From positions 2,816,001-2,880,000 of the forward strand of contig OY969696.1 in NCBI GenBank assembly GCA_963702005.1: a DNA stretch of 64,000 nt, written 5' to 3'. The notes below the pieces were generated by a model. It saw nothing but the letters and a program-made list of their open reading frames with translations, was not told the DNA's origin and searched no databases. This document shows, one piece after another, positions 1-64,000 of this stretch. Within the stretch, counting starts at the first letter, position 1, and the number at the start of each line of letters is the position of its first letter. The stretch is from Candidatus Aminicenantes bacterium (GTDB taxonomy: Bacteria > Acidobacteriota > Aminicenantia > Aminicenantales > JAFGBC01). The position numbers and the translations under genes were made by a program.

Positions 1-497
1 GCATAGCGAGGCTTCCGGCGGCGCTTCCGGGCCGCCCGGGCCAACCGGACGTTCAGAGGTTCGACCAGGACGCCGCGCGCCTTGAGCCGCTTTAAAACCC
101 GGCCCACCGTCGATGTCGAGACCTGGATCCCCTCTCGCCGTAACAGAACCACCAGCTTGTCCTTGCCCCAACGGGGATATTGATTCCTGAGTTTCAAGAT
201 GCGGTCAGCCACCGGCGCGGGGGTCAGCGGCGTTCGGACATGGATCGGCCGCCGGCTCTCCGCCTCCAGGGTCGTTAAGTCATAGGGGTCGATGCGCCGC
301 CGCCAGCGGTAGAACGTCTGGGGCGAGATCCCGAAGTAACGGCAGGTCCGGCGGGCGTTCCGGCATTGCCGGTAATACTCGAACCAGCGCAGCCGCTTGG
401 CGGCCTCCGCAGAGATCGTCCCCTGACGGACCAGGGACCGAATGTACTCAGAGCCAGGAATAATGGATCCATAGGTCGTGGCCGGCTTCATATACAT
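1..497 (-). CDS. IS481-family transposase, N-terminal part (runs off the window start)
   Basis: Manual translation from ATG at 497: MYMKPATTYGS...KRLRWFEYYRQCRNARRTCRYFGISPQTFYRWRRR...SRRP...ILKLRNQYPRWGKDKL...STSTVGRVLKR. This is the HTH pattern typical of IS481/rve transposases. It is absent from the ORF track because it has no stop in the window. Confidence 0.85.
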   Translation of the reverse strand, partial: MYMKPATTYGSIIPGSEYIRSLVRQGTISAEAAKRLRWFEYYRQCRNARRTCRYFGISPQTFYRWRRRIDPYDLTTLEAESRRPIHVRTPLTPAPVADRILKLRNQYPRWGKDKLVVLLRREGIQVSTSTVGRVLKRLKARGVLVEPLNVRLARAARKRRRKPRY

Positions 498-548
498 GGC
501 GACTCCTATCATAGCCCATAGTGTCACCTATGTATCTGAACGAGTACA
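1..548 (-). mobile_element. IS481-family insertion sequence, left end
   Basis: The minus strand from 548 reads TGTACTCGTTCAGATACATAGGTGACACT. A 5'-TGT end with an internal GACAC motif is typical of IS481 inverted repeats, and it lies 51 bp upstream of the transposase ATG. Confidence 0.8.
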
Positions 549-655
549 CCCCTCGACTTCCCGGCATGAATACCTGGGGCTTATTCGGGGTTAACCCTGA
601 GCCGAGCTTCTTGTCCCCGCCTTTCAAGGCGGGGTAACGTCGGCGAACGGGTCAA
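549..655. repeat. Hairpin-rich MITE or IS200/IS605-end-like remnant
   Basis: Stacked palindromes TCGGGGTTAACCCTGA (585-600) and CCCCGCCTT-TC-AAGGCGGGG (615-634), ending in GGGTCAA at 655. Confidence 0.45.
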
Positions 656-744
656 CCGGATTTCCATTTGACATCGTAATTTTATCTGTGTCAATATGAA
701 GGCACTGTAGACCGGTACGATCCCCTTTTGAGGAGGGAGGATCC

Positions 745-2586
745 ATGAGAAGGAAGGTCCTGATTGTCGTCGCTGTCGGACTGTGTCTGGCGATCTCCTA
801 TCCGTGTCTGGCCCAGATGTCGGCTCAAACGGTCGAATCCAACCGCATCCTGAACCAGAACCAGAACGGCGTCGTCACACTCATCGCCTACTCCTCCGCC
901 AAATCGGAGATCGCGCGCGGTACGGGCTACGCCGTCAACGAGCGGTACATCGCCACGAATTACCACCTCGTCAGTCTCGCCGCCAGTATGGACGCCGTCA
1001 ATATCAAGGGCAAAAAATTCAAGGTCGATGGGGTGATCGCCCTCAACCGGGAATTCGACATCGTCCTGATTCGGATCAAGGGGACGATTCCCGTCCTGAC
1101 TCTGGGGAGCTCCGACGCATTGGCATCGGGCAACAGGATCTTCGCCATCGGATCGGATGCGAACTCAACCCTGGTCATCCAGGAAGGAACCATCCGGGAT
1201 AACCTGGCCATGGGCGCGGGGAAGAACGTCTTCACCGTGAACTTGGACATGCCTGAAACCTTCTCGGGGGGACCCGTCTTCGGCATCAACGAACAAATCA
1301 TCGGGATGATGTGCGTCCTGGACCGGGGATTGAAGTTCATGATCCCGATCAATGCGGTCCGGACCATGAGCCTTCAGGGACGGGTCGTTCCTCTCGAAGA
1401 ATGGACGCCCGAAGACTACCTCATGAACCTGGACGGCGCGTACCTGGCGGGCCGGATCGCCTATTTCACGGACGATTCGGCGCGCGCCCTGCGGCATCTT
1501 GAGAAAGCGGCCAGCCTTAATCCCCAGCTGATCGACGCCCAGGCCTACCTGGCATCCGTCCTGGCCAAGAACAGGGACTTTCAGGGGGCGATCCTTGCCT
1601 ACAACAAGGTCATCGAGCAGTCTCCGAACAACGTCCAGGCCCTTACCGGATTGGGCCAAGTCTACATCCGGCTCCAGCAGTTCAGCGAGGCGGTGGGCGT
1701 CCTGGAGAGGGCCGCCCGGCTCAACCCCAACGACAAGGAGCTCTACTACAGCCTCGGACAGGCTTACGAGCAGACCAAGGACTTCGTCAAGGCCGCAGAC
1801 GCCTACGGAAAATACATCCAATCCCAACCCCCGGACGCCTGGACGGGATACCTGCAGCTGGGCCTTTGCTACATCGAGCTCAACCAGTACGACATGGCCA
1901 TTCAAGCCCTGCTCGAGGCCGCCAAAACCCAGCCCCAGGACATCAAGACCAACTACACATTGGCCATGGCCTACCAGAAATCGGGTCAGCAGGCCAAGGC
2001 CGAGGAGATCTACAAGAACCTGGCCCTCCTCAACCCCCAGGAAGCCACCACCTACTACAGCATGATCGTCAAGATGTACGACGACGCCGGCAGCTACGCC
2101 AAGGCCGTCGAAGCGGCCCAGAAGGTCGTCGAGCTCACACCCAAAAACGAGCTGGCCGTCTACAACCTCGGCATCATGTATTTTAAGATGAACCGCTTCG
2201 ACGAGGCCATCCAGTCCTTCCGTGACGTCCTGGCCATCAGGCCCAATGCCGCCGAGGCTTGGTACCAGATCGGCTTCAGCTTCTCCAAGCAGAATAAGGT
2301 CAAGGAATCCATCGACGCCTTCAAGCAGTACGCGACGATGCGCCCCGACGACATCTACGGCTGGCTCAATATCGGAGTCGGCTATATGCTGCTCAAGGAC
2401 TTCGAATCAGCCCTCGAGCCTCTCCGTAAATGCGTGGAAATCAAGCCCGACTACGGAGTCGCCCTCTACAACCTAGCCATCGTCTACCTCAACCTCAACG
2501 ATAGTTTCAGCGCTCGGGACGTCTACAACAATCTGGTTCGCGTCGACCCAGACTTGGCCGCTAAGCTCAAGAAACTGCTGAAATAA
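745..2586 (+). CDS. Secreted trypsin-like serine protease with TPR repeats
   Basis: Signal peptide; catalytic triad motifs ATNYH, DIVLI and FSGGP; a long C-terminal TPR array; SD GGAGG. Confidence 0.85.
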   Translation: MRRKVLIVVAVGLCLAISYPCLAQMSAQTVESNRILNQNQNGVVTLIAYSSAKSEIARGTGYAVNERYIATNYHLVSLAASMDAVNIKGKKFKVDGVIALNREFDIVLIRIKGTIPVLTLGSSDALASGNRIFAIGSDANSTLVIQEGTIRDNLAMGAGKNVFTVNLDMPETFSGGPVFGINEQIIGMMCVLDRGLKFMIPINAVRTMSLQGRVVPLEEWTPEDYLMNLDGAYLAGRIAYFTDDSARALRHLEKAASLNPQLIDAQAYLASVLAKNRDFQGAILAYNKVIEQSPNNVQALTGLGQVYIRLQQFSEAVGVLERAARLNPNDKELYYSLGQAYEQTKDFVKAADAYGKYIQSQPPDAWTGYLQLGLCYIELNQYDMAIQALLEAAKTQPQDIKTNYTLAMAYQKSGQQAKAEEIYKNLALLNPQEATTYYSMIVKMYDDAGSYAKAVEAAQKVVELTPKNELAVYNLGIMYFKMNRFDEAIQSFRDVLAIRPNAAEAWYQIGFSFSKQNKVKESIDAFKQYATMRPDDIYGWLNIGVGYMLLKDFESALEPLRKCVEIKPDYGVALYNLAIVYLNLNDSFSARDVYNNLVRVDPDLAAKLKKLLK

Positions 2587-2638
2587 CGAGGACACCGCCG
2601 GCGGAGAAGGGGAGGCGCTTGCGACGCTCCCGGCCTCG

Positions 2639-2667
2639 TTGACAAGGCCGCGGCCCTGTGCTATGGT
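2639..2667 (+). promoter_or_regulatory. sigma70 promoter for tRNA-Leu/tig
   Basis: TTGACA-17 bp-TATGGT with an extended -10 TG. Confidence 0.65.
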
Positions 2668-2740
2668 AAGACTTCAGCTCCGATCCGCGCGAGTGCGTCC
2701 CCGTTTGATATGCTCAGGGTCCTCTCCCGCAGCCAAGAAC

Positions 2741-2825
2741 GGGCAGGTGGCGGAATTGGCAGACGCGCTAGGCTTAGGACCTAGTTCCTGATGAAGGAGT
2801 GCGGGTTCGAGTCCCGCTCTGCCCA
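2741..2825 (+). tRNA. tRNA-Leu(TAG)
   Basis: Acceptor stem GGGCAGG/TCTGCCC, D-arm TGGCGGAATTGGCAGACGC, anticodon arm CTAGG-CTTAGGA-CCTAG, long variable arm and GGTTCGAGTCC T-loop. CCA is not encoded directly after the discriminator. Confidence 0.95.
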
Positions 2826-2874
2826 CTCCAGACCCCCGAGAGCTGATGAATGCGCGCCAGAGGAATAAAGCTCC

Positions 2875-4167
2875 ATGACGACCCCTAACGAACCTCAAAG
2901 CCGGAGTCAGGCCTTCCGGATGGTCGGCGATACGGGCCGGGAGCTGGACATCGAAATTCCGGCCGTGGAAGCCGGCCGGGAGTTTGAAGCGACCCTGGAC
3001 CGGACCGCCGCCAGAGCCAAGCTCGACGGGTTCCGAGCCGGCCGGGCGCCCCGGGACATGGTTAAACGCATGCTCTACGACGACATCCGCCACTCCGTCA
3101 TCGACGCCCTGGCTCCCCGGGCCGTCCATGAGGAACTGCGCGCCCGAAGCCTTTCTCCGCTTCAGCCTCCCGTCATCCACGACATCCATTACCAAGAAGG
3201 AGAGACCCTCCGCTTCACGGCCTCTTTCGAAGTCTGGCCCGATTTCGATCTGCCGGACTACCGGACGACCAAGGTCCGGAAAAAAGCCCTGCCCGTCGAA
3301 GACAAGGACGTCGAAGAAACCCTCGCCTCCCTCCGTCAAAGGGCGGCCGCGTATGTCCCCGTCGAGGACAGGGGCGCCGCCGAAGGCGACTACGTCGCGG
3401 CCGAGATCAAGGGCCGGGACTTGGCAACCAAGAGGTTCTTTCCGACCGAAAAGGCCGTTGTCATGGCCGGGCACCCCGACAATGAACCCTGGCTGAACGA
3501 GCATCTGACGGGACTGGGGATCGGGGAAGAGAGGACCTTCCAGGTCCGCTATCCCTCCGACCACCCCAACCGGAAGCTGGCCGGCAAAGAAGTCGAATAC
3601 AGCCTCAAGGCGATATCCATCAAGGCCCAAAAGCTCCCCGAGCTCGACGACGATTTTGCCCGGAGCCTGGGGGACTACGCCGGCCTTGAGGACCTGAAAA
3701 CACGGATCCGGAACGAGATCCAGTCCAGTCGGGACGTTCAAACCCGGCGCGAGGCGGCCGATGAGATTCTCCAGGCCATCGCGGACAAGGCGACCCTCCC
3801 GCTTCCCGAGAACCTGGTCCGCCATGAAGCGGAAAACGTCCTCAGAGAATTCGTCTCGACGCCGTCCGGCGAGCCGGCCAAGATTCGGCCGGCCGACATT
3901 GAGGCGCTCCGCGCCGAGGCCCTTAAGCGCGCCGAGCGTAAAGTCCGGAACCATATGATTCTCATGAAAATCGCCCAGACCGAGAAGCTGGCCGTGAGCG
4001 AGGAAGAAACGGACGACGAAATACGCCGCCTGGCCCAGTCTAATAATGTCCCTTTCCTGAGGCTCAGGGAGACGTTCGACCAGGAGGGACGGCGCGAGGA
4101 GCTTCAGACCAGCCTCCTCCTGAAGAAGTCCATTGACTTTTTAGCCCGGTCGGCTATAATGGAGTAA
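2875..4167 (+). CDS. tig: Trigger factor
   Basis: GFRAGRAP ribosome-binding motif, FKBP-like middle domain, and canonical position before clpP. Confidence 0.92.
4133..4160 (+). promoter_or_regulatory. Internal sigma70 promoter for clpP-clpX-lon
   Basis: TTGACT-16 bp-TATAAT within the 3' end of tig. Confidence 0.6.
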
Positions 4168-4180
4168 CCAAGCCTTTGCC

Positions 4181-4780
4181 ATGACTTTCATCCCCTTTGT
4201 CGTCGAGCAGGACGGGAGAAGTGAACGCGCCTACGATATTTACTCACGGCTCCTCAAGGATCACATCGTTTTTCTGGGGACCGAGATCAACGATGAGATG
4301 GCCAATTCCGTCATCGCCCAACTCCTCTACTTGGAGGCCGAAAAACCCGAGAAGGAAATCTCGCTTTACATCAATTCGCCCGGCGGAAGCGTCACGGCCG
4401 GGCTGGCCATTTATGACACCATGCAATTTATAAATTCTTCAATATCAACTATATGCGTAGGTCAAGCGGCCAGCATGGCCGCCGTCCTCCTCGCGGCCGG
4501 GACTCCCGGGAAGCGCTATTCCCTGCCCAACTCCCGCGTCATCCTTCACCAGCCGATCGGCGGATTTCACGGGCAGGCCTCCGACGTGGCCATCCACGCC
4601 AAGGAAATGCTCAGAGTCCGGGAGCATATCAACGCGATTCTCAACCGGCACACACGGCAGCCCCTGGACAGGATCCAGGCGGACATCGAACGGGACTTCA
4701 TCATGACGGCCGCCCAGGCACTGGACTATGGTCTGATCGATCATATCATCGTCCGCCGGGCAGCCGGGGTGAATCCTTAG
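4181..4780 (+). CDS. clpP: ATP-dependent Clp protease proteolytic subunit
   Basis: [21 protein letters not shown] (catalytic Ser) and HQP (catalytic His). Confidence 0.97.
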
Positions 4781-4815
4781 GATCTTTCACAGGGTCCCGA
4801 CGGACTCAAACGAAC

Positions 4816-6069
<1,254 letters not shown>

Positions 6070-6071
6070 CC

Positions 6072-8516
6072 ATGCCGGACGCCAACGAACACGCCGAAGT
6101 CATCCGCAACATACCCTTGATTCCGCTCCGGGACCTCGTCGTCTTTCCCTCAACCCTGGTCCCGTTCATTATCGGCCGGCCTTCCTCGGTCCAGGCCCTG
6201 GAGAAAGCCATCGAGAAGGACGGGATGATCTTCCTCTCGGCCCAAATGGACCCCAACATCAACAACCCCTCGCCCAAGGATATTTATTCACTGGGGGTCA
6301 CCGCTAAAATCATCCGGACGGCCAAGTCCGACGACCAGAACATGAAGGTCATCGTCGAGGGAAAGCGGCGGGCCAGGGTCATCGAATACCTGGCGACCAT
6401 CCCCTTCTACCAGGTCCTGGCCAAGATCGTCAAGGACGTCGAGGACCACGGCCCCGAGTCCAAGGAGCTCCAGAAGCGCGTCCTGGCCCTGTTCGAGGAG
6501 TATCTCAAGGTCCACCAGAGCGCCAACGTGGACTCGATCGTGGCCGCCCTGAAGGACAACAGCCCGGAGAGGGTCTCCGACATCATCGCCTCCCATCTCT
6601 ATCTCTCCCTGGACGAGAAACAGAACATCCTGGAAACGGTCAACAGCCTGGAGCGTTTGCGTCGTCTCAACTTCGTCCTGGAGAATGAACTCCTCAAACT
6701 CCGCTCCCGCTTCAAGCCCGAGATGCCCAAGGGAGCCCGCCGCAAGACGGCCATCTACGGCGACCAGGGCCAAAAGGTCTATCCGGCCGGCCTCAATTAT
6801 CGGAAGGAAGACCAGCCCAACGAGGTTGAGGAGCTCAAGCAGAAAATCGCCAAGGCCGCCCTGCCGCCCGACGCCCAGGAGAAGGCCCATAAAGAGATCG
6901 AGCGGCTCGAAACGATGCCACCCATGTCGGCCGAGGCCACGGTCTGCCGCAACTATCTGGATTGGCTCATCTCCCTGCCCTGGAACAAGAAATCCAGGGA
7001 GAAACGGGATCTCAAGGAAGCCGAGCGAATCCTCAACGAGGATCATTTCGGACTGGAGAAGGTCAAGGAACGGATTCTCGAATACCTGGCCATCCGGCAG
7101 CTCGTCAAGCAGCCCAAGGGCGTCATCCTGGGGTTCCTGGGCGCGCCCGGAGTCGGTAAGAGCTCGTTGGGGAAATCGATCGCCCGGGCGACCGGCCGCC
7201 GCTTCGTCCGCCTCTCCCTGGGCGGCGTCCGGGACGAGGCCGAGATCCGGGGCCATCGCCGGACCTACATCGGCGCCTACCCGGGCCGGATCATCCAAAT
7301 GATCAAGCGGGCCGGGACGAAGAACCCCGTCTTTCTCCTGGACGAGGTCGATAAAATGAGCATGGACTTCCGGGGCGACCCGGCCTCGGCCCTGATGGAG
7401 GTTCTCGACCCCGAGCAGAACAACGCCTTTCTCGACCATTATATCGACACCGATTTCGACCTGTCCCAGATCATGTTCATCGTCACCGCCAACCAGCTCG
7501 AGCCCATCCCTAGGCCCCTGGTCGACCGGATGGAGATCATCCGCCTTCCCGGCTACACCGAGGACGAAAAACTTCAAATTGCCAAGCGCTTCCTGGTCCC
7601 CAAGCAGATGAAGTCCCATGGACTCGCCAAGACCGCCCTCCGGCTGACCGACCCGGCCCTCCACAAAATCATCCGGGATTACACCAAGGAAGCCGGCGTC
7701 CGGAACTTGGAACGGGAGATCACGTCGGTCTGCCGCAAGGTCGTGAAGCGCGTCGTCACCAAGGGCAAGGACCACAAGGAAAAAGTCACGCCGCGCAACC
7801 TCGAGGCCTACCTGGGCATTCCCAAGTTCCGCCGCTCCGAGATCGACAAGAAAGACGAGGTGGGGGTCGCGATCGGGATGGCCTGGACAGAAACGGGAGG
7901 CGAGCTCCTGACCTTCGAGGCCACCAAGATCTACGGCAAGGGGAATTTCACCTTGACCGGCCAGCTGGGCGAGATCATGCAGGAGTCGGCCCAGGCCGCC
8001 TTCAGCTTCGTCCGGGGCAAGATCTTCGAGCTCAACTTCGCCCGGGACCTCCACAAAAACTTCGACATCCATATCCACGTCCCCGAGGGCGCCACTCCCA
8101 AGGAAGGCCCCTCGGCCGGGATCACGATCGCCACCTCGATCATTTCTCTCCTGACCGAGATTCCGGTCATCAAGAAGATCGCCATGACCGGCGAAATAAC
8201 CCTGAAGGGCAAGGTCCTTCCCGTGGGCGGCATCAAGGAAAAGCTCCTGGCGGCCCATCGGGAGGGGTTCCGGGAGGCCATCATCCCCCTCGATAACCGG
8301 GCCGACCTCAAGGATATGCCCAAGGTCCTCAAGCAGGAGATGACCATCCACCTCGTCGAGAACATGGACGAGGTCCTCAAGCTGGCCCTGACTAAAGACC
8401 TGGCCTCGGCTCATCTGGCCAAGGGGCCCGGGCCGGAAGAGGCCGGCAAGGAGGCTTCCTCGAACGCCGGAGAAGGGGAGGGGGCGGATACGCCCGAACC
8501 TACTTTAACTCATTGA
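6072..8516 (+). CDS. lon: Lon protease
   Basis: LON N-domain, GAPGVGKS, DEVDK and PKEGPSAG (catalytic Ser). Confidence 0.97.
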   Translation: MPDANEHAEVIRNIPLIPLRDLVVFPSTLVPFIIGRPSSVQALEKAIEKDGMIFLSAQMDPNINNPSPKDIYSLGVTAKIIRTAKSDDQNMKVIVEGKRRARVIEYLATIPFYQVLAKIVKDVEDHGPESKELQKRVLALFEEYLKVHQSANVDSIVAALKDNSPERVSDIIASHLYLSLDEKQNILETVNSLERLRRLNFVLENELLKLRSRFKPEMPKGARRKTAIYGDQGQKVYPAGLNYRKEDQPNEVEELKQKIAKAALPPDAQEKAHKEIERLETMPPMSAEATVCRNYLDWLISLPWNKKSREKRDLKEAERILNEDHFGLEKVKERILEYLAIRQLVKQPKGVILGFLGAPGVGKSSLGKSIARATGRRFVRLSLGGVRDEAEIRGHRRTYIGAYPGRIIQMIKRAGTKNPVFLLDEVDKMSMDFRGDPASALMEVLDPEQNNAFLDHYIDTDFDLSQIMFIVTANQLEPIPRPLVDRMEIIRLPGYTEDEKLQIAKRFLVPKQMKSHGLAKTALRLTDPALHKIIRDYTKEAGVRNLEREITSVCRKVVKRVVTKGKDHKEKVTPRNLEAYLGIPKFRRSEIDKKDEVGVAIGMAWTETGGELLTFEATKIYGKGNFTLTGQLGEIMQESAQAAFSFVRGKIFELNFARDLHKNFDIHIHVPEGATPKEGPSAGITIATSIISLLTEIPVIKKIAMTGEITLKGKVLPVGGIKEKLLAAHREGFREAIIPLDNRADLKDMPKVLKQEMTIHLVENMDEVLKLALTKDLASAHLAKGPGPEEAGKEASSNAGEGEGADTPEPTLTH

Positions 8517-8616
8517 TTATCAATTGGTTGTAAAGAATAGGCGAGCCGTCGGCTTCGTTTCCCGAACAAAGGACCGGCGTGTCTAAGCCGAATTCAGCGA
8601 CAAAGAGGTAAAAGAC

Positions 8617-9897
8617 ATGAAAGAGTACACACTCCTCGAGCTCGAAGAAAAAGAACTGACCCAGCTGACCAAGGTCGCCGCGGGGCTCGGCCTGAGCGAG
8701 GAAGATATCAAAGAGGCGTCCAAGCACAACCTTACTTTCAAAATTCTCGAGGCCCAAGCCAAAAAGCAGGGCTTGCTTTTTTCCGAAGGCGTCTTGGAAT
8801 GCCTCGAGGACGGGTTCGGTTTCCTGCGGGCGCCCGAGTTCAGCTATCTGCCCAGTCAGGATGACATCTATGTCTCGCCCTCCCAGATCCGCAAGTTCCA
8901 GCTGCGGACCGGCGACACGATCTCGGGCCACGTCCGGCCCCCCAAGAACGGCGAGAAGTACTTCGCCTTGATCAAGATCGAGGCCATCAATTTCCTCCAT
9001 CCCGACGCCGTCATCGAGCAGCGGCGCAACGTCCAGTTCGAGCAGCTGACGCCGCTTTACCCGCACGAAAAGATCAAGCTCCAGGACGGGAATCCCAAGA
9101 ACCTGAACGCCCGGATCATGGAGCTCCTGACGCCGATCGGCAAGGGGCAGCGCGGCCTGATCGTCTCGCCGCCCCGGGCCGGCAAGACGACCCTCCTCAA
9201 AACGATCGCCAAGTCGATCGAGAAAAACCACCCCGAAATCTACCTGATCGTGCTCCTGGTCGCCGAGCGGCCCGAGGAAGTCACGGACTTCAAGCGGAGC
9301 GTCAACGGGGAGGTCGTCGCCTCAACCTTCGACGAGCCCCCGGTCCGGAACGTCCAGGTCGCCAACATCGTCCTCGAAAAGGCCAAGAGGCTGGTCGAGC
9401 TTAAGCGCGACGTGACCATCCTCCTCGACAGCATCACCCGCCTGGCCCGCGCCCACAACTCGGTCATCCCGCCCTCGGGCAAGGTCCTGTCGGGCGGCAT
9501 CGACGCCAACGCCCTCAACAAGCCCAAGAAATTTTTCGGCTCGGCCCGCAAGGTCGAGGAGGGCGGCAGCCTGACCATCATGGCGACGGCCCTGGTCGAC
9601 ACCGGGAGCCGGATGGATGAGGTCATTTTTGAAGAGTTCAAGGGCACCGGCAATATGGAGATCAACCTCGACCGGCGCCTGGTCGACAAGCGACTCTTCC
9701 CGGCCATCGACATCACCCGGTCGGGAACCCGCAAGGAAGAGCTCCTGATCGAGGAGGTCGACCTGAACCGGATCTGGATCCTCCGCAAGGTTCTGGCTTC
9801 GCTCGGCGAGGTCGAGGCCATGGAGCTCCTTCAGGAGAAAATAGGCAAGACCAAGACCAACACCGATTTCCTTAACGCCATGAGCAAGGGGCTTTGA
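8617..9897 (+). CDS. rho: Transcription termination factor Rho
   Basis: [26 protein letters not shown] and EEFKGTGN. Confidence 0.97.
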
Positions 9898-9915
9898 GGA
9901 GGGGAGGGGCTCCGG

Positions 9916-10860
9916 TCAGGAAGAATCCCTCGGGCCCGCCCTCCGCACAAAAAGGGACAGTTTCGCGGAGAGCATCTCCAAACACTCGGAAAGGCCGAAA
10001 AACTGGATCAAGCCCAGGCGGGAAAGCTTCAAGCGGAGCGGCCGGGGAAGCGTCCGGGGCGTCAATCCTTTTCGGAGGGACTCGGTCTCCTCATCCTCAA
10101 AAAAGATTTTCTCCTCCACGGCCAATCCCCGGAATCCGGCGTTTTCCGGGCAGGCGTCCTGGCATCGCAGGCACCCGATCAGACAATCGATCCAATCGGA
10201 ATTTAGCCAGGCGGGGAATTCCTGGGGCCCGCTGTAGCCGCTGTAGAAGGTCAGGCAGCGATCCTGGCGGAGCGGGAAGCGGTCCTTGCTGATGGCGCCG
10301 CTGGGGCACGCTTTCAGACAAGCCGTACAGCGCCGACAGCGCTCCATGAGGACGGGATCCCGCCAGATTTCATCCTCAGCCAAAGGCCTGTCCGAATAAT
10401 AGCTGACAAGCATGTGATGGCTTCCCAGGTCCGGGAGGTAGCAGATGTTGTTGCGTCCGTAGAAGCCTAGGCCGCTGCGTACGGCCAGGAGCTTCTGCGG
10501 GACGCGGGCGAAGACGGCCCGCTGCCCGGACGCCTTAAGGATGGCGTTCAGTTCCGATTCGACCTTCTTGGTCGTTTCCCAGTATCGGATATAGGAAGGC
10601 GGCACCCTCAAACGAAGAACCCGGCCGTTCCAGCGAAAGACGATGACCGATGGAGAATGCGGAACGGCGGCGATCACGAGGGACCGAGGCTTGAGTTTTT
10701 TTGGAGGGCAAGGACATCCTAATATGCGGGCGTAAGAACGAAAAATGAGGTCGGAAAGCCCATCCTGGCTGTGGAGGGATGCGACCTCATCTTTCAAGTC
10801 TTTACGGCGATCGGCGCGAACCATTCGATGTCGATATCCGAAACCTTTGACCTGATCCAC
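9916..10860 (-). CDS. QueG-like 2x[4Fe-4S] (probably cobalamin-binding) reductase
   Basis: SGLGFYGRNN, CRRCTACLKACP and GCLRCQDACP motifs of the epoxyqueuosine reductase/dehalogenase fold. Confidence 0.7.
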   Translation of the reverse strand: MDQVKGFGYRHRMVRADRRKDLKDEVASLHSQDGLSDLIFRSYARILGCPCPPKKLKPRSLVIAAVPHSPSVIVFRWNGRVLRLRVPPSYIRYWETTKKVESELNAILKASGQRAVFARVPQKLLAVRSGLGFYGRNNICYLPDLGSHHMLVSYYSDRPLAEDEIWRDPVLMERCRRCTACLKACPSGAISKDRFPLRQDRCLTFYSGYSGPQEFPAWLNSDWIDCLIGCLRCQDACPENAGFRGLAVEEKIFFEDEETESLRKGLTPRTLPRPLRLKLSRLGLIQFFGLSECLEMLSAKLSLFVRRAGPRDSS

Positions 10861-11006
10861 GGCGCTGTACCCTTATTTTTTAATGGTTCCCGTAAATCAT
10901 AAGGGAATTTTCCACAGCTGACAAGATCTTAGGCATGGGTATATTCACAAGGAGTGAAAATCGCTATCTGATTTAGAAATAAGGCTTTGGCGAAAGCAGT
11001 AAAATA

Positions 11007-11034
11007 ACGTCGCATAAGGATTATTATGTAAACT
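11007..11034 (+). other. dif site (XerC/XerD recombination site)
   Basis: ACGTCGCATAA-GGATTA-TTATGTAAACT matches the 11-6-11 dif architecture (E. coli GGTGCGCATAA-TGTATA-TTATGTTAAAT) and lies in an AT-rich intergenic region. Confidence 0.85.
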
Positions 11035-11102
11035 ATTCAATTTTTTACCAAGACACCTTAAATAATTAATTCAATTTGAATAAGTGCGTTAGAAAACCAG
11101 TG

Positions 11103-11939
11103 TCAGCTCTCCGCCTTGAGCTTATGAATGATCTCTTCCAGCACATTGATGATTTCCTGGACCGTCGCGTTCTGCTTCTTGAATTCCAGCCTCAACCTGA
11201 AATCATCAGAATCCCCTGGAATATAATTATAGACGAAATGCTTGACCCCCGGCGACTTCCCTTTGATCTTCTTGGACAGCTCTCTCGTATCTTCCCGGGT
11301 TAATCCTCGCCTTGATATCTCGTAAATGAGCCTCTCCATGTCCGCTTCGGTCTTCAGCTTGGCAATCTCTAATATCGTGCTTCGGCTCGTGATCTTGTGG
11401 CTCTTCAGCATTTCCCTGATCTTCGGCGGAATCCGGCTTATCGAGATGATCTCCGTTATCGTCGATCGGGCTTTGCCCAGTTTCTCCGAGATTTGATTGT
11501 GATTATAGCTGTAAAGCTCAATGAGCGCCTTGAGTCCATCGGCCTCCTCGAACACGTCCAGATCCTTTCTCTGAAGGTTTTCGATGAGGGAGATTTCCAT
11601 GGCCTCGTTGTCTTTTACGTCCATTTCGATACAGGGAATCTCTTTCAGCCCGACCCGCTTGGAGGCGATGAACCGCCTTTCCCCAGCGACGATCTGATAC
11701 CGCATCCCGACCGGCCTCACGATGATCGGCTCGAGGATCCCCTTGGACTGGATCGAATTCATAAGCTCCTGGATGTTTCCCAGCTCGCTCCTCGCTTGTT
11801 GGGGGTTGGGGTCGATCCTCTCGATGTCGATCATCCGGATTCTCGGCCCGGCGCCGCGGGCCGCGATTAAATCGACAAAATGGGGGTCATGTCTCATATC
11901 GAGAGTTTCCGGCAAACCAGATCTTTTAGTTTTTTGCAC
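11103..11939 (-). CDS. parB: ParB/Spo0J-family partition protein
   Basis: IDPNPQQAR, GILEPIIVR, IVAGERRF (CTPase arginine patch), ENLQR and an HTH (KLGKARSTITE). Confidence 0.9.
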   Translation of the reverse strand: MQKTKRSGLPETLDMRHDPHFVDLIAARGAGPRIRMIDIERIDPNPQQARSELGNIQELMNSIQSKGILEPIIVRPVGMRYQIVAGERRFIASKRVGLKEIPCIEMDVKDNEAMEISLIENLQRKDLDVFEEADGLKALIELYSYNHNQISEKLGKARSTITEIISISRIPPKIREMLKSHKITSRSTILEIAKLKTEADMERLIYEISRRGLTREDTRELSKKIKGKSPGVKHFVYNYIPGDSDDFRLRLEFKKQNATVQEIINVLEEIIHKLKAES

Positions 11940-12690
11940 GTTTGATCAACTCCTCGGCGATTTTCCGGTACTGCTGGGCCCCTATTGAATTCGGAGCATA
12001 TGTGAATATGGATTCTTTATAGGCGGGAGATTCTTCAAGCTTGACGCTTTTGGAAATGGCCACTTTAAAAACCTTGTCGCCAAAGACCTTCTTGATCCTC
12101 TCTACGACATCCTTGGAAATATTCGTCCTCTGGTCGTGAAGCGTGATGACGACTCCCAAGATTTGAAGGTTCGGGTTGGCCACCTTTTTGACTTTTTCGA
12201 TTGTCTCTAAAAGGTCGTCCGTCCCCTCCAAGCATAAATACGAGGATTGAATCGGGATCAATACATGAGAGGCCGCGACCAACGCGTTCAATGTGATGAG
12301 CCCCAACGTGGGCGGCGTGTCGATGAAGATGAAATCGTATTTATTCCTGATCGGCTGGACGGCTTCTTTCAGCCGAAAGTGTCCGTCGATTTCTCCGATC
12401 AAAGTCGGTTCGAGTTTCGCCATCGATATTTTGGAGTTGGCAATATTCAACCCCGGCACCGTGGACTGATGTATAACGCTCTCAATCCTGTCATTGCGAT
12501 CCATCAAAACATCGTAGAGAGATTTTTTCAAATCCTGAGTATCACGAAGCAACGAAATCGTGCTGTGAGCTTGCGGGTCGGTATCGATCAGCAGAACTCT
12601 CTTGCCCATGAACGCCATGGCCGCGGATATATTCAGCGCTGTGGTTGTCTTTCCGACTCCGCCCTTCTGATTCGTGATCGCGATAATCAA
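11926..12690 (-). CDS. parA: ParA/Soj-family ATPase
   Basis: NQKGGVGKTTT deviant Walker A, IDTDPQ and IDTPP; TTG start with a GGAGG SD. Confidence 0.93.
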   Translation of the reverse strand: MIIAITNQKGGVGKTTTALNISAAMAFMGKRVLLIDTDPQAHSTISLLRDTQDLKKSLYDVLMDRNDRIESVIHQSTVPGLNIANSKISMAKLEPTLIGEIDGHFRLKEAVQPIRNKYDFIFIDTPPTLGLITLNALVAASHVLIPIQSSYLCLEGTDDLLETIEKVKKVANPNLQILGVVITLHDQRTNISKDVVERIKKVFGDKVFKVAISKSVKLEESPAYKESIFTYAPNSIGAQQYRKIAEELIKRAKN

Positions 12691-12987
12691 TGATGCCTCC
12701 CAAGGTTCTAAACACAGCTAAGATATAAAAAAAGCGGCTTCTTTTCAACCCCCTTCGCGAGATTCCAAGGACGCTAGTCCCCAGCGGGGATATCGAATTA
12801 CCGCTTCGGGGACATACAGCGGCCTTGCAGTACTCATGGAGCCGTATCAACGGCTCCATGGGTGCAGCGGTTTCGCAGTGCACATGAACCAGAAACTGAT
12901 CATGTGCGCGCTCCAACGCCTCCAAAGAGTAGATCCCACAGACGTAAGTCCGTTGAGCTTCCGCCCCATCGTATATCGAGCTTGAAA

Positions 12988-13003
12988 TGTCGGCATGCCG
13001 ACA
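12988..13003. promoter_or_regulatory. 16-bp perfect palindrome, candidate ParB-binding (parS-like) site
   Basis: TGTCGGCATGCCGACA has the same length and the same TGT...ACA ends as canonical parS; it lies about 300 bp upstream of parA. Confidence 0.45.
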
Positions 13004-13334
13004 ATTCCCCTCTATCTGATCAAGTTTAGGATCATACTAAGCTATGAATTTTAAAGCTGCATACCTAAAAAGTATTTTAATTACTTTATTATCAATATCA
13101 TAGAATTGCATATTGATATTTCTACTGCCCAGCGATAATCTTCCGCCAAATCAATCGCCGCGCAACGTTCTGTTTGAAACCCAAGAACTCCGGCCCCATT
13201 GCCCCGGATGCGAAAGGTTTGGAATCTGGCCCGGATTGTCTCTCGTCGCTATATTATCATATCTCGATATCTTAATATAATAGCATTAACCCGAATGCCC
13301 GCGCCCCATTTTCTCCTCAGGAACGCTCACGGCT

Positions 13335-13363
13335 TTGATAAATTTATCCGTTTTCGTTATGAT
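13335..13363 (+). promoter_or_regulatory. sigma70 promoter of the methyltransferase operon
   Basis: TTGATA-17 bp-TATGAT. Confidence 0.6.
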
Positions 13364-13393
13364 AATGCGCGTCGTGGAAAGGCGACGAGAAAA

Positions 13394-14272
13394 ATGACCG
13401 ACATTCTGAGTCTGGCCCGCGAGCGAACCGTCCTCCTCGACGGAGGCTTGGGCACGGAGCTTTTTCGCCGCGGATTTCCCCAAGGGGCCTGCCCCGAAGC
13501 CTGGAACGTCGAACATCCGGACATCGTCCAAAAAATTCACAGCGACTACTTCGGAGCCGGCTCGGACGCCGTCCTCACCAACAGCCTGGGCGGAAGCTCA
13601 ATAAAGCTCGCGACCTTCGGGCTTTCGTCCCGGGCCCTAGAGATCAACCGGAAAGCCGCTGAGCTGGCTGCTTCCGTCAGGCCTCAAGGACGCTTCGTGG
13701 GCGGCAGCATGGGACCCGTCGGGAAATTCCTCAAGCCGCAGGGAGATCTCGTCGAGGCGGACCTCGAGGCATCCTACGCCGAGCAGGCCCGAGGCCTGCA
13801 CGACGGCGGGGCCGATTTTCTTCTCCTCGAAACTCACTACGACCTCAGGGAAGCGCTGTCCGCACTCAAGGCGGCCCGGCGAAGCACCCCCATTCCCGTT
13901 TTCGTGACGATGACATTTGACCGCAAGCCGCGCGGTTTCTTCACGCTGATGGGCGATAAGCCCTCCGCCTGTTTCGCCGCTCTCGAAGCCGCCGGGGCTT
14001 CCGGACTGGGAGCCAACTGTACCCTGGACAGCAAGGATATGGCCGACCTCACCGCCGTTCTGAGACCCCTGACCGCCCTGCCCCTGATAGTCCAGGCCAA
14101 CGCCGGCCGGCCCTCCCTATCGGCGGAGGGCGTCGTCGCCTATTCTCAAGGCGTCTCGGACTATGTCCGTTATGTGCCAGACATGATCCGGAACGGCGCC
14201 AATATCATCGGAGGCTGCTGCGGCACGAATCCCGACTATATTCGCGCCATGGCCAAGATCCTCCAACCTTAA
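13394..14272 (+). CDS. Homocysteine S-methyltransferase family protein (MetH Hcy-binding domain-like)
   Basis: LLDGGLGTEL plus GANC and GGCCGT zinc ligands. Start taken at ATG 13394. Confidence 0.9.
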   Translation: MTDILSLARERTVLLDGGLGTELFRRGFPQGACPEAWNVEHPDIVQKIHSDYFGAGSDAVLTNSLGGSSIKLATFGLSSRALEINRKAAELAASVRPQGRFVGGSMGPVGKFLKPQGDLVEADLEASYAEQARGLHDGGADFLLLETHYDLREALSALKAARRSTPIPVFVTMTFDRKPRGFFTLMGDKPSACFAALEAAGASGLGANCTLDSKDMADLTAVLRPLTALPLIVQANAGRPSLSAEGVVAYSQGVSDYVRYVPDMIRNGANIIGGCCGTNPDYIRAMAKILQP

Positions 14273-14281
14273 TCCAGGTTG

Positions 14282-16066
14282 ATGGCCTTCAAGATTCAAG
14301 TCCTGTCTCCCCTACCCCGGACGATCGAAGCCGAGGCCGGCCAGAGCCTGTCCCGAGCCCTGATCGAGGGCGGTATTCCGCTGAACGCTTACTGCGGCGG
14401 AAAAGGCCTCTGCGGAAAGTGCCTGGTCGAGGTCGTAGCGGGAACGCTTCCTCCCCCTCTACCCGAAGAAGCCTCCCTGTTGAGGCGAAAAAGCCCTGAT
14501 TCCCCCTTCCGGTTCGCCTGCCTGCTTCCCGTCCGTAGCGACCTCGTCGTGAAGATTCCCACGATCGCCCTGATATCGCCCCTCCAAGGGCTGACCGAAG
14601 GGATTCTTGCTTCGCTCGACTTTGACCCGGCGGTCAAGCTGTTCCCTTTCAGGCTAGGACGGGATCAGTTGTCCCCTTCCCTCCTCGAATCGCGCGGGGC
14701 CGAGCTATTTAAGCTCCCCTTCAACGATGCCTGGCGTTCGTATTCCTGGCCCGTTCTCCGGGAGGCGATCCGGTCCGCCGGCAACGCGCCCGGGGATTAC
14801 ACGGCCGCGATTTACGAGGAGCGGATCCTTCTCGATGTCGCGCCCGGGGAGAACGCCGATACGGCCTTCGGCCTGGCCGCGGACCTGGGGACCACGACCG
14901 TTGTCATGGAGCTCGTCGACCTCGTCGCCGGCCGCATCTTGGGGAAGGCCATCGGGCTTAACGCTCAGGCCCGTTTCGGGGCCGACGTCATATCCCGGAT
15001 CTCCCATGCTATTCTGGCCCCCGCTCAAGCCGAAGAATTGAGAGAGGCCGCGCTCGAAACGCTGTCGGACCTCCTGTTCCGGGTGGCCGCCGGCGCGAAC
15101 ATTCCTCCCCAGGCCATTTTCGACATCGTCGTCGCGGGCAATACGGCCATGAACCATCTTTTGCTGGGCCGGTCCGTCCGGTCGTTATCCGCCGCCCCTT
15201 TCGAAGCCGAATTCCGAACGCTGCCGCCCCTCGAGGCCGTCGCCTGCGGCTTCCCGGTCCAGCGCCGCGCGAAGCTTTTCATCTCCCCGAATATCGGAAG
15301 CTACGTCGGGGGCGATATCACGGCGGGGCTGCTGGCCACCGGGATGCTCGGCGAGCCGGGAAACCATTTGTTCATCGACCTGGGCACAAACGGCGAGATC
15401 GTCCTCAAGGCCGGCGATACGGTTACGGCCGCCTCGACGGCCGCCGGGCCAGCCTTTGAGGGCGCGAGCCTCAGCTGCGGCATGCTGGCCGTTCCCGGCG
15501 CCGTGGATAGGGCCGTCGGTCCGGACGGGGCCCCGCTCCTATCCACGATCGGAGACAGGACCGCGGCCGGCATCTGCGGGACGGGCTATGTCGACCTGCT
15601 GGCCAGGTTCCTGCGCGAGAGGCTTGTCTCCCGGAGCGGAGCCATCGCGGGCGGAAAAGCCTTCCTCCCCGTCGCCGAGGGGATCTCGGTCAGCCAGAAT
15701 GATATCCGCCAGCTCCAGCTGGCCGTGGCCGCCGTCAGGACGGGCGTCGAACTTCTGCTGAGGCGAAACGGGCTCGCTCCCTCCGACCTGGACGGCCTCT
15801 ATCTGGCCGGAGCCTTCGGCAACTACCTCAACGTCGAAAGCGGCCGGACGATTGGCCTTCTGCCGAAGATCGACCTCGGAAAGGTTCGCTTCGTAGGGAA
15901 CACCTCCCTGGCCGGGGCCAGGGCCATGCTCCTTTCCCGGCGCGCCCGTGCCGAGGCCGTTCGGATCGCGGGGTCGATCGCCCACGTGCCGCTTGCCTCG
16001 GACGCCTCGTTCCAGGATACTTACATCCGGTCCCTGATTTTTCCGGGGACGGGAGATGCCGAGTGA
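14282..16066 (+). CDS. ASKHA-domain reductive activator of corrinoid proteins (RACE/RACo-like)
   Basis: N-terminal 2Fe-2S motif CGGKGLCGKC...C, DLGTTTV, DLGTNGEI, AAGPAFEG and LAGAFG. Confidence 0.9.
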   Translation: MAFKIQVLSPLPRTIEAEAGQSLSRALIEGGIPLNAYCGGKGLCGKCLVEVVAGTLPPPLPEEASLLRRKSPDSPFRFACLLPVRSDLVVKIPTIALISPLQGLTEGILASLDFDPAVKLFPFRLGRDQLSPSLLESRGAELFKLPFNDAWRSYSWPVLREAIRSAGNAPGDYTAAIYEERILLDVAPGENADTAFGLAADLGTTTVVMELVDLVAGRILGKAIGLNAQARFGADVISRISHAILAPAQAEELREAALETLSDLLFRVAAGANIPPQAIFDIVVAGNTAMNHLLLGRSVRSLSAAPFEAEFRTLPPLEAVACGFPVQRRAKLFISPNIGSYVGGDITAGLLATGMLGEPGNHLFIDLGTNGEIVLKAGDTVTAASTAAGPAFEGASLSCGMLAVPGAVDRAVGPDGAPLLSTIGDRTAAGICGTGYVDLLARFLRERLVSRSGAIAGGKAFLPVAEGISVSQNDIRQLQLAVAAVRTGVELLLRRNGLAPSDLDGLYLAGAFGNYLNVESGRTIGLLPKIDLGKVRFVGNTSLAGARAMLLSRRARAEAVRIAGSIAHVPLASDASFQDTYIRSLIFPGTGDAE

Positions 16067-16088
16067 ATTCGAGAAGAAGGGAGACACG

Positions 16089-16745
16089 ATGAGCGCCAAG
16101 GACGATCTCTTAGTTGGCATGAAAACGTCCGTCGTCGAGGGCAACCGGGCCGACTCCGAACGGCTGGCTCAGGAAGGCCTCCGCTCCGGCCTGGACCCGC
16201 TCGAGGCCATCGAGAAAGGCTATGCGGTCGGCATCCAGGAGGTGGGCGTTCTCTGGGAAAGGGGCGACTACTTTCTGCCCGAACTCGTGGCCAGCGCCGA
16301 GTGCATGAAGGCGGCCATGGCCGTCCTCGAGCCCACCCTGTCCGCCTCGTCCCGCGAGGCCAGCCGGCTGGGCAAAGCCGTCATCGGGACGATCGAGGGC
16401 GATATCCACGACATAGGGAAAAATCTGGTCGCGGCCATGCTCCAAGCCCACGGGTTCGAGGTCCTCGACCTGGGGGCCGACGTCAAGCTCGAACGGTTCG
16501 TCGAAAAGGCCGAAGCCGAGTCGGCCCGCCTCATCTGCGTTTCGGCCCTGCTGACGACGACCATGGCCAACCAGAAGAAGCTTATCGAGCTCCTGGGCGA
16601 GCGAAAAGTCCGTTCGAAGTACAAAGTCCTGGTGGGCGGCGCTCCCGTCAACCAGGCCTGGGCCGATGCGATCGGCGCCGACGGCTACGGCGAGAACGCC
16701 CTGGCGGCGGTCCGGGCGGCCAAGAAACTCCTGGCCCAAGGCTGA
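16089..16745 (+). CDS. Corrinoid (B12-binding) methyl-carrier protein
   Basis: Cap domain FLPEL, EGDIHDIGKNLV (DxHxxG), SALLTTTM and VGGAP. Confidence 0.92.
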   Translation: MSAKDDLLVGMKTSVVEGNRADSERLAQEGLRSGLDPLEAIEKGYAVGIQEVGVLWERGDYFLPELVASAECMKAAMAVLEPTLSASSREASRLGKAVIGTIEGDIHDIGKNLVAAMLQAHGFEVLDLGADVKLERFVEKAEAESARLICVSALLTTTMANQKKLIELLGERKVRSKYKVLVGGAPVNQAWADAIGADGYGENALAAVRAAKKLLAQG

Positions 16746-16761
16746 AGAATAGGAGCCGGCC

Positions 16762-18228
16762 ATGATGATCCCCGCCCTCCGTCCCAAGCTCGAAGTCCTG
16801 AGGCCTGAGCTCATCAAGTCCATCATCGACGAGGCCCTGGCCCTGCTCGACAAGCAAGGCATCTTCGTCGAAAACGAAAATGCCTTGGCCCTTTTCCGCG
16901 ACGCCGGCCAGCGCGTTGACGGCGCCGCCCAGAGGGTTCGCCTGTCGGAAAAACTCGTCCGGGACGCGTTGGCCAGCACGCCGTCCGAAATCCGGCTTTA
17001 CGACCGGAGCGGAGATAAAGAATTCCTGGTCGGCCGGGACGAAGTCCATTTCGATCCGGGTTCGACCGCCATCACCATCCTCGACCCCGCGACCGGCCTT
17101 CACCGGAAGCCGGTCACTCCCGACCTCGTCCGCCTGGCCCGGCTGACCGACCTTCTGCCCCATTACCACTTCCAGAGCACGGCCCTTATCGCCGGCGACG
17201 TCCCGGACCTCGTTGCCGACAGCTACCGGCTCTTCTTGGCCCTCCAATACTCGGCCAAACCCGTCGTCACCGGGACGTTTCGGGTCGAGGGCTTCAAACC
17301 CATGCTGGAGATGCTGATGGCCGTCCGGGACAGCGCTCCGGCCTTGGCCGCCAAGCCCCTGGCCATCTTCGACGCCTGCCCCTCCCCTCCCCTCAAATGG
17401 AGCCAGCTGACATCCCAGAGCCTTATCGACGCGGCTCGGGCCGGGCTGCCTTCGGAGCTCATCTCGATGGGCATGACCGGAGCAACCTCGCCCGCGACCA
17501 TCACCGGAACGCTTGTCCAGCACACCGCCGAGAACCTCTGCGGCCTCGTCATCTGCCAGCTGGCCCGGAAGGGGGCCCCGGTCATCTTCGGCGGGTCACC
17601 CTCGAGCTTCGACATGAGGAAGGGAACGACGCCGATGGGGGCCATCGAAACCATGATGATCGACATGGCCTACGCCCAAATCGGAAAAACGCTGGGACTT
17701 CCGACCCATGCCTATATGGGATTGACCGACGCCAAGGTCATCGACGCCCAAGCCGGTCTGGAAGCCGCTCTCGGCGCCGTTCTAGCCGCCCTGGCCGGCA
17801 TCAATGTCGTCTCCGGACCGGGCATGATGAACTTCGAAAGCACCCAGAGCCTGGAAAAACTCGCCGTCGACAACGAGGTCTGCGGGATGGCCTACCGCCT
17901 CGTCGCCGGCATCGCCCAGAGGGACGATCCGATGGCCCTTCCCTTCTTTGAGGCCCTAAGCGCGTCCACCCAGTTCTTGTCTCTCCCCCATACCAGGCAG
18001 TGGTACCGGAAGGAGCACACCCTGCCCGGTCTCATCGACCGGGACACTTACGAAGATTGGGTAGCGTCGGGCCGGAAGACGATGGCCGACCGGGCGGCCG
18101 AGGACGTCCCGAAACGGCTTAAGGAAACGCCCCTAAACCTGGCCGATAAGAACGTCCGAAAGGAGCTCGAACGGATCATGCTCGGCGAGGCCCGAGTGGC
18201 CGGACTGAGCCGGCTGCCCGAGGTCTGA
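16762..18228 (+). CDS. MttB-superfamily corrinoid methyltransferase, non-pyrrolysine
   Basis: SPPLKW, GATSPATITG and GLTDAKVIDAQAG (Leu at the inferred Pyl position); no in-frame UAG. Confidence 0.88.
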   Translation: MMIPALRPKLEVLRPELIKSIIDEALALLDKQGIFVENENALALFRDAGQRVDGAAQRVRLSEKLVRDALASTPSEIRLYDRSGDKEFLVGRDEVHFDPGSTAITILDPATGLHRKPVTPDLVRLARLTDLLPHYHFQSTALIAGDVPDLVADSYRLFLALQYSAKPVVTGTFRVEGFKPMLEMLMAVRDSAPALAAKPLAIFDACPSPPLKWSQLTSQSLIDAARAGLPSELISMGMTGATSPATITGTLVQHTAENLCGLVICQLARKGAPVIFGGSPSSFDMRKGTTPMGAIETMMIDMAYAQIGKTLGLPTHAYMGLTDAKVIDAQAGLEAALGAVLAALAGINVVSGPGMMNFESTQSLEKLAVDNEVCGMAYRLVAGIAQRDDPMALPFFEALSASTQFLSLPHTRQWYRKEHTLPGLIDRDTYEDWVASGRKTMADRAAEDVPKRLKETPLNLADKNVRKELERIMLGEARVAGLSRLPEV

Positions 18229-18809
18229 TGGAAAAACGGACGTCCTTCATCCTGGCTCTCGACGAACGTAAGGTTCTGACCCGGATCGGGTTCAAAGGCC
18301 CGTCGAAGGACCTCAAGCCCTCGCTCAAAGAGGCCGTCGAAGATGAGAAACGAAGGGCGCTGACCCTCGTCGAACCGGCCGCGCTCTGGACCGTCATCGA
18401 CTACGAAGAAACGAACAAGCACCCCATTTTCGCCGGAGCCGTCCGGGTCGCCCTCTGCCTGTGCACGATCGGCCCCGGCCTCGAGGCGGCCGTCGCCGAG
18501 CTCATGAAGACCGATGTCCTGCGCGGCCTCATCCTGGACGCCTTCGGTTCCCAAGCCGTGGCCGAGGTCTCGCGCCAGATGGGCCGCGACATCGAAGGAC
18601 GGGCCCTCGAGATGGGGCTCAACCCGGGCAAACGTTTCGCGCCGGGCTATCGGTCCTGGCCGGTCGAGGAACAGGCCTTCATGTTCCATCATCTGCCTGG
18701 ACACCTGATCGGCGTCCGGCTGATGGACTCCTACATGATGGTCCCCAGGAAATCCTATTCATTCCGGATCAATTTCGGCGCGGCCGCCGGCCGCGAGCCC
18801 GGTCCCTAA
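18228..18809 (+). CDS. Stand-alone methionine synthase activation-domain-like protein
   Basis: CTIGPGLE, DAFGS, RFAPGY and YMMVPRKS motifs. Confidence 0.8.
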   Translation: MEKRTSFILALDERKVLTRIGFKGPSKDLKPSLKEAVEDEKRRALTLVEPAALWTVIDYEETNKHPIFAGAVRVALCLCTIGPGLEAAVAELMKTDVLRGLILDAFGSQAVAEVSRQMGRDIEGRALEMGLNPGKRFAPGYRSWPVEEQAFMFHHLPGHLIGVRLMDSYMMVPRKSYSFRINFGAAAGREPGP

Positions 18810-21800
18810 TCGAGCGCGATCTCCTTGGGCGCCTTGAGGGGCTTCAGCTTGAACTCGTCCAGAGTCCGGTTGAGGTCGGGGATCCCTTTCAGGATGATCT
18901 CATTGAAGGCCGCGACGTTTTTCTCGACGAAGGCGGTCAAGTCTTTGAGCTGGTCGAGGTCGGTCTTGTCGGGCGCGGCGGGATACCCGACGATGGTCCC
19001 GCCCAGCGTCCCGACCAGCTGATTGAGAGACCCGCCCCGCAGGGCGAGGGCGCGTGAGGACAGCCCCATGAACTCCTTGGGCACGATTTCGTCCTCGAGC
19101 GGCTTGAGCGCCTCGTCGAACTTCTTGAAGGCCGCCTGCAGGGCGTCGGCTTTGTTCTCGGGCTTGTTGAGGGTCGGCAAGAGGGTTTCGTTGATCTGGC
19201 GCCGCAGGTCCTTGGCCGCCGTCGAAGCCAGGTTCATCTTCTTGTTAAGGATGAGGATTTGGGTCAGGGCCTCGGCCTGGGCCTTCCGGTCCGCCTCGCT
19301 GAAAACGAAGCGGGGGTCGGCCTTGACCGTCCCGGACGTCCGGGCCTTGAGATCACCGGCGCTGACTTCGATGTCGTAATCCCCGGGCGGAGCCGGAGGC
19401 AGGGAGAAAAATCCCATGGTGGGGGGCGTTACCTTCTTGCCGTCCGGCGTGGCCGGAACGACCTGCAGGCTCCAGGACTCCCTCTGGAAGCCGACTTTCT
19501 TGTTCAGGGGAATCTCGAACAGGACGCGGCCGGCCTTGTCGATGATCGCGATCTTGGGCTTCTCCTTGGGCTCGTCCCTAAAATAGGCCGCGATCCCCAA
19601 TCCGGCCGGCGGGTTCTTGGCGGCGAAAGTCGCCTTGGAGAAACTCTCCCGGATGCTCCCGAAAAACCACTCGACGACGGGCCGGGGCGCGAAGACATGG
19701 ATCGGCTCGGCCAGGACCGTATCCGATAACTCCTGGAGGAAGCCGATGTCGTCCAGAATCCAGATCCCCCGGCCGTGAGTCCCGATGATCAGGTCGTTGT
19801 CGCGGGGATGGACGAGGAGGTCGTTGACGGCCACCGTCGGCAGGTTCGAGGCCTTGAGATTGAGCCAGCTCAGCCCGCCGTCCCAGGAGCCGAACAGGCC
19901 GAACTCGGTCCCGACGAAGAGAAGTCTCGGGTTCTTGACGTCCTCGCGGACGACGTGGACCCAGCCGAAGGGGATGTTGGCTTTGATGGATTTCCAGGTC
20001 TTCCCGTAGTCCGTCGTCTTGTAGAGATAAGTCCCGTAGTCATCCATGCGGTGGCCGTCGAAAGAGGCGTAAGCCGTCCCCGGCGCGAAGCGGGAGGCTT
20101 CGATATGGGAACACCAGGTCGCAGGCGGCAGGCCCGGGATCTGGCGGACGACGTTCGTCCAGCTGGCGCCGTCGTCGCGGCTGACCTGGACGTTCCCATC
20201 GTCGCTGCCGCACCAAAGGACGCCCTTCTCGAGCGGAGACTCGGCAATGGTCACGATCGTGCAGTGGCTTTCGGCCCCCGAGTTATCCAGAGTGATCGGG
20301 CCGCCCGAGTCCTGTTGCTTCTTGGGATCGTTCGTGGTCAGGTCGGGGCTGGCGATCTCCCAGCTGTCGCCCCGGTCCCGGGAGCGAAACAGGAAGTTCC
20401 CCCCGGCGTAGATCGTTTTGGAATCATGGGGAGAGATTAGGATCGGCGCGTTCCAGTTGAACCGGTAGGGCGGCGCCGCGTAGGGGGCCGTGGGCCGAAT
20501 TGTCTTGGCTTGGTTGATGGCCAGGCTGAACCGGCTGAGGCCGTTCATCTGGGAGTTCCGGTAGACGGTCGTCGGATCCTGGAGATCAACCTGGGCGTAA
20601 AAGCCGTCTCCACCCCCCACCGATATCCACTGGTCGTTGGTGATTCCGACCGGGTCGAGGCTTAAGCTCGGTCCGCCCCAGCTCCCGTTGTCTTGGAGCC
20701 CGCAGTAAACCCAATAGGGGTCACGAGAATCGACTCCGATGGCATAAACCTCGGCCAGATCCATGCTCTGGACGGGAAGCCAGTTCCGGCCCCCGTCATA
20801 GGAAATGTCGATCCCGCCGTCGTTTCCGTCCATGACATGAAGCGGATTGCCGGGGTCGATCCAGAAAGCATGGTGGTCGGGATGGATCCCGGCGCCGATC
20901 GGCCGGAACTTCTGGCCCATGTCGTTCGAGACCTGGAGCCCGGTCGAGAGGACGTAAACGGTCTTGTCGTCCGAAGGATCAACATAGATGCGGCTGTAAT
21001 AAAACGGCCGGGTGTTGACCCGCTGGAAGGTCTCCTTGTCGCACATCCGCTTCCAGCTCGCGCCCCGGTCCTCGGACCGCCAGATTCCGCCGTCCTTATG
21101 CTCGATCAAGGCGTAGACGACGCCCGGCTTGCTCCGGGCGACCGCGATCCCGATCCGGCCCATGATGCCCTCGGGCAGGTCCTTAGTGAGCCGGGTCCAG
21201 GTCTTGCCGGCGTCGCTCGTTTTGTAGAGTCCGCTCCCGGGGCCGCCGCTGGAGAAATAGTAGGGCAACCGGCGGTATTCCCAGGCTGCGGCATAGAGAA
21301 CCTGGGGATCCTGGGGATCCAGGGCCAGATCGGCAATTCCTGTGTTTTCATTGATATACAGAACTTTCGTCCAGGTCAGCCCGCCGTCCATGGTCTTGAA
21401 GACGCCCCTGTCCGGGTTGGGTCCCCAGAGATGGCCGGCGGCCGCGACGTAAACGATGTTTGGATCGCCGGGATTGATGATGATCCGGCTGATGTGGCGG
21501 GTGTCCTTGAGGCCCATGTTCTGCCAGGTTTTCCCGGCGTCCGTGGACTTGTAGACGCCGTCCCCGATCGTAACGCTGTTGCGGGAGGTGTGCTCGCCCG
21601 TGCCGACCCAGACGATGTCGGGATTCGAGGGGGAGATCGTCACGTCTCCGGCCGAGACCGTCGCCTCTTTTTGAAAAACGGGGGCCCAGGTCACGCCGTT
21701 GTTCTCCGTCTTCCAAACGCCGCTGGGGCCAATAGCGGCATAGATGATCCAGGGCTGCTTCTCGACGGCCTCGATATCTACCGTACGACCGCCCATGACG

Positions 21801-21943
21801 GCCGGCCCGATGTTCCGCCAGGCCAGCTTCTCGATGAGCGGCGAAATTTTATCGGCGCTCTGGCCGTAAAAGAAAATAGGGCCCGATAGGATGAGCATAA
21901 CGACGGCCAAACGGCGCGCATTTTTCAGACAGCGCTGATTCAT
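18806..21943 (-). CDS. Secreted VPS10/sortilin-like BNR-repeat beta-propeller protein
   Basis: Signal peptide, WRNIGPAVMGGR and many S/T-x-D-x-G-x-T/S-W Asp-box repeats. Confidence 0.85.
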   Translation of the reverse strand: MNQRCLKNARRLAVVMLILSGPIFFYGQSADKISPLIEKLAWRNIGPAVMGGRTVDIEAVEKQPWIIYAAIGPSGVWKTENNGVTWAPVFQKEATVSAGDVTISPSNPDIVWVGTGEHTSRNSVTIGDGVYKSTDAGKTWQNMGLKDTRHISRIIINPGDPNIVYVAAAGHLWGPNPDRGVFKTMDGGLTWTKVLYINENTGIADLALDPQDPQVLYAAAWEYRRLPYYFSSGGPGSGLYKTSDAGKTWTRLTKDLPEGIMGRIGIAVARSKPGVVYALIEHKDGGIWRSEDRGASWKRMCDKETFQRVNTRPFYYSRIYVDPSDDKTVYVLSTGLQVSNDMGQKFRPIGAGIHPDHHAFWIDPGNPLHVMDGNDGGIDISYDGGRNWLPVQSMDLAEVYAIGVDSRDPYWVYCGLQDNGSWGGPSLSLDPVGITNDQWISVGGGDGFYAQVDLQDPTTVYRNSQMNGLSRFSLAINQAKTIRPTAPYAAPPYRFNWNAPILISPHDSKTIYAGGNFLFRSRDRGDSWEIASPDLTTNDPKKQQDSGGPITLDNSGAESHCTIVTIAESPLEKGVLWCGSDDGNVQVSRDDGASWTNVVRQIPGLPPATWCSHIEASRFAPGTAYASFDGHRMDDYGTYLYKTTDYGKTWKSIKANIPFGWVHVVREDVKNPRLLFVGTEFGLFGSWDGGLSWLNLKASNLPTVAVNDLLVHPRDNDLIIGTHGRGIWILDDIGFLQELSDTVLAEPIHVFAPRPVVEWFFGSIRESFSKATFAAKNPPAGLGIAAYFRDEPKEKPKIAIIDKAGRVLFEIPLNKKVGFQRESWSLQVVPATPDGKKVTPPTMGFFSLPPAPPGDYDIEVSAGDLKARTSGTVKADPRFVFSEADRKAQAEALTQILILNKKMNLASTAAKDLRRQINETLLPTLNKPENKADALQAAFKKFDEALKPLEDEIVPKEFMGLSSRALALRGGSLNQLVGTLGGTIVGYPAAPDKTDLDQLKDLTAFVEKNVAAFNEIILKGIPDLNRTLDEFKLKPLKAPKEIALD

Positions 21944-22176
21944 GGATGTGACCTCCGATCCGAGATTCGATTCAAGCTCTGAGGCAAACATAAAATGTTA
22001 TTATAGACTACGGTCATTCCAAAAAACAGTTCATCCAGTCCGTCATTGTCTGTCGGCCGGAATTTCGTTAAGGTCGTGATTCGCTGACGCTATCCCGTGT
22101 TCATGGCCGCCGCCTCGCTGATCTGCCTAGAACTCCAATGATCCTGAAAACCTATCCGGGCCCGGGGACTTGCGTG

Positions 22177-23511
22177 CTATTCCCCCCCGATCTGCAGCAG
22201 CGCGATCCGGAAGGTCGGAGCCGTGATCCCGCGGTTGAGGTCGAGATCGCTCCCGACCATGTCGATCCCGTTCAGCATCTCCTCGGCCGTCCCGGCGATC
22301 GTCAATCCTTTGACCGGGAAGGCGACCTTGCCGTCCTCGATCCACAGCCCCGAAGCCCCGCCGCTGAAGTTCCCGTTGACGGGGTTGATACCGTAGCCGG
22401 TCACTTCCTTGAGCCAAAGCCCGGTCTTGGTGGCTTTGATGATGTCCTCGGGCTTCTGGCCGCCGGCCGCCATGTAAAAGGCGTGTGGCCCGATTCTTGG
22501 AATGCTCGAGTACCCGCCCCGCGAGGCGTTCCCGGTGCTCTTGACCCCCGCCCGCTTGGCAACGATCGTGTTGTACATGAAGCCTTTAAGGACCCCCTTG
22601 TCGACGATCGTCCGCTTCTGGGTCGGGACGCCCTCCCCGTCGAAGGGCGCGCTGGACAGGCCCTTGGCCATCGTGCCGTCGTCGACGAGGGATAGGAGGC
22701 CGGAAGCGATTTTCTGGTCGAGCTTGCCGCCCAGAAAGCTCGCTCCCTGGAGGACCCGTTCGCCGTCCACGGCCTGGAGGATGCCGCCCAGCATAGCGTA
22801 GGCGACGTCGGGGTCGAAGATGACGGCGGCCTTCTGGGTCTTGACCGGCTTGGCGTCGAGCAGCTCATAGGCCTTGCGGGCGGCGGCGGCGCCGATCTCC
22901 TCGGCCGGCTTGAGGTCGGCCCAGAACCGCCGCGAGCAATATTCCCCGCCCGAAGATTTCTGGTCGCCCTTCTCGGCCACGACCGAGATCCCAAAGGAAC
23001 AGGCCGCCGACTTGTAGCTCTTGGCGACGCCGCTCGAGTTGGCCAGAAAAACCTCGCCGTCCCCTTCCCGGTACCCGGCGCCCGCGCTCTTGGTGATCCG
23101 GGAGTCCTTCATGGCCAGCTTCTCCAGAGTCTTGAGAAGCTCAATCTTTTTCTCCATGGGGACCTTGTCGATCGCCGGATCGTAGAGGCCTTCCACGGCC
23201 GTGACGCCCGCGTCGCCGGGCAGGACGTTGAACTCGTCGGGAGTCGTGATCTTGGCGAACTCGATCGCCCGGCCGATGGCATCCTCGAGCGAGGCCTCCT
23301 TGAAGTCATTGGAGCTGGCCAGCGCCATCCGGCCCTTGACGAAGACGCGAAAGCCGGCGCCTTGGCCGGCCGCTTCCTGGATCGTCTCGACTTGGCCGTT
23401 GCGGACCTCGATGCTCAGGTTCCGCCCCGTATCGATATAGACCTCGGCCGCGTCCGCGCCCTTCTTAAGGCAACTCTTGACCAGCCGCTCCGCCAGTGTC
23501 TTATAGTCCAT
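22177..23511 (-). CDS. pmbA: TldE/PmbA subunit
   Basis: GADAAEVY, FDGEG and GNFSGGASG; lacks HExxxH. Confidence 0.88.
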   Translation of the reverse strand: MDYKTLAERLVKSCLKKGADAAEVYIDTGRNLSIEVRNGQVETIQEAAGQGAGFRVFVKGRMALASSNDFKEASLEDAIGRAIEFAKITTPDEFNVLPGDAGVTAVEGLYDPAIDKVPMEKKIELLKTLEKLAMKDSRITKSAGAGYREGDGEVFLANSSGVAKSYKSAACSFGISVVAEKGDQKSSGGEYCSRRFWADLKPAEEIGAAAARKAYELLDAKPVKTQKAAVIFDPDVAYAMLGGILQAVDGERVLQGASFLGGKLDQKIASGLLSLVDDGTMAKGLSSAPFDGEGVPTQKRTIVDKGVLKGFMYNTIVAKRAGVKSTGNASRGGYSSIPRIGPHAFYMAAGGQKPEDIIKATKTGLWLKEVTGYGINPVNGNFSGGASGLWIEDGKVAFPVKGLTIAGTAEEMLNGIDMVGSDLDLNRGITAPTFRIALLQIGGE

Positions 23512-23534
23512 GGTCGTCTCCTTCGCTCGGAGTC

Positions 23535-25076
23535 TCAGCCCCGAGCCCTGGTCCCGCCGACGTTGATGCCCCGGATGCGGACCGTGGGCTGGCCGGCCGT
23601 GACCTCGGCCGATTGTCCCTTGCCGCAGGTCCCGGGCCCGAAGTCCAGGTCGTCGGCGACGGCGTCGACGTTCTGGACGATCTCGAGGCAGTTGCCGATC
23701 AGGGTCGCTCCCTTGACCGGATTCGTCTTCTTCCCGTTCTCGATCAGATAGGCCTCGCGGCAGGTGAAATTGAAGACGCCGGTTGTCGGGTCGACGCTCC
23801 CCCCGCTCAAGGCCTGGACGTAAATCCCGCTCTTGGTCGCGGCCAGGATGTCGGCGGCCTTGTCCTTCCCGTTGGCGATGAAGGTGTTCGTCATGCGCGG
23901 GATGGGAAGATAGCGGAAGCTCTCGCGCCGTCCGTTCCCGGTCCGTTCCATGGCGAGCTGCTTGGCCGACAGGACGTCGGTCATGAACCTGACCAGAACG
24001 CCCTTATCGATAAGGACGTTCCGCTGACCGGGCGTCCCCTCGTCGTCCCAGTTCGTCGTCCCCCGGAAGTTGGGGAGTGATCCGTCGTCGATCATGGTGA
24101 AGACGTCGCTGGCGACCTTCTGGCCGAGCTTCCCGGTGAAGGCGCCGATCTTCTTGGCGATGTTGTCGGCCTCGAGCGGATGTCCGACGGCCTCATGGAC
24201 GAGGACGCCTCCCCAGCCGTTCTGCATGATGACGTCCATCTTCCCGGCCGGCGCGTCTTGGGCGTCGAGCATGACGACGGCCTCGCGGGCCGCGGTCCGG
24301 GCGACCCGGTCGGGCGAAACGTCGTCGAACATCTCGAAACCGGAGTGCCGGCTGAGCCGTTCGCGGCCCATGTGCCGGGTGTTGTTCCCCTCGCTCAGGA
24401 CCTGGACGATGAAGAACAGGAGGGGGAGCTCGTCACTCAGGAGGAGCCCCTCGGAGTTGGCGATCGTCCGGCCCCGGATTTCATCGTAGTAGCTGATGGA
24501 GGCCATCTTGATCCGCTTGTCGTAATCGAGGGCGGCCTGGTTGGCGCGCCTCATGACGTCGAGCCGCTTCTCGTCGGCGATTCCGGCCAGGGGGAGCTTG
24601 ACCGTGATATAGATCGGGCGCGAACCCTCCCGGACCGGGACCGGCTTAGCGGCGGCGCTGCCCCGAGCGATGAACGAAGCGACCTCGGCCGCCCGCAGCA
24701 TCGTGTCCTCGCTGACCTCGTCCGTGTAGGCGAAGCCCGTCTTATCCCCAGCGATGACACGGACCCCGGCGCCCTGGCTGATCCCAAACTCGGCGCTCTT
24801 GAACTTGGACTCCTCCATCAGGATGTTCCGGGAAATGCGGTGCTCGATGTAGACGTCGGCGAACTCCCCGCCCTTCTCCAGGGCCTTGGCGACGACCCGG
24901 TCCAGGACGGCCTTGTCGACCGCCAAGCCGGCCGCCGGAAGCGCGCCCGGCCCGGCCTTGCCGAGGAGCTCCTTCATCAAGGCCGGCGTGGCCGCCAGGG
25001 CCAGGCCGCCCTTGACGCTCATCTCCAGGAACTTACGGCGGGGAATGTCCCCGACGAAAAAGTCTCGTCCGCTCAT
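23535..25076 (-). CDS. tldD: TldD metalloprotease with Tat signal
   Basis: HEAVGHPLEAD, PRMTNT and CGKGQ; N-terminal PRRKFL twin-arginine motif. Confidence 0.9.
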   Translation of the reverse strand: MSGRDFFVGDIPRRKFLEMSVKGGLALAATPALMKELLGKAGPGALPAAGLAVDKAVLDRVVAKALEKGGEFADVYIEHRISRNILMEESKFKSAEFGISQGAGVRVIAGDKTGFAYTDEVSEDTMLRAAEVASFIARGSAAAKPVPVREGSRPIYITVKLPLAGIADEKRLDVMRRANQAALDYDKRIKMASISYYDEIRGRTIANSEGLLLSDELPLLFFIVQVLSEGNNTRHMGRERLSRHSGFEMFDDVSPDRVARTAAREAVVMLDAQDAPAGKMDVIMQNGWGGVLVHEAVGHPLEADNIAKKIGAFTGKLGQKVASDVFTMIDDGSLPNFRGTTNWDDEGTPGQRNVLIDKGVLVRFMTDVLSAKQLAMERTGNGRRESFRYLPIPRMTNTFIANGKDKAADILAATKSGIYVQALSGGSVDPTTGVFNFTCREAYLIENGKKTNPVKGATLIGNCLEIVQNVDAVADDLDFGPGTCGKGQSAEVTAGQPTVRIRGINVGGTRARG

Positions 25077-25208
25077 CACGTTCTCCTTTCGTAATCCTTA
25101 AGTTTAGTTGCTTTTATGCTTGAGAGGGAATGATAAACAGGTACAAGGACGGTTTGATAATAGAAGTTTCCTGACCAATTCCGGAAAAAATTCATGAGAT
25201 TTCAGTAA

Positions 25209-25475
25209 GGAAGGGCGAGGAACCGGGCCATGAAGAGGGTCGTCTGAGAGCCGGAGCTTATAGAGATGCTTATGGGAGGAACAGGCGAAGCTGATGGGGT
25301 GGAGAAGGCCGTCGAAGGGTCGAGCGGGCATGGTTCCTCTCTTGAGGAGAGCGAGACCCTGAGTCGGAGCGAAATTGGCTCGCTGGGACAATTTCGCGTC
25401 CTTCGAACCCCATCGGCTGCGCCTGCCTGGGGAAATCGCAGCGTTCCCTCGAATGGCCCGGTCCGAGCCCTTACC
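25209..25475 (+). ncRNA. Putative large structured RNA, family unknown
   Basis: Nested long-range helices with G-U and tandem G-A pairs, in a gene-free gap between tldD and the MBL nuclease (see findings). Confidence 0.55.
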
Positions 25476-25619
25476 CAGGCGCCGAGAAGGATAGCTCGGA
25501 AAGGCTAAACCCTCAAAGGTCGCTGCGACCATTTCCCGATCCATATCAATCGCAAGTCGCCGCAAACCTTTACCTAAACTTAAATAATATTTCCTATATT
25601 TCACCACTTAAATCAACGC

Positions 25620-27032
25620 TTAGTCCAGGCTGAAGGTTGCCCCGGGACCGGGGATGACGACGTTTTGGCTGCCTTCCTTGCGGAGCTCGGCCGCCAGGCT
25701 CTCGAGGACTTCGGCGTCGCCGTGAACCAAGTACAGGCTGCGGAGCGGCTTCCGGAAATGGTTGGCCCAGTCGAGGAGGGCGGGACGGTCGGCGTGAGCG
25801 GAGAAGCCCTGGATCTGCTCGACCCGGGCCCGGACCGGGTAAGCCTGTCCAAAAATCCGGACTTCGTTCGTTCCGTCCATGATGAGGCGCCCCAGCGTTC
25901 CGCGGGCCTGGAATCCGACGAAGAGGATGGTCGATTCGCGGCGGGAAATATTGCGGGCCAGGTGGTGCTTGATCCGGCCGCCCGTGCACATCCCCGAACC
26001 GGCCATGATGACGCAGGAGCCCTTGATGGAGTTGATGGCTTTGGACTCTTCCATGGTTCGGATATACTTAAGGCCCGGGAAGCGGAACGGGTCGCGGCCG
26101 GCCCGGAACAGGGCCTTGGCCTCTTCGTCAAGCTCGTCGCGGTGCCGCTCATAGACGGCCGTGACCTCGACCGCCATCGGACTGTCGAGGAAGGTCAGCA
26201 GGGCCGGGATCCGCTTGGTTTCGAACAGCCGGCTCAGAAAGAACATCAGCTCCTGGGCCCGGTCCACGGCGAAGGTGGGGATGACGATGTTGCCCCCCTT
26301 CTCGACGGTCCGGTTGATGACGTCGGCCAGGAGGTTGTCGATCCGGTCCGGGTCTTCGTGAGCGCGGTCGCCGTAGGTGGATTCCATAACAACGTAGTCC
26401 GCCTCCTGGAAGGACGAGGGATCGCGCAACAGGGGTCTGTGGCTCTGGCCGATGTCTCCGGAAAAGACGATTTTCCTGAAATCCGGCGCGCCCCGGCGGC
26501 TCGTCTCGACCTCGATCATGGCCGATCCCAAGATGTGGCCTGCCTCCCGGAAGGTCGCGCTCAAATCCTTGAACTCGACCGGCTCATCATAGCCGACGGT
26601 CTCGATCAAGGGGACGACCCTCTCGACGTCCTCCGCCGTATAGAGAGGGACCTCAGGAAAGGGCCCCTGACGCCCTTCCTTCAAGTGGCGCTTCTTCTTG
26701 AAGGCGGCGTCTTCCTCGAGGATCCGGGCCGCGTCGTGGAGGACGATCGGGACGATCTCGGCCGAGGCCGGCGTCGTCAGGATCTGGCCCGCGAACCCTT
26801 CCCTGACGAGCTTGGGGAGGAGGCCGCAGTGGTCGAGGTGGGCGTGGGTCAAGAAGACGGCGTCGACAGCCTTGGGATCGAACCGGAACCGGCTCCAGTT
26901 TCTATCTTGGAAAGGCCGCTCTTGATGAAGGCCGCAATCCACCAGGACCCGCGCCGGGCCGGATTCGAGGAGAGAGGAGGAGCCCGTCACCTGTCGGGCC
27001 GCCCCAAAAAAACTTAGATGAGGCTTTTCCAT
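25620..27032 (-). CDS. MBL-fold beta-CASP ribonuclease
   Basis: THAHLDHCG, AGHILGS, MESTYG, FSAHAD and LVHGD. Confidence 0.9.
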   Translation of the reverse strand: MEKPHLSFFGAARQVTGSSSLLESGPARVLVDCGLHQERPFQDRNWSRFRFDPKAVDAVFLTHAHLDHCGLLPKLVREGFAGQILTTPASAEIVPIVLHDAARILEEDAAFKKKRHLKEGRQGPFPEVPLYTAEDVERVVPLIETVGYDEPVEFKDLSATFREAGHILGSAMIEVETSRRGAPDFRKIVFSGDIGQSHRPLLRDPSSFQEADYVVMESTYGDRAHEDPDRIDNLLADVINRTVEKGGNIVIPTFAVDRAQELMFFLSRLFETKRIPALLTFLDSPMAVEVTAVYERHRDELDEEAKALFRAGRDPFRFPGLKYIRTMEESKAINSIKGSCVIMAGSGMCTGGRIKHHLARNISRRESTILFVGFQARGTLGRLIMDGTNEVRIFGQAYPVRARVEQIQGFSAHADRPALLDWANHFRKPLRSLYLVHGDAEVLESLAAELRKEGSQNVVIPGPGATFSLD

Positions 27033-27049
27033 ATCGAGTTTCGACCTCT

Positions 27050-27913
27050 TTAACGGCCGCTATCCCCATAGAAATGATATTCCGACGACAGAAACCATAC
27101 CCGGAATCCCTGTCGGACGGCCATGTAAACCTGTTCCCAGAAGACAAGCAGAATCGCTCCCAAGCCGCCGGCGAAAAGCCTCGACACGAACAGGAATAAG
27201 AACGACACGGCCAGGGACAGGACGCCGATGAGCAGGTAGAGACCCCAAGCCCGGATGAAGCGCCGCGCCAGGAAGCCGAAGGTCAGGACCGTGGCCCGGA
27301 ACGCCTTCCGGCTCTGCTCGGCGACAAGGCGGATCTTGACGTAGTCGAAGAACATTCGGACGAGCGAAAAGAGCAATAGGAAGGCGAGGAGCCGGAGGTT
27401 CGAGGCCCAGAACGCGCCCCATTCGGTATGGGCGTTCTTGGACCAGGACTCGAACAGCGAGCCGATCAGACGGTAAACGAGGCCGAGGACCACAACATAG
27501 ACCGGAATCGAGAGCAGGAAGACGCGAAAGAAACGGAAGAAATAGCGACAGCCGTCGGATAAAAACCCGGCCAGTGTCGTCCGCTCTTCCTTGGCCGCGA
27601 TCCGGCCCAAGATAGCGCCGCTCGAGAAAAGGGCCCAAAGGGCATACAGGACGACGGGGATGAGAATCCAGCCCGACAGGCCGGCCAGCGCATCCTGATA
27701 CTTGAGAACGATGTCCCCCAGCCAGAGCACGTCGATGCCCTTGCTGAGACGCTCCTCCAGGAACGAGCGGCCGAAACCGCTTCCGATCAGAAACGCAAAA
27801 GGAGCGACGGCCAGGAAAGCAAAGACAAGGTTGGCAAGCCAGAGGTAGAGAACGAGCCTGGATTTCCGGATGGTGATCTCGAAGCCTTGATGGAAGCTCT
27901 TCATCGTGCCCAT
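27050..27913 (-). CDS. Multi-pass membrane protein of unknown function
   Basis: About 6 hydrophobic segments; SD AAGGAG; directly follows the M1 peptidase. Confidence 0.75.
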   Translation of the reverse strand: MGTMKSFHQGFEITIRKSRLVLYLWLANLVFAFLAVAPFAFLIGSGFGRSFLEERLSKGIDVLWLGDIVLKYQDALAGLSGWILIPVVLYALWALFSSGAILGRIAAKEERTTLAGFLSDGCRYFFRFFRVFLLSIPVYVVVLGLVYRLIGSLFESWSKNAHTEWGAFWASNLRLLAFLLLFSLVRMFFDYVKIRLVAEQSRKAFRATVLTFGFLARRFIRAWGLYLLIGVLSLAVSFLFLFVSRLFAGGLGAILLVFWEQVYMAVRQGFRVWFLSSEYHFYGDSGR

Positions 27914-27926
27914 GGTCGTCTCCTTG

Positions 27927-30032
27927 TCAGACCAGCCCGCCCAGGACATGGAGGACGTTCTGGGTCCAGAACAGGACCAGGCTCGTCATCCTCCACAGCC
28001 CGGTCCGGGACGGCTTGGCCTTGATGGAGTTGTTGGACAAGTTCGAATCCAGGAGCCAGCGAGTTTCGGGATCGATCCGGGCCGAAACGGCCTTGGCCGG
28101 CTTCTCGAACCGGAATTCCCGCCAGCGGGCCTGGCCGTCCCACGTCCGGGTTTCCCGGCTCCCGTCCTCGAAAACGACCTCGAGGGTCACCGGAAAATCC
28201 GGACCGACCTTGGCTTCCCCGAAGCGCTTGACCATGACCTCGGTCCGGAAGATCTTCGGAGCGTTCTTCTTTTGTTTTTTGAGCTCCTCGAGCTTCTTGG
28301 GCGTGACCTCGTCCTTCCGGCCATCCTTATCGAAGACGCCCAAATCGGCGACGGGCTTCTCCTCGGAGCGGAGGCGGCCCACCCCATAATCGAAGTCCAG
28401 CGTGTCATAGAGGAATTGCCCGAAGAACCAGCCCAAGTCGCGGCCCGACGTTTCCTGGGCGATCCGGATGAAATCCTGGGAATGGGGATGCCGGTAGCGA
28501 TAGGCCATTTGGAAGGCGCGCAGGACGCGGATCATGACGTCCTCGCCCAACAGGCGCTCCAGGGTGTTGAGCATGGTCGACGTCCTCTGGTAAACGTTGA
28601 GAGCGTAGCTGATCCGGCTGTAGAAAAGCCAGGACGGCGTCAGGATCGGGTCGATTTTGACGACGCCGAGCCCGGTCGCCCGATCCAATTCGTAGTCCAG
28701 GTAGGACGGAATTCTGAACAGCTTATCCAAGGGGATCCCCCTGAGGTTGAAGGGCATGACGCCGGCCCCATAGGCTTTGGCGAGGACTTTGCCCGTCGAA
28801 TAGGTGTTGATCCCCTCATCGAGCCAGGCTTCCTCGAATTCGTTGTTTCCGGCCAGGCCGTACCAGTAGCCGTGTCCGAATTCGTGGACGATGACGCCTT
28901 CGGGCGACCAAGCTTGGTCCGAGGTGATGGCTGACGTCCCGGCTGTGAACAAGGTCGGGTATTCCATGCCGCCGCTCCCGGTCCGGTAGGGCGGGTCGAC
29001 CATGGTGATGGTCTCGTAGGGGTACGGTCCGTACCAGAGTCCGTAGTACTTGAGGGCCGCCCTCAGGGCTTTGAAGTGCCTGTCGATTTGAGACTTATGC
29101 TGGGGGGCGATGAGCAGGATCATCTTGACGTCGGGAAGCTTCAGCTCAGCGGCGGGCAGGCCGAGCCGGCGGGAAAGATCCTCGTACTCGGCCGCCGTCA
29201 CTTCATCGGCGGCGATGAAGTCCCTCTCGACTTTGATGAAAGCCGGGTCGGCCGTCCAAGCGAAATCGTGGATGGCGGATTGCCGATAAGTATAGGTCGT
29301 CTTCTTCCCCTTCTCGTCGCGGGAGGCGGCCACCTGCTTCCCCGAGGCGCCGACGACGAAAGCCTCGGGGACCGTGATGTGGACGGCGAAATCGGCGTAG
29401 TCGGAGAAGAATTCGGAGTTTTCGTGGTAGGCGTGGCAGTTCCAGCCCTTCCCCTCTTCATAGACGCCCGGCTTGGGGAACCACTGGCCGATGAAGAAGC
29501 GGTCCTGGTAGTAGGCGGTCCGGGCGGCCCGGCGCGGAACCTTGGACTCGAATTCGATCTTGAGCCGGACCTCGCTGCCGGGGCCGACGGGCTCGGGAAG
29601 CGGGACGCGCAAGACCGTTCGATCGCCCTCGTAGTGAGCGCCGTCGGGCGAGATGAACTCCATGGCCGGTTTCAGGTCGCGGCCGTCGGCGAGCTCCATC
29701 CGGGCGATGTCGATCCAGCCCCATTCCCCTTCCTTGGGAAGAGGGCTGCGGGCGAAGGTCTCGCCCGCGGCGTCCCGGAAGAAGGCGCTCCGCTCGTTCA
29801 TGAAGGCGTTCCAATAAAGATGGAACCAGATGTCCTTGACCTCGTCGCGGGTCGTGTTCCGCCAGGTGATTTCCTCGCGGCCGTGGAGCATCTTCTGGGC
29901 GTTGTCCAGTTCGACCCAAATCTCATAACGGAGGGGCAGGACGGGGCCGGCCGCGTTCAAGGCCGGGAGGAAAAGCCCGGCCCAAACCAGGCTTGAGATC
30001 GCGAGAATTATCCCGGATAGGGTTTTGTTCAT
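27927..30032 (-). CDS. M1-family aminopeptidase (secreted, possible C-terminal anchor)
   Basis: GGMEYP and HEFGH...WLDEG zinc motif; signal peptide. Confidence 0.9.
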   Translation of the reverse strand: MNKTLSGIILAISSLVWAGLFLPALNAAGPVLPLRYEIWVELDNAQKMLHGREEITWRNTTRDEVKDIWFHLYWNAFMNERSAFFRDAAGETFARSPLPKEGEWGWIDIARMELADGRDLKPAMEFISPDGAHYEGDRTVLRVPLPEPVGPGSEVRLKIEFESKVPRRAARTAYYQDRFFIGQWFPKPGVYEEGKGWNCHAYHENSEFFSDYADFAVHITVPEAFVVGASGKQVAASRDEKGKKTTYTYRQSAIHDFAWTADPAFIKVERDFIAADEVTAAEYEDLSRRLGLPAAELKLPDVKMILLIAPQHKSQIDRHFKALRAALKYYGLWYGPYPYETITMVDPPYRTGSGGMEYPTLFTAGTSAITSDQAWSPEGVIVHEFGHGYWYGLAGNNEFEEAWLDEGINTYSTGKVLAKAYGAGVMPFNLRGIPLDKLFRIPSYLDYELDRATGLGVVKIDPILTPSWLFYSRISYALNVYQRTSTMLNTLERLLGEDVMIRVLRAFQMAYRYRHPHSQDFIRIAQETSGRDLGWFFGQFLYDTLDFDYGVGRLRSEEKPVADLGVFDKDGRKDEVTPKKLEELKKQKKNAPKIFRTEVMVKRFGEAKVGPDFPVTLEVVFEDGSRETRTWDGQARWREFRFEKPAKAVSARIDPETRWLLDSNLSNNSIKAKPSRTGLWRMTSLVLFWTQNVLHVLGGLV

Positions 30033-30043
30033 CTAATCCCTCC

Positions 30044-30517
30044 TCAACTTACTCCGCCGCTCCTGGAGAGGGCTTCCTCCCATTGGGCGCGACGGGGGAA
30101 GAACATGAATTCGAGGATAAGCGACACGAATAGAAGGATGTAGAAATCCCGGACGAGCCCGGTAACGAAAAAGAGGATGAGCCCCAGGAGGGTGGGAATC
30201 TCGGCCAGGACGTAGGTCAGGACCGAAACCCGCATCAGGCGCATGAGGATTTTAGCGGGTTCCTCCCCCGGCCTGCCCCGAAGCTGGCTCCCTCTTAAGA
30301 ACCGGATGAATATGATGAAGACGACGGCCAGCCCATAGATGAGGTAGCGCAAGGTCTGAACCTGCCCCAAGGGAATCTGGGAAAACCCATGGAACGGCTT
30401 CATCCGGGCGCGCAGGATCTCTACCAAGACTAAGTAGACAAGCAGGTTAGCGAGAATGGCGGCGCCGATGATGACCGTCCGTCGGAAAAGGAGTCTGGAT
30501 TCTTCGACGGGCTGCAC
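30044..30517 (-). CDS. Small membrane protein
   Basis: Four hydrophobic helices; GTG start with SD AAGGAGG. Confidence 0.7.
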   Translation of the reverse strand: MQPVEESRLLFRRTVIIGAAILANLLVYLVLVEILRARMKPFHGFSQIPLGQVQTLRYLIYGLAVVFIIFIRFLRGSQLRGRPGEEPAKILMRLMRVSVLTYVLAEIPTLLGLILFFVTGLVRDFYILLFVSLILEFMFFPRRAQWEEALSRSGGVS

Positions 30518-30704
30518 GGGTCCCTCCTTAGCGGAGATTGTACACGGGCCGATTATAAGCCAAGCGGAAGGGGATGTTCAACAAGAGAGGGGCCATGCCC
30601 GCTCGACCCATCGACGGCCTTCTCCATCCCATCGGCATCGCCTTTCGCTAGAAAACCAGCTCGGTCTCTCATGATGTTTCATTCCGTCTATGGATGCCTT
30701 TAAA

Positions 30705-30777
30705 TGGTCTGACCCAAACTCGGCTTGACAAGTGCTGTCAAGCGAAGTTCAATAATCTCATCTAAATCAAGGAGGGG
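30705..30777 (+). repeat. 73-bp direct repeat, copy 1 (end + promoter + RBS)
   Basis: TGGTCTGACCCAAACTCGGCTTGACAAGTGCTGTCAAGCG...AAGGAGGGG; 4 mismatches to copy 2. Confidence 0.95.
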
Positions 30778-30781
30778 TATC

Positions 30782-31441
30782 GTGATTATCGAACCACCGA
30801 ATTTGGCTTCAAGCCGCAGGGAATTCCTGCAGGGACTGTTTCCTGCAGGGGCCTCATTGTGTTACGACTGTGGCCTACTCTCGGCTTCGAGCAGGCTTCA
30901 GAACAATTCCCAGAACAAGCCTGCCAAACACAAATTTCTTGAGGACTCGGGCCTGACAATGAGAGAAGCCTTCAGGTTCGCATTCCTGTGGACTTACATC
31001 CCTATGATGCAGGCCCTAGCTGCTCAAATCGGACGAGAAAAGCTCGTCGCGATGGTAAAAGAGGCCACCGGTATTTACTGGGCTCAACAGGCAAGAGGCT
31101 TCGCCCAGCGGCTTCAAAAAAAGGATCGTGACGCTTTCTTCAGCATGGACACACTTGAAACAACCATCGACAACGCGGAACGCAGAAAACACTTCTGGTC
31201 ACTCGCCATCACCACTCAGAGTATCGAGGACACGCCAAAATCATACGAAATGAAGGTGACCGAATGTCTCTGGGCTCAGACGTTCCGGGAAGCGAACGCA
31301 GGGGATATCGGCTTTGCCAGCATCTGCTATGGGGATGAAGCGATGGCCGCCGCCTTTGACCAGCGACTCAAATTGATACGAATAAAAGCATTAATGAAAG
31401 GCGACGATTGCTGCCACTTCCGCTGGGTCTGGGAAGGATAG
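30782..31441 (+). CDS. L-2-amino-thiazoline-4-carboxylate hydrolase-like (V4R-like) protein with Tat-like leader
   Basis: VTECLWA, ICYGD and LMKGDDCCHFRW; SRREFL motif; GTG start after the repeat RBS. Confidence 0.75.
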   Translation: MIIEPPNLASSRREFLQGLFPAGASLCYDCGLLSASSRLQNNSQNKPAKHKFLEDSGLTMREAFRFAFLWTYIPMMQALAAQIGREKLVAMVKEATGIYWAQQARGFAQRLQKKDRDAFFSMDTLETTIDNAERRKHFWSLAITTQSIEDTPKSYEMKVTECLWAQTFREANAGDIGFASICYGDEAMAAAFDQRLKLIRIKALMKGDDCCHFRWVWEG

Positions 31442-31453
31442 ACTATCTTGATG

Positions 31454-31526
31454 TGGTCTGACCAAAACTCGGCTTGATAAGTGCTGTCAAGCGAAGCTCA
31501 ATAATCTCATCAAAATCAAGGAGGGG
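31454..31526 (+). repeat. 73-bp direct repeat, copy 2
   Basis: TGGTCTGACCAAAACTCGGCTTGATAAGTGCTGTCAAGCG...AAGGAGGGG. Confidence 0.95.
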
Positions 31527-31529
31527 AAA

Positions 31530-32012
31530 ATGAAGCGCATTGCTATTGCAGTCAGCGTTGTAGTCTTGGCCCTCGCCGTCGCCGTCCAGGCGCAAACCCT
31601 GGCACAGACAAAGAGCGGGGGCGTGGAACAAGAGCTGATTAAGCTGGAGAACGAGTGGGCTGACGCCTGGGTTAAGCGCGACGTCGCATTCTTTGACCGG
31701 ATTATAGCAGATGACTATACGTGGACGTCCCCCGAAGGCATCGTCTGGACCAAGGCCCAGGACCTTGCACTCGTAAAGTCTGGGAAGGACGTGATTACGT
31801 CCTGGGTTCTCGCTGAGATAAAGGTTCGCGTTTATGGAGACGCGGCGGTGGTCACTGGCCGCAGCACGGTCAAAGAAACGTATAAAGGCGAGGATGTCAG
31901 TGGTCAGTATCGATGGACGCATACCTGGGTCAAGCGTGCTGGACGTTGGCAGTGCGTGGCCGGGCATAGTTCGGAGACAGCCCAGAAACAGAGCATCGGC
32001 GAACGAGCATAA
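31530..32012 (+). CDS. Secreted NTF2-like/DUF4440 protein
   Basis: Signal peptide, LENEWADA, VRVYGDAAVVTG and WVKRAGRWQCVAGHSS. Confidence 0.85.
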   Translation: MKRIAIAVSVVVLALAVAVQAQTLAQTKSGGVEQELIKLENEWADAWVKRDVAFFDRIIADDYTWTSPEGIVWTKAQDLALVKSGKDVITSWVLAEIKVRVYGDAAVVTGRSTVKETYKGEDVSGQYRWTHTWVKRAGRWQCVAGHSSETAQKQSIGERA

Positions 32013-32110
32013 TTTGACACTCGCTGTCTGGTCAAGTATCGGTCATACCATTTTAAAGGACTGCCGAAAAGGATTAGAATGGTCCTTTGGAATCCGTGGA
32101 GGTCAAGGCC

Positions 32111-33466
32111 GTGAAAAAAATCGCCGCTTTCGTCGCCGCCCTCGTTTGTCTGGCCGCCTGGAGCCGTTCCGGCCAACAGCCGGCCGCCGAACAGGACGAA
32201 CTCATCGTCAAGGCCCGGGCCATGGTCGCCGCCCTCGTCCGTGACGACTTCGCGGCGGCCGTCAAGGACTTCGACGAGACCATGCTGAAGCTCTCGGGAT
32301 CCGACAAGCTCGCCGCGTTCTGGAAGGAAGTCCCGGTCCGGTTCGGCGAGTTCAAGCGGCAGACGGCGGCCCGGCGGGCCAAGGAAGAGCCTTACGACGT
32401 CGTCCTGGTCACCTGCGAGTTCGCCAAGGTCACCCTTGACGCCAAGGTCGTCTTTGACAAGGATAAACGGATCGCCGGCTTTTTCTTCGTCCCATCGCTC
32501 CCGCCGGCCGAATATAAGCCGCCCCTCTACGCCGACCCGAGCCTGTTCGAGGAGAAGGAGGCCACGGTGGGCGGGCCGGACTGGCCTTTGGCCGGCCTGC
32601 TGACCCTCCCCAAGGGCGACGGCCCCTTCCCCGCCCTCGTCCTCGTCCACGGCTCCGGCCCCAACGACCGGGACGAGACGATCGGCCCCAACAAGCCTTT
32701 TCGCGACTTGGCCTGGGGGTTGTCTTCGCGCGGGATCGCCGTTCTCCGCTTCGACAAGAGAACCAAGACCTATGGGGCCAAGCTCATCGCCGACCCCAAG
32801 CTCCTGGCGTCGCTCACGGTCCGGGAGGAGACGATCGACGATAGCCTGGCCGCCCTCGCCCTGTTGAGAGCGACGCCCAAGATCGCCAAGGACAAGGTCT
32901 TCATCCTCGGGCACAGCCTGGGCGGGATGCTCGTGCCGAGGATCGCGCTTTCGCCCGGAGCCGAGAGCGCCGCCGGGTTCATCATCATGGCCGGGCTGAC
33001 TCGCGCCCTCGAAGACACCTATGTCCAGCAGATGACCTATCTCTTCGGACTCGACGGCTCCCTCTCCGCCGACGACAAGACCAAGCTCGAGGACATCAAG
33101 CAGCAGGCGGCGCGGATCAAGGCCCTGACCGAAGCCGATGCCGGAAAAGACGAACGATTCCTTAACGCGGCACCCGCTTACTGGCTCGACCTGCGCGGCT
33201 ACATCCCGGCCGAAGTCGTCAAAAAGGTGTCAAAGCCCCTCCTCGTCCTCCAGGGAAGCCGCGATTATCAAGTGACGATTGAGGACTTCGAGAACTGGAA
33301 GAAGGCGCTGGCCGGGCGGAACGACGTCGAGTTCAAGCTCTACCCGAAGCTCAATCACCTTTTCATCGAGGGCAAGGGCATTCCGACCCCGGCCGAATAC
33401 ACCCAGCTGGCGGGGAGCATCGCCCTCTACGTCATCGAGGACATCGCCGCCTGGATCAAGCGCTGA
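32111..33466 (+). CDS. DUF3887-like domain + alpha/beta hydrolase (secreted)
   Basis: VHGSGPNDRDE, GHSLGG nucleophile, DYQV and LNHLF. Confidence 0.85.
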   Translation: MKKIAAFVAALVCLAAWSRSGQQPAAEQDELIVKARAMVAALVRDDFAAAVKDFDETMLKLSGSDKLAAFWKEVPVRFGEFKRQTAARRAKEEPYDVVLVTCEFAKVTLDAKVVFDKDKRIAGFFFVPSLPPAEYKPPLYADPSLFEEKEATVGGPDWPLAGLLTLPKGDGPFPALVLVHGSGPNDRDETIGPNKPFRDLAWGLSSRGIAVLRFDKRTKTYGAKLIADPKLLASLTVREETIDDSLAALALLRATPKIAKDKVFILGHSLGGMLVPRIALSPGAESAAGFIIMAGLTRALEDTYVQQMTYLFGLDGSLSADDKTKLEDIKQQAARIKALTEADAGKDERFLNAAPAYWLDLRGYIPAEVVKKVSKPLLVLQGSRDYQVTIEDFENWKKALAGRNDVEFKLYPKLNHLFIEGKGIPTPAEYTQLAGSIALYVIEDIAAWIKR

Positions 33467-33487
33467 TCCGTTCTTCGATCCGGCCGC

Positions 33488-34708
33488 TCAGCCCTTTTTC
33501 CGCAGATAGACGTCTTTGGTCACGCGGCGGACGAGGAAGGGCTTCATCCGCTCGATGAACTCCTTGGGCCAGTCCCTCATCCGGCTCGTGAGCATCATGT
33601 TGTTCACGGTCGAGACATCGGAGAACTTCTTCTCGGCGATCAGGAAGTCCCGAAGCCCCCGCCAACGGGCCTCGTCCTCGTTTTTGAACGGAGCGGCCAG
33701 CTCATCCTTGACGGCGACTTGAAGACGGTGCCCGGGCCCGTCGAGGACATGGACTTTCTCCCGATCGGCGAAAGCTAGGACGGCCTCCTTGACCTTTCCC
33801 TGCTCGACCTCGACCGCGGCGATCTGGTCCTGGAGCTCCTTCTTCCGCGTCTCGAGCTCCACGTACTTGGCGACCAGGACGACGCCCGGGTCCTTGAGGT
33901 AGGCGTTGGGCTCGAGCGACTCGACGGCCTTGGGATGTTTCCACTCCGGGCAGATGACCTGGTATCCGCACCATTCGCAGAGGGCGCTCCGGTTGGACGG
34001 GAAGTCGGCGCTGGATTCGATCTCCCGGATTCTCCGGACGAGTTCCCGCTCGAGCGACTCAAGCTCCGCGGCCGTCCTCGACGACTCGACCTGCTTGTTG
34101 AACAGGAGATAATGCCAGACGAGCCTGGCCTTCTGCTTGGCTTCGGGCCAGCGGGTGGCGATGGCGATCTGGTAGACGGGGAGCTGGATGTCCGCGTCGG
34201 CCTCCTCCTGGGTCAGCAGGCTCCCCGAGGTCTTATAATCGTGGATCTCGAAGATCTTGTCCCGGTCGTTCCAGTCGAGCCGGTCCAGGACGCCGCCGAA
34301 CTGGAATTCCTCGTCCCCGTCCTTGAGGCTGAAGGCGATCATCTCCTCGGTGCTGACGACCTTGGCCCTGTCGAACGGGCGGTGCTCGTCATAGTAATCC
34401 GACAGGCAGGCCTTCCCTTTTTTCCGGTAATCCTCGGCGGCCAGGTCCTTCTTGACGACCTTGACCGCGCCGCTGAAGTTCTTCTCCCAGATCTCGTCGT
34501 AGAGGGACAGCAGCCAATCCTTGGATTCGACCCTGCGGTTCTTGACCCGATCGTAGAGTTCCTTGAGGGATTCATGAACGCGCGAACCCATGAAGGCCTC
34601 GATCGTCTCCATCTCCGAGGGGAGCCGGTCGATGTAGCGATACTTGTACTGGAGCCGGCATTGGCCGAAGGCACCGATGCGGCTCACCGAATATTTGGCC
34701 GCCATCAT
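33488..34708 (-). CDS. RecB/Cas4-like PD-(D/E)XK nuclease with Fe-S-type cysteines
   Basis: SVSRIGAFGQC, GSRVHE, LDRLD...IHDYKT, QLPVY and CEWCGYQVIC; C-terminal coiled coil. Confidence 0.82.
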   Translation of the reverse strand: MMAAKYSVSRIGAFGQCRLQYKYRYIDRLPSEMETIEAFMGSRVHESLKELYDRVKNRRVESKDWLLSLYDEIWEKNFSGAVKVVKKDLAAEDYRKKGKACLSDYYDEHRPFDRAKVVSTEEMIAFSLKDGDEEFQFGGVLDRLDWNDRDKIFEIHDYKTSGSLLTQEEADADIQLPVYQIAIATRWPEAKQKARLVWHYLLFNKQVESSRTAAELESLERELVRRIREIESSADFPSNRSALCEWCGYQVICPEWKHPKAVESLEPNAYLKDPGVVLVAKYVELETRKKELQDQIAAVEVEQGKVKEAVLAFADREKVHVLDGPGHRLQVAVKDELAAPFKNEDEARWRGLRDFLIAEKKFSDVSTVNNMMLTSRMRDWPKEFIERMKPFLVRRVTKDVYLRKKG

Positions 34709-34732
34709 CGTCTCCTTTCCGCTCCCATCGTT

Positions 34733-35905
34733 TCAGTCGACATGGAGCAGGAATCCTTTGAGATATTCGCTCTCCGGATGGTAAATGTTGACAGGATGGT
34801 CGGGGGCCATCCGATGCTTCTGGAGGATCTTGACCGTCCGGTCCGCCTCGCGCGCGGCCTGGAACAGGACCTGGCGGAAGAGCGCCTCATCCACGAAATG
34901 GGAGCAGGAAAAAGTCAGGAGGAGCCCACCGGGCGGGAGGGCGAGCATGGCCAGACGGTTGATATCCTTGTAGCCGCGGCAGGCCGGGATGACGTCGCTC
35001 TTCTTTTTGGCGAAGGCGGGCGGGTCGAGGATGATGAAATCGTAGTCCAGGTTCTTGCGCCTCAGGAAGGCAAAAACGTCGGCTGCCTCGAATCGGGCCC
35101 GGGACTCGTCCAGCCCGTTGAGGCGGAGGTTCCGCCGGCCGAGCCCGAGGGCCGGCTCCGAAGTATCGACGGCGTCGACCCGGAGAGCGCCCCCCTTGAG
35201 CGCGTAAACGGAAAAGGCGCCCGTGTAGGCGAACGCGTTCAGGACCCGGCGGCCCGGGCTGAACCGAGCGACCAGCCGACGCATCTCGCGCTGGTCGAGG
35301 AAAAAACCCGTTTTCTGGGATCCCTCGATCGCGACCAGGAAGCGGAGTCCGTTTTCGGCGACCTCGACCGGACCGTCCAGCTCGCCCTGAAGCGGCCCTT
35401 CGAAATCGTCGAGCCCCTCCTCGCGGCGCGAGGGCAGGCTCGATTTCTCATAGATGACGCGCGGCTTGAGAAGCCCCCTCAGGATTCCGAGAACGAGAGG
35501 CTTGAGTTTCTCCATGCCCAGGGTCGCGACTTGGAGGACGCAGACGTCGGCGTATTTGTCGACGACCAGCCCCGGCAGGCCGTCCCCTTCGCCGTGGACG
35601 ACGCGGAAAGCGTTCGTGTCCTCGCCGAAAAGCATCCCGCGCAGGGCCCAAGCCCGCTCGATCGTCCGACGGACGGCTTCGTGGGGCGGTTCGGCGCCGA
35701 AGCTGACCATCCGGGCCAGGATCGAGCACTTCGTGTTGATATAGGCGTGCCCCAGAAGCTCGCCTTCGGCGCTCCGCACGGCCAGCAAGCTTCCTTCTTC
35801 AATGCCCGATGGAAGGTGCTTGGCGGCGCCGGAAAAAATCCAATGATGCCGGTTCCGGACGGCTTTGTCTTTGCCTTTATGGAGGACGAGGGCCGATTCG
35901 GTCAT
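34733..35905 (-). CDS. rlmI: RlmI-like SAM-dependent rRNA methyltransferase
   Basis: HHWIFSG PUA domain, GEGDGLPGL, QKTGFFLDQR, LDPPAF and FSCS; ATGA overlap with the upstream NUDIX gene. Confidence 0.85.
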   Translation of the reverse strand: MTESALVLHKGKDKAVRNRHHWIFSGAAKHLPSGIEEGSLLAVRSAEGELLGHAYINTKCSILARMVSFGAEPPHEAVRRTIERAWALRGMLFGEDTNAFRVVHGEGDGLPGLVVDKYADVCVLQVATLGMEKLKPLVLGILRGLLKPRVIYEKSSLPSRREEGLDDFEGPLQGELDGPVEVAENGLRFLVAIEGSQKTGFFLDQREMRRLVARFSPGRRVLNAFAYTGAFSVYALKGGALRVDAVDTSEPALGLGRRNLRLNGLDESRARFEAADVFAFLRRKNLDYDFIILDPPAFAKKKSDVIPACRGYKDINRLAMLALPPGGLLLTFSCSHFVDEALFRQVLFQAAREADRTVKILQKHRMAPDHPVNIYHPESEYLKGFLLHVD

Positions 35906-36288
35906 GAGGACGGCCCCAGAAGCCGGGAGACGATTTCGCGATCGGCCTCCGCGAGGTCGAATCGCCACAGATCCCCGGGCCGGACCCAGCGGATCTCATC
36001 ATGGGAACGAAGCTTGAATTCGCCCGTCCGGTGCTCGACTTCGAAGGCGAGAAGTTCGAAGGGGCCCTCTCGAAAAACGCCCCGGCCGGTGGCGGCCAGC
36101 GGCCCCACCCGGACTTCGATATCGAACTCTTCTCTAAGCTCCCGCTCCAGGCATGTCTCCGGCGTTTCGCCCGGTTCGACCTTTCCCCCCGGGAATTCCC
36201 AGAGGCCCGCGCTCGAGATCCCGGCCTTCCGGCGAGCGATCAAGATCATCCCGTTTCTTCTGAAGAGGGCCGCCGTGACCTGCATCAT
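35902..36288 (-). CDS. NUDIX hydrolase, MutT/NudG-like
   Basis: WEFPGGKVEPGETPETCLERELREEF Nudix box, found at the C-terminal end of track ORF 35902..38208. Confidence 0.88.
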   Translation of the reverse strand: MMQVTAALFRRNGMILIARRKAGISSAGLWEFPGGKVEPGETPETCLERELREEFDIEVRVGPLAATGRGVFREGPFELLAFEVEHRTGEFKLRSHDEIRWVRPGDLWRFDLAEADREIVSRLLGPSS

Positions 36289-36360
36289 AAGAGGCTCCCG
36301 GATCAGGATTATAAGACAAGGCCGTCTAAAAGGACACTTTTTTTCGCGGGCCGTCCGTCG

Positions 36361-36389
36361 TTGACTTCCCGACCGCATCACCCTATTAT
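36361..36389 (+). promoter_or_regulatory. sigma70 promoter, probably giving a leaderless kinase mRNA
   Basis: TTGACT-17 bp-TATTAT with the ATG at 36397 and no SD. Confidence 0.6.
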
Positions 36390-36396
36390 TATCGGC

Positions 36397-39300
36397 ATGG
36401 GGGACGGAGGACGGCTTCAGGTCTGCTCGAGCTGCCGGGCGGAGAATCCCGACGACAGCCGCTTCTGTCGCCAATGCGGCGCGCCGCTCCCCCACCCTCA
36501 TGAGACGCTCCCCTATCCCGTTTCCTCCGCTGAAGCGCACACGACGGCCGCCCCGGCCGCCGCGCCCCACTTCGCCCCCGGCGCCGCCTTCGGCAAGCGC
36601 TACCGGATTATCGAGGAGATTGGAAGCGGCGGCATGGGCCGCGTCTACAAGGCCGAGGACAAAGAGCTGGGGACGACGGTCGCCCTCAAGATGATCCGCC
36701 CCGAGCTCTCCGCCGACCGCGACGTCATCGACCTTTTCAAGAAAGAAATCATCCTGGCCCGCTCCATCTCGCACGAAAACGTCGTCCGCATCCACGACCT
36801 GGGCGAAATCGGCCGGGTCAAATACGTTTCGATGGACTTCATCAAAGGCGAAGACCTGAAGTCCCTGATCCGGCTCTCGGGGCCCCTCTCCGTGGACACG
36901 ACCCTCCAGATCGCGATCCAGGTCGGAGAAGCGCTCCGGGCCGCCCACCGCAAGAACATCGTCCACCAAGACCTCAAGCCCCAGAATATCATGATCGATC
37001 CGGGCGGCCGGGTGTTCGTCACGGATTTCGGGCTGGCGACGCTCAGGGCCGCCGACGGGGCCGCGGGACCGGCGGATGTGGTCGGAACGCCCTTCTACTT
37101 CTCGCCCGAACAGGCCCGGGGCGCGCCCGCCGATCCCCGGTCGGACATCTATTCGTTCGGCGTCGTCGTCTTCGAGATGCTGACCGGACGGGAGCCCTTC
37201 CGGGCCGCTACCGCCGCCGAACTCGCCCGCAAACACGTATCGGAGCCCCCGCCGCTTCCCTCCCGCTTCAATCCCGCCGTGCCGGCGGCCCTGGAGAAGA
37301 TCGTCCTCAAATGCCTGGCTAAAAAGCGGGAGGATCGCTATCAATCCTTCGACGAGATTCTGGCCGATCTTAAAAGGCTCGAGCCCGCCGGACGGGGCAG
37401 GGCGGCGCGGCGCTACGGCGGGAGACTCCTCTGGCTCCTGCCCTCGACTTTGGCGCTCCTGTTTCTGGCCGTCGTCGCCGTCAAGACTTTTCTCCCCAAA
37501 ACGGAGCGCCCCGCCGAGTCCGCTCTCCGCTCGCCCCTTAAGAGGATCTCGGTCGCCGTCCTCGACGCCGTCAACCACACCGGAGATCCTTCGCTGGACT
37601 ACTGGCGGGGGATGATCGAGGACCTGCTGTCCATCGACCTGGCCCAATCCCGCTACTTGGGCGTTCTGCCCGACGATCGGGTCAACCGGATCCTCAAGGA
37701 CATGGGCCGCCTCGACGCCAGCGAGCAAGCGACCGATGTCCTCGACCGGATCGCCGGGGAGGAAGGCGTCGAATATTTCATCCTGCCCAGTTTCGTACGG
37801 GTCGGCGACCGGTACCGGCTCAGCGTCAAAGTCCGCAAGGCAAAGGGGAGCGAGATCTTGGACACGGCTTGGGTCGACGGCCAGGACCTGCTCGTCATGG
37901 TCGACGACCTGACCCGAAAGCTCAAGACGGCCCTTCGGCTGTCCCAGTCCGAGATCGCCGCCGACTACGACCGGGAGCTGGCCCAGATCTCGACGACTTC
38001 GCTCGAAGCGCTCCGCTACTACATGGACGGCAAGCGCCTCTACCTCGACGAGAAATTCCAGGAGAGCAACGAAACCCTCGCCCGGGCGGTAGCCATCGAT
38101 CCGACCTTCGCCCTGGCCTATAAAAAAATGGCCGAGAACTACAACTACCTGGGCGACCTCAACCGAACCCGAGAGCGGATCGGCAAAGCGCTGGCGCTTC
38201 TCGATCACGTCTCGGAGCGGGAGCGCTACATGATTCAGGGATACGCCTCATATACCTTGGACGAGTCGCCGCAAAAAGCCGTCGAAAGCTATCGGCGGCT
38301 CCTCGAGTTTTATCCCAACGACGAGGAGGGGCACGTCCTGCTCGGCTCCATCTACAGGAATTCCGAACAGTGGGACGAGGCCGAACAGGAGTTCGAATAC
38401 GTGCTCGACCTTAACCCGCGGTCCGAATTGGCCATCGAGAACCTGGCCTACATCGACTCCGGGCTGGGACGATACGACAAGGCCATCGGCCTTATCCAGG
38501 CGCAACAGGCCCTCTTCCCCCGCTCCCTGCTGCTTTCCCGGCGCCTGGCTCAACTCGACACGATCACGGGTCGTCTCGATCAAGCGCGTCAAGAGATCGA
38601 TGACCTCCTCCGCACGAACCCCCAAGATTACAGTCATCTCGAACTCGAAGGGAATGTCCTTCAGCTCAAGGGCGATCTCCCGGCCGCCCGCTCCGTCTAT
38701 GAACGGCTCCGGAACGGCCGAAATCCCTCCGGCCGCTGCTTAGGACGGTTCTGGACGGCCCATCTTCTCCTCCTCCAGGGGCGTTTCCAGGAGGCCCGGA
38801 ACGAAGCCGCCTCGGGCCTGGAGGAATCGAAGAAAACCAACCAGATGCCCCAGACGATCAATTTCCGCCTTCTCCTTTCCCGTCTTGAGCTCGAGCAGAG
38901 CCATTGGGACGAGGCGGACGCCTCGGCCCGGACCGCTTATCAGACCGCCGACAAGATTCTCTACTCCCACGAAAAAAAGCAGGCCCTCCAGCTCGAGGGG
39001 CTTGCCCAGGCCGGCGCCGGCCGACTCGCTGAAGCGGAGCGGACCGCCGAGGAGCTCCGCGCCTTGCTCGACCGGACGGGCTGTCCCGCTCATTATAAAT
39101 ATTACGAGGCCCTCCGGGCCGCCATCGCGCTCAAGCGCGGCGCCGCGGCCGAAGCCGTCGGCTGGCAGGAAAAGGCGGTCGCCCGCTTATCCCAGCAGAT
39201 CGACAAATTCGATGATCAAGCTTTATTCTTCGACGGCCTGGGGCATGCCTACGAGGCGGCGGGATCGCCGGCTAAAGCCGTGGCCGTTTACGAAAAACTC

Positions 39301-39507
39301 ATCGCCCTGACGACCGGCCGACTCCGCTGGGGCGATTTATTCGCGCTGGCTTTTTATCGATCGGGCCGGCTCTACGAATCCGGGGGCGTCAAGGACAAGG
39401 CCGTCTCCGCCTATGAAAAGTTCCTGACTCTCTGGCGGCAAGCCAATGCCGGACGTCCCGAGCCCGCCGAGGCGCGGACCCGGCTCAACGCCTTGAGAGG
39501 GTCCTAG
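36397..39507 (+). CDS. Membrane Ser/Thr kinase: zinc ribbon + kinase + TM + TolB-like/TPR domain
   Basis: CSSC..CRQC, GSGGMGRVY, VALK, HQDLKPQN, DFG and SPEQ; TM segment LLWLLPSTLALLFLAVVAV; TPR array. Confidence 0.9.
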   Translation: MGDGGRLQVCSSCRAENPDDSRFCRQCGAPLPHPHETLPYPVSSAEAHTTAAPAAAPHFAPGAAFGKRYRIIEEIGSGGMGRVYKAEDKELGTTVALKMIRPELSADRDVIDLFKKEIILARSISHENVVRIHDLGEIGRVKYVSMDFIKGEDLKSLIRLSGPLSVDTTLQIAIQVGEALRAAHRKNIVHQDLKPQNIMIDPGGRVFVTDFGLATLRAADGAAGPADVVGTPFYFSPEQARGAPADPRSDIYSFGVVVFEMLTGREPFRAATAAELARKHVSEPPPLPSRFNPAVPAALEKIVLKCLAKKREDRYQSFDEILADLKRLEPAGRGRAARRYGGRLLWLLPSTLALLFLAVVAVKTFLPKTERPAESALRSPLKRISVAVLDAVNHTGDPSLDYWRGMIEDLLSIDLAQSRYLGVLPDDRVNRILKDMGRLDASEQATDVLDRIAGEEGVEYFILPSFVRVGDRYRLSVKVRKAKGSEILDTAWVDGQDLLVMVDDLTRKLKTALRLSQSEIAADYDRELAQISTTSLEALRYYMDGKRLYLDEKFQESNETLARAVAIDPTFALAYKKMAENYNYLGDLNRTRERIGKALALLDHVSERERYMIQGYASYTLDESPQKAVESYRRLLEFYPNDEEGHVLLGSIYRNSEQWDEAEQEFEYVLDLNPRSELAIENLAYIDSGLGRYDKAIGLIQAQQALFPRSLLLSRRLAQLDTITGRLDQARQEIDDLLRTNPQDYSHLELEGNVLQLKGDLPAARSVYERLRNGRNPSGRCLGRFWTAHLLLLQGRFQEARNEAASGLEESKKTNQMPQTINFRLLLSRLELEQSHWDEADASARTAYQTADKILYSHEKKQALQLEGLAQAGAGRLAEAERTAEELRALLDRTGCPAHYKYYEALRAAIALKRGAAAEAVGWQEKAVARLSQQIDKFDDQALFFDGLGHAYEAAGSPAKAVAVYEKLIALTTGRLRWGDLFALAFYRSGRLYESGGVKDKAVSAYEKFLTLWRQANAGRPEPAEARTRLNALRGS

Positions 39508-40555
39508 ACGCCAAGAATTTCTCCCGCGCCGCCCTCAACGCTTTCGCGATCCGGCAAGTCCAGCGCGGGATCCGTCCGATCTCGCTCCCCGGCGCCGCCG
39601 CATCCAAGGGACAGATCGCGCAGTCCTCGACTTCGGGACAGGTCAGGCAGGGACCGTCCGGCGTCATGAACCGCGTCATGCGGAGCGAGGCATATCGGGC
39701 CGCGACCTCGGGATGGACTCTCTGCCCTGAACGGACGAACCGCTCGACTCGACCGAAAGAATAGGAACGGGCCTCCCGGGAGGTCGACCTCCCGGGGAAA
39801 TGGTCGATGAAGAGGTGACAGCCCCAAACCGTTCCGTCCGGAGCGACGGCGATCCTGTTCGCGCCGCCGCCGCAGGCGAAAATTCCCCTCCCCCGGACCG
39901 GCCGGAATTCGGCCAGCGGAACGTGTCCCGTCTTTTTTCTCCATGCGCCGGCGAAGCGCCGGACCGCCGCCAGCTCATCCCCCAGCGCCGTTAGGGCGGC
40001 CCCGGACCAGGGCTCCAGGTTCGAGAAAGCGAGATGGATGTCTCTGACGCCGAGCTCATGAATAAGCCGCACGGAGCCGGACAAATAGCGGACGGTTTTT
40101 GGAGTGAACACGGAGTTCGTCTCGACCCGAATCTCAGGGGCGTCGACCAAGCGCTCCAGCGCGGGCAGGACCGTTGCCGTGCTCTCCTGTTCGCGGCCGA
40201 CGTGCTGGGCAAGACCGTCGAAAGACACAAGCAAGCGAAATCGGTGATCGCGGAAAAACGCGAGAATGTCATCCGTGATCAGGCTGCCGTTTGTCGTCAG
40301 CCCGAACCGGATTCGGCGGCCTCCGTTCTTATTTTCCACGGCCGCGACCGCCCGGCGGATGAGGTCGAACGCGACGAGCGGCTCTCCTCCGTAGAAATGG
40401 ATTTCGCTTCGGACGGCCAGATGGGGAAGGAAGACATCCAAGGCCCGGTCCAAGACGGCGGGCGTCATCGTCTGCCGGCCCCGAAGCTGATAGCAATAGG
40501 AACAGCGGAAATTACACCGTTCGGTCAGATAGAGCAGAAGGGTTGAGAATTCCAT
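39485..40555 (-). CDS. Radical SAM protein with SPASM domain
   Basis: CNFRCSYC, FYGGEP, TTNG and SFDG; SPASM cysteines CGGG...GC...CLTCPEVEDCAICP...C. Confidence 0.9.
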   Translation of the reverse strand: MEFSTLLLYLTERCNFRCSYCYQLRGRQTMTPAVLDRALDVFLPHLAVRSEIHFYGGEPLVAFDLIRRAVAAVENKNGGRRIRFGLTTNGSLITDDILAFFRDHRFRLLVSFDGLAQHVGREQESTATVLPALERLVDAPEIRVETNSVFTPKTVRYLSGSVRLIHELGVRDIHLAFSNLEPWSGAALTALGDELAAVRRFAGAWRKKTGHVPLAEFRPVRGRGIFACGGGANRIAVAPDGTVWGCHLFIDHFPGRSTSREARSYSFGRVERFVRSGQRVHPEVAARYASLRMTRFMTPDGPCLTCPEVEDCAICPLDAAAPGSEIGRIPRWTCRIAKALRAAREKFLASRTLSRR

Positions 40556-40711
40556 TCGGTCGCGGGGCGGCCGCGGCGGCCCTTCCAACGGAAATACTAA
40601 GCCGGGCGGAATATAGTTGACTCCATATTTCTTTATCGCCCGGCTAGTACTCGGGGAGCGGCAAGGATTATGCAAAATATATACTGCTCCCCGTAGTAAC
40701 TATGTTTCAGA

Positions 40712-40948
40712 TCAGCGCACGGTCCGGCGCGGCAAACTTCCCTGACACATGTCCCCGGCCTTCAGGTCGGCGAGATTGCCCACGGAATTGATAATTCCGC
40801 CGCAGGCTTTTCGCGCTTCCTTGTAAACCTTGAAGAGCGGATCGCCGGCGGGGGGCGCCTTGACTTTTTCCAGAAAAGTCGCGATGGCATCCAACCCCTT
40901 TACGAGCTCCGCCGGATAAGGATGTTCTGTGATCGGTCTTTTCGCCAT
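40712..40948 (-). CDS. Small peptide, candidate RiPP precursor 1 (78 aa)
   Basis: SD AAGGAGGG; ends KAGDMCQGSLPRRTVR; paralogous to 41007-41228. Confidence 0.7.
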   Translation of the reverse strand: MAKRPITEHPYPAELVKGLDAIATFLEKVKAPPAGDPLFKVYKEARKACGGIINSVGNLADLKAGDMCQGSLPRRTVR

Positions 40949-41006
40949 GGAAACCCTCCTTGTCTCCGATTCCTCTGGACAGGCCGCGATCAGCCCGCCT
41001 CGCCCC

Positions 41007-41228
41007 TCAGCGCCGCGGAAGTCCGGTCGGACAGGGACCGCCTTTGTCTTTACACAAGAGCTTGACGAGTACGGCGCAGGCGGCTTCCGCTTTCAATTGG
41101 AGACGGGCCAGCGCGGGCGGCAACTCGATGTGAGCGGCCTTTAGCTCGCGCAAGAACGCATCAATATCCCCTAGAAGCTGCGCGACGCTCACCCGGTCAC
41201 CCTTAGGATCGAATCTCTTGATAGGCAT
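41007..41228 (-). CDS. Small peptide, candidate RiPP precursor 2 (73 aa)
   Basis: SD AAGGAGGGG before ATG 41228; MPIKRFDPK...KGGPCPTGLPRR. Confidence 0.7.
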   Translation of the reverse strand: MPIKRFDPKGDRVSVAQLLGDIDAFLRELKAAHIELPPALARLQLKAEAACAVLVKLLCKDKGGPCPTGLPRR

Positions 41229-41352
41229 GCTCCCCTCCTTACAAGGATATCGTAGCAAAGACGGTCCTGGGAAATAAAGCGGTATTTTTCGCGTCAATCC
41301 TAAACGTTCAACCGCCTTTTTCCGTATAGGATAAGTGGGGACAAGCACGAAC

Positions 41353-42279
41353 ATGGCCGGCAGCGAACAAAACGTCGTCGAGGTCGAAAGCCTCCGAAAA
41401 AGCTACGGAACGGTGACCGCCGTCGCCGGCATATCTTTCGCTGTCCGGCGGGGCGAAATCTTCGGGCTGGTCGGCCCCAACGGCGCCGGCAAGACGACGA
41501 CCGTCGAATGCCTGGAGGGACTCCGGCGTCCCGACGACGGCCGGGTCCGCCTTCTCGGCTGCGATCCTCAGCGCGAGGGCCGCAGCCTCAGGGAGCGGCT
41601 CGGCATCCAACTCCAGGAATCGGAACTCCAGGCCCGGATCAAGGTCTGGGAGGCTTTGGACCTCTACGCTTCTTTTTACAGCCGGTCCATCGACTGGCGA
41701 CCTCTCATCGCCCAACTCGGGCTCGGGGACAAGGCCGAAACGCCGTTCGCCAAATTATCGGGCGGGCAGAAGCAGAGGCTGTTCGTGGCCCTGGCCCTCG
41801 TCAACGACCCCGACCTCGTTTTCCTCGACGAGCTGACGACCGGGCTCGACCCCCAGGCCCGGCGCACGATCTGGGACCTCGTCCGTTCGGTCCGGGACAG
41901 GGGGAAAACGGTCGTCCTGACAACCCACTTCATGGAAGAAGCGGAACGGCTCTGCGACCGCGTCGCGATCATGGATCGAGGCGGCCTGGTCGCCCTGGAC
42001 ACACCGGAAAACCTCATCCGCGGCCTGAACGCCGAAAACAGGGTCGTGTTCGTCCCCGATCCGGGCTTCGAGGCGCGGCTCCTCGAGTCCTGCCCGGGCG
42101 TCACACGGATCGAGGCGTCGGCCGGACGGGTCATCGTCTACGGCCACGGCGAGCGGCTCGTCGCCGACGTCGTGGATTTCATCATCGCCAAGGGCTTCCG
42201 GTTCCGGGACTTAAGGACCGAGCAGGCTTCGCTCGAGGACGTCTTCCTGGCCCTGACCGGCCGCGAGATCAGGGAATGA
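41353..42279 (+). CDS. ABC-2 exporter ATP-binding subunit
   Basis: GPNGAGKTT, LSGGQKQR, LDELTTGLD and TTH. Confidence 0.93.
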   Translation: MAGSEQNVVEVESLRKSYGTVTAVAGISFAVRRGEIFGLVGPNGAGKTTTVECLEGLRRPDDGRVRLLGCDPQREGRSLRERLGIQLQESELQARIKVWEALDLYASFYSRSIDWRPLIAQLGLGDKAETPFAKLSGGQKQRLFVALALVNDPDLVFLDELTTGLDPQARRTIWDLVRSVRDRGKTVVLTTHFMEEAERLCDRVAIMDRGGLVALDTPENLIRGLNAENRVVFVPDPGFEARLLESCPGVTRIEASAGRVIVYGHGERLVADVVDFIIAKGFRFRDLRTEQASLEDVFLALTGREIRE

Positions 42280-42292
42280 GGAGAGCGCGGAT

Positions 42293-43036
42293 ATGCGCGG
42301 ACTCTGGAAGCTGACCTGGACCGAGATCAAGCTGTTCCTCCGCGAACCCTATTCGACCTTTTTCACCCTGGCTTTCCCGCTCATGCTCCTCTTCCTGTTC
42401 GGGTCCATCTACGGCAACAAACCGACGCCCTTCTTCAACGGACACGGCTCGGTGGACGTCCTCCTGCCCTGCTACGCCGCGCTCCTCATCGGGAACTCCG
42501 GGCTTCTCTCGATGACTATCTACATGGCCGTTTACCGGGAGAGGGGCGTCCTGCGCCGCCTCCACGCCACCCCCCTCAAGCCCCTGACCGTGCTGGGCGC
42601 CCAAGTCCTGGTCGTTTTTCTGATGTGCACGCTGGGCCTCGGCCTCCTCATCGCCGCCGCCAAGCTCGTCTACGGCTTGAAGTTCGCGGGCGACCCGCTT
42701 TCCGTCCTGGGCGCCTACATCTTGAGCTGCCTCGGTATTTTCGCGCTGGGGTTCGTCCTGGCCAGCGTCCTGCCCACGGCCCGGACCGCCCAGGCCGTCG
42801 CCATGGCCCTGTTCTATCCGATGATGTTCCTGTCCGGAGCGGCCATGCCCAAGGAAATCCTCCCGCTGACGATCCGGCGCGTCGCTCGCTTCCTTCCCCT
42901 GACCCACGTCGTCGATCTTCTGCGCGGATTGTGGCTGGGGGACGTGTGGAGCCGGCACCTGACCGAAGTCGCGGCCCTGGCCGGTTTGTTCGTCGTCTGC
43001 GTCGCCGTCTCCCTCAAGACTTTTCGCTGGGAATAG
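42293..43036 (+). CDS. ABC-2 exporter permease
   Basis: Six TM segments, RERGVLRRL and PLTH. Confidence 0.9.
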   Translation: MRGLWKLTWTEIKLFLREPYSTFFTLAFPLMLLFLFGSIYGNKPTPFFNGHGSVDVLLPCYAALLIGNSGLLSMTIYMAVYRERGVLRRLHATPLKPLTVLGAQVLVVFLMCTLGLGLLIAAAKLVYGLKFAGDPLSVLGAYILSCLGIFALGFVLASVLPTARTAQAVAMALFYPMMFLSGAAMPKEILPLTIRRVARFLPLTHVVDLLRGLWLGDVWSRHLTEVAALAGLFVVCVAVSLKTFRWE

Positions 43037-43089
43037 GCGGCCGCTGCCCTGTTCGGGTTTCGTCCCTCATGTGCTACAATAGCCGGACC

Positions 43090-44544
43090 ATGAATCTGTC
43101 CATCGCGTTCCTCGCCTCCGAAGTCGCCCCCTTCGCCAAGACCGGCGGCCTGGCCGATGTGGCCGGGGCTCTCCCCCGCGCCCTGGCCGGAGCCGGAACC
43201 TCCGTCCGCGTCCTGATGCCTTTCTACCGCGAGGTCAAGAAGAAGAATCTTCCCGTCCGGAAACTCTTCGAGGACTCGATCTCGGACGGCATGGGCCGTT
43301 CCCTTCCTTACGCCGTCCATGAGCTCGACGAGGCGGGCGTTTCAACCCTTTTCATCGAGCACGACGCCTTTTTCGACCGCGAATTCCTCTACGGAACTCC
43401 GGCCGGCGATTATCCCGACAACGGGGAAAGGTTCGCGTTCTTCGCGCGCGCCGCCCTCGAAACACTGGCTAAAACGGGCAAGGCCGTCGACATCGTCCAC
43501 GCCCACGACTGGCAGTCCGCCCCTGCCCTCGCCTATCTTAAATTCAGGTACGCCGAAGACTCGTTTTTCGACCGGACCCGGACCGTATTCACCATCCACA
43601 ACCTGGCTTATCAGGGCCGGTTCGAAAAAGATATTTTAGGCAGAATTGGGCTTCCCGACAGCCTGTTCAACATGAACGACCTCGAGTTCTACGGAAAGGT
43701 CAACTTCCTCAAGGCCGGGATCCTCTACGCGGACGCCGTGACCACGGTCAGCCCCCGCTACAGCCGGGAGATCCAAACGCCCGAGTTCGGCTGCGGCCTG
43801 GACGGGCTCCTCCGTCAGCGGAGCGGCGTCCTCCACGGCATCCTCAACGGCGTCGATTATGCCGCCTGGGACCCCGCCCGCGACGCCCTCATCCCGGCCC
43901 GCTATGGCCAGGCCGACCTAGCGGGAAAAGCCGTCTGCAAAAAGGAGCTCATCCGGATGTTCGGCCTTCCGACCGCCGCGGCCGGTCGTCCCGTCGTCGG
44001 CGTCGTCTCCCGGCTGGCCGGACAGAAGGGGTTCGACCTCGTCGCGGACGCCCTCGACGAAATGTTCAAGCGGGACTTCGTGCTGATCGTCCTGGGCACG
44101 GGCGAGGACAAGATCCAGGAAGCCCTGAAGGCCGCTCAAAAAGCCCATCCCGACCGGTTCGGGCTGAGGATCGCCTTCGACGAGAAGATCGCCCACACCA
44201 TCTACGCCGGGAGCGATATCTTCCTCATCCCATCCCGGTACGAGCCTTGCGGGCTGACCCAGATGTACAGCCTCAAGTACGGAACCATTCCCGTCGTCCG
44301 AGCCACCGGCGGCCTCGACGATACGATCCGGGAGTTTGACTCCGCGGCCCGGACCGGAAACGGGTTCAAGTTTGAAGCCTACGAGGAAGCGGCGCTGCTC
44401 GCTTGCCTGGACCGAGCCCTCGCTCAATGGAAAAATAAAAACGTCTGGAGCGTCCTGGTACGAAACGCGATGGCCGAGGATTTCTCCTGGGGGCGTTCCG
44501 CCCAGGCTTATCTCGACCTGTATCGGTCCGTAGCGAACGGTTGA
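43090..44544 (+). CDS. glgA: Glycogen synthase
   Basis: KTGGLADV, HAHDWQ, TIHNLAYQG, SRYEPCGLTQ and TGGL. Confidence 0.95.
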   Translation: MNLSIAFLASEVAPFAKTGGLADVAGALPRALAGAGTSVRVLMPFYREVKKKNLPVRKLFEDSISDGMGRSLPYAVHELDEAGVSTLFIEHDAFFDREFLYGTPAGDYPDNGERFAFFARAALETLAKTGKAVDIVHAHDWQSAPALAYLKFRYAEDSFFDRTRTVFTIHNLAYQGRFEKDILGRIGLPDSLFNMNDLEFYGKVNFLKAGILYADAVTTVSPRYSREIQTPEFGCGLDGLLRQRSGVLHGILNGVDYAAWDPARDALIPARYGQADLAGKAVCKKELIRMFGLPTAAAGRPVVGVVSRLAGQKGFDLVADALDEMFKRDFVLIVLGTGEDKIQEALKAAQKAHPDRFGLRIAFDEKIAHTIYAGSDIFLIPSRYEPCGLTQMYSLKYGTIPVVRATGGLDDTIREFDSAARTGNGFKFEAYEEAALLACLDRALAQWKNKNVWSVLVRNAMAEDFSWGRSAQAYLDLYRSVANG

Positions 44545-44600
44545 CAAACGATTTTCATCCGGTAGTTAATAGAGCCACATTCCGAGAAAGGAGGATCACC

Positions 44601-45326
44601 ATGAGGGAATCCGTCGTCGTCATCGGAGCGCTGCTGCTGGCGGTCGTCGTCGGGGCCGCGCCCGGCGCCCAGGCCGCCACGAAATGCACCTTCTACGTCG
44701 TCCATGGGATCCCGGGCCAGGACGTCGGCAAGGCCGCCGACCTGCCGGTCGACGTCTCCTTCAACGGGGTTTATGTCGTCAAGGCCCTGAAATTCGGGAA
44801 AGTCTCGGCCGCCCTCAAGCTCGATCCCGGAAGCTACGGAGTCAAGGTCTATGAAGCGGGGATGGGTCCGGCCGCGGCCGCGACGCCGCTCATCCAGGCG
44901 ACCGTCGCCCTGGCCGATAACGAGCAGGCCTCGATCGTCCTCCATCTGACGAGGACGGGTAAGGCGACTCTGACGAGATTCAGGGACGACCTGTCGAAGA
45001 TCCCCAACGCCAGCGGCCGGATTGTCGTCCACGCGCTGCTGGCCGGCGCGGATATGGGCTATAGGTTCACGGACAATCTGTACGAGCATGGCCACCCCAT
45101 GAATACGGTCGACTGGCTCCAGAACGGCAACAGAATCGCCATGGAAGTCGGCACGATGGCGGGATCCGCGTACACGCTTGAGATCATCGAAGCCAGTGAG
45201 AACGCGCCGACTTTCCTCAAGAAGGCTGTGACCGTCCTGCCCAATAAGGTCCAGCTGATCTACGTCGTCGGGACGGCAAGAACTTCGTCGATCGCCGCGC
45301 TCAACAGGGTTGCGGCCGTCAAATAG
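44601..45326 (+). CDS. Secreted DUF4397-like protein
   Basis: Signal peptide and YVVHGIPG...PVDV; SD AGGAGG. Confidence 0.7.
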   Translation: MRESVVVIGALLLAVVVGAAPGAQAATKCTFYVVHGIPGQDVGKAADLPVDVSFNGVYVVKALKFGKVSAALKLDPGSYGVKVYEAGMGPAAAATPLIQATVALADNEQASIVLHLTRTGKATLTRFRDDLSKIPNASGRIVVHALLAGADMGYRFTDNLYEHGHPMNTVDWLQNGNRIAMEVGTMAGSAYTLEIIEASENAPTFLKKAVTVLPNKVQLIYVVGTARTSSIAALNRVAAVK

Positions 45327-45333
45327 GCCGGGC

Positions 45334-46869
45334 CTATTGACCGGCCGGCCAAAGCCGGACCAGCACGACCCCGTGGCGCGAGACGACCGCTGAAAAGGTC
45401 TTTGTAAAAACGCCGACGTCGTTCTGCCGCCAGAGGTCGCGGACCTTCTGGGGATCCCGAACTCCAAGGTCCTCCCAGTTCGCGGCGATTTCGGCGGTCG
45501 ACTGGCCCCGGTTGAACAGGCCGACCGCCTTGGAGCCGTCCGCCAAGTCCCTCGCCCAGACCTCCAGGTCGCCCGTCTTCGTCACCAGCCGGCCCGGCTT
45601 TCCCAGGGGGTCCTGGTCGACGTCGATGACTTCATCGTTGGTCAGGAGGTTCAGCGTAAACTCGTCGAGCCGCGTGATATCCCCGCTGAAAATGAGCGGT
45701 GCCGCCAGCAGGCACCAGAGTGAGACGTGGGTATATTGCTCATTGGGAGTGAGAGGCGTCCGGGCGGTCCCTCCCTTCCAATCGCTCAGCCAGCCGAGGA
45801 GGAGATAGTCCGGGTCGTTCCAGGCGCCGGGTCCTCCGTAACGCTGTAGATCGTTGGCCGCGTAGACGTCAAACCCGTCGCGGAAGAGCGCGGTCGGGAT
45901 GCCCTCGAAGCTCCCGCCCAGGTCGTCGGCCGTCCGCCAGCTGTTCCCGCCGACCTCCCGCCCCCATTCCCAAACCTTGCCCATGCCGTACTGGCAGAGG
46001 TTGAGGACGATATCGCGACGCTGGCGGGCGAGGATGGGGCTGATGAGCCGGTAGGGTTTTTGGAGTTCGGCCGGGCTTTGATCGGTCGCGGCATCCCGGT
46101 AGGAGCACCAGTCGTACTTCAGGAAATCGAAGCCCCATTCGACGAAACGGGCCACGTCCAGATCCTCGTGCCCCCAGGCGCCGACATGGCCGGCGCAGGT
46201 CTTCGGTCCCGGGGAAGTGTAGATGCCGGCCTTGAGTCCCTTGGAATGGATATAATCGGTCAGGGCTTTCATATCGGGGAACCGCTTGTTGGCGTTAATC
46301 ATGCCCCGCCCGTCGCGCGGCTCGCCCCGGAGGGTCGGATCTTCCGAGCCCGGCTTGACAGCCCAGCAGTCGTCGATATTGACATACTGGTAGCCGTGGT
46401 CGATCAGGCCGGTCGCGACCATGGCGTCGGCCGCGTCCCGCATGATCTTATCGGTCACGTGGTTTTCCCAAACATACCAGCTGTTCCAGCCCATATAAGG
46501 GGTCAAGGCCAGAGTATCGCCGCAGACGATCTTGAACTTTCTCGAAGCCGTGCCCAGCCTGTTGCCGGCTTTCAAGGTCACGGAAAATTCTCCCCGGCGA
46601 TCGACGCGTCCCGAGATCCGGCCGGTCTTGGGATCAGCCCTGAGCCCTTCGGGCAGGCCCTCGGCCGCGAACGTCATGGGCCGCTCGCCCGTGGCCGGGA
46701 TGGTGAACAGGAACGGTGAACCCGGCCTGACGCCGAAGATCCTAGCTCCGTTGATGCGGGGCGCGGGACCGGGCTTGGGGGTGAGGATAACGGCATCTTC
46801 GGCGCAGATCCCGATAAAAGACCACGCCAGCACCGCGGCCAGACACAGGGGGAAGGGCTTGAGTTTCAT
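45334..46869 (-). CDS. GH27 alpha-galactosidase with putative Ig domain
   Basis: TPYMGWNSW, NIDDCW, LKYDWC and WNDPD. Confidence 0.92.
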   Translation of the reverse strand: MKLKPFPLCLAAVLAWSFIGICAEDAVILTPKPGPAPRINGARIFGVRPGSPFLFTIPATGERPMTFAAEGLPEGLRADPKTGRISGRVDRRGEFSVTLKAGNRLGTASRKFKIVCGDTLALTPYMGWNSWYVWENHVTDKIMRDAADAMVATGLIDHGYQYVNIDDCWAVKPGSEDPTLRGEPRDGRGMINANKRFPDMKALTDYIHSKGLKAGIYTSPGPKTCAGHVGAWGHEDLDVARFVEWGFDFLKYDWCSYRDAATDQSPAELQKPYRLISPILARQRRDIVLNLCQYGMGKVWEWGREVGGNSWRTADDLGGSFEGIPTALFRDGFDVYAANDLQRYGGPGAWNDPDYLLLGWLSDWKGGTARTPLTPNEQYTHVSLWCLLAAPLIFSGDITRLDEFTLNLLTNDEVIDVDQDPLGKPGRLVTKTGDLEVWARDLADGSKAVGLFNRGQSTAEIAANWEDLGVRDPQKVRDLWRQNDVGVFTKTFSAVVSRHGVVLVRLWPAGQ

Positions 46870-46893
46870 CCGGACTTTCTCCTTTGCTAATTC

Positions 46894-47133
46894 TTAATAG
46901 ACAAAGCCTTGCTTCTGGTTTTTCAAGTAGACCGATACGATTCGTAAAATCGTGAAGAGGATGCCTCCGGACAAGGCAAGGGCGTAGAGCGCCAAGAGGA
47001 TTGTGTTCAGGAGCGGAAGCTTTTTCGACTGGACCCAGGGAAATATCAAGTCGAACATGGTTTTGCCGAAAAAGATGATCAGCAGGGTCAGTCCCAGCGC
47101 AGACCGATAGATGTACGACTTGACGTTCGACAT
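46894..47133 (-). CDS. Small 2-TM membrane protein
   Basis: 79-aa ORF with two hydrophobic helices. Confidence 0.5.
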   Translation of the reverse strand: MSNVKSYIYRSALGLTLLIIFFGKTMFDLIFPWVQSKKLPLLNTILLALYALALSGGILFTILRIVSVYLKNQKQGFVY

Positions 47134-47235
47134 GTCGACCCGGTCGAGATGGGCCAGCGGATAGAGAAGCCAGGCAGCCAGGATCCAAAGAAAGATGGTG
47201 ACGAGGACGGCGAAGCTTTTAATTGAAAGACTCCA

Positions 47236-48644
47236 TCATCCCTTCGGGTTGTCGGCGAAGTGGGCGTGGGCGATTCGGAATCCATCCTCCGTTTTGATAA
47301 TGACGAAGGTAACCGGCCCACGCTGGGCCGTCTCGGGTCCTTGGTCCCGGTCGAATCCCCAGGTCGCCGTGACAAGGAACGCCTGGCCCCTCCCCAGGTC
47401 CACAATCCGCGTGTCCTCAAGCCAGAGCCTGCTCTCCTGGCTCTTTCCGCCAGGCACGAACCCGAATCCCTGGTGATGAGCCCGCAGCGCGTCCATCCCC
47501 TGAATCAGGCCCCTTTTTTCGGAGGAAAAGTAAGAAAGCTTCTCGTCGCTCCAGAACAGCCTGTCGACCGGGGAGAGATCATAGGCATTCCACATGATCG
47601 CCCAAGCCCGGAGAAACTCCCGACATCGGCGGTATCTGAGTCCGGAGCGCCGGCCGCTCCCGGGACGCGCGCCATCCTGGAAATCTCGGCTTCCGCGGCG
47701 ATCGTGCCGAAGGAGGCCCAGCCTCCTTCCTTGACGAGTTTCTCGAAGAGCTCGCGCGCCCGGCCGGCGTCTCCGCCGTAGAGGTACCAGTTTCCGAGCC
47801 CGTAGGCCTGGACCGAAAAATTCAGGCTCCGCTCCCTCTCGTTCAATCCGGGCGGCGTTTCCACAATAGACTCCGGCTTTTTCAGACCCATGTAAACGAG
47901 AAGCCTCTGGTGGTAGGCGCCGTTCTCGATAATGGCCATCTTCTTTCGGATGGGCTTGAGGCAGGCTCGGGCCTCATCTTCTTTTCCCATTCTCCGCAAC
48001 GCCATGTAGAGCCAGTCGGTCGCGGCCGTGAGCAGGTCGTCGTTCTTGCTCCATTTCAGGCATTCCCGGTAAGCGTCGGCCGCCGCGGCGAAATCGCCCT
48101 TGAGATAGAAAGCCAGGCCGAGGTGGTACCAGATGTTGAACTGGGTGTTGGAGAGCGGCCGGCCCGCCCGGTTGGGAATGCCGTCGGGCTCGGGATCGAG
48201 CGGAATGGAGGCGGAAAGCTCGGCCGCCTTTCTGAGGTCGGCGATGGCCCTGTCGAACAAGCGGAGCGTTATATAGCGATGTCCCCGATGACGCAAGAGT
48301 CTAGCCGATGACGGGAACCTCTCAAGACCGTTCGTATAGATTTGGATCGCCTCGCGATAATAGCCCAGATAGGCCGTCCGCCGTCCGAACCAGACGGTGT
48401 TGGCTTCATTGGGATTGCGCTCGAATTCCGCCTTGGCCTTCCGATAGAGCTCGACCGCAGTGCTGTCCGCGGCCGGCGCGGTCAGCTTCCCGCCGAGGAG
48501 CGAGATCGCTTCGTATTCCGGCGCCGTCGGAAGGTCCTGGCCGGACCAAACCTGGGATTCCGCAAGGACCATGGACAGACCAATCAGGACCGTTGATTTT
48601 ATAAGTCTAGGATACTTCAAGCCGCCCTCCTTCGTAGCGATCAT
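47236..48644 (-). pseudogene. Secreted TPR + NTF2-like fusion, frameshifted near 47614-47621
   Basis: The TPR frame ends in junk after ADVG. The alternative frame reads EFLRAWAIMWNAYDL...HAHF, and adding one base restores a single ORF. Confidence 0.6.
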
Positions 48645-48673
48645 TGTATGCTCCTTTTGAGCCCGGCTTCAAG

Positions 48674-49909
48674 TTATCGAGTGCCGGCCTTTCCCGCCAA
48701 CAGGCCGGACGCCCAAGCCCAGGCCAGGTTGAAGCCTCCCCTCCTCCCCTGGACATCGAGGATCTCACCGGCCATAAATAATCCGGGACGGAGCTTGGAT
48801 TCGAGCGTCTCGGAATCGACCTCGTCCGCGGGGATGCCGCCGCTCGTGAACTCGGCCTCGTTCCAACCCCTCGTCCCGATGACTTTGAACCGCAGGTCCT
48901 TGAGCCGGCCGGCCAGGAACCGGGCGATCCCGCCGTGATCCCCAGGCCGGGTTTGGGACGACTTATCCCGGCGTTCCCGGATCCACGATACGATGACGGC
49001 GCCGAATTTTTCCGGGATAATTCCGGCGGCCAACTCCCGGTCCGGCCATCCTTCGGCCGCCCTCCTCTCGAAGCGGGCCGCCAGAACGTCCCCACCCAGA
49101 AACGGAACGAGGTCGATGGCGATCTCGACGTCTTTTCGCCCTTCCCTGTTAAGCGCCCGGGACAGGCTCTCGCTGACGTCCAGAACGGCCGTCCCCGACA
49201 ACCCGTAGGAAGCGAACAGAAGCTCTCCGTCCGACTCTTCGGCCCTCCGGCCGCCGATGAGGCTCGCCGCGCACACGCGAACCTTCTGCCCCTGGAGGAG
49301 ATGGCAGAGTTTGTCCTTGACCACGACCGGAACGGCGCTCGGGATCGGCTCGATCAGCCCGTGTCCGAACGCGCGGGCGAGGCCGTAGGCGTTTCCGTCC
49401 GCGCCCAAGGCCGGATAGGATTTCCCGCCCCCGGCCAAGATGACCCGTCCCGCCCTCAGGCTCGAACCGTCCCGCGCCTTGAGCAGGAAGGCGCCGTCCT
49501 TCCAGCCCATTTCCTTTACGTCCCAAGACAGCCGGACCTCGACGGGCAGGCGCCCGAGCTCGAGCTCGAAGACTTTGAGGACGGAGGCGGCCTGCTGGGT
49601 CGCCGGGAAGACGCGGTCCCCTTCCGATGTCAGGGCCAAACCCAAACCGCCGAAGAATTCCTTGATCTCCGGTTTCCCAAAGCGTCCGAACACCGAACGG
49701 GCGAGACCGCGGCTTTCGGCCGTGAAGGACGAGGCGTCGAGTTTCTCGTTGAGAAGGTTGGAGCGGCCGCCGCCCGTCGCCAGGAGCTTGCGTCCGAGCT
49801 TGGGCATCCTCTCGCAGAGGACGACGGAGCCGGGTGCGCGACCGGCGCTCACCGCCGCGGCGAGACCCGCCGCCCCCCCGCCGACGACGGCCACGGACCG
49901 GGTGTCCAT
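48674..49909 (-). CDS. HI0933/BaiN-family flavoprotein
   Basis: GGGAAGL, GRKLLATGGGRSN, GGKSYP, TSGG and GGFNLAWAWASG. Confidence 0.88.
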   Translation of the reverse strand: MDTRSVAVVGGGAAGLAAAVSAGRAPGSVVLCERMPKLGRKLLATGGGRSNLLNEKLDASSFTAESRGLARSVFGRFGKPEIKEFFGGLGLALTSEGDRVFPATQQAASVLKVFELELGRLPVEVRLSWDVKEMGWKDGAFLLKARDGSSLRAGRVILAGGGKSYPALGADGNAYGLARAFGHGLIEPIPSAVPVVVKDKLCHLLQGQKVRVCAASLIGGRRAEESDGELLFASYGLSGTAVLDVSESLSRALNREGRKDVEIAIDLVPFLGGDVLAARFERRAAEGWPDRELAAGIIPEKFGAVIVSWIRERRDKSSQTRPGDHGGIARFLAGRLKDLRFKVIGTRGWNEAEFTSGGIPADEVDSETLESKLRPGLFMAGEILDVQGRRGGFNLAWAWASGLLAGKAGTR

Positions 49910-49917
49910 CGCGGAGT

Positions 49918-50976
49918 CTAAGCTCCGGCGCCGCCCCCCGCGGCCGCCGCCCCTTCCCTCAGGTAGAAAGCGGCCGTTTCGGGCGCGACCGGGTTGATGT
50001 AGAAGCCCGTCCCCCATTCGAAGCCCGCGACCCGGGTCAGGACGGGGATGATTTCCATGTGCCAGTGGAAGGTCCTCTCGATGTCGCTCTCACCATGGTT
50101 ATGGACGGCCGGGTTCGGGGCCTGATGGAGAAATAGATTATAGGGAGGATCGGCCAGGATGGCCTTAAACCGCCCCAGCACCGTCTTCAAGGCGTCGGCC
50201 AATCCCTCCAGCTCCTCGCCGCCAAACCGGCTGAAATAGGCATCATGACGGAGGGGAAGGACGCGCATCTCGAACGGGAAGCGGGCCGCGAACGGAACTT
50301 TAACGCAGACATGGTCGTTGCGGTAGACAAGCCGGTCCTTGGCCGCGGTTTCCTCGCGGATGATCCGGCAGAAGACGCATTCCTTGAAACGGCGGAAGAG
50401 CCGCCCCGCGCCGTAAATTTCCTCCTTGATCCGTTTGGGGACGATCGGCGTCGCCACGATCTGCGAGTGGGGATGGCTCAGCGAGGCTCCGGCCTCCTTC
50501 CCCTTGTTCTTGAAGACCTGGACGTACTTGTAGGGGAGATCTTCCTCGATGGACCGGATCCGGTCCTGGAATACCTTGAGGACGGCCCGGATATGGTCAT
50601 GGGGAAGGTCGGCCAGCTCCAGGTCGTGGTCGGGATTCTCGATGACGACCTCGTGGACACCGACGCCGTCCATCCAGGTGAAGAGGCCGTTATCCTGGCG
50701 GGCGGGCGCCGCTCCGCGAGTCAAGGCCGGAAACTTGTTGGGAACGACCCGGACGCTCCAGCCAGGCTCGTCCGGCCGCGTCCCGTCCGCCCGGAGGGCG
50801 AAGACCTCGGGCGGGGTCTTGGACTCGTTCCCGGCGCAGAAGGGGCAGAAGCCCCTGGCTTCGGCCGGCTTGGCCTCCGCCGCCTGGGCGGGCCGGAAAT
50901 CGTCGGGCCGTTTGCTTCGCTCGGCGGCGACGATGACCCAGCGGCCGCTGATGATGTCTTTCCGGAGCTGCGACAT
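49918..50976 (-). CDS. galT: GalT-like hexose-1-phosphate nucleotidylyltransferase
   Basis: CPFCAGNE, VVPNKFPAL and GASLSHPHSQ (HxHxQ). Confidence 0.88.
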   Translation of the reverse strand: MSQLRKDIISGRWVIVAAERSKRPDDFRPAQAAEAKPAEARGFCPFCAGNESKTPPEVFALRADGTRPDEPGWSVRVVPNKFPALTRGAAPARQDNGLFTWMDGVGVHEVVIENPDHDLELADLPHDHIRAVLKVFQDRIRSIEEDLPYKYVQVFKNKGKEAGASLSHPHSQIVATPIVPKRIKEEIYGAGRLFRRFKECVFCRIIREETAAKDRLVYRNDHVCVKVPFAARFPFEMRVLPLRHDAYFSRFGGEELEGLADALKTVLGRFKAILADPPYNLFLHQAPNPAVHNHGESDIERTFHWHMEIIPVLTRVAGFEWGTGFYINPVAPETAAFYLREGAAAAGGGAGA

Positions 50977-50980
50977 GCCC

Positions 50981-51343
50981 TTAGGATCCGAGGAGCTCTT
51001 TGACCCTGAACTTGAGCTCGTCCAGGCTCGAGGACTTGACGACATAGGCGTCGGCGGCCCAGGTCATGAAATCGTCCTTGTAGCTTTGATAGGCGGAGTT
51101 GATGATGATCGGGATGTCCTTACGTTGCCCCATGACGTGGGTGATGAGCTCGATCCCGTCCTTGCCCGGCATCCGGATATCCGTGATGATAAGGTCGAAC
51201 TGAGCGTTGCGGAGGGCCTCGAGGGCGTCGTCGGCGTCGTCGGCGACGGTTACGTCGAAGCCCTCCTTGGCGAGCTCCTCTTTGTAGAGCAGGCAGAGGT
51301 GTTCTTCGTCCTCGACCAGCAGGATCCTCTTTTTGGTCTTCAT
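50981..51343 (-). CDS. Single-domain response regulator
   Basis: LLVEDE, DIRMPG and VVKS. Confidence 0.92.
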   Translation of the reverse strand: MKTKKRILLVEDEEHLCLLYKEELAKEGFDVTVADDADDALEALRNAQFDLIITDIRMPGKDGIELITHVMGQRKDIPIIINSAYQSYKDDFMTWAADAYVVKSSSLDELKFRVKELLGS

Positions 51344-52689
51344 GAGTCCGCTCCCCTTTCCTCCTTCTTGAAACAGAGCCTGAATTCCGTCCCCTTTCCT
51401 TCCCGGCTGCGAACTTCGATCCCGCCGCCGCAGGATTCAACGACCCGCTTGACGAAGTGAAGGCCGAGCCCCATCCCCCGCTCCTTGGTCGTGAAGAAGG
51501 GCGTGAACAAGCGCTCCCGGTCCTTGGCGGAGATTCCCCGGCCGGTGTCCTTGACCTTGACCACGAACCAACGCGGGTCTGAAGCCATGGCCTGGAGATA
51601 GATCTTTCCTCCCTCGGGCGTCGCGTCCAGGGCGTTGTCGAGGAGGTTCCGGACCGCCTCTCCGACCTGAGTCGGATAGCCCATGATCCGGGGCATTGTC
51701 CGGGGAAGCCGGGCTCTGACGATGCGGCCCCGGCTCTTGGCCTGAAATCCCGGATCAGCGAAGGCGGACCTCAGGACCGGTTCCGGATCGAAGCCGGCCG
51801 CGGGCTTCTGCTCGAGCTTGAGGAGGTGGCCCAGCTTGTAGACGATGTCCTCGAGCCGCGTCGTTTCGGTCCGGATGATCTCCAGGTTGCGGCGCGACTT
51901 GCGCCGGTCGCCCTCGAAGCGGAGGAGCTGGTCCGTGAACCCGCCGATGGTCACCAGCGGGTTACGGAGCTGGTGGGTGACGTGCATGGCCATCTCGCCC
52001 ATGGCGGCGAACTTTTCCATCTCCAGCATCCGCTTGTGCAGGGTGGCCGTGTAGATGTAGTTCCCGGCGATCAGCCCGCAGATCGCGGCCAGCTTGACGT
52101 CCCGTTCCGCGATCGGACTCCGGGTGAAGGCGTTGTCGAGGATGATTTCGCCCAGGGGCTCGTCCGCGACGACGAGGGGAATGCAGACGAAATCCTCGAC
52201 GTCGATGACTTCGAGGAAACGCCGGTCCACCTCGGGTTCGCTCCGGGCGTCGCTGACCATGACGATCTCCCTGCGCTCAAGGGCGCGGGCCGGTATCCGG
52301 AGCCCGTTCTCGCCCAGCGGGAAGGACAGGCCCTTGATCCGGTCGCTCAGGGTCGCGCCCTCGCGGCTGAGAAGTGACCGGTTGTGCTCGACGATCTCGA
52401 TGTAGCCGATCCCCGGCGTCGACAGGATCTCCCAAATCGAGCGGGCTTCCTCGGACGTGGCCGGCCCGAGCCACATCTCGGCCTTGAGCCGGTCGCCTTC
52501 GGCCCGCAGGAGCATGGCCCGGTTGAACCCGACGCCCGAGCCCGAGGTCAAGGCCGTCAGGATGACGAGCAGGTTATCCTGGAGGGAGAAAGGCTGGAAA
52601 TAGCTCTGGGCGATGATCGAGAGGAGGACGAGTTCCTTGGGGGCGTCCCGTTCGATATCGCCCAGATAGAGCCCGCGGGTCTCGATCAT
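51340..52689 (-). CDS. Cytoplasmic GAF-domain histidine kinase
   Basis: HQLRNPL H-box, NLLDNA, DTGRG, PFFTTK and GMGLGL. Confidence 0.9.
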   Translation of the reverse strand: MIETRGLYLGDIERDAPKELVLLSIIAQSYFQPFSLQDNLLVILTALTSGSGVGFNRAMLLRAEGDRLKAEMWLGPATSEEARSIWEILSTPGIGYIEIVEHNRSLLSREGATLSDRIKGLSFPLGENGLRIPARALERREIVMVSDARSEPEVDRRFLEVIDVEDFVCIPLVVADEPLGEIILDNAFTRSPIAERDVKLAAICGLIAGNYIYTATLHKRMLEMEKFAAMGEMAMHVTHQLRNPLVTIGGFTDQLLRFEGDRRKSRRNLEIIRTETTRLEDIVYKLGHLLKLEQKPAAGFDPEPVLRSAFADPGFQAKSRGRIVRARLPRTMPRIMGYPTQVGEAVRNLLDNALDATPEGGKIYLQAMASDPRWFVVKVKDTGRGISAKDRERLFTPFFTTKERGMGLGLHFVKRVVESCGGGIEVRSREGKGTEFRLCFKKEERGADS

Positions 52690-53870
52690 TCAAGCTTCCA
52701 GCTCTTGGGGACGACCCGGATCTTCCCGGCGCTGAGCTTGAAATAGCGGGCGTCCTCCTTCTCATCGGCCCCGACGACGAATCCGTCCGGGATCCTGGCG
52801 AACTTATCGACGATGACGCCCTGGAGCCGGGCGTTGCGGCCGACCTCGGCGCCCTCGAACAGGATGGCCCCTTCGACCCGCGCCCCCTCGGCGACCTTGA
52901 CGCCGGGCGACAGGATGGCGTCCTGGAGGAGGCTGTCCTGGATAATGCAGCCCGAGGATACGATCGAGCTTCGGACGGCGCCCTTGCGGATGAAGCTCGC
53001 CGGATACTGGGGCTTGTAGGTCCGGATCGGCCAGGAAACGTCCTGGACGACCAGGGGCGGCGCCGGACTCAGGAAGAGCATGTTGGCCTTCCAGTAGGCG
53101 TCGATCGTCCCGATGTCTTCCCAGTAGCCCTCAAACGGGTAAGCGAACACGCGGCTCTCGTTGATGAGCCGGGGAAGGATGTCCTTGCCGAAATCATGGC
53201 TCGAGGCCGAGTCCTTGGCGTCCCGGAGGAGGGCCTTGATCAGGACGTGGGTCCGGAAGAGATACACGCCCATCGAGATCATGGTCGTTTCCGGATCCCA
53301 GGGCGTCCCGGGCGGATTCTTGGGCTTCTCGATGAAGCGGAGGATGCGATTCTGGGCATCGCCCTCGATGACCCCGAACCGGCCCGCTTCGGAGCGGGGC
53401 TTGAGCTTGGCCAGGACGACGGCGTCGGCCTTGTTTTCGTTATAGAACTCGATGATGGGCCGATAGTCCGACTTGTAGACATGATCGCCCGATAAGACCA
53501 GGACGGCCTCGGGATTCTCCTGCTGAATCGTATAGATGTTCTGGAACACGGCGTCGGCCGTCCCCTCGTACCAGTGGTCGGCGACCCGGCCCTGGGCCGG
53601 AAGCGAGATGATATAGCCCTTGCTCTCGGGATGGAAGATGTTCCAGCCGTTGAGGATATGCCGTTCCAGGGATAGAGATTTATACTGGGTCAGCAGGGCG
53701 ATCTTGCGCAGCTCGGAGTTGAGGCAGTTCGACAGGCTGAAATCGATGATCCGGTAGCTGCCCAGGAAGGGGACCGACGGCTTGGCTCGGTCCCGGGTCA
53801 GGGGATAGAGCCTCTCCCCTTTCCCGCCGCAGAGAATCATGACCAGGATCTTTTCAGACGATACGGCCAT
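52686..53870 (-). CDS. glgC: Glucose-1-phosphate adenylyltransferase
   Basis: GGKGERLYPLT, RAKPSVPF, YEGTADA, EKP and DFGKD. Confidence 0.95.
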   Translation of the reverse strand: MAVSSEKILVMILCGGKGERLYPLTRDRAKPSVPFLGSYRIIDFSLSNCLNSELRKIALLTQYKSLSLERHILNGWNIFHPESKGYIISLPAQGRVADHWYEGTADAVFQNIYTIQQENPEAVLVLSGDHVYKSDYRPIIEFYNENKADAVVLAKLKPRSEAGRFGVIEGDAQNRILRFIEKPKNPPGTPWDPETTMISMGVYLFRTHVLIKALLRDAKDSASSHDFGKDILPRLINESRVFAYPFEGYWEDIGTIDAYWKANMLFLSPAPPLVVQDVSWPIRTYKPQYPASFIRKGAVRSSIVSSGCIIQDSLLQDAILSPGVKVAEGARVEGAILFEGAEVGRNARLQGVIVDKFARIPDGFVVGADEKEDARYFKLSAGKIRVVPKSWKLE

Positions 53871-55506
53871 CGGGCGTCACGACCTCCTCGAACAGCCGGT
53901 CTTCGTTCTCCCAAACCCCGAGCAGGGCTGACTCCTCTCCGCTGAGGACCGTCCCGCGCCGGATCCAGCCGGCCAGGGTCGATGCCCGCTCGAAATGTCC
54001 GGCGGCCCGGTTCTCGGCGTAGTCGCGGGCCGACCAAGTCGAGATGAGAAAAGGCCAGTCGGAGCTTTCGAGCAGGAATTTTTCGCGGATGAACTGCCGC
54101 CAGAGCCGAGCGTCGCGGGGAGCCGGACGTCGGCTCAGGTCTTCCCAGTCCGCCTCGATCGCGTAGATCTTTTCCCAGATCCAGGATGTGTCCTTGTTGA
54201 GCCAGATCCAGTGGAAACCGCCCTCGCCCCAGGATCCTTCGGGAAGGGCGACCACGGTCCGGGCCGGAATCCGCTCCAGGGCGCGGCTCCCGTTCAAGGG
54301 CTTGACTCCGCTCTCCTGGAGTTTTTTAAGGACGAGATAGATCCATTCAGGCCCTTCGAACCACCAATGGCCGAAGAGCTCCGTGTCGTACATGCCGGTT
54401 ATTATCCCGGACTCGCGTCCCTTGAGGGTTTCGTTGAGAAGTTGGACAAAATGGGAGGCATGGGCCTCAATCCGCTCCCGGGCCGAAGCCGGATCATAGA
54501 GGGCTTTATCGCCGAGGCCGGCCTCGCTCGAGGTGATCCGCCAGTACCTCATGCCGCCCGGAAAGTGCTTTTTATGGAACTCGAGGTACGCGCCGTCGCC
54601 CGGGTAGCCGAGGTTTCGGCTCCAGACCTGAGAGCCTGTGACCTCGTCCCGGACAAAGAAGGCTGTGTTCGAAGGGTGGGCTCGGTAAGGAAGATAGGGA
54701 TCCTTGCCCGACTCCTCGCCCGGCTTGTACTCCCCCTGGAACTTCTCCCAGAGCAGGCCGAGCGCCGGGAAGCGGTCCGCGTAGACGCCCTTGGCCTGGC
54801 CGCCCTTGAGAAGGTGGCCGTCCACGTAGAAAAATTCCAGCCCTTCGGCCCCAAGGATTTCATCGACGCCGCGGCGATCATAGGGACGGGCCTCGCCGAA
54901 GGGAGGCTTCCAGGCATAGCCGGGGCGGTAAGAGCATTCCGGGATCCAGAATCCCGAGGGATCGCGCCCGAAGAAACGGCGGTAGGTGTGGATTCCTTGC
55001 CGGACTTGATGCCGGATGCTCTCGTCCCGGGAAAGGAGGGCGAAATAACCGTGGGTCGCGGCCGAGGTCAGGATCTCGATCGAACCCGCGTCCTGGAGCC
55101 GGCCGAAAGCCTTGATGAGATCCCCGCCGTAGCGGCCCAGGAAGTCTTCCAGGACTTTTCCGTACCATTTCTCCCAGAACACGGTCAGCCGGACGAGGTC
55201 GGCCCGGCCCGTCCGCTCGAAATAGACCCGGTCCTCGGCCGTGATCTTGAGCTTCATCCGGAGATAATCCTCGAAGCCCGAACGGAAAGACTCGCTCTTC
55301 AGCTGGTCGGCCAGGACTGGGGTAAGCCCGAAATTGACGCTGGCCGGAACCCCCTCGTCGGCCAAACGGTTAAAGGCGCCGAGAAGGGGCAGGTAGCTCT
55401 CGGCCGCCGCCTCGAAGAGCCAGTCCATGCCGTGTGGCCAGGAGCCGTGGGCCAGGACATAAGGAATGTGGCTGTGAAGAACGAGTGAAAAATATTTATC
55501 GGCCAT
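53854..55506 (-). CDS. GH57 branching enzyme (DUF1957 type)
   Basis: LHSHIPYV, GFWIPEC, DTELFGHWW and SSDWPF. Confidence 0.9.
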   Translation of the reverse strand: MADKYFSLVLHSHIPYVLAHGSWPHGMDWLFEAAAESYLPLLGAFNRLADEGVPASVNFGLTPVLADQLKSESFRSGFEDYLRMKLKITAEDRVYFERTGRADLVRLTVFWEKWYGKVLEDFLGRYGGDLIKAFGRLQDAGSIEILTSAATHGYFALLSRDESIRHQVRQGIHTYRRFFGRDPSGFWIPECSYRPGYAWKPPFGEARPYDRRGVDEILGAEGLEFFYVDGHLLKGGQAKGVYADRFPALGLLWEKFQGEYKPGEESGKDPYLPYRAHPSNTAFFVRDEVTGSQVWSRNLGYPGDGAYLEFHKKHFPGGMRYWRITSSEAGLGDKALYDPASARERIEAHASHFVQLLNETLKGRESGIITGMYDTELFGHWWFEGPEWIYLVLKKLQESGVKPLNGSRALERIPARTVVALPEGSWGEGGFHWIWLNKDTSWIWEKIYAIEADWEDLSRRPAPRDARLWRQFIREKFLLESSDWPFLISTWSARDYAENRAAGHFERASTLAGWIRRGTVLSGEESALLGVWENEDRLFEEVVTPDGRIV

Positions 55507-57452
55507 GGCCGTCCTTAAGTATGATCTCCCTCGCGGCGCTGCCTCCCGCGCTCAGACTCAGCCGCCAGAGGGGAATGAGGCAGATGCCCTGATGGATTAT
55601 ATCATACCCGCTCTCGGACTGGGAAAGCGTCCTGAGGGGAAAATGCCAGAGGGCGTCCGGCGCCGAGGCTTCCCAGACAAGCCGGTTCATGAAGACGGCC
55701 CGGCCGCCCGCGGGCTCGAACTCGAACGGGAACAGCGAGACGTTCGATTCGGACGCGAACAGGACGGAAATGGCCCGGCCGGACAGGTTCTCGATCCGAT
55801 AGGCGATCCGGATGATTCGATCGCCCGGGGTGATAGTCTTCGTCAACAAGACGGGCAGCCTGTCCTCTTCAACCCAGACCGAACCGCGCCGCGACAGGAC
55901 GGCGGCCGCCCCAGCGAGGGTCCAATCATAGGGCTGGATGACGAAGTCGCCCTGCTCGCCGTAATCGACTCTCCGGAAGCTCTCCAGCGTCGTATCGGGA
56001 TGCAGGAAATGGTCGAGGAGCGACAAGCGGGAATACCAGTCGGGGCGGAGAAGGTCCTCGGCCTCGGGAGGAACCCTGCGGCTGAGCTCGTGTATGCTTC
56101 CGCCTTCTTCGGACGGCGCTTGCCCATCGAAAGCATGGTAGGATTCCTTCCGCCGGGCCAGGACATCCGAGATGTTGCGGCTCGCCGGCATGAAGTCGCA
56201 CTCGGCCAAGCTCCCGCCGTAAGCCGGCTTGAGGATGAGCTGGAAAGCCGGGCCGCGCCAGATGAGCTCGGGGCGTCCGTCGAGGTCGAAGTCGATCTCC
56301 TGCCAGCCCGGCGCCGGGGGAAGTTTTTTCTCGGCTTCGATCAGATGGCGGTAGGCGGCCTGGCGCAGGTGGGGCAGATAGAGACCGCCGAAAACGCCGT
56401 GCCAGTAGGGATCGTTGCATTGACCTTTATAGAGCTCCAGCTTCGCGCCGGCGGCCGCCGGATGCCGCTCGACCTCGGCCGAGACGAGGAGCATCCTCTT
56501 GTGGAGATGGTTCGCTTCGGGATACTTGAGGAAAAATTCGCGGAAGAATCCCCCACGCAGGAAGCGCCGGGCCTCGGCCGGCGCTTTGGCTTTAAGGTCC
56601 TTGAACGCCGCATAGTCCCGAGGCTCGAGGACCCACTCCATCATTTCCTCGTAGGACGCGGGCGGGAGATAGACCCTGCCGGCCGGAGCGGCCGCGTCCA
56701 GGTATTCGGAAAAGGTTCGGGTCCGGATCCCCTCGCGTTCGACGAATTCGAGGAACCGCCGTAGCCAGCCTTCCTCGTAAACCCATTTTTTCGTCCCGGG
56801 CCAGAGGCCGAACTTCTCGCCGTCGTCGCCCAGGATGGCCGCGCCCCCCCCGCCTCGATCTCTTCCAGGGCGGCTTTGACCTCTTCGAGGGGACGGAAGG
56901 GAATGAGATAGCGGAGCTTCTTGTCGATCGGGAAAAGATGGAGAGGGCGCCCCTCGTCCTCCGTGATGTAATGGGCGTGGATGTCGGTGACCCCCCCATC
57001 CGGAAATGCTCCTCGTCAAGAAGCGTGTAGGCGATTCCCCGCTCGGCCAGCGTCCGGGGCAGCTGGGGCTCCCAAACCCGCTCTGTCAGCCAGAGCCCGC
57101 GCGGCCGGCGCTTGAAGTTCCTCTCCAGGAAGTTGTTCATGAGCTCGATCTGGCCCGCCCTGTCCCGCTCGGGGATGACGGCCAGGATGGGTTCGTAGTA
57201 GCCGCCGCTCAAGAGCTCGACCTGGCCCCGTTCCGCCATGAGCTCGACCAAGGCCCAGCACTCCCTCTCCTTGTCTTTCATGCGATCCCAGAGGGGCCCG
57301 GAGAAATGGAGCGCGAACTTGAAAAAGGGATAATCGGCGACGGTCCGCAGGAAGGGAAGGTAGCAGTCCCGGAAGGCCATGTCAAAGACGTCGTCGAAAT
57401 TCCCGACCGGCTGGTGGTTGTGGACGGCGAAGAGAAAGCTTAGATTTTTCAT
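55496..57452 (-). pseudogene. GH57 4-alpha-glucanotransferase, split by two homopolymer frameshifts
   Basis: HNHQP and WLTERVWEP lie in one frame, ITEDEG..FPIDKKLRYLIPF in a second, and GDDGEKFG...QCNDPYWHG in a third. The breaks fall at C7 (56991-56997) and C8 (56844-56851). Confidence 0.8.
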
Positions 57453-58777
57453 CGCGACCCGCCTCCGAGGCCGGCGTCGCGCCGGGCCTTGTCGAGATAG
57501 GAATGAAACAGGATGTCGAAGTCCGGCTGCTCGGCCTCGCCCGCCCACCAGAACCAGTCCGAGCCTTCGGCGGCGTAGACGGCCTCGCTCGGCCCGCAGG
57601 CCTCGCGGACGCGCGCCAGGAGCTCCCAACTCGCGTTCTTGGCGGGGTGGCCGGCCCACTTGGCGAAGCCTCCCAGCCAGGTTCCGGGGACGAGGTCCAA
57701 CTCCCGGGCCGGCCAATGGCGGGCCAGGTATCGGCTGAACAGGATGGGTTCGATCCCCGGTGTCGTTAGAAGCCGCTCGTAAAGCCTTCGCAGGAAGGGA
57801 ACGCCGTTGTCCTTGTAGGACTCCCAGCAGTTCTCACCGTCGAGGGCGATGACGCACAGGGCGTCCTCGGGGAGACCGTTCGCCTTTTCCGAGAGCCTGC
57901 GGACAAGGTCCTCGACGGCCTCGCGATCGTCCCATTTCTGGTAGACGAACCCGATGAGGTCCGAGAGCTCCCGCTCCCGGAAGAAAACGGTCAGCCCTTC
58001 GCAGGTATAAGGCCGGAAAAGCTCCTCGGGACGGCGCGGCTCGGGAAGGCTTTCCCAGAGGATATTCTCGTCCGTGACGGTGAATTGGAAGCCGGTGCGG
58101 GCGGCCGCCCGGCAGACCTCCCGGCTCAAGCCGCCTTCGGAAGGCCAAAGCCCGGCCGGGGCCGCGCCCATCATGCTCTCGAAATAAGCCCGGCCGTTCC
58201 GGAGCTGCGCTTCGCCGTCCTCGGGATAGCGGAACGCGAATCCCGGGCCGGCCTCGACGCCGGCGACGCCCAGATCGAAGACGAGCGGCAGGAGAGGATG
58301 ATAATAAGGGGACGTCATGAGCTCGACCGTCCCCTTGCGTCCGAGGTCGCGGACGGTGGGGATGATTCCGCGCAGGATGGTCTCCTGGATGTCAAGGAGC
58401 TCATCTTTATCCCGGCCCGCGGCCGAGAGAGGATTGAAGCAGGAGCGCAGGGCCCTCATCTGGAGGAAGTCGGACCGCTTCTTGTCCGGCGCGAGCTTCC
58501 GAAGAATCTCGTTGTCTTCGGATGTTAAATCTTCGGGCTTCTTCCTGACGGCTTTGAGAAAGCGGTCGTCGGCGCGGCCTTCGGCGTAATCCTCGATCTG
58601 CTCCAGAAGGCAGGGCACGAAATTAAAGGCGCAGGGGAATTCGGCCTCCCCGACGATGAGGGCCATCTGATGATAATTCTTGGTTGCGTGGAAAAGAACC
58701 CAGGGCAGAAGGTATTCCCTCGTTTCGGCGTGACGGTAGATCGGCTGGTGGAAGTGCCAGAGCAGGGATAAATGCAC
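57449..58777 (-). CDS. GH57 amylopullulanase-like glycoside hydrolase
   Basis: WHFHQP, YYHPLLPL, GLWPSEG, LDGENCWE and EGSDWFWW. Confidence 0.88.
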   Translation of the reverse strand: MHLSLLWHFHQPIYRHAETREYLLPWVLFHATKNYHQMALIVGEAEFPCAFNFVPCLLEQIEDYAEGRADDRFLKAVRKKPEDLTSEDNEILRKLAPDKKRSDFLQMRALRSCFNPLSAAGRDKDELLDIQETILRGIIPTVRDLGRKGTVELMTSPYYHPLLPLVFDLGVAGVEAGPGFAFRYPEDGEAQLRNGRAYFESMMGAAPAGLWPSEGGLSREVCRAAARTGFQFTVTDENILWESLPEPRRPEELFRPYTCEGLTVFFRERELSDLIGFVYQKWDDREAVEDLVRRLSEKANGLPEDALCVIALDGENCWESYKDNGVPFLRRLYERLLTTPGIEPILFSRYLARHWPARELDLVPGTWLGGFAKWAGHPAKNASWELLARVREACGPSEAVYAAEGSDWFWWAGEAEQPDFDILFHSYLDKARRDAGLGGGSR

Positions 58778-58820
58778 GGCCCGATCGTCCTCGTTAAATT
58801 AAGATTTTTGAAGGAGATGC

Positions 58821-58850
58821 TTTATAGCACGGCGGCCCGCAGAATGTCAA
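58821..58850 (-). promoter_or_regulatory. sigma70 promoter of the glycogen operon
   Basis: Minus strand TTGACA-18 bp-TATAAA with an extended -10 TG. Confidence 0.6.
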
Positions 58851-58851
58851 A

Positions 58852-60276
58852 CTACAGGCCCTGCTGGGCGATGACGTAGGCCGTGACGGCGAGGGCGATC
58901 GCCCCCAGCTCGAGCTCCCGGGGATGGACGGCGGCCAGGACGTCGAGGGCCGAATGGTGGTAATCAAAATAGCGGTGGGCCGCCACCGAGAGGCCTCCCA
59001 TAATGGTCCCCCGCTCCGCCAGCGGCCCGACATCGACGCCTCCCCCGCCCGGGACGATGCCCGAAACCACCCCCAGGGACGCGATGAGAGGGCTCCATTT
59101 CTGGAACTTGCGGAAAAAGCCCGGGCTTCCGCCCAATCCGACGGCCATCGGCAGAAATCCGCCCTGGTCCGATTCGAAGGCGACAAGATGCTTCTCCCCT
59201 TTCCGTTCCGGAGCGTTCGCATAGAAGCGTCCTCCCGTCCCTCCGAATTCCTCGTCGATGAACAGGACGGCCCTGATGGTCCGCTTGGGGGCAAGCCCGA
59301 CGGCCTTGATGAGCCGGAGGGCTTCGACGGCGTGGGCGCAGCCCGCCCCATCGTCATGGGCGCCCTGCCCCAAGTCCCAGGCGTCGATGTGGCCGCCGAT
59401 CAGAATGATCTCCTCCGGCCGCTCCGAGCCGGGGATCTCCCCGACCAAGTTTGCGGACGGCACGGGACCGTCATCCCTGCAGTCGAGGAACAGCCGAACC
59501 GCGGCCTCGGGTTCCTCCCGCAGGATCCCGCTCAGGCGGTCCGCGTCCTCGGTAGCGACGGCCGCGGCCGGGATCCGTGGAACTCCGTCTTCGTATCGCA
59601 TGAGACCCGTGTGGGGGTATCGGTCGCGGCGGAACGTCAATGACCGGACGAGCACGGCGACGGCTCCGCGCTTGGCCGCTTCGGCCGCCCCGCGAACCCG
59701 CTGGTCCGCGTCCGCGCCGTAGGCCCGGAAGGGTTCGAGAATGGTCCTATCCATGGGCCTGTTGAAGAAAATGATTTTCCCCCGCGCCCGCTGTCCCAGG
59801 CCGGCAAGCTCCTCGAAGGATTTGACTTCGACGACCGGCGCTTCGATTCCGGCAACGGGCGTTCCGACACTCCCGCCCAGGGCGCAGACGGCCAGATCAC
59901 AGGCCGCCCGCTGCGGGGAAGCCACAAGGGAAGCGGTTTCGGCGCCGCGGACCCAGCGATTGACGGTCACGGGCTCGAGATGGACATTACTAAATCCGAG
60001 GTCGAGCATGACGCCGCGCATGTGCTCGAGGGCCGCTTCGGCTCCGGGGGAGCCGGTGAGCCTGGATCCGGCCGACTCGATCAGCCCTCTGAGCACGTCA
60101 TAGGCTTTCTCCTCGCTAAGGCCCATCGCGAGAATCCGCCGGGCCGCTTCTTGGGGTGAGATCGCTTTGGCTGGACGGCCAGATACAATTAAGTTATTGA
60201 TTATAATTAATATAAAAAGATAGGCGAGACTTCTCGAAATAACTCCGACCAGCGCTCCGGGACGACGGACGGCCAT
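58852..60276 (-). CDS. M28 peptidase (carboxypeptidase Q-like, PA domain)
   Basis: RLTGS, GGHIDAWD, GAHDDGAG, DEEFG and DYHHS. Confidence 0.88.
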   Translation of the reverse strand: MAVRRPGALVGVISRSLAYLFILIIINNLIVSGRPAKAISPQEAARRILAMGLSEEKAYDVLRGLIESAGSRLTGSPGAEAALEHMRGVMLDLGFSNVHLEPVTVNRWVRGAETASLVASPQRAACDLAVCALGGSVGTPVAGIEAPVVEVKSFEELAGLGQRARGKIIFFNRPMDRTILEPFRAYGADADQRVRGAAEAAKRGAVAVLVRSLTFRRDRYPHTGLMRYEDGVPRIPAAAVATEDADRLSGILREEPEAAVRLFLDCRDDGPVPSANLVGEIPGSERPEEIILIGGHIDAWDLGQGAHDDGAGCAHAVEALRLIKAVGLAPKRTIRAVLFIDEEFGGTGGRFYANAPERKGEKHLVAFESDQGGFLPMAVGLGGSPGFFRKFQKWSPLIASLGVVSGIVPGGGGVDVGPLAERGTIMGGLSVAAHRYFDYHHSALDVLAAVHPRELELGAIALAVTAYVIAQQGL

Positions 60277-61086
60277 TTATATCTTGACCACGAAAGAGCT
60301 GAGGAAGTAGATGTCGGTGGGCTTGTAGCCGACCACGGGCTGATTATCGTAGGTAACCTGAAGGCTTGTCTTCAGGGCCAGGGAGGGGCTTATAGCCGCG
60401 GACAGCGAGGAGTAGGAATTGACCCGGAATCCCCTGAGGTCTTTGAGGTTGCTGAACATCACGCCCTGGATGGTGATCTGGGCCGTCTCCGAAACATTAT
60501 AGATGAGCTTGTGGCTCATGATGGACGATAAAAAATTCGTCTTGCGCGTCGTCGCTTCCGAACCGGCTTGAGGGGACGGGACGACGTTATTTTCGCCGCC
60601 CCAGCCCAACGAGACCTCGGACGAGACATCGACCTTGTTGTCCTTCTTGATCCAGGTGTAGCCGCCGCCCGTCGTCACCGAGACGCGGGACATATAGCCT
60701 GCCGAGGTATTTCTCTCGACACGGGTCAGGCCGAGGAGGTAGGCCCGGGCGCTGAGCTGGCGATCGTACTTGACGTGGGCATAGTAAATGCCCGAGCGGG
60801 GTTGATGGTTGGAGCGGGAGTAAATGGCGCTGCCCTTGAAGTTCAAAGCGTTTTTTCCCAGGGCCAGGTTCTGGTCGGTGTCCACGCTGTAAGAAAGGTT
60901 CTGGTTGTTGCCTCTGGTGAAAAGCAGGGAAAAGCTCGTCGAGGAAAAATAGGGCTTGGCCTGCGCGGCCGGGGCCGTCGCTACCGCTTGCGCCGCATCC
61001 TGGGCGCGGAGACCGAGCCCGGCGACGACCAGGACGGCTGCCCCGAGCGCGATCCGCGCGCTAACCTTGGTCCTTTTTCGATTCAT
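60277..61086 (-). CDS. DUF481-like outer-membrane beta-barrel
   Basis: Signal peptide, TRGN, YDNQP and amphipathic beta strands. Confidence 0.75.
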   Translation of the reverse strand: MNRKRTKVSARIALGAAVLVVAGLGLRAQDAAQAVATAPAAQAKPYFSSTSFSLLFTRGNNQNLSYSVDTDQNLALGKNALNFKGSAIYSRSNHQPRSGIYYAHVKYDRQLSARAYLLGLTRVERNTSAGYMSRVSVTTGGGYTWIKKDNKVDVSSEVSLGWGGENNVVPSPQAGSEATTRKTNFLSSIMSHKLIYNVSETAQITIQGVMFSNLKDLRGFRVNSYSSLSAAISPSLALKTSLQVTYDNQPVVGYKPTDIYFLSSFVVKI

Positions 61087-61571
61087 GGTTGTCTCCCGAT
61101 CCTGAAAAAAAGCCAATTCCCGTGCTCGACTTTTTCGCCGGGCTTGGGCTTGAGTTTGATGAGGGCAAAGACGCCCTTGAGCTTTCGTCCCCGGAGCTCG
61201 ACGACCCGTTTTCCGGCCGTGGTTACGAGCGGAAGATAGGTCCCCTTATCCCAGATCCGGACGTTCCCGGCTCCATACTCCCCTTCCGGGATGACGCCCT
61301 CGAAGGCCTCGTAGCCCAACGGATGGTCTTCGGTCTCTATGGCCAGGCGCTTCTCGCCCTCGGCCAGCGTCGGGACTTTGGGGATGGCCCAGCTCTTGAG
61401 GACGCCGCCCTCTTCGAGACGCAGGTCGAAGTGAAGATGGGATGCGCTGTGCTTCTGAATGGCGTAGGCCAACGCTCGACGCGATTGGGCGGAAGCCGTT
61501 CGGGTTCGGGAAGACTTGGGCTCGGACGTTTTTTTGAAGTCTCTCTTGGACTTGTATTCCTTCAAGCTCAT
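61083..61571 (-). CDS. Stand-alone LigD 3'-phosphoesterase domain
   Basis: YKSKRDFKKTSEP, QKHSASHLHFDLRLE, SWAIPK, TEDHP and YGAG. Confidence 0.9.
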   Translation of the reverse strand: MSLKEYKSKRDFKKTSEPKSSRTRTASAQSRRALAYAIQKHSASHLHFDLRLEEGGVLKSWAIPKVPTLAEGEKRLAIETEDHPLGYEAFEGVIPEGEYGAGNVRIWDKGTYLPLVTTAGKRVVELRGRKLKGVFALIKLKPKPGEKVEHGNWLFFRIGRQP

Positions 61572-61605
61572 GATCAGATCCTTGCCGAAGAACGCCGGCG
61601 CGGAA

Positions 61606-62685
61606 CTATCTGTGGAGAAAACAGCGTTCGCAGTCGACCTCGCCCGGCCTGCGGGTGACCATCATGGACAGGCCGAGCTGGTCGGCCCGGTCGATGACCT
61701 CCTGGTCCTTGATCGAACCCAGGGGGTAGATGATCCCCTTGATCCCCTGCCGGGCGGCGAGCTCGACGACGTCCGGGAAGGGCATGAAAGCGTCCGAGGC
61801 CATGACGGTTCCTTCCGATCCGTAGCCACGTCTCGAGAGCCGGACGGCGTCCTCGGCCGAGTCGATTCGGGAGCGCTGTCCGGACCCGATGCCGTGAATT
61901 TTATCGGCCGTCGCGAGGATGATCGCATTCGAGCGGGTGAAACAGGCGACCGTCCAAGCGAACAGGGCCGCCCGGACTTCTTCTAGGGACGGCTTCCGCT
62001 TGGAGACGACATCCACGAACTCGGGCGAGACGATCCGGGAATCGAACCTCTTCTGGACCAGGAGGCCGCCCACGACCCGCTTGAGCTCGAGGCCGCCGTC
62101 GACGACCGGCTGGGCCGGCGAGGCCGTCATCCGGACAACTCTCAGGACTTTGCGGGTAGCCAGGATGCCCAGGGCGTCCGGGTCGAACACCGGGGCGAAC
62201 ACGACCTCGACGTTCCGGACGCTCTCGACGAGAAGCTTAGCCAGTCCGGCATCGACGGCAAAATTGAAGACGTCGACGCTTCCGAAGTTCGAGAGCGGAT
62301 CGCACTTCCAGGCTTTTTCGAAAGTCTCCCCGGGAGCGTCGCCGGCCGCGACTCCCGACGGCATCTCGTGCTTGACCAGGACGCACAGCTTTCGGTTGCC
62401 GGTCACGACGCCGAGCTTGCGGATGATCCTGAGGCCGAGATCCATGTCGCCGACATTGATATAGCTGAGACCCTTGGTCCCTTCCTGAAGAACCTCGATC
62501 GCCGCCATGGTCGGACCCGAGGCGCCCTCTTCGAGGTAGAAAGCCGCCGGATAGCCGGGGTTTTCGCCGTAGCGCATCGAAATTTTCTTGACGAAGCGTC
62601 CGTCTCCGACGGCCAAGGTCTCCGGGAAGTCCTCCTTGACCTTGGTCGAGTACTGCTGGCGGGCGGTCTTCTCGGTCTTGTCCAT
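61606..62685 (-). CDS. Stand-alone AICAR transformylase (PurH C-terminal domain)
   Basis: MRYGENP, LSYIN, VKH, RSNAI, GSGQRSRIDS, ASDAFMPF and RCFLH; lacks the MGS-like IMPCH domain. Confidence 0.85.
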   Translation of the reverse strand: MDKTEKTARQQYSTKVKEDFPETLAVGDGRFVKKISMRYGENPGYPAAFYLEEGASGPTMAAIEVLQEGTKGLSYINVGDMDLGLRIIRKLGVVTGNRKLCVLVKHEMPSGVAAGDAPGETFEKAWKCDPLSNFGSVDVFNFAVDAGLAKLLVESVRNVEVVFAPVFDPDALGILATRKVLRVVRMTASPAQPVVDGGLELKRVVGGLLVQKRFDSRIVSPEFVDVVSKRKPSLEEVRAALFAWTVACFTRSNAIILATADKIHGIGSGQRSRIDSAEDAVRLSRRGYGSEGTVMASDAFMPFPDVVELAARQGIKGIIYPLGSIKDQEVIDRADQLGLSMMVTRRPGEVDCERCFLHR

Positions 62686-62689
62686 GCTC

Positions 62690-63427
62690 TCAGTCCTTCC
62701 ACTCATGGCGGTTGATGATGGCGACATCGGTCGCGCCGAAGCGATCATCCTCTGCCACGACGCAGGCCGCGGCGACCCGGACATCGGCGAAGCCCTTGGC
62801 CGGGGCGAGGGCGGCATAGAGGGCTTCGGCGATGTCCGCAGCCGTATCCCCGCGCAGCCCGACCTCGGCCGGCGGCCCGTCCCATATCGGAAGCGGGTTC
62901 CGGTTCGGCCCGGCGTAGGTCGCGATCATCCGGCCCTTCCCCGGATCGAGGGGAAGCTCGAAAACGAGCCGCCGGGCCGCTCCGTCTTCCGCCCGCCGGA
63001 TGATATTGAGGGCGGCTCCGGCGCCGATATAATAGCAGCCGCTGATCCTGGGGGTGTAAATCGGCGCGTCGGGCTCGAACTCCCATCCGGCCAGAACGCG
63101 GGACAGAAACTCGCCGGCGCTCTCCCCTCCGGCCGCCGGCGCGCCGATCGTCTCGGTTTGGCGGCCGTTCGAGACCGCGAGTCCGCCCGGCCGGAACAGG
63201 ACGGCCGGATAGACCAGAAGCTCCGGGTTCCCCTTCTTGAGGACCTCCTCATCGGTGGGCTTCGTCCAGATTCCCCGTCCGTCGCGCTCGAGCCTCCGGG
63301 CCTGGCTCGAGGGAGACCGGCCCGTGACCGCGTAGAGGACGGCGGGCCGCCCCGACCGGGTCAGGCCCAGGATGATCAGCCGCCCGGGATACTCCATCAA
63401 ACTCAGATGCTCGAACCCTGCGCTCAT
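62690..63427 (-). CDS. IMP cyclohydrolase-like protein (PurO/Ntn-type)
   Basis: YPGRLIILG, GRSPSSQAR, SNGRQT and FEPDAPIYTPRISG. Confidence 0.8.
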   Translation of the reverse strand: MSAGFEHLSLMEYPGRLIILGLTRSGRPAVLYAVTGRSPSSQARRLERDGRGIWTKPTDEEVLKKGNPELLVYPAVLFRPGGLAVSNGRQTETIGAPAAGGESAGEFLSRVLAGWEFEPDAPIYTPRISGCYYIGAGAALNIIRRAEDGAARRLVFELPLDPGKGRMIATYAGPNRNPLPIWDGPPAEVGLRGDTAADIAEALYAALAPAKGFADVRVAAACVVAEDDRFGATDVAIINRHEWKD

Positions 63428-63577
63428 GCACAACCTTCCGTCCGGAATTGGCCCTTCATTGATACCACAAGAAAAGGCGGGACTCAAGACCCGCCGGACG
63501 GTGATGAGGCGGTCCGGTCGTTGACTTTAGCCGAGATCGGAATGTATCATCCTGTTATCCGCAAACGTATTGGAATA

Positions 63578-64000
63578 ATGATGAATAAGATCAACGAATT
63601 TCCCGAGATCATGTACCGGGACCCCGAATTCCTGGACTCCCTTGAAGGTCGGACCCTGCGGATCCTGAGCGAGTATCTCGGCCCGATGTCGAAGCTCGAC
63701 CGGATGAAGATCAACAGCACGATCCTCTTCCTGGGGTCGGCCCAGGCCAATCCGGCCAACCGGGGATCGCTGTTGACCCGCTATTATTGGGAAGCCGAGG
63801 AGCTGGCCTATCGCCTCGCCAAGTGGGCTATCCCCCTCAAGCCGAAGGGGAAGAACTTCGTCATTTGTACGGGGGCCGGGCCGGGCATCATGGAGGCGGC
63901 TAACCGCGGCGCGGCCCGCGCCGGGGCCAAGACGATCGGGATGAACATCTCCCTCCCCCAGCCTCAGAATCCCAACCCCTACATCTCGCCCGAGCTGGCC
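63578..64000 (+). CDS. LOG/lysine decarboxylase-like nucleotide-binding protein (truncated by the window end)
   Basis: Manual translation gives LRILSEY, FLGSA, CTGAGPGIMEAANRGA and ISLPQPQNPNPY; promoter TTGACT-18 bp-TATCAT at 63521-63550. Confidence 0.85.
   Translation, partial: MMNKINEFPEIMYRDPEFLDSLEGRTLRILSEYLGPMSKLDRMKINSTILFLGSAQANPANRGSLLTRYYWEAEELAYRLAKWAIPLKPKGKNFVICTGAGPGIMEAANRGAARAGAKTIGMNISLPQPQNPNPYISPELA

Follow-up and report, generated by a model that had tools for sequence, protein, structure and literature searches.

A second chromosomal ParABS system, comprising the candidate centromere parS2 and the genes parA2 and parB2, is probably present beside the dimer-resolution site dif of this Candidatus Aminicenantes bacterium; we put the probability that it is vertically inherited, serves the replication terminus specifically and is physically tied to dif at about 0.65. 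From the sequence, its function would lie in the positioning or segregation of the terminus and in coupling to FtsK-XerCD or to division. The locus lies in a window of 64,000 nucleotides, the whole stretch of DNA that was analyzed, and its features are collected in Table 1. An earlier note on this DNA had suggested a second, ter-specific ParAB. That suggestion is supported by the position of the locus, by the presence of ParAB1 elsewhere and by the linkage to dif, and a role in terminus segregation or division may follow from it.

Table 1. Features of the parS2-parA2-parB2-dif region (positions in the window)
Feature	Position	Strand	Description
DnaA-box-like octamer	10909..10916	-	TGTGGAAA (minus strand), in a conserved ~100-bp block across dif from parB2
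dif	11007..11034	+	28-mer: arm ACGTCGCATAA, center GGATTA, arm TTATGTAAACT
parB2	11103..11939	-	278 aa, start GTG; ParB/Spo0J-type
parA2	11926..12690	-	254 aa, start TTG behind GGGAGG; ParA/Soj-type deviant Walker A ATPase
Promoter-like site	12720..12748	-	TTGAAA-17-TATCTT, ~30 bp upstream of parA2; 9/12 consensus matches
parS2, candidate centromere	12988..13003	.	16-bp perfect palindrome TGTCGGCATGCCGACA, of the form TGTCGGC-NN-GCCGACA

ORF translation and profile searches show that parA2 and parB2 are both intact, with an overlap of 14 nt. The Walker A motif of ParA2, NQKGGVGKTT, occupies residues 7-16 and conforms to KGGxxGK[ST]; the protein matches Pfam AAA_31 with 193.9 bits (3e-57) and Pfam MipZ with only 46.6 bits. 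ParB2 matches Pfam ParB_N (3.5e-26, 91.5 bits) and HTH_ParB (1.9e-16, 60.5 bits) and contains the boxes GERRF and ENLQR. In an alignment of 30 ParB2 orthologues, G86-E87-R88-R89, E120-N121-L122-Q123-R124 and the HTH residues are invariant, and the N domain, with its GERR and ENLQR boxes, is predicted to bind CTP. A family-specific motif, KRSGLP....MRHDxHFV, lies at the N-terminus, and the C-terminus forms a small beta-beta-helix domain in an AF2 model (pLDDT 77.2). Both genes are under purifying selection. The parB2 stop lies 68 bp from dif, and the motifs, the Pfam matches and the unique 28-bp site thus bear out the intact pair with Walker A, GERR and HTH that had been reported at this distance. 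The pair had also been described as more AT-rich than its neighbors, and its GC content is indeed 0.49-0.50 at 11-13 kb vs 0.56-0.63 alongside.

ParA2 is 40% identical to ParA1 of the same genome, and its best solved relatives are chromosomal ParA/Soj proteins (8ray, 191.9 bits; 1wcv, 175 bits; 6iub, 174 bits; range 171-192). ParB2 shares 40% identity with ParB1, over residues 37-178 only. When its profile was compared with solved structures, chromosomal ParB scored highest (7bnk, 149.9 bits; 1vz0, 147 bits), next to 138 bits for Noc and 54.5 bits for KorB. A search of plasmid ParB proteins matched 2767 records, all below 60% identity and with a best E-value of 2e-20; identity was 27-36% among the matches listed. 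ParB2 also falls far below the cut-offs of the RepB and PRTRC models. A plasmid-type ParB or KorB was rejected on the lack of a close plasmid relative and on the KorB structure score, and Noc (TIGR04285) on a score of 157.5 bits vs a cut-off of 315 and on the dedicated parA2 that is always adjacent. Judged by these comparisons, ParA2 and ParB2 are of chromosomal rather than plasmid type. A ParB tree places ParB2 in its own clade (43 rows, SH-aLRT 94), apart from the ParB1 clade (26 rows, SH-aLRT 100). An AU test rejected monophyly (p 3e-15) of a motif group that had been defined by regular expression. The cause is 11 rows, truncated at the N-terminus or degenerate, that lie among the 32 rows with the motif within the 43-row clade; being badly posed, the test does not count as support.

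dif is the sole site in the 4.31-Mb genome within 7 mismatches of itself, and it scores 42.1 bits, vs 7.4 bits for the next-best site, when both genome strands are scanned with a matrix built from the sites of relatives. We take the arm facing parB2 to be of XerD type, the XerC and XerD arms being assigned by analogy with E. coli dif. The genome encodes two XerD-family matches over the cut-off and one FtsK gamma domain. Polarity was followed with octamers picked with boundaries independent of dif: four of the most skewed (GGGGAG type) switch between 2,821,423 and 2,846,263, and the tightest switch interval, 2,825,901-2,830,714, brackets the parA2-parB2-dif module. Evidence to the contrary comes from two other skewed octamers, whose polarity changes at 2.18-2.28 Mb and 2.60-2.62 Mb, and from the GGGNAGGG motif, which switches 8-11 kb before dif. 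By its uniqueness, the two XerD-family recombinases, the FtsK gamma domain and the KOPS-like polarity switch around it, the match is assigned as the unique chromosomal dif and a predicted dimer-resolution site. A search for a further dif-like site, as expected of an IMEX, found none within 8 kb or genome-wide, and the best local matches to the dif arms carry at least 8 arm mismatches.

The locus lies at ~2,827 kb of the genome (dif at 2,827,007). The dnaA gene is at 504 kb, and no DnaA-family match lies nearer to the locus; the detrended GC skew has its minimum at 502 kb and its maximum at 2,758 kb, a peak offset from dif by 69 kb, which is a point against the proposed terminus system. The origin-side genes mnmG-parS-parA1-parB1 follow the canonical order at 553-555 kb, and canonical parS (TGTTNCACGTGAAACA) is found at ≤1 mismatch only at 553,612, beside parA1, in one perfect copy. 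The distance from the locus to parB1 and dnaA is 2.27 Mb (53% of the genome). The parA2-parB2 locus sits at the replication terminus, not at oriC, and was rejected as a canonical chromosomal ParABS, which would be origin-proximal and carry TGTTNCACGTGAAACA. Only three ParB_N genes are present in the genome, none of which reaches the Noc cut-off. The outcomes that the earlier note had set beforehand as speaking against its proposal (a map position at oriC, a sole parAB with a dif match other than the chromosomal dif, or no linkage in relatives) were all looked at, and none of them was found.

The palindrome parS2 precedes the parA2 start by 298 bp, is part of an extended near-palindrome (12984-13007) and was also recovered in an inverted-repeat scan. 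At ≤1 mismatch it is single-copy in the 4.31-Mb genome. Its 14-bp core precedes parA2 in every distinct Aminicenantia locus (50/50), and 49/50 carry the full 16-mer there. The same palindrome occurs at the locus in 34 of the 43 loci of other Acidobacteriota classes; 29 of these 34 copies lie within parB2, where the synonymous positions are frozen. In B. subtilis, parS is likewise located inside spo0J. In a set of 10 genomes, all 17 exact copies of parS2 fall within 77 kb of parB2. Most genomes examined have one site, ~2 kb or less from dif; two others (G146 and G192) have clusters over 50-130 kb around dif, and an exact copy was not found in G110. parS2 is the putative cognate centromere of ParB2, to which the protein is expected to bind.

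Linkage in relatives, which the earlier note had proposed to check, is evident throughout the order. A ParB2 orthologue is encoded in 38 of the 40 relatives, the two misses being assemblies that are 83% and 69% complete, and parA2, parB2 and dif are adjacent in 30/30 fetched loci, in which the ParA2 orthologues, 71-89% identical, are directly upstream of parB2. dif lies downstream of parB2 with an unchanged orientation in 66 of the 67 loci with a ParB2 identity of at least 50%, the exception being a locus that runs into the end of its contig; in Aminicenantia it is 21-253 bp from the end of the parB2 match. Across the order ParB2 identity is 59-70% vs 54-64% for ParB1, and ParB2 is as well conserved as ParB1. 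In the complete relatives G003, G017 and G023, parB2 and parB1 are separated by 50-55% of the genome. Five complete genomes from other families show the linkage as well: the gap between dif and the 3' end of parB2 is 33-800 bp (5/5), and dnaA is 47-54% of the genome away from the locus (5/5). ParB2 is single-copy and was found in 133 of 192 sampled genera. An IMEX identity was rejected on this breadth of distribution (38/40 relatives, 133/192 genera) and on the single dif.

ParB2 was not found at E≤1e-45 in 128 of the 301 sampled genomes, including whole families (0/8, 0/5 and 0/20), and a MinD search over the phylum sample gave 0/301 genomes above the cut-off. The lineages without ParB2 are therefore also without MinD, implying that ParABS2 is dispensable in part of the phylum, and a complementary distribution of MinD and ParB2 was rejected, MinD being found in no genome. 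In other classes dif lies within ~6 kb in only 15 of the 43 contig loci. Five of the remaining loci were followed: a dif-like site was present at 9 kb and 41 kb in two, and the dif pattern search gave no site in the other three. Tight parB2-dif linkage is not universal in the phylum and is loosened in some classes. The sequencing runs among the matches listed are DNA, labeled as wetland or sediment metagenomes, with no RNA run.

Compared with chromosomal ParABS, the system is built from the same protein families and likewise consists of three parts: a Soj-type ParA2, a ParB2 with the GERR/ENLQR boxes of ParB_N, HTH_ParB and a C-terminal dimerization-like domain, and a 16-bp palindrome with TGT...ACA ends. 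However, it lies at the terminus beside dif and coexists with an origin-side system; its site reads TGTCGGC-NN-GCCGACA in place of TGTTNCACGTGAAACA; ParB2 has RGLP....MRHDxH[FY]V as its N-terminal ParA-contact motif, not LG(R/K)GLxxL; and the HTH helix of ParB2 is KARSTITE vs K(D/S)R(T/S)xV(T/A)N. Noc of Firmicutes is also a ParB duplicate with changed DNA specificity and a role tied to chromosome position and division, and ParB2 matches Noc models and structures nearly as well as ParB. On the other hand, ParB2 is below the Noc cut-off, has its own ParA partner and has sites concentrated at the terminus, whereas Noc sites are found chromosome-wide except at the terminus. MatP/matS in E. coli and ZapT in Caulobacter are sequence-specific systems that link the terminus region with mid-cell and with cell division, and their terminus-confined sites resemble the parS2 layout of G146 and G192. 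The resemblance is functional only: to our knowledge, the MatP and ZapT families are unrelated to ParB2 and have neither an ATPase motor nor a CTP clamp. Unlike their many-site domains, parS2 is mostly a single site within ~2 kb of dif. With the ParABS of plasmids and secondary replicons, and with IMEX, the system shares a private parS specificity orthogonal to the main system, but it resides on the main chromosome in single copy, shows vertical inheritance spanning the order and much of the phylum, and lacks replication genes, integration genes and a second dif.

A mechanism can be proposed in which parS2 would serve as the loading site for ParB2 dimers. As CTP-dependent sliding clamps, these would cover the ~2 kb up to dif and reach further, giving a single partition complex that would mark where the chromosome segregates last. 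Held by nucleoid-bound ParA2-ATP, this complex might stay at mid-nucleoid. ParA2 would be stimulated via the N-terminal peptide of ParB2 itself, which would keep the system separate from ParA1/ParB1. After terminus replication, decatenation and dimer resolution by XerCD-FtsK, ParA2 would separate the sister complexes. dif would thereby be placed at the septum for FtsK, and terminus DNA would then be cleared from the closing septum. The proposed mid-cell role would fall in a phylum in which no MinD was found. A bolder version, to be taken as tentative, is that a dedicated terminus centromere organizes and times the end of segregation: clamps of ParB2-CTP would coat dif, ParA2 would keep the complex at mid-nucleoid and so mark the division plane in a phylum taken to lack Min and Noc, FtsK-XerCD would be gated, the sister termini would be pulled apart and the DnaA-box-like block would provide coupling to the replication cycle.

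It is rather unlikely that ParB2 and ParA2 act mainly as a regulator, not a motor, either as a terminus landmark for the site or timing of division or as a gate for XerCD-FtsK at dif. Known regulators of comparable kind are MipZ on ParB, PomXYZ and, in inverted form, Noc. A regulator would suit the very tight linkage in Aminicenantia (21-253 bp), the lack of MinD in the phylum sample (0/301), a genome with only three ParB_N genes, none at the Noc cut-off (157.5 vs 315 bits), and the parS2 clusters of G146 and G192, whose 50-130 kb around dif recall a MatP/matS-like terminus-domain organizer. However, every hallmark of a nucleoid-riding Soj-type ATPase is retained in ParA2, whose closest relatives are chromosomal ParA and not MipZ (MipZ 46.6 vs AAA_31 193.9 bits), and the families without ParB2 show no pattern complementary to MinD. 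An improbable proposal is that the locus is the frozen relic of an ancient plasmid or IMEX integrated at dif in an ancestor, so that the adjacency would reflect its origin and not a terminus-specific function. The single dif, with no second dif-like site nearby or in the genome, the absence of rep, integrase and transfer genes nearby and the lack of a close plasmid ParB all argue against it, and both proteins are nearest to chromosomal ParA/ParB; moreover, ParB2 is single-copy in 133/192 genera and as conserved as ParB1, parS2 is retained with frozen synonymous sites, the additional copies in G146 and G192 spread solely around the terminus. The module may have had an ancient origin of this kind, but neutrality is excluded. 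Plasmids do often carry multimer-resolution sites beside par genes, and this common layout would fit a relic, as would an AT-richness above that of the flanks, a conserved accessory-like block on one side of dif and the loosened parB2-dif linkage in some classes. The related idea of the earlier note, a captured plasmid-type locus, is not supported as a recent event, given the absence of a close plasmid ParB, vertical inheritance across the order and the same AT-richness in 25/25 relatives.

Very improbable is a third reading, in which ParB2 represses transcription of its own operon and of neighboring genes in a KorB-like, CTP-dependent manner, with the palindrome as an operator and no positioning of DNA. 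A weak Pfam KorB match at the cut-off (22.3 bits) and the location of the Aminicenantia parS2 just upstream of promoter-like sequences of parA2 agree with it, but in other classes the palindrome lies inside parB2 and not in a promoter, further copies are found tens of kb off around dif, a cognate ParA is always co-encoded, and the profile scores 54.5 bits with KorB vs ~150 with ParB. Autoregulation alongside partition may well occur.

ParABS is the textbook machine of origin segregation, and we know of bacterial terminus handling only from unrelated lineage-specific proteins, namely MatP, ZapT and exclusion by Noc/SlmA. In the titles and abstract openings that were covered, with subscription journals and supplements outside the scope, neither a terminus-located ParABS nor parAB-dif linkage was found, and the passages of PMC3025954 that were covered contain zero occurrences of ParB. 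A terminus-linked second ParABS beside dif is apparently undescribed. If the dedicated terminus system is real, it would add a new way of positioning and segregating the terminus, antipodal to oriC, in a major, poorly studied phylum, and a second case, after Noc, of a ParB duplicate with switched DNA specificity. One chromosome would also carry two naturally orthogonal ParB/parS systems, and there would be a starting point for work on division-site selection in a phylum whose sampled genomes gave no MinD. For testing, the system supplies reagents in the form of a defined site of 16 bp, a pair of small proteins and a specific N-terminal ParA-contact motif. Should the bolder version prove right, ParABS would have been repurposed from the origin to terminus segregation and the licensing of division.

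Core genes, which the earlier note had described as the flanks, lie on one side (trigger factor, ClpP, ClpX, Lon and Rho); corrinoid methyltransferase genes lie on the opposite side. Its statement that dnaA, rep and integrase genes are missing nearby also stands: no rep, integrase or transfer genes were found near the locus, and no XerD-like or integrase match lies inside the window, the nearest being at genome 2,735 kb. A tRNA integration target was rejected, the sole tRNA in 1-30000 being a far-off tRNA-Leu (2741-2826). An Rfam scan of 9500-14500 at E≤1 gave no RNA family, and a terminator scan after parB2 gave none. The palindrome ATTCAA-T-TTGAAT in the spacer between parB2 and dif was dropped as a site because the spacer is not conserved in relatives. 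The promoter scan of the region returned 7 sites vs 3.2 expected from shuffles, which is weak evidence. It is uncertain whether the DnaA-box-like block is part of the ParABS2 system; in 30 of the 49 Aminicenantia loci, TGTGGAWA stands at a constant distance from dif (+57 and/or +90/91), and its densest cluster in the genome is at 504,918-504,940, beside dnaA.

The source genome (one contig of 4,309,361 bp, 60% GC) carries a partition gene pair, parA2 and parB2, next to dif, the chromosome dimer resolution site targeted by XerCD-FtsK. Both reading frames are intact. ParA2 has a deviant Walker A motif, NQKGGVGKT, and matches Pfam AAA_31 (3e-57), and ParB2 matches ParB_N (3.5e-26) and HTH_ParB (1.9e-16) and contains the GERRF and ENLQR boxes. 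No second dif within seven mismatches was found elsewhere in this genome; with a matrix made from 55 distinct orthologous sites, dif scores 42.1 bits and the next-best site on either strand 7.4 bits. On one side the neighbouring genes encode trigger factor, ClpP, ClpX, Lon, Rho and a 4Fe-4S protein; on the other they encode a homocysteine S-methyltransferase-like protein, RACo, a B12-binding protein and MttB. The earlier note's description of an intact pair (Walker A, GERR, HTH) ending close to a well-formed dif among core genes (clpX, lon, rho) was thus confirmed. In many relatives rho-lon directly follows dif without the intervening QueG-like gene; the flank has therefore undergone remodelling, with parA2-parB2-dif remaining linked.

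Features of the parA2-parB2-dif locus (window positions)
Feature	Position	Strand	Details
QueG-like 4Fe-4S gene	9916-10860		between dif and rho
Conserved block	10880-11006		~100 bp, on the dif side away from parB2
DnaA-box-like octamer	10909-10916		
dif	11007-11034		ACGTCGCATAA-GGATTA-TTATGTAAACT; 68 bases beyond the parB2 stop
parB2	11103..11939	-	278 aa; GTG start; 14-nt overlap with parA2
parA2	11926..12690	-	254 aa; TTG start, GGGAGG five bases before
Inverted repeat	12827-12868		between parS2 and parA2; 19-nt arms, 84% complementary; 4-nt loop
parS2 (candidate)	12988-13003		TGTCGGCATGCCGACA; 298 bp upstream of parA2

On the genome, the DnaA gene lies at 504 kb and a canonical mnmG-parA1-parB1 cluster at 553-555 kb, with a canonical parS, TGTTCCACGTGGAACA, at 553,612 between mnmG and parA1, its sole copy at up to one mismatch. 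Detrended cumulative GC skew is lowest at 502 kb and peaks at 2,758 kb, 69 kb from dif (2,827,007). Skewed octamers were picked with replichore boundaries independent of dif, either the skew maximum or the exact origin antipode. The most strand-skewed (CGGGGGAG, AGGGGAGG, AAGGGGAG and GGGGAGGG) are G-rich and resemble KOPS. The polarity of all four switches between 2,821,423 and 2,846,263, and the tightest interval, 2,825,901-2,830,714, encloses dif, parB2, parA2 and parS2 (2,827,007-2,829,003). Two further skewed octamers switch elsewhere (2.18-2.28 Mb and 2.60-2.62 Mb), and the E. coli motif GGGNAGGG switches 8-11 kb before dif. Two recombinases encoded by the genome pass the cut-off for XerD, and one encoded FtsK has a gamma domain. 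From the origin-side genes, the skew, the octamer switch and the Xer/FtsK complement, it follows that parA2-parB2 is a second parAB, sited at the terminus next to the genuine dif, as the earlier note had proposed.

A divergent ParB_N gene, the genome's third (281 aa, 43 bits), lies beside a partner of 231 aa at 3,134.5-3,136 kb (locus L003, 1459-3002). Several integrase-like matches occur in the same region (3,091-3,129 kb), a probable mobile element. Two Xer-core-like palindromes of almost the same sequence, TCATCATAAGCTCNGTTATGATGA, are found at 90,889 and 3,092,353, each with a tyrosine-recombinase match a few hundred bases away.

The pair might instead be a domesticated plasmid-type locus captured at dif, and its base composition does stand out: as had been remarked, it is more AT-rich than its neighbours (49-50% GC versus 56-63% alongside). 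The same excess occurs in 25/25 Aminicenantia loci (mean 7.1 points) and averages just 1.1 points in other classes; the AT-richness is therefore a lineage trait and not a sign of recent transfer. Among Aminicenantia loci (L036-L069) it is seen regardless of genome GC (30-60%). Recent plasmid capture is not supported by protein comparisons either. A search of 72,556 plasmids returned 2767 matches, every one below 60% identity (27-36% among the matches listed), and the ParB2 profile scores only 54.5 bits against KorB, compared with 149.9 (7bnk) and 147 bits (1vz0) for chromosomal ParB, the best solved structures, and 138 bits for Noc. ParA2 best matches ParA/Soj structures (171-192 bits). The one NCBIfam model whose cut-off ParB2 exceeds is that of the generic TIGR00180 ParB domain; the protein reaches 157.5 bits with the Noc model (cut-off 315) and falls far under the cut-offs for plasmid RepB and PRTRC.

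ParA2 and ParA1 share 40% identity over their full length, and ParB2 and ParB1 40% in an alignment limited to residues 37-178. The AF2 model of ParB2 (mean pLDDT 77.2) comprises a disordered N-terminus (1-19), a ParB N domain (33-122), a helical HTH domain (129-225) and a small C-terminal beta-beta-helix domain (236-276). When 1.84 billion representatives were searched with the profile, the top matches carried the N-terminal signature of ParB2, (K/R)RGLP....MRHDxH(F/Y)V, a putative ParA-contact motif, and lower matches, which started no earlier than profile position 30, bore the usual LG(R/K)GL motif. A 102-row tree, built quickly by maximum likelihood, places all 32 motif-bearing rows inside one 43-row clade (SH-aLRT 94), apart from a 26-row ParB1 clade (SH-aLRT 100). 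The ParB2 clade has 11 more rows, which are truncated or degenerate; because they sit there, an AU test rejected the motif-defined group as one clade, a test that was badly posed.

The earlier note had suggested checking related genomes for the parAB-dif linkage, and in relatives of the order it is retained. Of 40 such relatives from nine families, 38 have a full-length ParB2 orthologue (59-87% identity), the two exceptions being only 83% and 69% complete, and in 30/30 fetched loci of the order parB2 is flanked immediately by parA2 upstream and by dif downstream, in one common orientation. At ParB2 identity of at least 50%, dif is present in 66 of 67 loci (partly duplicates; 50 distinct), the sole miss stopping at a contig end. 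Within the same genomes ParB1 identity is 54-64% and ParB2 identity 59-70%; within the genus both are 87%. In three complete relatives (G003, G017, G023) parB2 and parB1 are separated by 50-55% of the genome.

Across the phylum, one ParB2 orthologue (E<=1e-45) was counted in 173 of 301 sampled genomes at least 90% complete, covering 133/192 genera; excluding the unpublished G063 and G185, both positive, the tally is 171/299. At this threshold ParB2 is missing from some whole families (0/8, 0/5 and 0/20 genomes). In all of five complete genomes from two other families, 33-800 bp separate dif from the 3' end of parB2, and dnaA is 47-54% of the genome away. The linkage is looser in other classes, for which 43 contig loci were compared: dif lies 68-1773 bp downstream of parB2 in 15, and none was found within ~6 kb in 28. 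Five of the latter were traced further; in two, dif-like sites occur farther downstream on that contig, at 9 kb and 41 kb, and the search pattern found no dif in the other three. One complete genome of another family, G110, has three further one-mismatch dif-pattern matches besides the dif at parB2, sharing a ...TTATGACAAC or ...TTATGGTAAC arm, which may be secondary Xer sites.

A search for inverted repeats common among 50 distinct Aminicenantia loci identified a candidate centromere, parS2, which differs from canonical parS. Its core, GTCGGC-NN-GCCGAC, lies upstream of parA2 in 50/50 loci, and the full TGTCGGC-NN-GCCGACA in 49/50. The source genome has a single copy at up to one mismatch, with ~0.04 expected by chance (our estimate from base composition). 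The palindrome is also at the locus in 34 of 43 loci of other Acidobacteriota classes, in 29 of them inside parB2, coding C-R-x-A-D-I. There, synonymous positions are frozen while adjacent codons vary, which points to selection acting on the DNA of the palindrome. In whole-genome searches, one exact copy was found in each of eight genomes (the source genome, G000, and G003, G017, G023, G083, G129, G274 and G328), five in G146 (6.5 Mb; from 52.7 kb left to 76.8 kb right of dif), four in G192 (from 39 kb left to 13 kb right of parB2) and none in the complete G110. None of the 17 exact copies is more than 77 kb from parB2, and a control pattern, the palindrome read backwards, gave zero matches in the genomes searched. 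We infer that ParB2 binds parS2.

In many Aminicenantia loci TTATTATCAAtnanTTA occurs 10-25 nt upstream of parS2 and fits the IHF consensus, WATCAANNNNTTR; the copy in the window is a poor one. The inverted repeat between parS2 and parA2 sits in a ~200-bp stretch missing from most relatives.

As judged from sequence, these features fit a vertically inherited terminus ParABS. Following established ParABS biology, ParB2 clamps would load at parS2 and spread over dif, and ParA2 would drive mid-nucleoid positioning and then late separation. No MinD above the curated cut-off was found in the source genome (best 68.7 bits versus 212.9) or in any of the 301 sampled Acidobacteriota genomes (at least 90% complete, G063 and G185 included), with control genomes positive, so a division-related role of ParAB2 is worth testing; families without ParB2 likewise gave no MinD. 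In the freely searchable literature, including the 2011 dif survey as far as accessible, no description was found of a terminus-located ParABS, the parS2 palindrome or the parAB-dif linkage.

The conserved block beyond dif contains DnaA-box-like TGTGGAWA octamers at constant offsets from dif (+57 and/or +90/91) in 30/49 Aminicenantia loci (L006-L070). It could serve as an accessory sequence for Xer, titrate DnaA or be bound by another protein. In the source genome, the densest cluster of this octamer adjoins dnaA.

Follow-up and report, generated by a model that had tools for sequence, protein, structure and literature searches.

The ERIC/IRU sequences of Enterobacterales and Vibrio are imperfect palindromes of 100-odd nt that lie between genes in either orientation, are highly conserved across genera at sites that are not orthologous, and come in size variants produced by insertion at defined internal positions; we know of no transposase for them. 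The bcr1 elements of the Bacillus cereus group, the BOX repeats and the Correia elements, also dispersed, measure about 100-160 nt and are predicted to form stable RNA folds, and among repeats of this type some show compensatory changes and some are modular or mosaic; target-site duplications accompany bcr1 and Correia elements. Candidatus Aminicenantes are abundant uncultured bacteria of sediments and wetlands, and to our knowledge almost nothing is known of their non-coding DNA; a search of the literature, supplements apart, found nothing on Aminicenantes repeats or non-coding RNAs (ncRNAs).

REP and REPIN sequences are described as non-autonomous extragenic hairpin repeats that persist as within-genome populations; a REPIN consists of two short REPs, and the same REP also lies on either side of the cognate RAYT gene (PMC3116915, PMC3337134). 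TwoAYGGAY RNA, a structured motif whose function is unknown, occurs tens of times in a genome in association with other repeats, and one Pseudomonas genome has 38 regions (bioRxiv 10.64898/2026.09.22.753630).

The window analyzed here is a 64,000-nt stretch of a Candidatus Aminicenantes genome (contig OY969696.1, positions 2,816,001 to 2,880,000, assembly GCA_963702005.1). One of its intergenic elements is a nested copy of a previously undescribed, high-copy family that belongs to the structured interspersed intergenic repeats. By kind its units resemble ERIC, bcr1 and BOX, being imperfect palindromes of 100-200 nt, intergenic, multi-copy, found in both orientations and across genera, and at non-orthologous sites. 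Their likeness to ERIC/IRU, which are likewise palindromic, intergenic and present in both orientations, is one of description, and the Aminicenantes units form a three-way junction whose loops are invariant and can harbor whole copies of one another, whereas ERIC is a simple imperfect hairpin. The likeness to bcr1 and Correia elements is also by description, but no target-site duplication was seen with the Aminicenantes units. With REPINs our units share a non-autonomous, extragenic and hairpin-forming nature and the formation of populations within a genome; they differ in being longer and branched, in that the RAYT-like genes lie beside other repeats, and in that Y1 transposases do not track the family. 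TwoAYGGAY is a curated Rfam family, in contrast to our units, which have no Rfam match and another fold and lineage.

The element between tldD and the beta-CASP gene

Positions 25209-25475 lie within a 540-nt spacer that separates two - strand genes. A first-pass annotation, made from the letters alone, had placed a multi-branched structured RNA here on the + strand, opposite both flanking genes, as is indeed the case, and had listed its nested pairings, all of which are present where they were placed and all of which occur in the RNAfold minimum free energy (MFE) structure. The flanking genes and the helices, the latter read from the sequence and the MFE fold, are as follows:

23535-25079, - strand, TldD/PmbA-family gene (tldD), flanking the element
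25620-27032, - strand, metallo-beta-lactamase/Beta-Casp/RMMBL gene, flanking the element
25211 / 25467, + strand, helix AAGGGC/GCCCTT
25222 / 25453, + strand, helix ACCGGGCCAT/ATGGCCCGGT
25235 / 25446, + strand, helix GAGGG/CCCTC
CGCCTG at 25420, + strand, helix CAGGCG/CGCCTG
25289 / 25407, + strand, helix AGCTGATGGGGT/ACCCCATCGGCT
25304 / 25400, + strand, helix GAAGG/CCTTC
25317 / 25355, + strand, helix GGGTC/GACCC
25369 / 25389, + strand, helix GCGAAATTG/CAATTTCGC

The 267 nt of the + strand fold at -141.2 kcal/mol, compared with -106.4 +/- 5.4 kcal/mol for dinucleotide shuffles (RNAfold, z -6.43), and none of 200 shuffles folded as well, which bears out the proposed structure; the - strand folds at -117.2 kcal/mol (z -5.40). 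Also upheld was the absence of a known RNA family, given that no Rfam 15 family matched the element at its gathering score and that the five sub-threshold matches, the best with an E-value of 0.79, are noise. The only Rfam 15 matches elsewhere in the window are a tRNA (2741-2825) and PYLIS_3 (17722-17821). Scanning the locus for promoters and terminators returned one weak promoter-like site at 25134-25161, with 0.4 +/- 0.6 expected, and no terminator.

The proposal of a novel structured element outside Rfam thus stands as to structure, which is conserved (see below), but not as to uniqueness. BLAST of the 267 nt against the source genome, a single contig of 4.31 Mb, gave 53 matches, most of them partial; a wider query gave 34 HSPs at about 23 places and nhmmer gave 26 hits. 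A covariance model counts 15 full units in this genome; arm fragments, left-only and right-only alike, are about as numerous. From the alignment of un-nested copies the basic unit in this genome is about 150-175 nt long (about 135-175 nt across the family) and exists in two homologous subtypes, A and B. Units also occur as nested "onions", in which the inner unit lies between host arms that form a palindrome and not a permuted tandem. Examples in the source genome are:

647k, 3009k, 3013k: type A units
794k, 1485k, 1756k, 403k: type B units
880k, 4278k: nested, type-B unit within type-A arms
1755k: nested, type-A unit in type-B arms, inside a type-A right arm
1808k, 2923k, 3009k, 3013k: further nested examples

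The window element is itself such a composite, consisting of a complete inner unit of type B held between the two arms of a gutted type-A unit. Its parts, together with a second family member in the window, are listed below, P1 to P5 being helices supported by covariation:

25209-25257, + strand, outer unit left arm (type A 5' half), ending ...GCCGGAGC, paired with 25427-25475 in the MFE fold
25258-25280, + strand, A+T-rich 23-nt linker TTATAGAGATGCTTATGGGAGGA separating the outer left arm from the inner unit
25272-25434, + strand, inner unit, complete type B with three-way junction, ~160 nt, matched by the covariance model
25281-25300 / 25407-25425, + strand, P1 of the inner unit
25304-25308 / 25400-25404, + strand, P2 of the inner unit
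25317-25321 / 25355-25359, + strand, P3 of the inner unit
25322-25333, + strand, invariant junction GAGCGGGCATGG of the inner unit
25335-25339 / 25344-25348, + strand, P4 of the inner unit
25349, + strand, GAGCGAG of the inner unit
25369-25377 / 25389-25397, + strand, P5 of the inner unit
25379-25388, + strand, P5 loop CTCGCTGGGA of the inner unit
25427-25475, + strand, outer unit right arm, from inside the P5 loop (CTGGGGAAATCGC...) to ...CCGAGCCCTTACC
30447-30654, - strand, second family member, truncated, left arms through GAGCGGGCATGG and part of P4, seen as an inverted repeat and by the covariance model

The inner unit scores higher against the covariance model than any other match from any source (162.3 bits, E 8e-41, model positions 1-171). 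The outer left arm (25214-25257) is 93-95% identical to the 5' halves of complete type-A units at 3013826, 3009876, 647151 and 4194804, and the right arm (25427-25469) resembles the type-A 3' halves at 647044 (93%), 3009769 (93%) and 3013711 (86%). Compared with intact type-A units, the outer unit lacks its interior, namely everything between GGAGC and CCTCG in the P5 loop. Four further composites in the source genome (1808k, 4216k, 1813k and 3957k) carry homologous linkers at the equivalent junction. The second family member gives a weak covariance-model match (29.3 bits) and was also seen as inverted repeat I1, in which 25283-25344 and 30582-30643 are 90% complementary.

Over 24300-26400 we compared the window with contigs from four runs of wetland DNA. 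The contigs stop inside the element and none joins across it, so that no empty-site form was found among them; contigs that run from tldD into the left arm (e.g. 24300-25255) indicate that the element occupies the site in those populations too.

Conserved fold and strand preference

The covariance model rests on 27 units, 15 of them from the source genome and 12 from others, and on a structure set by hand that comprises 49 pairs in helices P1, P2, P2b, P3, P3b, P4 and P5. A long closing stem (P1 and P2) leads to a three-way junction, from which two arms emerge, P2b-P3-P3b-P4 and the P5 hairpin. The invariant motifs, GAGCGGGCAYGG, GAGCG and the 7-nt loop UCGCUGG closed by a C-G pair, are unpaired, and the invariant columns of the seed alignment all fall in unpaired or junction positions: GAGCGGGCA-GG on the 5' side of P4, GAG-G on its 3' side, and C-C-C-GGG in the P5 loop. 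A candidate tertiary pairing sets CUCGCU of the P5 loop against AGCGAG, with a single compensatory case, in G021. A census of P4 loops, in which GNRA and GAA loops were sought, revealed no dominant loop; CGAAG occurs in 19 of 141.

Covariation was assessed against slid controls, in which the pairing partners are shifted by 1-3 columns. Among 69 matches from the loci collected in this work, 82.0% of cells form standard pairs, compared with 35-50% in the slid controls; both sides have changed in 45 of the 49 pairs, and the covariation score is 0.443 as against at most 0.107 for slid partners and 0.151 for shuffles. An independent set of 87 matches, recovered by a pattern scan of metagenome contigs and one viral contig and having no share in the building of the model, spans a G+C content of 0.40 to 0.78. 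Here 86.2% of cells are paired (37-47.5% in slid controls), 48 of the 49 pairs show double changes, and the covariation score is 0.642 against at most 0.123. Alignments fitted to a model favor its structure, a bias that the slid controls share in part only; with that qualification, both the share of paired cells and the covariation score lie above the controls in both sets.

The first-pass annotation had also held that the + strand was favored and had credited G-U wobbles. The preference itself is strict, the model strand being more stable than its complement in 69 of 69 units by a mean of 14.3 +/- 5.4 kcal/mol, but wobbles do not account for it: over the same units GU/UG and AC/CA number 108 and 110. 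An excess of G-U is confined to P1 (65 vs 32) and P4 (8 vs 3), while P2b/P3 leans the opposite way (8 vs 39), probably because some modeled pairs are not real in every subtype. The asymmetry is due mostly to purine-purine mismatches, of which AG and GA together count 254 and the complementary UC and CU 31. Among these mismatches are tandem G.A motifs, in which GGCGAGG faces CCGAGCC where units end and GAA faces GAA where P1 meets P2. Taken together, the asymmetry and the uniform difference in stability mean that the entity under selection is one strand in single-stranded form; RNA and DNA are alike compatible with the data.

Distribution, nesting and turnover

With the covariance model, units were found in 94 of 151 genomes and 46 of 60 genera of the order, and in none of 150 genomes from the rest of the phylum, 11 of them from the same class. 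Within this sample of genomes the family is confined to a single Candidatus Aminicenantes order. BLAST of the element against 41 relatives was positive in 19. Some genera are always positive (g18, 9/9; g3, 8/8; g15, 6/6) and others always negative (g19, 0/16; g21, 0/7; g5, 0/4). The 94 genomes hold more than a thousand matched copies, with at least 18 matches in each of many genomes of the order, and G037 carries at least 27 near-identical units in the stretches examined. Among viral contigs there was one pattern match, on a contig of 362 kb. Eleven unit-bearing loci drawn from three further genomes were also compared with Rfam, and none of their units matched a family.

Both congeners lack a unit at the window site, the beta-CASP gene and tldD being adjacent and separated by a spacer of about 110 nt (G001) or about 66 nt (G002); a named metagenome-assembled genome with an 86% identical TldD has the same short spacer. 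Beside tldD, where the first-pass annotation had proposed to collect homologs, one distant relative, L067 (TldD 74% identical), also carries a unit, upstream of the gene and on the opposite strand; the congeners have none, nor does L020, which keeps the order beta-CASP to tldD. No element was found upstream of tldD in L022, whose region was examined in part, or in L040, both of which have a different upstream gene. The converse situation, a site filled in a congener and empty in the source genome, was met at no fewer than six places (coordinates of the source genome):

1311197, filled in G001, flanks 35 nt apart in the source genome
87376, filled in G001, flanks 63 nt apart in the source genome
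3807466, filled in G001, flanks 16 nt apart in the source genome
1288616, filled in G001, flanks 67 nt apart in the source genome
473175, filled in G002, flanks 23 nt apart in the source genome
2193596, filled in G002, flanks 32 nt apart in the source genome

These comparisons show that species belonging to a single genus differ by gain and loss of copies. The six alignments are ragged; the flanks differ too, the extra DNA often exceeds one unit, and no clean termini can be drawn. No target-site duplication was found at the ends of 15 copies with their flanks or in the six filled-versus-empty pairs, with boundaries so unclean that a short one is possible. Five g15 genomes offered orthologous flanks of only 73-80% identity, too diverged for junctions to be read. 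In G037 an empty-site search was defeated by a flank that is itself a repeat; at 11 further G037 loci, nine had the unit, one had an internally deleted unit and one had none.

Two loci are shared with G001. The type-B unit at 403k, the dprA-side locus, is 93.9% identical between the two genomes (155/165), compared with 78.4% in the adjacent spacer and 86.6% in the neighboring gene, a pattern that, at this one locus, points to individual copies being under constraint. It could instead result from gene conversion between copies, since at the second shared locus (1808k) the P4 hairpin differs outright. There the orthologous unit of G001 lacks the preceding type-A and type-B left arms of the source genome, and has a P4 hairpin of different sequence and compensatory changes in P3.

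The 403k locus bears on nesting as well. Where the source genome and G001 have a type-B unit, G002 has only a type-B left arm, ending ...GAGATGGGC, followed by 12 nt and then by a type-A unit in the opposite orientation, which we take as direct evidence that nesting proceeds by arrival of a unit inside a resident unit, just after GAGCGGGC. Left-arm fragments in nested copies have a common end at the GAGCGGGC motif; the left junctions of type-B hosts, in the source genome and in contigs of related populations, fall at the same point, just after it, and from that junction to the foot of the inserted hairpin the linker measures 12-27 nt. As a target motif GAGCGGGC is uninformative by count, since the 8-mer occurs 623 times in this G+C-rich genome. 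Outside the genus only 5 partial arms adjoin 109 full units, so nesting is mainly a trait of this genus. We considered a small ORF starting at a conserved ATG and rejected it, as the frames differ among copies.

How the units may spread

The genes next to the units are ordinary housekeeping genes. No transposase, reverse transcriptase or recurrent nuclease was found in 89 ORFs around 18 loci of the source genome or in 110 ORFs beside 66 metagenome copies, and no pair of arms flanks a gene in the source genome. A Beta-Casp domain likewise occurs in 0 of the 89 and 0 of the 110 ORFs. The ribonuclease gene beside the window copy is an incidental neighbor, and the copy has no specific functional link to it or to tldD. 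Its sole local effect is likely to be a large hairpin within the spacer. Orientation relative to neighboring genes is random (12, 12, 10 and 10 in the four classes, over 44 loci with two called neighbors), and A+T content over 129 flanks is flat (0.48-0.61 upstream, 0.48-0.58 downstream). Replication-strand bias, judged by GC skew, is absent in the source genome, with about 7-8 units leading and 6-7 lagging (n=15). A tRNA gene lies within about 320 nt of 9 of 169 loci, the unit always being on its 5' side (six co-oriented, three divergent), and this link with tRNA genes is weak.

The source genome has 11 identical IS200-type tnpA genes, three RAYT-like genes, which score 61-79 bits against NF047646 and so fall under its 80-bit cut-off, and one RVT_1 gene; no TnpB zinc ribbon was found in this genome. 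The RAYT-like genes and IS200 copies are flanked by their own unrelated multi-copy repeats, such as CTGGGGACACACG (28+34 copies) and GGGGTCAAACCTACAC (23+24 copies), and none lies within 20 kb of a unit. Y1_Tnp (PF01797) occurs in 126 of the 151 genomes of the order. It is absent from at least 17 unit-bearing genomes, among them G003, a single contig with 7 units, and G022, G193, G204 and G272, with at least 18 each; it is present in every unit-free genome of g19, g21 and g5. RVT_1 (PF00078) occurs in 30 of the 151 and was not found in the high-copy genomes G001, G002, G015, G022 and G037.

As a description it is secure that the element is a structured repeat, dispersed and nested, rather than a unique gene. 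We favor, on balance and with modest confidence, the reading that the units are non-autonomous elements copied in trans by a putative machinery that reads the folded strand. Such copying would take place at the DNA level; the machinery would recognize the junction and the invariant loops of a folded single strand, and it would differ both from Y1 (IS200/RAYT) transposases and from RVT_1 reverse transcriptases. Either strand, when transcribed, would form a very stable hairpin. It is shown that new copies can land in resident ones just after GAGCGGGC, which gave the window its onion of a type-B unit in type-A arms. Several observations count against copying in trans: no target-site duplication, clean boundary or mobilizing enzyme was found, Y1_Tnp and RVT_1 are distributed as described, and replication-strand bias is lacking, if in a small sample. 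The 403k copy has diverged less than its flanks, and a purely selfish element would have no need of such constraint; a five-helix junction with invariant loops is more elaborate than the known substrates of single-stranded-DNA transposases.

Some of these same observations speak for a different reading, that the units are multi-copy structured ncRNA genes or modules kept by selection for a cellular role, for example as a family of regulatory sRNAs, as an RNA that binds proteins or serves as a scaffold, or as a module for processing or stability, their duplication and loss being secondary. It is a tenable minority position: covariation is strong in every helix and the unpaired nucleotides are invariant in genomes of 40-78% G+C, strand preference is strict, the one orthologous copy at 403k is conserved beyond its spacer, and the presence of units does not depend on Y1 transposases or reverse transcriptases. 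The position of units on the 5' side of tRNA genes adds a weak link, and TwoAYGGAY is a precedent for a multi-copy RNA of unknown role. An RNA gene family fits poorly, however, with random orientation toward neighboring genes, with flanks that lack a positional A+T or promoter signal, with the single weak promoter-like site and missing terminator of the window locus, with a patchy distribution that leaves whole genera without units, with sites that are filled or empty from one congener to the next, and with the many truncated or nested copies.

Known routes of mobilization fare worse: a mechanism of the REPIN or IS200 kind is unlikely, and so is that of a retro-element. Movement as single-stranded DNA by a Y1 HUH transposase encoded elsewhere would suit strand-specific hairpins without target duplications in a genome with IS200-type TnpA and RAYT-like genes, and the 12-27 nt linker after GAGCGGGC resembles the end geometry of IS200/IS605; we nevertheless hold it to be quite improbable, given the unrelated repeats around those genes, their distance from the units, the unit-bearing genomes without Y1_Tnp alongside three unit-free genera that always have it, and the absence of replication-strand bias. 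Reverse transcription and re-insertion of an RNA, in the manner of a SINE or retrozyme, would agree with the RNA-like fold, with the common end of left-arm fragments at GAGCGGGC in nested copies and with the one RVT_1 gene, but is more improbable again: RVT_1 is sparse in the order and not found in the five high-copy genomes, left-only and right-only fragments both exist, and host arms surround the inner unit as a palindrome. Of the three readings first offered for the locus, a structured MITE came closest, though the element is no classical MITE. Many dispersed copies exist (the 15 full units and fragments), and there are terminal inverted repeats, the ends being the P1 strands (e.g. GGGCTCGG...CCGAGCCC), yet complementarity spans the whole element and not the termini alone, neither the 15 copies nor the six filled-versus-empty pairs, with their unclean boundaries, reveal a target-site duplication, and no autonomous IS with the same ends appeared, there being no transposase in 199 flanking ORFs. 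For REPIN-RAYT, likewise, none of the three RAYT-like genes is flanked by units of this family and co-occurrence with Y1 transposases over 151 genomes is lacking. Membership in Rfam 15, including 6S, RNase P, SRP, tmRNA, riboswitches and known ribozymes, was not found, and the suggested 6S-like rod falls with it. Least credible of all is a unique ncRNA gene, 6S-like or other, coupled to the beta-CASP ribonuclease or TldD/PmbA genes; it could draw on the position between the two genes, the stable fold and the unit upstream of tldD in L067, but a single-locus gene, as originally put forward, is refuted by the multi-copy status and by the empty sites in both congeners, L020 is empty as well, other copies have no Beta-Casp domain beside them, and there is no 6S match.

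Copying in trans remains the account that we prefer, and the family merits above-average interest because of its size, its strongly supported fold and its missing mobilizer. It is large, its structure is conserved over a wide range of G+C, and it is missing from Rfam. The element breaks assemblies, as contigs of four runs end inside it, and is prone to be mistaken for a locus-specific RNA gene; the covariance model and the alignments (A2, A3) can be used for its annotation. The question it poses is what reads and copies a 150-nt three-way junction in genomes without the usual repeat enzymes. Speculatively, and we think this rather doubtful, the units may represent a new class of self-targeting structured element whose loops and junction are read by a conserved factor of the order and which spreads without a Y1 transposase or RVT_1. 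If true, this would mean either a new way to mobilize small non-coding elements or a large functional RNA family, possibly a ribozyme, that RNA catalogues have missed.

Repeats inserted in and lying beside the units

Other repeats occur both within the units and around them. In three units of the window's own genome (those at 3875k, 4278k and 2923k) a separate palindrome of ~55 nt (GATTTGGGGAC...GTCCCCAAATC) fills the tip of P4, a helix in one arm of the three-way junction. The same palindrome also stands alone in this genome, at 1065890, 2062639, 2064059 and 2068359, and its arm occurs 7+9 times there in total. P4 is either tolerant of insertions or attractive to them.

Within the window, further repeats were seen at the following positions, the direct repeats lying directly beside the truncated unit at 30447-30654 (-):

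25494-25541, short repeat in the element's 3' flank, matched elsewhere in the genome at 859240 (95%) and 2601994 (83%)
30698-30777, first of two 80-nt direct repeats
31447-31526, second 80-nt direct repeat, 91% identical to the first and 749 nt from it

Both direct repeats terminate in the Shine-Dalgarno-like AAGGAGGGG. A 21-nt piece of the element's 3' flank (GACCGTTTCCCGATCCATATC) is reversed relative to tldD in the same-genus genome G001.

In another unit-bearing genome, G037 (loci L118-L135 and L175-L185), most units are housed in a repeated block of ~300 nt, in which conservation of the unit is far above that of the remaining block. A repeat of ~45 nt (TCAGAAGGCTAAATCTTCAATGTCGCTTCAGCCACACCTGAATTTCA), in either orientation, lies 60-70 nt upstream of these units, and a related piece is present downstream of them; TCAGAAGGCTAAATCTTCAATGTCGCTTCAGCCACACCTGAATTTCA is also found standing alone, with 41 matches.

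Genes neighboring the units

A tRNA gene lies at most ~320 nt from a unit in nine of the 169 unit-bearing loci (L148, L151, L107, L195, L232, L235, L217, L238 and L246), a weak enrichment over an expectation that we estimate roughly at ~2.5%. In all nine the unit lies 5' of the tRNA gene, being co-oriented and upstream in six and divergent in three.

TldD/PmbA gene pairs border two of the unit loci of the window's own genome; the second pair (1809168-1812040, L104) adjoins the nested 1808k unit, and at locus L067, of a distant relative, a unit is likewise found upstream of tldD. This recurrence is probably due to chance.

Other genes and repeat systems of the genome

The window also contains an Rfam match (45.4 bits; gathering threshold 38):

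17722-17821 (+), PYLIS_3 (pyrrolysine insertion sequence of mttB)

This match suggests that the genome carries a pyrrolysine-type trimethylamine methyltransferase gene.

The sole RVT_1 gene of the genome (504 aa; locus G000:C1:665197-669231, L308) is followed downstream by an unannotated 504-aa ORF and then by a DUF6414 protein. The locus, which is not close to any unit, may encode a reverse transcriptase of the defence type.

Three RAYT-like Y1 transposase genes (L156-L158) are each surrounded by their own inverted repeats, multi-copy in the genome:

G000:C1:2326423-2327076
G000:C1:713755-714693
G000:C1:3854827-3855579

Among these repeats, CTGGGGACACACG is present in 28+34 copies and GGGGTCAAACCTACAC in 23+24, the latter additionally flanking 11 identical IS200 copies. 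The three genes and their repeats are classical REP/REPIN systems, distinct from the unit family.

Follow-up and report, generated by a model that had tools for sequence, protein, structure and literature searches.

A non-autonomous transposable element with stacked cargo genes in a Candidatus Aminicenantes bacterium and its relatives in other genomes

Introduction

Does a block of DNA in which one short unit precedes two different genes represent a mobile element, or a duplicated promoter? The question is raised by a locus in a 64,000-nucleotide stretch of the genome of a Candidatus Aminicenantes bacterium (hereafter the window), where each copy of a 73-bp unit stands before a gene of its own and an inverted partial copy follows the second gene. 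The sequence-only reading of this locus had proposed a non-autonomous derivative of an IS3-family insertion sequence, in which cargo genes precisely replace the transposase and stack in tandem.

Mobile insertion cassettes (MICs) have been described in few families, and the way in which they acquire passenger genes is not well understood. They are defined by two terminal inverted repeats that flank one or more coding sequences (PMC6199540, excerpt). The analysis described here confirms that positions 30705-32050 are a real non-autonomous transposable element, with the order L–ATC-like gene–L–DUF4440 gene–R (L and R being left and right ends). It is very probably of the MIC type, and carries genes for small exported or membrane proteins to unrelated sites. 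The element family may explain the very many near-identical small exported proteins in these uncultured bacteria.

Structure of the element

The features of the element are collected in Table 1. Sequence comparison bears out the two copies of the 73-bp unit (30705-30777 and 31454-31526), which differ at four positions. The inverted copy, R (32014-32050), is identical to copy 1 at 25 of 37 bases and to copy 2 at 24 of 37; the next best site in the window reaches 21/37. R begins one base after the TAA stop of the DUF4440 gene, which ends at 32012, and the start codons lie 4 nt (GTG, 30782) and 3 nt (ATG, 31530) 3' of AAGGAGGGG. Each copy of the unit precedes a different gene, assigned by Pfam to ATC_hydrolase (E 2e-19) and DUF4440 (E 7e-25), respectively. 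The block is poorer in GC than the window (52.7% vs 61.7%), and GC3 is 0.60 and 0.65 for the two cargos vs 0.76-0.87 in six other window genes.

The layout of the block had been noted from the sequence; two details of it are amended. The motif CTTGACA is correct for copy 1, and copy 2 has CTTGATA instead. The flanks reported as CCTTTAAA...TTTAAAGG are present; the preferable interpretation is a target duplication of 7 bp that has a single mismatch (CTTTAAA / TTTTAAA), 7 being the best-matching of the lengths from 2 to 12 that were tried. A 20-base degenerate pattern from the three ends has exactly three matches in the window and none in 100 shuffles; as it was built from the same three ends, this result measures uniqueness and is not a discovery. 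The window holds one element only, no further copies being detected in it by sequence-only models of the left and right ends.

Table 1. Coordinates of the element and its parts in the window.
Feature	Position	Strand	Basis or remark
Left copy of the 7-bp target duplication, CTTTAAA, fits NNTNANN	30698..30704	+	6/7 match to right copy
Left terminal inverted repeat L1, 37 bp, starts TG	30705..30741	+	conservation across 19 ends
Promoter-like box in L1: TTGACA, 17 nt, TTCAAT	30725..30753	+	putative, sigma-70 type
Predicted ribosome-binding site (RBS) of L1, AAGGAGGGG	30769..30777	+	sequence; conserved in left-end alignment
Cargo 1, 219-aa ATC_hydrolase (PF14196) family protein, twin-arginine motif SRREFL	30782..31441	+	
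Relic target 7-mer CTTGATG (NNTNANN) before internal end	31447..31453	+	ungapped vs CTTAAGG in L008
Internal left end L2, 73 bp: inverted repeat, promoter-like box with TTGATA, RBS	31454..31526	+	
Cargo 2, 160-aa DUF4440 (NTF2-like) protein, 22-aa MKR...QAQ signal-like leader	31530..32012	+	
Inner part of right end, common to elements with different cargos	31984..32013	+	
Right terminal inverted repeat R, 37 bp, ends CA on + strand	32014..32050	-	
Right copy of the 7-bp target duplication, TTTTAAA	32051..32057	+	6/7 vs left copy

The right end extends inwards beyond the terminal repeat. Inner R holds the cargo stop codon in relatives, and the DUF4440 cargo of the window reads 7 codons beyond the position of that stop. 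Positions 1280-1346 of the window element, which comprise inner R and R, are matched at 89.6% by a relative with a different arrangement (locus L008).

Relatives in other genomes

The ends occur elsewhere. When GTDB genomes were scanned once with an exact pattern, 11 stretches were obtained, from 10 loci of 8 genomes; of these, nine loci from seven genomes have the same ends as the window element. Their labels are Aminicenantes (L002, L005, L008), uncultured Eubacteriales (L001, L003, L004, L006), Nitrospiraceae (L007) and Bathyarchaeia (L009). The remaining locus, L010 (Gammaproteobacteria), is probably a chance match and was dropped: it lies within a heparinase-like ORF without a partner end, its flank is not NNTNANN, and its end-model score is weak (16 bits), about one chance match being expected from the scan. 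The pattern matches 13 of the 19 known ends and one of the seven partner ends that did not pull their locus; with so low a sensitivity, the element family is undercounted.

The labels may mislead, since L003 2773-4724 and L005 632-2167 share 94-95% DNA identity over 1.5 kb, neighbouring AbiEi gene included, despite their different labels. Wrong titles or bins, or a recent transfer, are possible reasons for the likeness of the Eubacteriales-labelled to the Aminicenantes-labelled locus. The true range of the family may be mostly Aminicenantes-like, to judge from these sequences. The flanks of the window element recur in none of the loci found.

The arrangement L-ATC-L-DUF4440-R is found in the window and in L002. 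Single-gene forms are L-ATC-R (L008) and L-DUF4440-R (L009), and the L006 cargo is a distant DUF4440-like lipoprotein. SnoaL-DUF4440 fusions stand behind a damaged L in L004 and L005; there are also L-SnoaL without R, and L-membrane protein-R followed head-to-tail by a decayed L-DUF1579 unit (L003). In L001 and L007, R is the sole end present. The cargo kinds between these ends are thus ATC-like, DUF4440, SnoaL, the SnoaL-DUF4440 fusion, DUF1579 and a membrane protein. Two-ended elements span 590-1346 bp, the window element being the one of 1346 bp. Copies are 69-93% identical, no two identical copies were seen, and ends are decayed or truncated in L003, L004 and L005. The relatives bear out the earlier claims of a non-autonomous element with TG...CA ends, of unrelated cargos behind a promoter-like/RBS unit (the promoter being putative), and of tandem stacking.

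Three details of these loci may be recorded. L003 has a head-to-tail right-end/left-end junction of two decayed units at 6261-6265, and a separate hairpin repeat at about 6860-6930 in place of the second unit's terminus. Toxin-antitoxin genes lie near several elements (L001, L003, L005, L007).

Evidence for transposition

The L002 stack, on a 3.18-Mb Aminicenantes chromosome, matches window positions 30705-32050 from the first base to the last at 92.7%, with unlike flanks; it lies between unrelated genes, at a different site from that in the window. Across 19 ends, conservation begins at the T of TG and falls after base 37, and TG...CA termini are found in 19/19. Outside the ends, only T at -5 (17/19) and A at -3 (18/19) are kept. 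Exact 7-bp target duplications, each of a different 7-mer, flank three of the six two-ended elements (L002, L009, L006), for which P is about 2e-8 even with T3 and A5 fixed. The duplication is imperfect in the window (6/7) and absent in L008 (2/7) and in the L003 element (1/7). The target pattern NNTNANN, noticed post hoc in the same data, fits 12 of 14 independent flanks, with two flanks sharing one 7-mer, vs a local background of 4-11%. Host sequence past the 7-mer is unlike the ends in 16 of 17 flanks (1-4/10 bases), the exception being the right flank of L009 (6/10).

The sequence-only reading had itself named an immobile alternative: a duplicated promoter with FadR/GntR-type operators and nothing more. 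The first 11 bases of the unit presumably resemble FadR-subfamily operators, a dyad covers the -35 box in L, and the window has one element; all three would suit such operators. The alternative is nevertheless barely credible, as it fails on the homology edges with L002 and on the duplications: the motif recurs in inverted orientation downstream of the genes, homology between genomes stops precisely at it, and 7-bp repeats specific to each site lie next to it. A host regulator could bind the end as a second role.

The 7-mer varies from site to site, is present on both sides and shows a symmetric preference, which is the pattern left by a transposase that makes a staggered cut, as stated for IS21 (PMC10122671, excerpt). 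The same observations bear on a second alternative, in which the element would belong to a site-specific recombinase cassette system (integron-like or integrative-element-like), with the 7-mer as overlap and L and R as recombinase sites. Seven bp is a usual overlap length for tyrosine recombinases, cargos are arranged head-to-tail as in cassettes, two elements have unlike flanks, and recombinase genes neighbour the L009 element. We consider this system quite unlikely: the 7-mer changes from each duplicated site to the next while its two copies agree, the adjoining host sequence is unlike the ends in all flanks except the one named above, and a phage-integrase domain is present in none of the 72 window ORFs, one such domain adjoining the L009 element.

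Transposition thus remains the preferred reading, and its timing is indicated by the two stacks. Window and L002 differ at 1 of 73 bases in L1 and at 2 of 37 in R; with ends so nearly identical at different sites, each with its own duplication, movement postdates most of the divergence. No true empty allele of the window insertion site was seen.

Further junctions deserve mention. At L009 2764-2781, R and the 7-bp duplication are followed by six bases identical to an element end. A geometry in which the spacer equals the repeat is described for circle-forming insertion sequences (PMC3299598, excerpt), and the L009 junction, a single case, gives a weak hint of a circle or end-targeting pathway. 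The L009 cassette interrupts a short ORF in its final codons and adjoins tyrosine and serine recombinase genes. On its right, the L001 element is flanked by a 147-bp repeat (L001 119-265) with 92.5% identity to L003 7539-7685 of the same genome; the element-free L003 repeat is, from its sequence, a possible empty target.

Search for a cognate transposase

Pfam scans detect no transposase domain in the cargos or in antisense ORFs, and no cognate transposase among 72 ORFs of the window, 79 of L001-L009 and 2 of L010. No autonomous insertion sequence with these ends is seen in the window, the 10 loci, plasmids or phages, or in the genome scan with its insensitive pattern. BLAST of the ends or the element against plasmids and phages gives short matches only (E 0.1 or worse); two of these were followed up and match neither end model. 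The only transposase-like hit of the scans is on the minus strand at window 3-548, where the first part of a transposase gene (HTH_32, HTH_Tnp_1) has a TGT end near 548 and runs off the edge of the window. This fragment, which we take to be IS481-like, was rejected as cognate (3-527), since its end agrees with L in 13/37 bases and with R in 10/37.

These results could mean that the elements are fossils, which once transposed, have lost their transposase, and now spread by recombination and gene transfer. On origin, this view is compatible with the explanation preferred here; it differs on present mobility. Besides the missing transposase, it can draw on decayed ends, on copies that are 69-93% identical with none the same, and on modules with unlike histories. 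We nevertheless hold it to be unlikely, given the near-identical ends of the window and L002 elements at different sites, and because the strict pattern, which missed six of seven partner ends, could easily let an autonomous copy escape detection.

To which group the transposase would belong can be approached through the ends. IS3 termini are 5'-TG...CA-3' (PMC4433286), and the direct repeats of IS3, IS150 and IS911 are 2-4 bp and those of IS2 5 bp (PMC3299598, excerpt). An IS3-family derivative, with cargos precisely replacing orfA/orfB, agrees with the TG...CA termini of all 19 ends, with repeats of about 37 bp, with the fixed distance to the start codon and with a TAG whose position within inner R is constant in most relatives; a promoter-like box in the left end is also found in IS2 (PMC3299598, excerpt). 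The 7-bp duplication argues against IS3, as do the clear TNA target preference and the remnants, which are of other cargos and not of a transposase; neither orfA/orfB nor remains of them are present. The assignment to IS3 is therefore very unlikely, and the earlier claim of it does not survive.

Across the IS21 family, duplications span 4-8 bp, a range wider than the 5 bp of one assay, and 7 bp fits this wider range only; no internal direct repeat of 9-20 bp is found in L or R of the window. IS21 ends carry at least two direct repeats each, and a 5-bp duplication was obtained in an assay (PMC10122671, excerpt). The IS4 subgroup ISPepr1 has direct repeats of 7-8 bp and ends YT-AA-YTT (PMC2266710 Table 1). 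Its repeat length agrees with that of the present elements and its ends do not (TG here), and no listed IS4 subgroup fits. TG ends and a 7-bp NNTNANN target thus match no group checked, and point to a transposase awaiting assignment. ISDol1, of the ISNCY group, has direct repeats of 6-7 bp, and is by this analogy a lead for the transposase group. PMC8147514, in excerpt, names the ISDol1/ISNCY group only and gives no ends. Definitions were also taken from excerpts of PMC9330008, PMC3129680 and PMC10969869. In the open-access literature searched, we found no description of these ends or of an Aminicenantes transposase with inverted repeats.

The left end as an expression unit

Cargo genes start 76-79 nt from the terminus in 7/7 full L ends examined, the distance for the L003 unit at 5616 being counted from the first ATG. 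TTGACA is found in seven of nine L ends and TTGATA in two, both internal copies. The hexamer 17 nt after this -35-like box is TTCAAT, TCTAAT, TTTAAT, CTCAAT or TCCAAT, so that xxxAAT is kept in each of the nine. The promoter-like box persists in two ends without the terminal 20 bp (L003 6265, L004). A consensus promoter scan called neither 73-bp unit, and position 2 of the -10 box is not the A normally found there; the promoter is therefore best regarded as putative. On this basis, the left end would supply a sigma-70-type promoter and an RBS.

The box of L1 sits inside a dyad with 14-bp arms. L can be folded as an RNA hairpin (79% paired), with no covariation beyond that of shuffles. The hairpin reading was rejected, as the dyad is explained by the -35 box lying beside the repeat's inner TGTCAA. 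Rfam gives no match at the element locus.

Cargo proteins

The SRREFL motif of the ATC-family cargo is read as twin-arginine from the Tat consensus, and its residues R12, R13 and F15 are invariant in 55 aligned sequences. For a structure model of this protein (pLDDT 81.7), the best Foldseek matches are MopR/PoxR sensor domains and Bet3/H-NOX folds, with TM about 0.4; the modelled fold resembles a V4R/H-NOX-like ligand-binding fold. A sequence search of the PDB returned no match for the ATC cargo and two uncharacterised NTF2-like chains for DUF4440. An atlas search with a 135-aa cargo gave unnamed clusters only, with recognition below threshold. In all 16 cargo pairs, dN/dS is below 1 (0.12-0.81); one neighbouring control gene has 0.29.

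In the ATC family, 85 of the 120 matches listed are >=66% identical over >=95% of their length, and 95 of the 120 matches listed for DUF4440 end in [AT]Q[KE], whose codons lie in inner R here; these protein matches carry no DNA context, and a location in cassettes is thus not implied. Read-through C-termini, as a protein marker of R, are found in none of the 120 listed DUF4440 matches. With tblastn, the DUF4440 cargo finds 37 plasmid records, all below 60% identity (best listed 38%).

The 22-codon leaders of the DUF4440 and DUF1579 cargos are identical at 44 of 66 nt, vs 17-27 for five other genes. Not one codon shuffle out of 20000 attains this score, and BLASTP finds nothing significant between the mature parts (best E 0.43). 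These unrelated cargos thus appear, from their sequences, to share one signal peptide; the ATC, SnoaL and L006 cargos have distinct leaders of their own. Among database proteins, P0255 combines a DUF4440-like leader with DUF1579, P0249 is a DUF1579 protein with a weak DUF4440 piece (E 0.004), and P0122 and P0123 look like doubled DUF4440. The first nine residues of P0075, an ATC-family protein, resemble the SnoaL cargo start, and it is possibly a hybrid of two cargo leaders.

Origin of the stack and of cargo swaps

L2 is preceded by the target-type 7-mer CTTGATG both in the window and in L002. Past the ATC stop, the single-gene element L008 aligns ungapped to the window and then runs to its own R, the empty-site-like match being short (8/12 nt). 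The target-like 7-mer and the empty-site-like L008 favour nested insertion followed by co-transposition, a course to which we give a slight preference. On this view, an L-ATC-R unit would have received an L-DUF4440-R unit 5 nt downstream of its ATC stop codon, after which both genes would have travelled together between the outer L1 and the R of the newcomer. L008 could instead be the deletion product of a stack and not the form before insertion.

Each such movement would require a DDE-type transposase from elsewhere in the cell, which would bind the ends and insert the element with a 7-bp staggered cut; the left-end promoter and RBS would express each cargo wherever the element lands.

Cargos have also been exchanged. 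In the membrane-protein unit at L003 5616, the 3' tail of a DUF4440 gene persists (11-12/14 to close DUF4440 copies); the tail retained in L008 is DUF1579-like (11/14 vs 5-6/14 for DUF4440 genes). Such 3' remnants of earlier cargos indicate gene swapping and not the precise replacement of a transposase that had been proposed; two cargos precede remnants of other cargo genes, and no transposase-bearing relative was found. Between the window and L002, the ATC genes have a dS of 0.045 and the DUF4440 genes one of 0.194 (p 0.002), with 8 differing bases in L2 vs 1 in L1, which implies that modules were exchanged or converted after assembly. New cargos might enter when stacks are trimmed, or when they recombine at the parts that they have in common, namely the leader (RBS, signal peptide) and inner R, a route to which we would assign an even chance; trimming and recombination would leave 3' remnants and make fusions.

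The apparent intermediates comprise an empty-site-like single unit, a stack at two sites, 3' remnants, in-frame fusions and a shared leader. Their presence in natural sequence makes a model of nesting, co-transposition and trimming directly testable.

Comparison with known systems

The features found are those of MICs: terminal repeats, no internal transposase, different passenger genes, and target duplication (exact in 3/6). Four of the six elements fall within the MIC size of about 0.7-3 kb, and two are slightly smaller (590 and 646 bp). The mobilising insertion sequence aside, this is apparently an undescribed MIC family.

MIC231 (IS231/IS4-family, Bacillus cereus group) similarly has two repeats, no transposase, different passengers and a size of about 0.7-3 kb, and a conserved region beside its left repeat (PMC6199540, excerpt); here, the region holds the promoter-like box and RBS. 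Unlike MIC231, which has CAT ends and 10-12-bp duplications (PMC2266710 Table 1), the present elements have TG...CA ends and 7-bp duplications. In the Tn3-type MICs of Xanthomonas, which use TnXax1 ends, passengers likewise lie between transposon ends with target duplications; complex forms have more than two repeats and tandem clusters, and use of alternative neighbouring ends has been proposed for them (PMC4337579, excerpt). These MICs have GAGGG tips and 5-bp duplications, whereas the units here are small, every gene comes with a left end of its own, and unrelated cargos have a leader peptide in common. The TIME-COMPs of Pseudomonas, termed a natural gene capture and expression system, are composite units built by non-autonomous ends that may carry promoters (PMC4133298, excerpt). 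They differ in having two whole 262-bp MITEs, Tn3-derived and with 5-bp duplications, around a core, whereas single L and R ends fit tightly round the ORF here. The principle is thus already known from multi-end MICs and TIME-COMPs. What distinguishes this family is the 7-bp target signature, the built-in putative expression leader, and the visible stacking and swapping intermediates.

Integron cassettes are small unrelated genes set in arrays and separated by little spacer DNA, and the present elements resemble them in arraying such genes. They differ in having a promoter-like box of their own and inverted termini with target duplication, in being dispersed, and in that no integrase is found in the window. 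Tentatively, the family may be a transposon-built counterpart of the integron, in which portable promoter/RBS ends, often with a secretion leader and a stop codon, would shuffle small ligand-binding domains. Nesting and trimming would then drive the expansions of exported DUF4440, ATC-like, SnoaL and DUF1579 proteins in Aminicenantes-type bacteria, and the mover would be a transposase group yet to be classified (TGG ends, 7-bp NNTNANN target). We regard these three proposals jointly as possible rather than probable.

Other features of the window

A 62-bp intergenic repeat occurs at 30582-30643 and, inverted and 90% identical, at 25283-25344; one copy lies 54 bp before the target site of the cassette. 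The low-GC region 25231-25560 includes a 37-nt match to L006 7476-7512. Neither the repeat nor the region has a Pfam or Rfam match. At 17722-17821, Rfam PYLIS_3 is found within a trimethylamine methyltransferase (MttB) region, which suggests pyrrolysine use in this bacterium.

Follow-up and report, generated by a model that had tools for sequence, protein, structure and literature searches.

A radical SAM/SPASM enzyme, two C-x3-LPRR peptides, and a convergent kinase-TPR gene: a candidate new branch of modified peptides in Aminicenantes

Do the two small open reading frames (ORFs) beside a radical SAM/SPASM gene of Candidatus Aminicenantes bacterium encode the precursors of an undescribed, enzyme-modified peptide, and does the kinase gene that converges on the enzyme belong with them? 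Radical SAM/SPASM peptide maturases are among the main sources of new peptide chemistry, and a preliminary description of this locus had proposed a new radical SAM RiPP system with two paralogous precursors. We analyzed the locus within a 64,000-nucleotide stretch of contig OY969696.1 (the window), where the following features were identified.

36397..39507, + strand: kinase-TPR gene (likely start M133, at 36397; the ORF opens at 36001)
39485..40555, - strand: putative radical SAM/SPASM peptide maturase, 356 aa, N-terminal RRE absent
40595..40699, no strand: 105-bp dispersed repeat, between peptide A and the radical SAM gene
40712..40948, - strand: candidate precursor peptide A, 78 aa
40715..40747, - strand: predicted peptide A core, Cys68-x3-LPRR-TVR
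40802..40804, - strand: predicted peptide A leader Cys49, invariant
41007..41228, - strand: candidate precursor peptide B, 73 aa
41010..41033, - strand: predicted peptide B core, Cys66-PTG-LPRR, at the C terminus
41335..42279, + strand: ABC transporter ATPase, DrrA-like, divergent (likely start ATG 41353)
42293..43036, + strand: permease of the ABC-2 type, which may serve as an exporter or immunity pump (ABC2_membrane, E 1.1e-27)

The arrangement proposed earlier was recovered throughout. Two co-oriented small ORFs lie directly upstream of the radical SAM/SPASM gene, each with a strong AAGGAGG-type Shine-Dalgarno sequence 6 to 8 nt 5' of its ATG. The kinase-TPR ORF, which ends at 39507, converges on the end of the radical SAM gene at 39485 with a 23-bp overlap, and the ATPase and permease of the ABC-2 transporter are encoded divergently on the opposite strand.

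The ORF at 39485-40675 (- strand) encodes a radical SAM protein (PF04055, E 1.2e-15). Because the TTG at 40675 lies inside the inserted 105-bp repeat, translation most likely starts at ATG 40555, giving 356 residues; homologs have about 351 to 367. The repeat has nine copies in the genome, the other eight at 90 to 98% identity, folds into two hairpins (z, -5.6), and had no match in an Rfam search; contigs of three runs omit 102 bases there (40594 joined to 40697). It is outside the system and is the source of the false start of a 396-aa ORF. The CX3CX2C motif that binds the radical SAM cluster is formed by Cys14, Cys18, and Cys21. Seven further cysteines (Cys228, 246, 303, 306, 312, 315, and 334) make up a SPASM-type set for two auxiliary clusters, spaced G241-x4-C246, C303-x2-C306-x5-C312-x2-C315, and C334, and all 10 fall in columns that are invariant or nearly so across 30 homologs. 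At E ≤ 0.01 there was no hit to the SPASM model of Pfam itself. The top NCBIfam matches were the PapB, CcpM, Nif11, QhpD, and SCIFF maturases, with scores far under every curated cutoff (for example, 123.7 bits versus 340 for PapB, NF047865, and 78.9 bits versus 425 for the SCIFF maturase, TIGR03974). The best match in the PDB was CteB, in sequence (E 2.9e-30) as well as in fold (TMq 0.75; model pLDDT 89). That alignment begins only at CteB residue 98, the window protein opening directly at the radical SAM core; an N-terminal RRE is absent, a domain that is common but not universal among thioether maturases. Thus, the enzyme class and the lack of an obvious N-terminal RRE were both correctly recognized in the preliminary description, and the best matches are peptide thioether maturases.

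Beside this enzyme, both small ORFs have the form of a Cys-containing precursor with leader and core. Peptide A ends in ...KAGDMCQGSLPRRTVR, with three further residues after LPRR, and peptide B ends in ...KGGPCPTGLPRR, with the stop codon immediately after; the C-x3-LPRR tails reported for the pair are therefore present in both. Peptide A is predicted to fold as a helical-hairpin leader (helices at residues 13 to 28 and 37 to 57) followed by a disordered tail, and the leader of peptide B has a conserved cysteine, Cys51. The C...LPRR pattern occurs 17 times in the 72,346 six-frame ORFs of the genome (6.94 million residues), and only the copies in A and B are adjacent, co-oriented, and within three residues of the ORF end. 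Neither peptide matched a curated family, NCBIfam included, in keeping with the earlier failure to place them among known peptide motifs.

Conservation suggests that both ORFs are coding. Four homologs of peptide A, each exactly 78 aa, share 71 to 85% identity with it, and Cys68, L72, P73, R74, R75, and the leader Cys49 are invariant in eight of eight sequences. A second species of the genus (G503) keeps the whole arrangement: a B-like peptide of 77 aa (...GPCPTELPRR), an A-like peptide of 78 aa, the radical SAM gene, and a kinase gene converging on it with the same 23-bp overlap. Between the two species, peptides A and B differ by 14 and 18 synonymous codon changes, respectively, and the difference in peptide length preserves the reading frame. 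A 2434-base metagenome contig likewise covers the radical SAM gene and both peptide genes. The proposal was to fall if radical SAM homologs lacked C-x3-LPRR neighbors; in close relatives of the enzyme, those of G503 and of this contig, the peptides are there. Pairwise, A and B are not recognizably related: BLASTP gave no alignment at E ≤ 100, and a peptide A HMM (HMMER) did not retrieve peptide B. However, when 1.84 billion proteins were searched with a profile, two precursors emerged, P0127 (E 1.1e-5) and P0131 (E 6.8e-4), whose chains of 101 and 103 aa each contain both core types (...C-x3-LPRR...CPTGLPRR). Because both types occur in a single chain, C-x3-LPRR is a repeated core unit, and it is through these two-core homologs, not through pairwise similarity, that the paralogy claimed for A and B holds.

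More distant homologs of the enzyme (33 to 46% identity) place the pair in a wider context. At 39 of 48 assessable loci, as judged by eye from a helical leader and a late cysteine, a small ORF neighbors the radical SAM gene. These ORFs have a leader-like helix and a single Cys 7 to 22 residues from the C terminus (median for the last Cys, 10; 55 such peptides), with the core consensus C-P-G-G-x-P-[IR]-[IR]; some carry tandem cores, from two up to the six of L119. No curated Pfam or NCBIfam family matched any of the 45 peptides scanned. An HMM built from 47 foreign peptides ranked peptide B second among 66,374 small ORFs of its own genome, at an E value of just 0.15, and peptide A fell outside the top 15; an HMM of a 67-aa subfamily retrieved neither. 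The peptides thus look undescribed, as had been proposed, but the system makes up just a small branch within a far larger superfamily that has not been curated. In a sister subfamily, the radical SAM gene requires a conserved T9 frameshift, so that the gene of a biosynthetic enzyme contains a conserved site of recoding.

The convergent gene encodes a membrane Ser/Thr protein kinase with a zinc ribbon (Pkinase, E 1.6e-47; Zn_Ribbon; many TPR families). Its start is likely M133, since homologs align from residues 129 to 142 onward. A single hydrophobic segment (residues 476 to 494 of the 1168-aa ORF) precedes a C-terminal sensor region of ~670 aa, comprising an alpha/beta domain and TPRs, which should face the periplasm because it sits beyond this single transmembrane helix. 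Two models of signaling proteins fell short on it: TIGR04510 (158.1 bits, cutoff 400; E 3.6e-46) over residues 477 to 828 only and TIGR03903 on the kinase domain (134 bits, cutoff 706). Kinases beside other radical SAM homologs match at 36 to 44% identity and 574 to 838 bits, versus 422 to 526 bits for paralogs in the same genome. A full-length ortholog converges on the radical SAM gene at 11 of 22 loci, and two more are cut at the locus end. The kinase is thus a co-inherited ortholog and no chance neighbor, and the peptide genes, the radical SAM gene, and the kinase-TPR gene are one module inherited together. Other peptide subfamilies have different sensor proteins, and signal-transduction proteins are the most constant neighbors of the radical SAM/peptide loci examined.

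The transporter is less firmly attached. Its ATPase matched ABC_tran (E 2.4e-28) and scored 249 bits with TIGR01188 (drrA), under the cutoff of 312, and a divergent ABC ATPase is also present in G503. Although the exporter is indeed a divergent neighbor here, it adjoins the module in this genus only, among the loci examined; related loci do not consistently carry transporter genes, which were seen at 4 of the 22 scanned. As no protease was noted around the radical SAM homologs either, neither leader removal nor export gains support from these neighborhoods.

Taken as a whole, we consider the best explanation, and a fairly probable one, to be a new form of radical SAM/SPASM RiPP pathway, with a Cys-directed enzyme and a convergent kinase-TPR gene. 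Peptides A and B would be ribosomal precursors in which a helical-hairpin leader of ~55 to 60 residues precedes the short core C-x3-L-P-R-R at the C terminus. The enzyme, which is encoded just downstream and lacks an RRE, would bind the leader directly; with SAM-derived radical chemistry and its pair of auxiliary Fe-S clusters, it would then modify the one cysteine of the core. The reaction is probably an intramolecular one in which the Cys sulfur forms a thioether with a carbon of Leu, Pro, or Arg, 4 to 7 positions downstream, leaving a small ring at the C terminus. Because no Asp/Glu acceptor like that of PapB substrates is present in the core, the choice of acceptor is a guess. The product may then be exported, here perhaps via the divergent ABC-2 pump, and may be controlled or sensed by the kinase's predicted periplasmic TPR sensor.

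Other readings of the locus are harder to reconcile with these data. GC-rich genomes yield many spurious ORFs, and both small ORFs could be chance frames in GC-rich intergenic DNA, with the enzyme having some other substrate. The strong Shine-Dalgarno sites, the ORF length and C-terminal motif kept across species through synonymous changes, the two-core homologs at E 1e-5 among 1.84 billion proteins, and the same architecture beside most homologous radical SAM genes make this very improbable and largely refute it. A different chemistry is also unlikely, namely, that the enzyme resembles anaerobic sulfatase maturases (anSME) and converts the core Cys to formylglycine, or makes another non-cross-linking change such as epimerization, with no thioether. 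Such enzymes share its length class, its lack of an RRE, its predicted single Cys target, and its SPASM fold (4k36, TMq 0.74, the second-best fold match), and one source labels many of its homologs "sulfatase maturation enzyme AslB." The anSME target is a Cys within the short, Pro- and Arg-containing motif C/S-x-P/A-x-R, which the Pro/Arg-rich residues after the core Cys resemble. However, the spacing C-x3-L-P-R-R does not match C-x-P-x-R, the substrates of anSME are sulfatases rather than small leader-core peptides, and AslB is a generic label from that single source. By sequence, anSME scored 59.6 bits in the PDB, versus 108.4 bits for thioether maturases, and the enzyme reached 52.5 bits with TIGR03942 (cutoff 349), versus 123.7 bits with PapB.

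The small ORFs might also encode helical proteins that remain intact inside the cell and are matured by the radical SAM enzyme; they could, for example, be modified proteins that act with the kinase pathway or regulate it, or carriers of a cross-linked cofactor. The well-predicted helical hairpin with its invariant Cys49, the scarcity of transporters, the lack of any noted protease, and the constancy of signal-transduction neighbors all fit such proteins, and PMC13692751 reports thioether formation in proteins by SPASM enzymes. Multi-core precursors (two cores in P0127 and P0131, six in L119) are nevertheless typical of cleaved RiPP products, and a sensor facing the periplasm would be out of reach of a cytoplasmic peptide; we regard this reading as improbable.

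If the RiPP explanation is right, the locus may represent an undescribed branch of enzyme-modified peptides, perhaps signals, in which the enzyme has no RRE, the leader is a long helical hairpin, and the minimal core contains a single Cys. It would supply a new and compact pairing of substrate and enzyme for thioether (or other Cys) chemistry. Because sensor and signaling proteins, not proteases or exporters, are co-inherited with it, it offers a testable case for modified-peptide signaling in largely uncultured phyla. A bolder and rather doubtful extension is that the modified C-x3-LPRR peptide is a secreted pheromone, which the co-inherited Ser/Thr kinase would receive through its periplasmic TPR sensor as a dedicated receptor. 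Every peptide subfamily would then have a sensor of a particular type (Hanks kinase-TPR, membrane HTH-TPR, or hybrid histidine kinase-AraC), and together they would make up an undescribed family for cell-cell signaling by modified peptides in Aminicenantes, other Acidobacteriota, and Omnitrophota.

Among known systems, the curated family on which the window enzyme scores highest is that of the ranthipeptide pair PapB and PapA (freyrasin). PMC12373016 describes PapB as a SPASM enzyme that joins the sulfur of a Cys to a carbon lying a few residues downstream within short repeated motifs, which in PapA are Cys-x3-Asp/Glu, the acceptor carbon adjoining the carboxylate. The window cores have Leu at +4 and neither a conserved acidic acceptor nor Cys-x3-Asp/Glu; the window precursors carry one or two cores, whereas PapA has six. 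The closest solved structure, the thermocellin maturase CteB (5wgg/5why), is likewise a thioether-forming radical SAM/SPASM peptide maturase, at about 20% identity. It has ~95 extra N-terminal residues, presumably the RRE leader-binding domain, that the window enzyme lacks. TIGR04510 ("putative peptide modification system cyclase") and TIGR03903 ("TOMM system kinase/cyclase fusion protein") also join a signaling domain to a TPR-rich region beside peptide modification genes, but the partner here is a radical SAM/SPASM enzyme and the output a Hanks kinase, replaced in sister subfamilies by an HTH or a hybrid histidine kinase. Radical SAM-modified peptides are tied to cell-cell signaling through streptide, which is controlled by quorum sensing; its enzyme, SuiB (5v1t), is among the fold matches of the window enzyme. 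TPR domains serve as peptide receptors in RRNPP-type quorum sensing. Those receptors are cytoplasmic, whereas the TPR region in the window follows a transmembrane helix, is predicted to be periplasmic, and is fused to a Ser/Thr kinase.

The two candidate precursor genes lie directly upstream of the radical SAM/SPASM (rSAM) gene, on the same strand, and a membrane Ser/Thr kinase-TPR gene converges on the rSAM gene from the other side. The features of the window are as follows.

36001-39507, plus strand: kinase-TPR gene, a 1168-aa ORF with a Pfam zinc ribbon, a kinase domain (E 1.6e-47) and many TPRs
39485-40675, minus strand: rSAM gene as listed, downstream of the peptides; likely start ATG 40555, 356 aa
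40595-40699: 105-bp dispersed repeat between peptide A and the rSAM gene
40712-40948, minus strand: peptide A, 78 aa, C-terminal end KAGDMCQGSLPRRTVR
41007-41228, minus strand: peptide B, 73 aa, C-terminal end KGGPCPTGLPRR, then stop
42625-44544, plus strand: glycogen/starch synthase-like ORF, MNLSIAFLASEVAPFAKTGGLADV..., recognised by eye from its translation

The gene arrangement in the preliminary description was borne out: both small ORFs are present, each with an AAGGAGG-type Shine-Dalgarno sequence before its ATG; the ORF ends give the 23-bp overlap between the convergent kinase-TPR and rSAM genes; and the putative divergent ABC-2 exporter comprises a DrrA-like ABC ATPase and an ABC-2 permease, divergent from peptide B. 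The glycogen/starch synthase-like ORF after the permease marks that edge of the cluster. No Rfam match was found across window positions 39000-43500.

Two gene starts required revision. Because relatives of the kinase align only from residue 129-142 onward, M133 (36397) is its likely start; a single hydrophobic segment (residues 476-494) lies between the kinase domain and the TPR-rich part. The rSAM start was placed at ATG 40555 because the alternative, TTG 40675, lies inside the 105-bp repeat, which is absent from a related strain; homologs of the enzyme are ∼351-367 aa long. The repeat thus created a false 396-aa rSAM ORF, and contigs from three runs jump over it (40594 to 40697). It is present in nine genome copies including this one (the other eight at 90-98% identity). 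In contigs from wetland metagenomes its depth is very high (up to ∼2000). Two hairpins are predicted for its fold (-44.6 kcal/mol, z -5.6), and Rfam contains no match to it.

The 356-aa enzyme contains exactly ten cysteines (14, 18 and 21, forming CX3CX2C, and 228, 246, 303, 306, 312, 315 and 334), all in columns that are invariant or nearly so in an alignment of 30 homologs. G241-x4-C246 and the C-x2-C-x5-C-x2-C that follows have the pattern of SPASM domains. No NCBIfam family was reached at its cutoff: scores were 123.7 bits for PapB (cutoff 340), 95.6 for CcpM (500), 95.2 for the Nif11 maturase (518.7), 84 for QhpD (453), 78.9 for the SCIFF maturase (425), and 52.5 for anSME (349.45). Among PDB entries, CteB was the best match by sequence (E 2.9e-30), followed by TigE, ChlB, and anSME. 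The CteB match begins only at CteB residue 98, in agreement with the earlier view that the enzyme carries no obvious N-terminal leader-binding domain (RRE). Over its full length, the AlphaFold model (pLDDT 89) matched CteB with a TMq of 0.75 and anSME with a TMq of 0.74. Taken together, the sequence and predicted-fold matches identify the enzyme as an rSAM/SPASM peptide maturase without an N-terminal RRE. A Protein Atlas query with the enzyme returned generic rSAM clusters only. Complex prediction from the rSAM and peptide A alignments, with three 4Fe-4S clusters and SAM, gave a median score of 0.22 against a mark of 0.32, which counts neither for nor against a complex.

The C...LPRR motif occurs 17 times in the 72,346 six-frame ORFs (6.94 million residues) of the window's own genome, and only in peptides A and B are the copies adjacent, co-oriented, and at the ORF end. 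When 1.84 billion representative proteins were searched with a profile from the family alignment A1 (E≤0.001), seven matches were returned: peptides A and B, P0127 (101 aa, E 1.1e-5), P0131 (103 aa, E 6.8e-4), and three long proteins. The last three (P0128-P0130; 378-601 aa) matched over several short stretches each and were excluded as probable low-complexity matches. Both P0127 and P0131 contain two cores per chain, ...C-[DL]-G-[GE]-LPRR... followed by ...CPTGLPRR..., which makes C-x3-LPRR a repeated core unit. By sequence, the A-type and B-type cores are fused in one chain elsewhere and encoded by two separate genes here. The description of the peptides as paralogous depends on these two-core homologs, in which both core types are joined; direct similarity between A and B was not detected, either by BLASTP (no alignment at E≤100) or with an HMM of five peptide-A sequences, which missed peptide B in a set of 84,640 small ORFs. 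An HMM of a sister subfamily of 67-aa peptides matched neither peptide. Across the eight sequences of the family alignment A3, I22, F25, L38, Cys49, Cys68, L72, P73, R74, and R75 are invariant. The model of peptide A has helices at residues 13-28 and 37-57 (pLDDT 75-82) and a disordered tail at 59-78, a predicted shape of leader plus core; Protein Atlas gave no usable match for this peptide.

In a profile search of 339 genomes in the class, the LPRR family was found in one other genome only, G503, of the same genus, which encodes a B-like peptide of 77 aa (...GPCPTELPRR) and an A-like peptide of 78 aa. The rSAM gene, a kinase gene that converges on it with an identical 23-bp overlap, and the divergent ABC ATPase gene are kept there as well. 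Between the window and G503, reading frames are intact, with 14 (A) and 18 (B) synonymous codon changes among conserved residues. Neighboring C-x3-LPRR peptides thus accompany relatives of the rSAM gene both in G503 and on a 2434-base metagenome contig covering the rSAM and both peptide genes. A family-profile match in a further genome, G452 (E 0.008), was dropped because it reads antisense within an ATP synthase gene. The window's own genome holds no further copies of peptide A and two weak matches to peptide B (E 0.06 and 0.2); the stronger (locus L003), rejected as an extra copy, sits among overlapping open frames with no rSAM gene nearby.

The window rSAM has at least 622 homologs, and 26 of 401 sampled genomes of the phylum carry one at E≤1e-30. 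We collected loci from genomes as well as metagenomes and catalogued small ORFs adjacent to the rSAM gene; 4 of the 52 loci listed had no upstream sequence, leaving 48 assessable. A candidate precursor, judged by eye as a peptide of 53-165 aa that has a leader-like helix and a Cys close to its end, was present in 39 of these 48. Most are on the same strand, upstream of the rSAM gene, and one is downstream (L043). In the remaining nine of the 48, a candidate was absent or ambiguous (L037, L048, L059, L061, L063, L115, L123, L135, and L162). Separately, among the loci from the genome sample, peptides are divergently encoded in five (L009, L012, L016, L019, and L022). L119 (184-705, plus strand), one of the 39, has six tandem GCEGGKPVIK cores with spacers of ∼8 residues, upstream of a homolog of the rSAM with 41% identity; by sequence it is a clear multi-core RiPP-type precursor of the same superfamily. 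Measured in 55 peptides, the distance from the last Cys to the C-terminus is 7-22 residues (median 10), and the window cores fit the consensus of these peptides, G-x-x-C-P-G-G-x-P-[IR]-[IR]. The preliminary description could not match the two window peptides to known precursor motifs, and of the 45 peptides scanned none scored above noise against any curated family. With an HMM built from 47 foreign peptides, peptide B came second among 66,374 small ORFs of its own genome, at E 0.15, and peptide A was not in the top 15; the best foreign matches of the LPRR-family HMM were rSAM-adjacent peptides (top E 0.008). These profile comparisons lend modest statistical support to membership of the window peptides in the superfamily.

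A Pfam scan of 123 ORFs in 22 long loci pointed to a recurrent signaling partner. A Ser/Thr kinase-TPR protein of ∼1020-1105 aa is encoded directly convergent on the rSAM gene in 11 of the 22 (L038, L044, L116, L117, L118, L120, L121, L124, L127, L130, and L133), and in L047 and L125 a convergent TPR ORF is cut at the locus end. The 11 convergent kinases match the window kinase over their full length at 36-44% identity (574-838 bits), compared with 30-34% (422-526 bits) for seven full-length paralogs in its own genome, and sequence comparison identifies them as its full-length orthologs; 10 of the 11 have one hydrophobic segment after the kinase domain. The paralogs, which include a tandem trio and a tandem pair, lie at 3861760-3871351, 1068790-1076024, 1195302-1198472, and 3996984-4000223. 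Since the rSAM search found only two homologs in this genome (window and L031), none of the seven adjoins one. Sister subfamilies have other partners. Directly upstream of the 67-aa "VTPNVKKCL" peptides is a TM-TPR protein of ∼600-670 aa (L045, L050, L142, and the own genome's second locus in L034), with an N-terminus that by eye resembles a DNA-binding HTH and that no model matched; upstream of the "LKxENLKKC" peptides is a hybrid histidine kinase with receiver and AraC domains (L126 and L128). Profile-profile comparison aligned the post-TM region of the kinase with the TM-TPR sensor region over 438 columns, beginning at the TM helix (probability 99.7%, E 9.9e-26).

The second own-genome module (L034, 5405-11443) lies outside the window and comprises a 593-aa TM-TPR protein (again HTH-like by eye at its N-terminus, with no model matched), a 67-aa peptide ending ...GRNCPGGTMIIR, and an rSAM gene broken at a run of nine Ts (T9); a GH38 alpha-mannosidase-like gene (984 aa) follows. 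The own-genome run is at this site:

L034, about 9300-9340, minus strand: T9 run (G000:C1, near 3,624,300)

Of the 17 loci of the "VTPNVKKCL" subfamily, 12 have T9 at one shared codon position, after ...FF (L034, L007, L013, L041, L042, L045, L050, L054, L055, L057, L132, and L142). There, CX3CX2C is in frame 0 and GGEP in frame -1. In L006 the run is T8, flanked by substitutions, and the rSAM gene is in frame; four other loci have no such run. The DNA around the run is diverged between loci, whose GC content spans 0.34-0.64, so the run is not a sequencing artifact. Either an additional U in the mRNA or ribosomal slippage by -1 would restore the rSAM protein. T9 looks like programmed recoding, by -1 frameshifting or by transcriptional slippage that adds one U as in mxiE, or like a phase-variable maturase switch. 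The known parallel is Shigella mxiE, for which passages of PMC1088944 describe insertion of a non-templated nucleotide at a run of Us.

Starting from the observed gene order, conservation, core repetition, enzyme class, RRE absence, and kinase orthology, we propose that the helical leader would be bound directly by the rSAM enzyme. The enzyme would then act on the one Cys of the core and most likely join it through a thioether to a residue 4-7 positions further on. On the chemical side, the main rival is anSME-like oxidation of this Cys to formylglycine: anSME scores close to CteB as a fold match, and follows CteB, TigE, and ChlB in the sequence ranking. The modified peptide may then arrive in the periplasm, where the TPR sensor would sense or control it. 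The biological rival is that the peptides remain whole and intracellular; transporter genes were found in only 4 of the 22 long loci (L050, L115, L125, and L133) and protease genes were noted in none, and the window itself carries the divergent ABC-2 genes, a possible exporter.

We found no paper on this system, although supplementary cluster lists may include its enzyme group, and none combining Aminicenantes, radical SAM, and RiPP. Papers on rSAM/SPASM precursors with TPR and kinase, or on Acidobacteria ranthipeptides, appear not to describe it, and the main text of PMC10288494 mentions neither Acidobacteria, Aminicenantes, nor a kinase. The acidic acceptor of PapA, described in the abstract of PMC12373016, is missing from the window cores, and the window enzyme has no RRE. 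Although below every curated family threshold tested, the window system would, judging from its sequences, work like a ranthipeptide or sactipeptide system.
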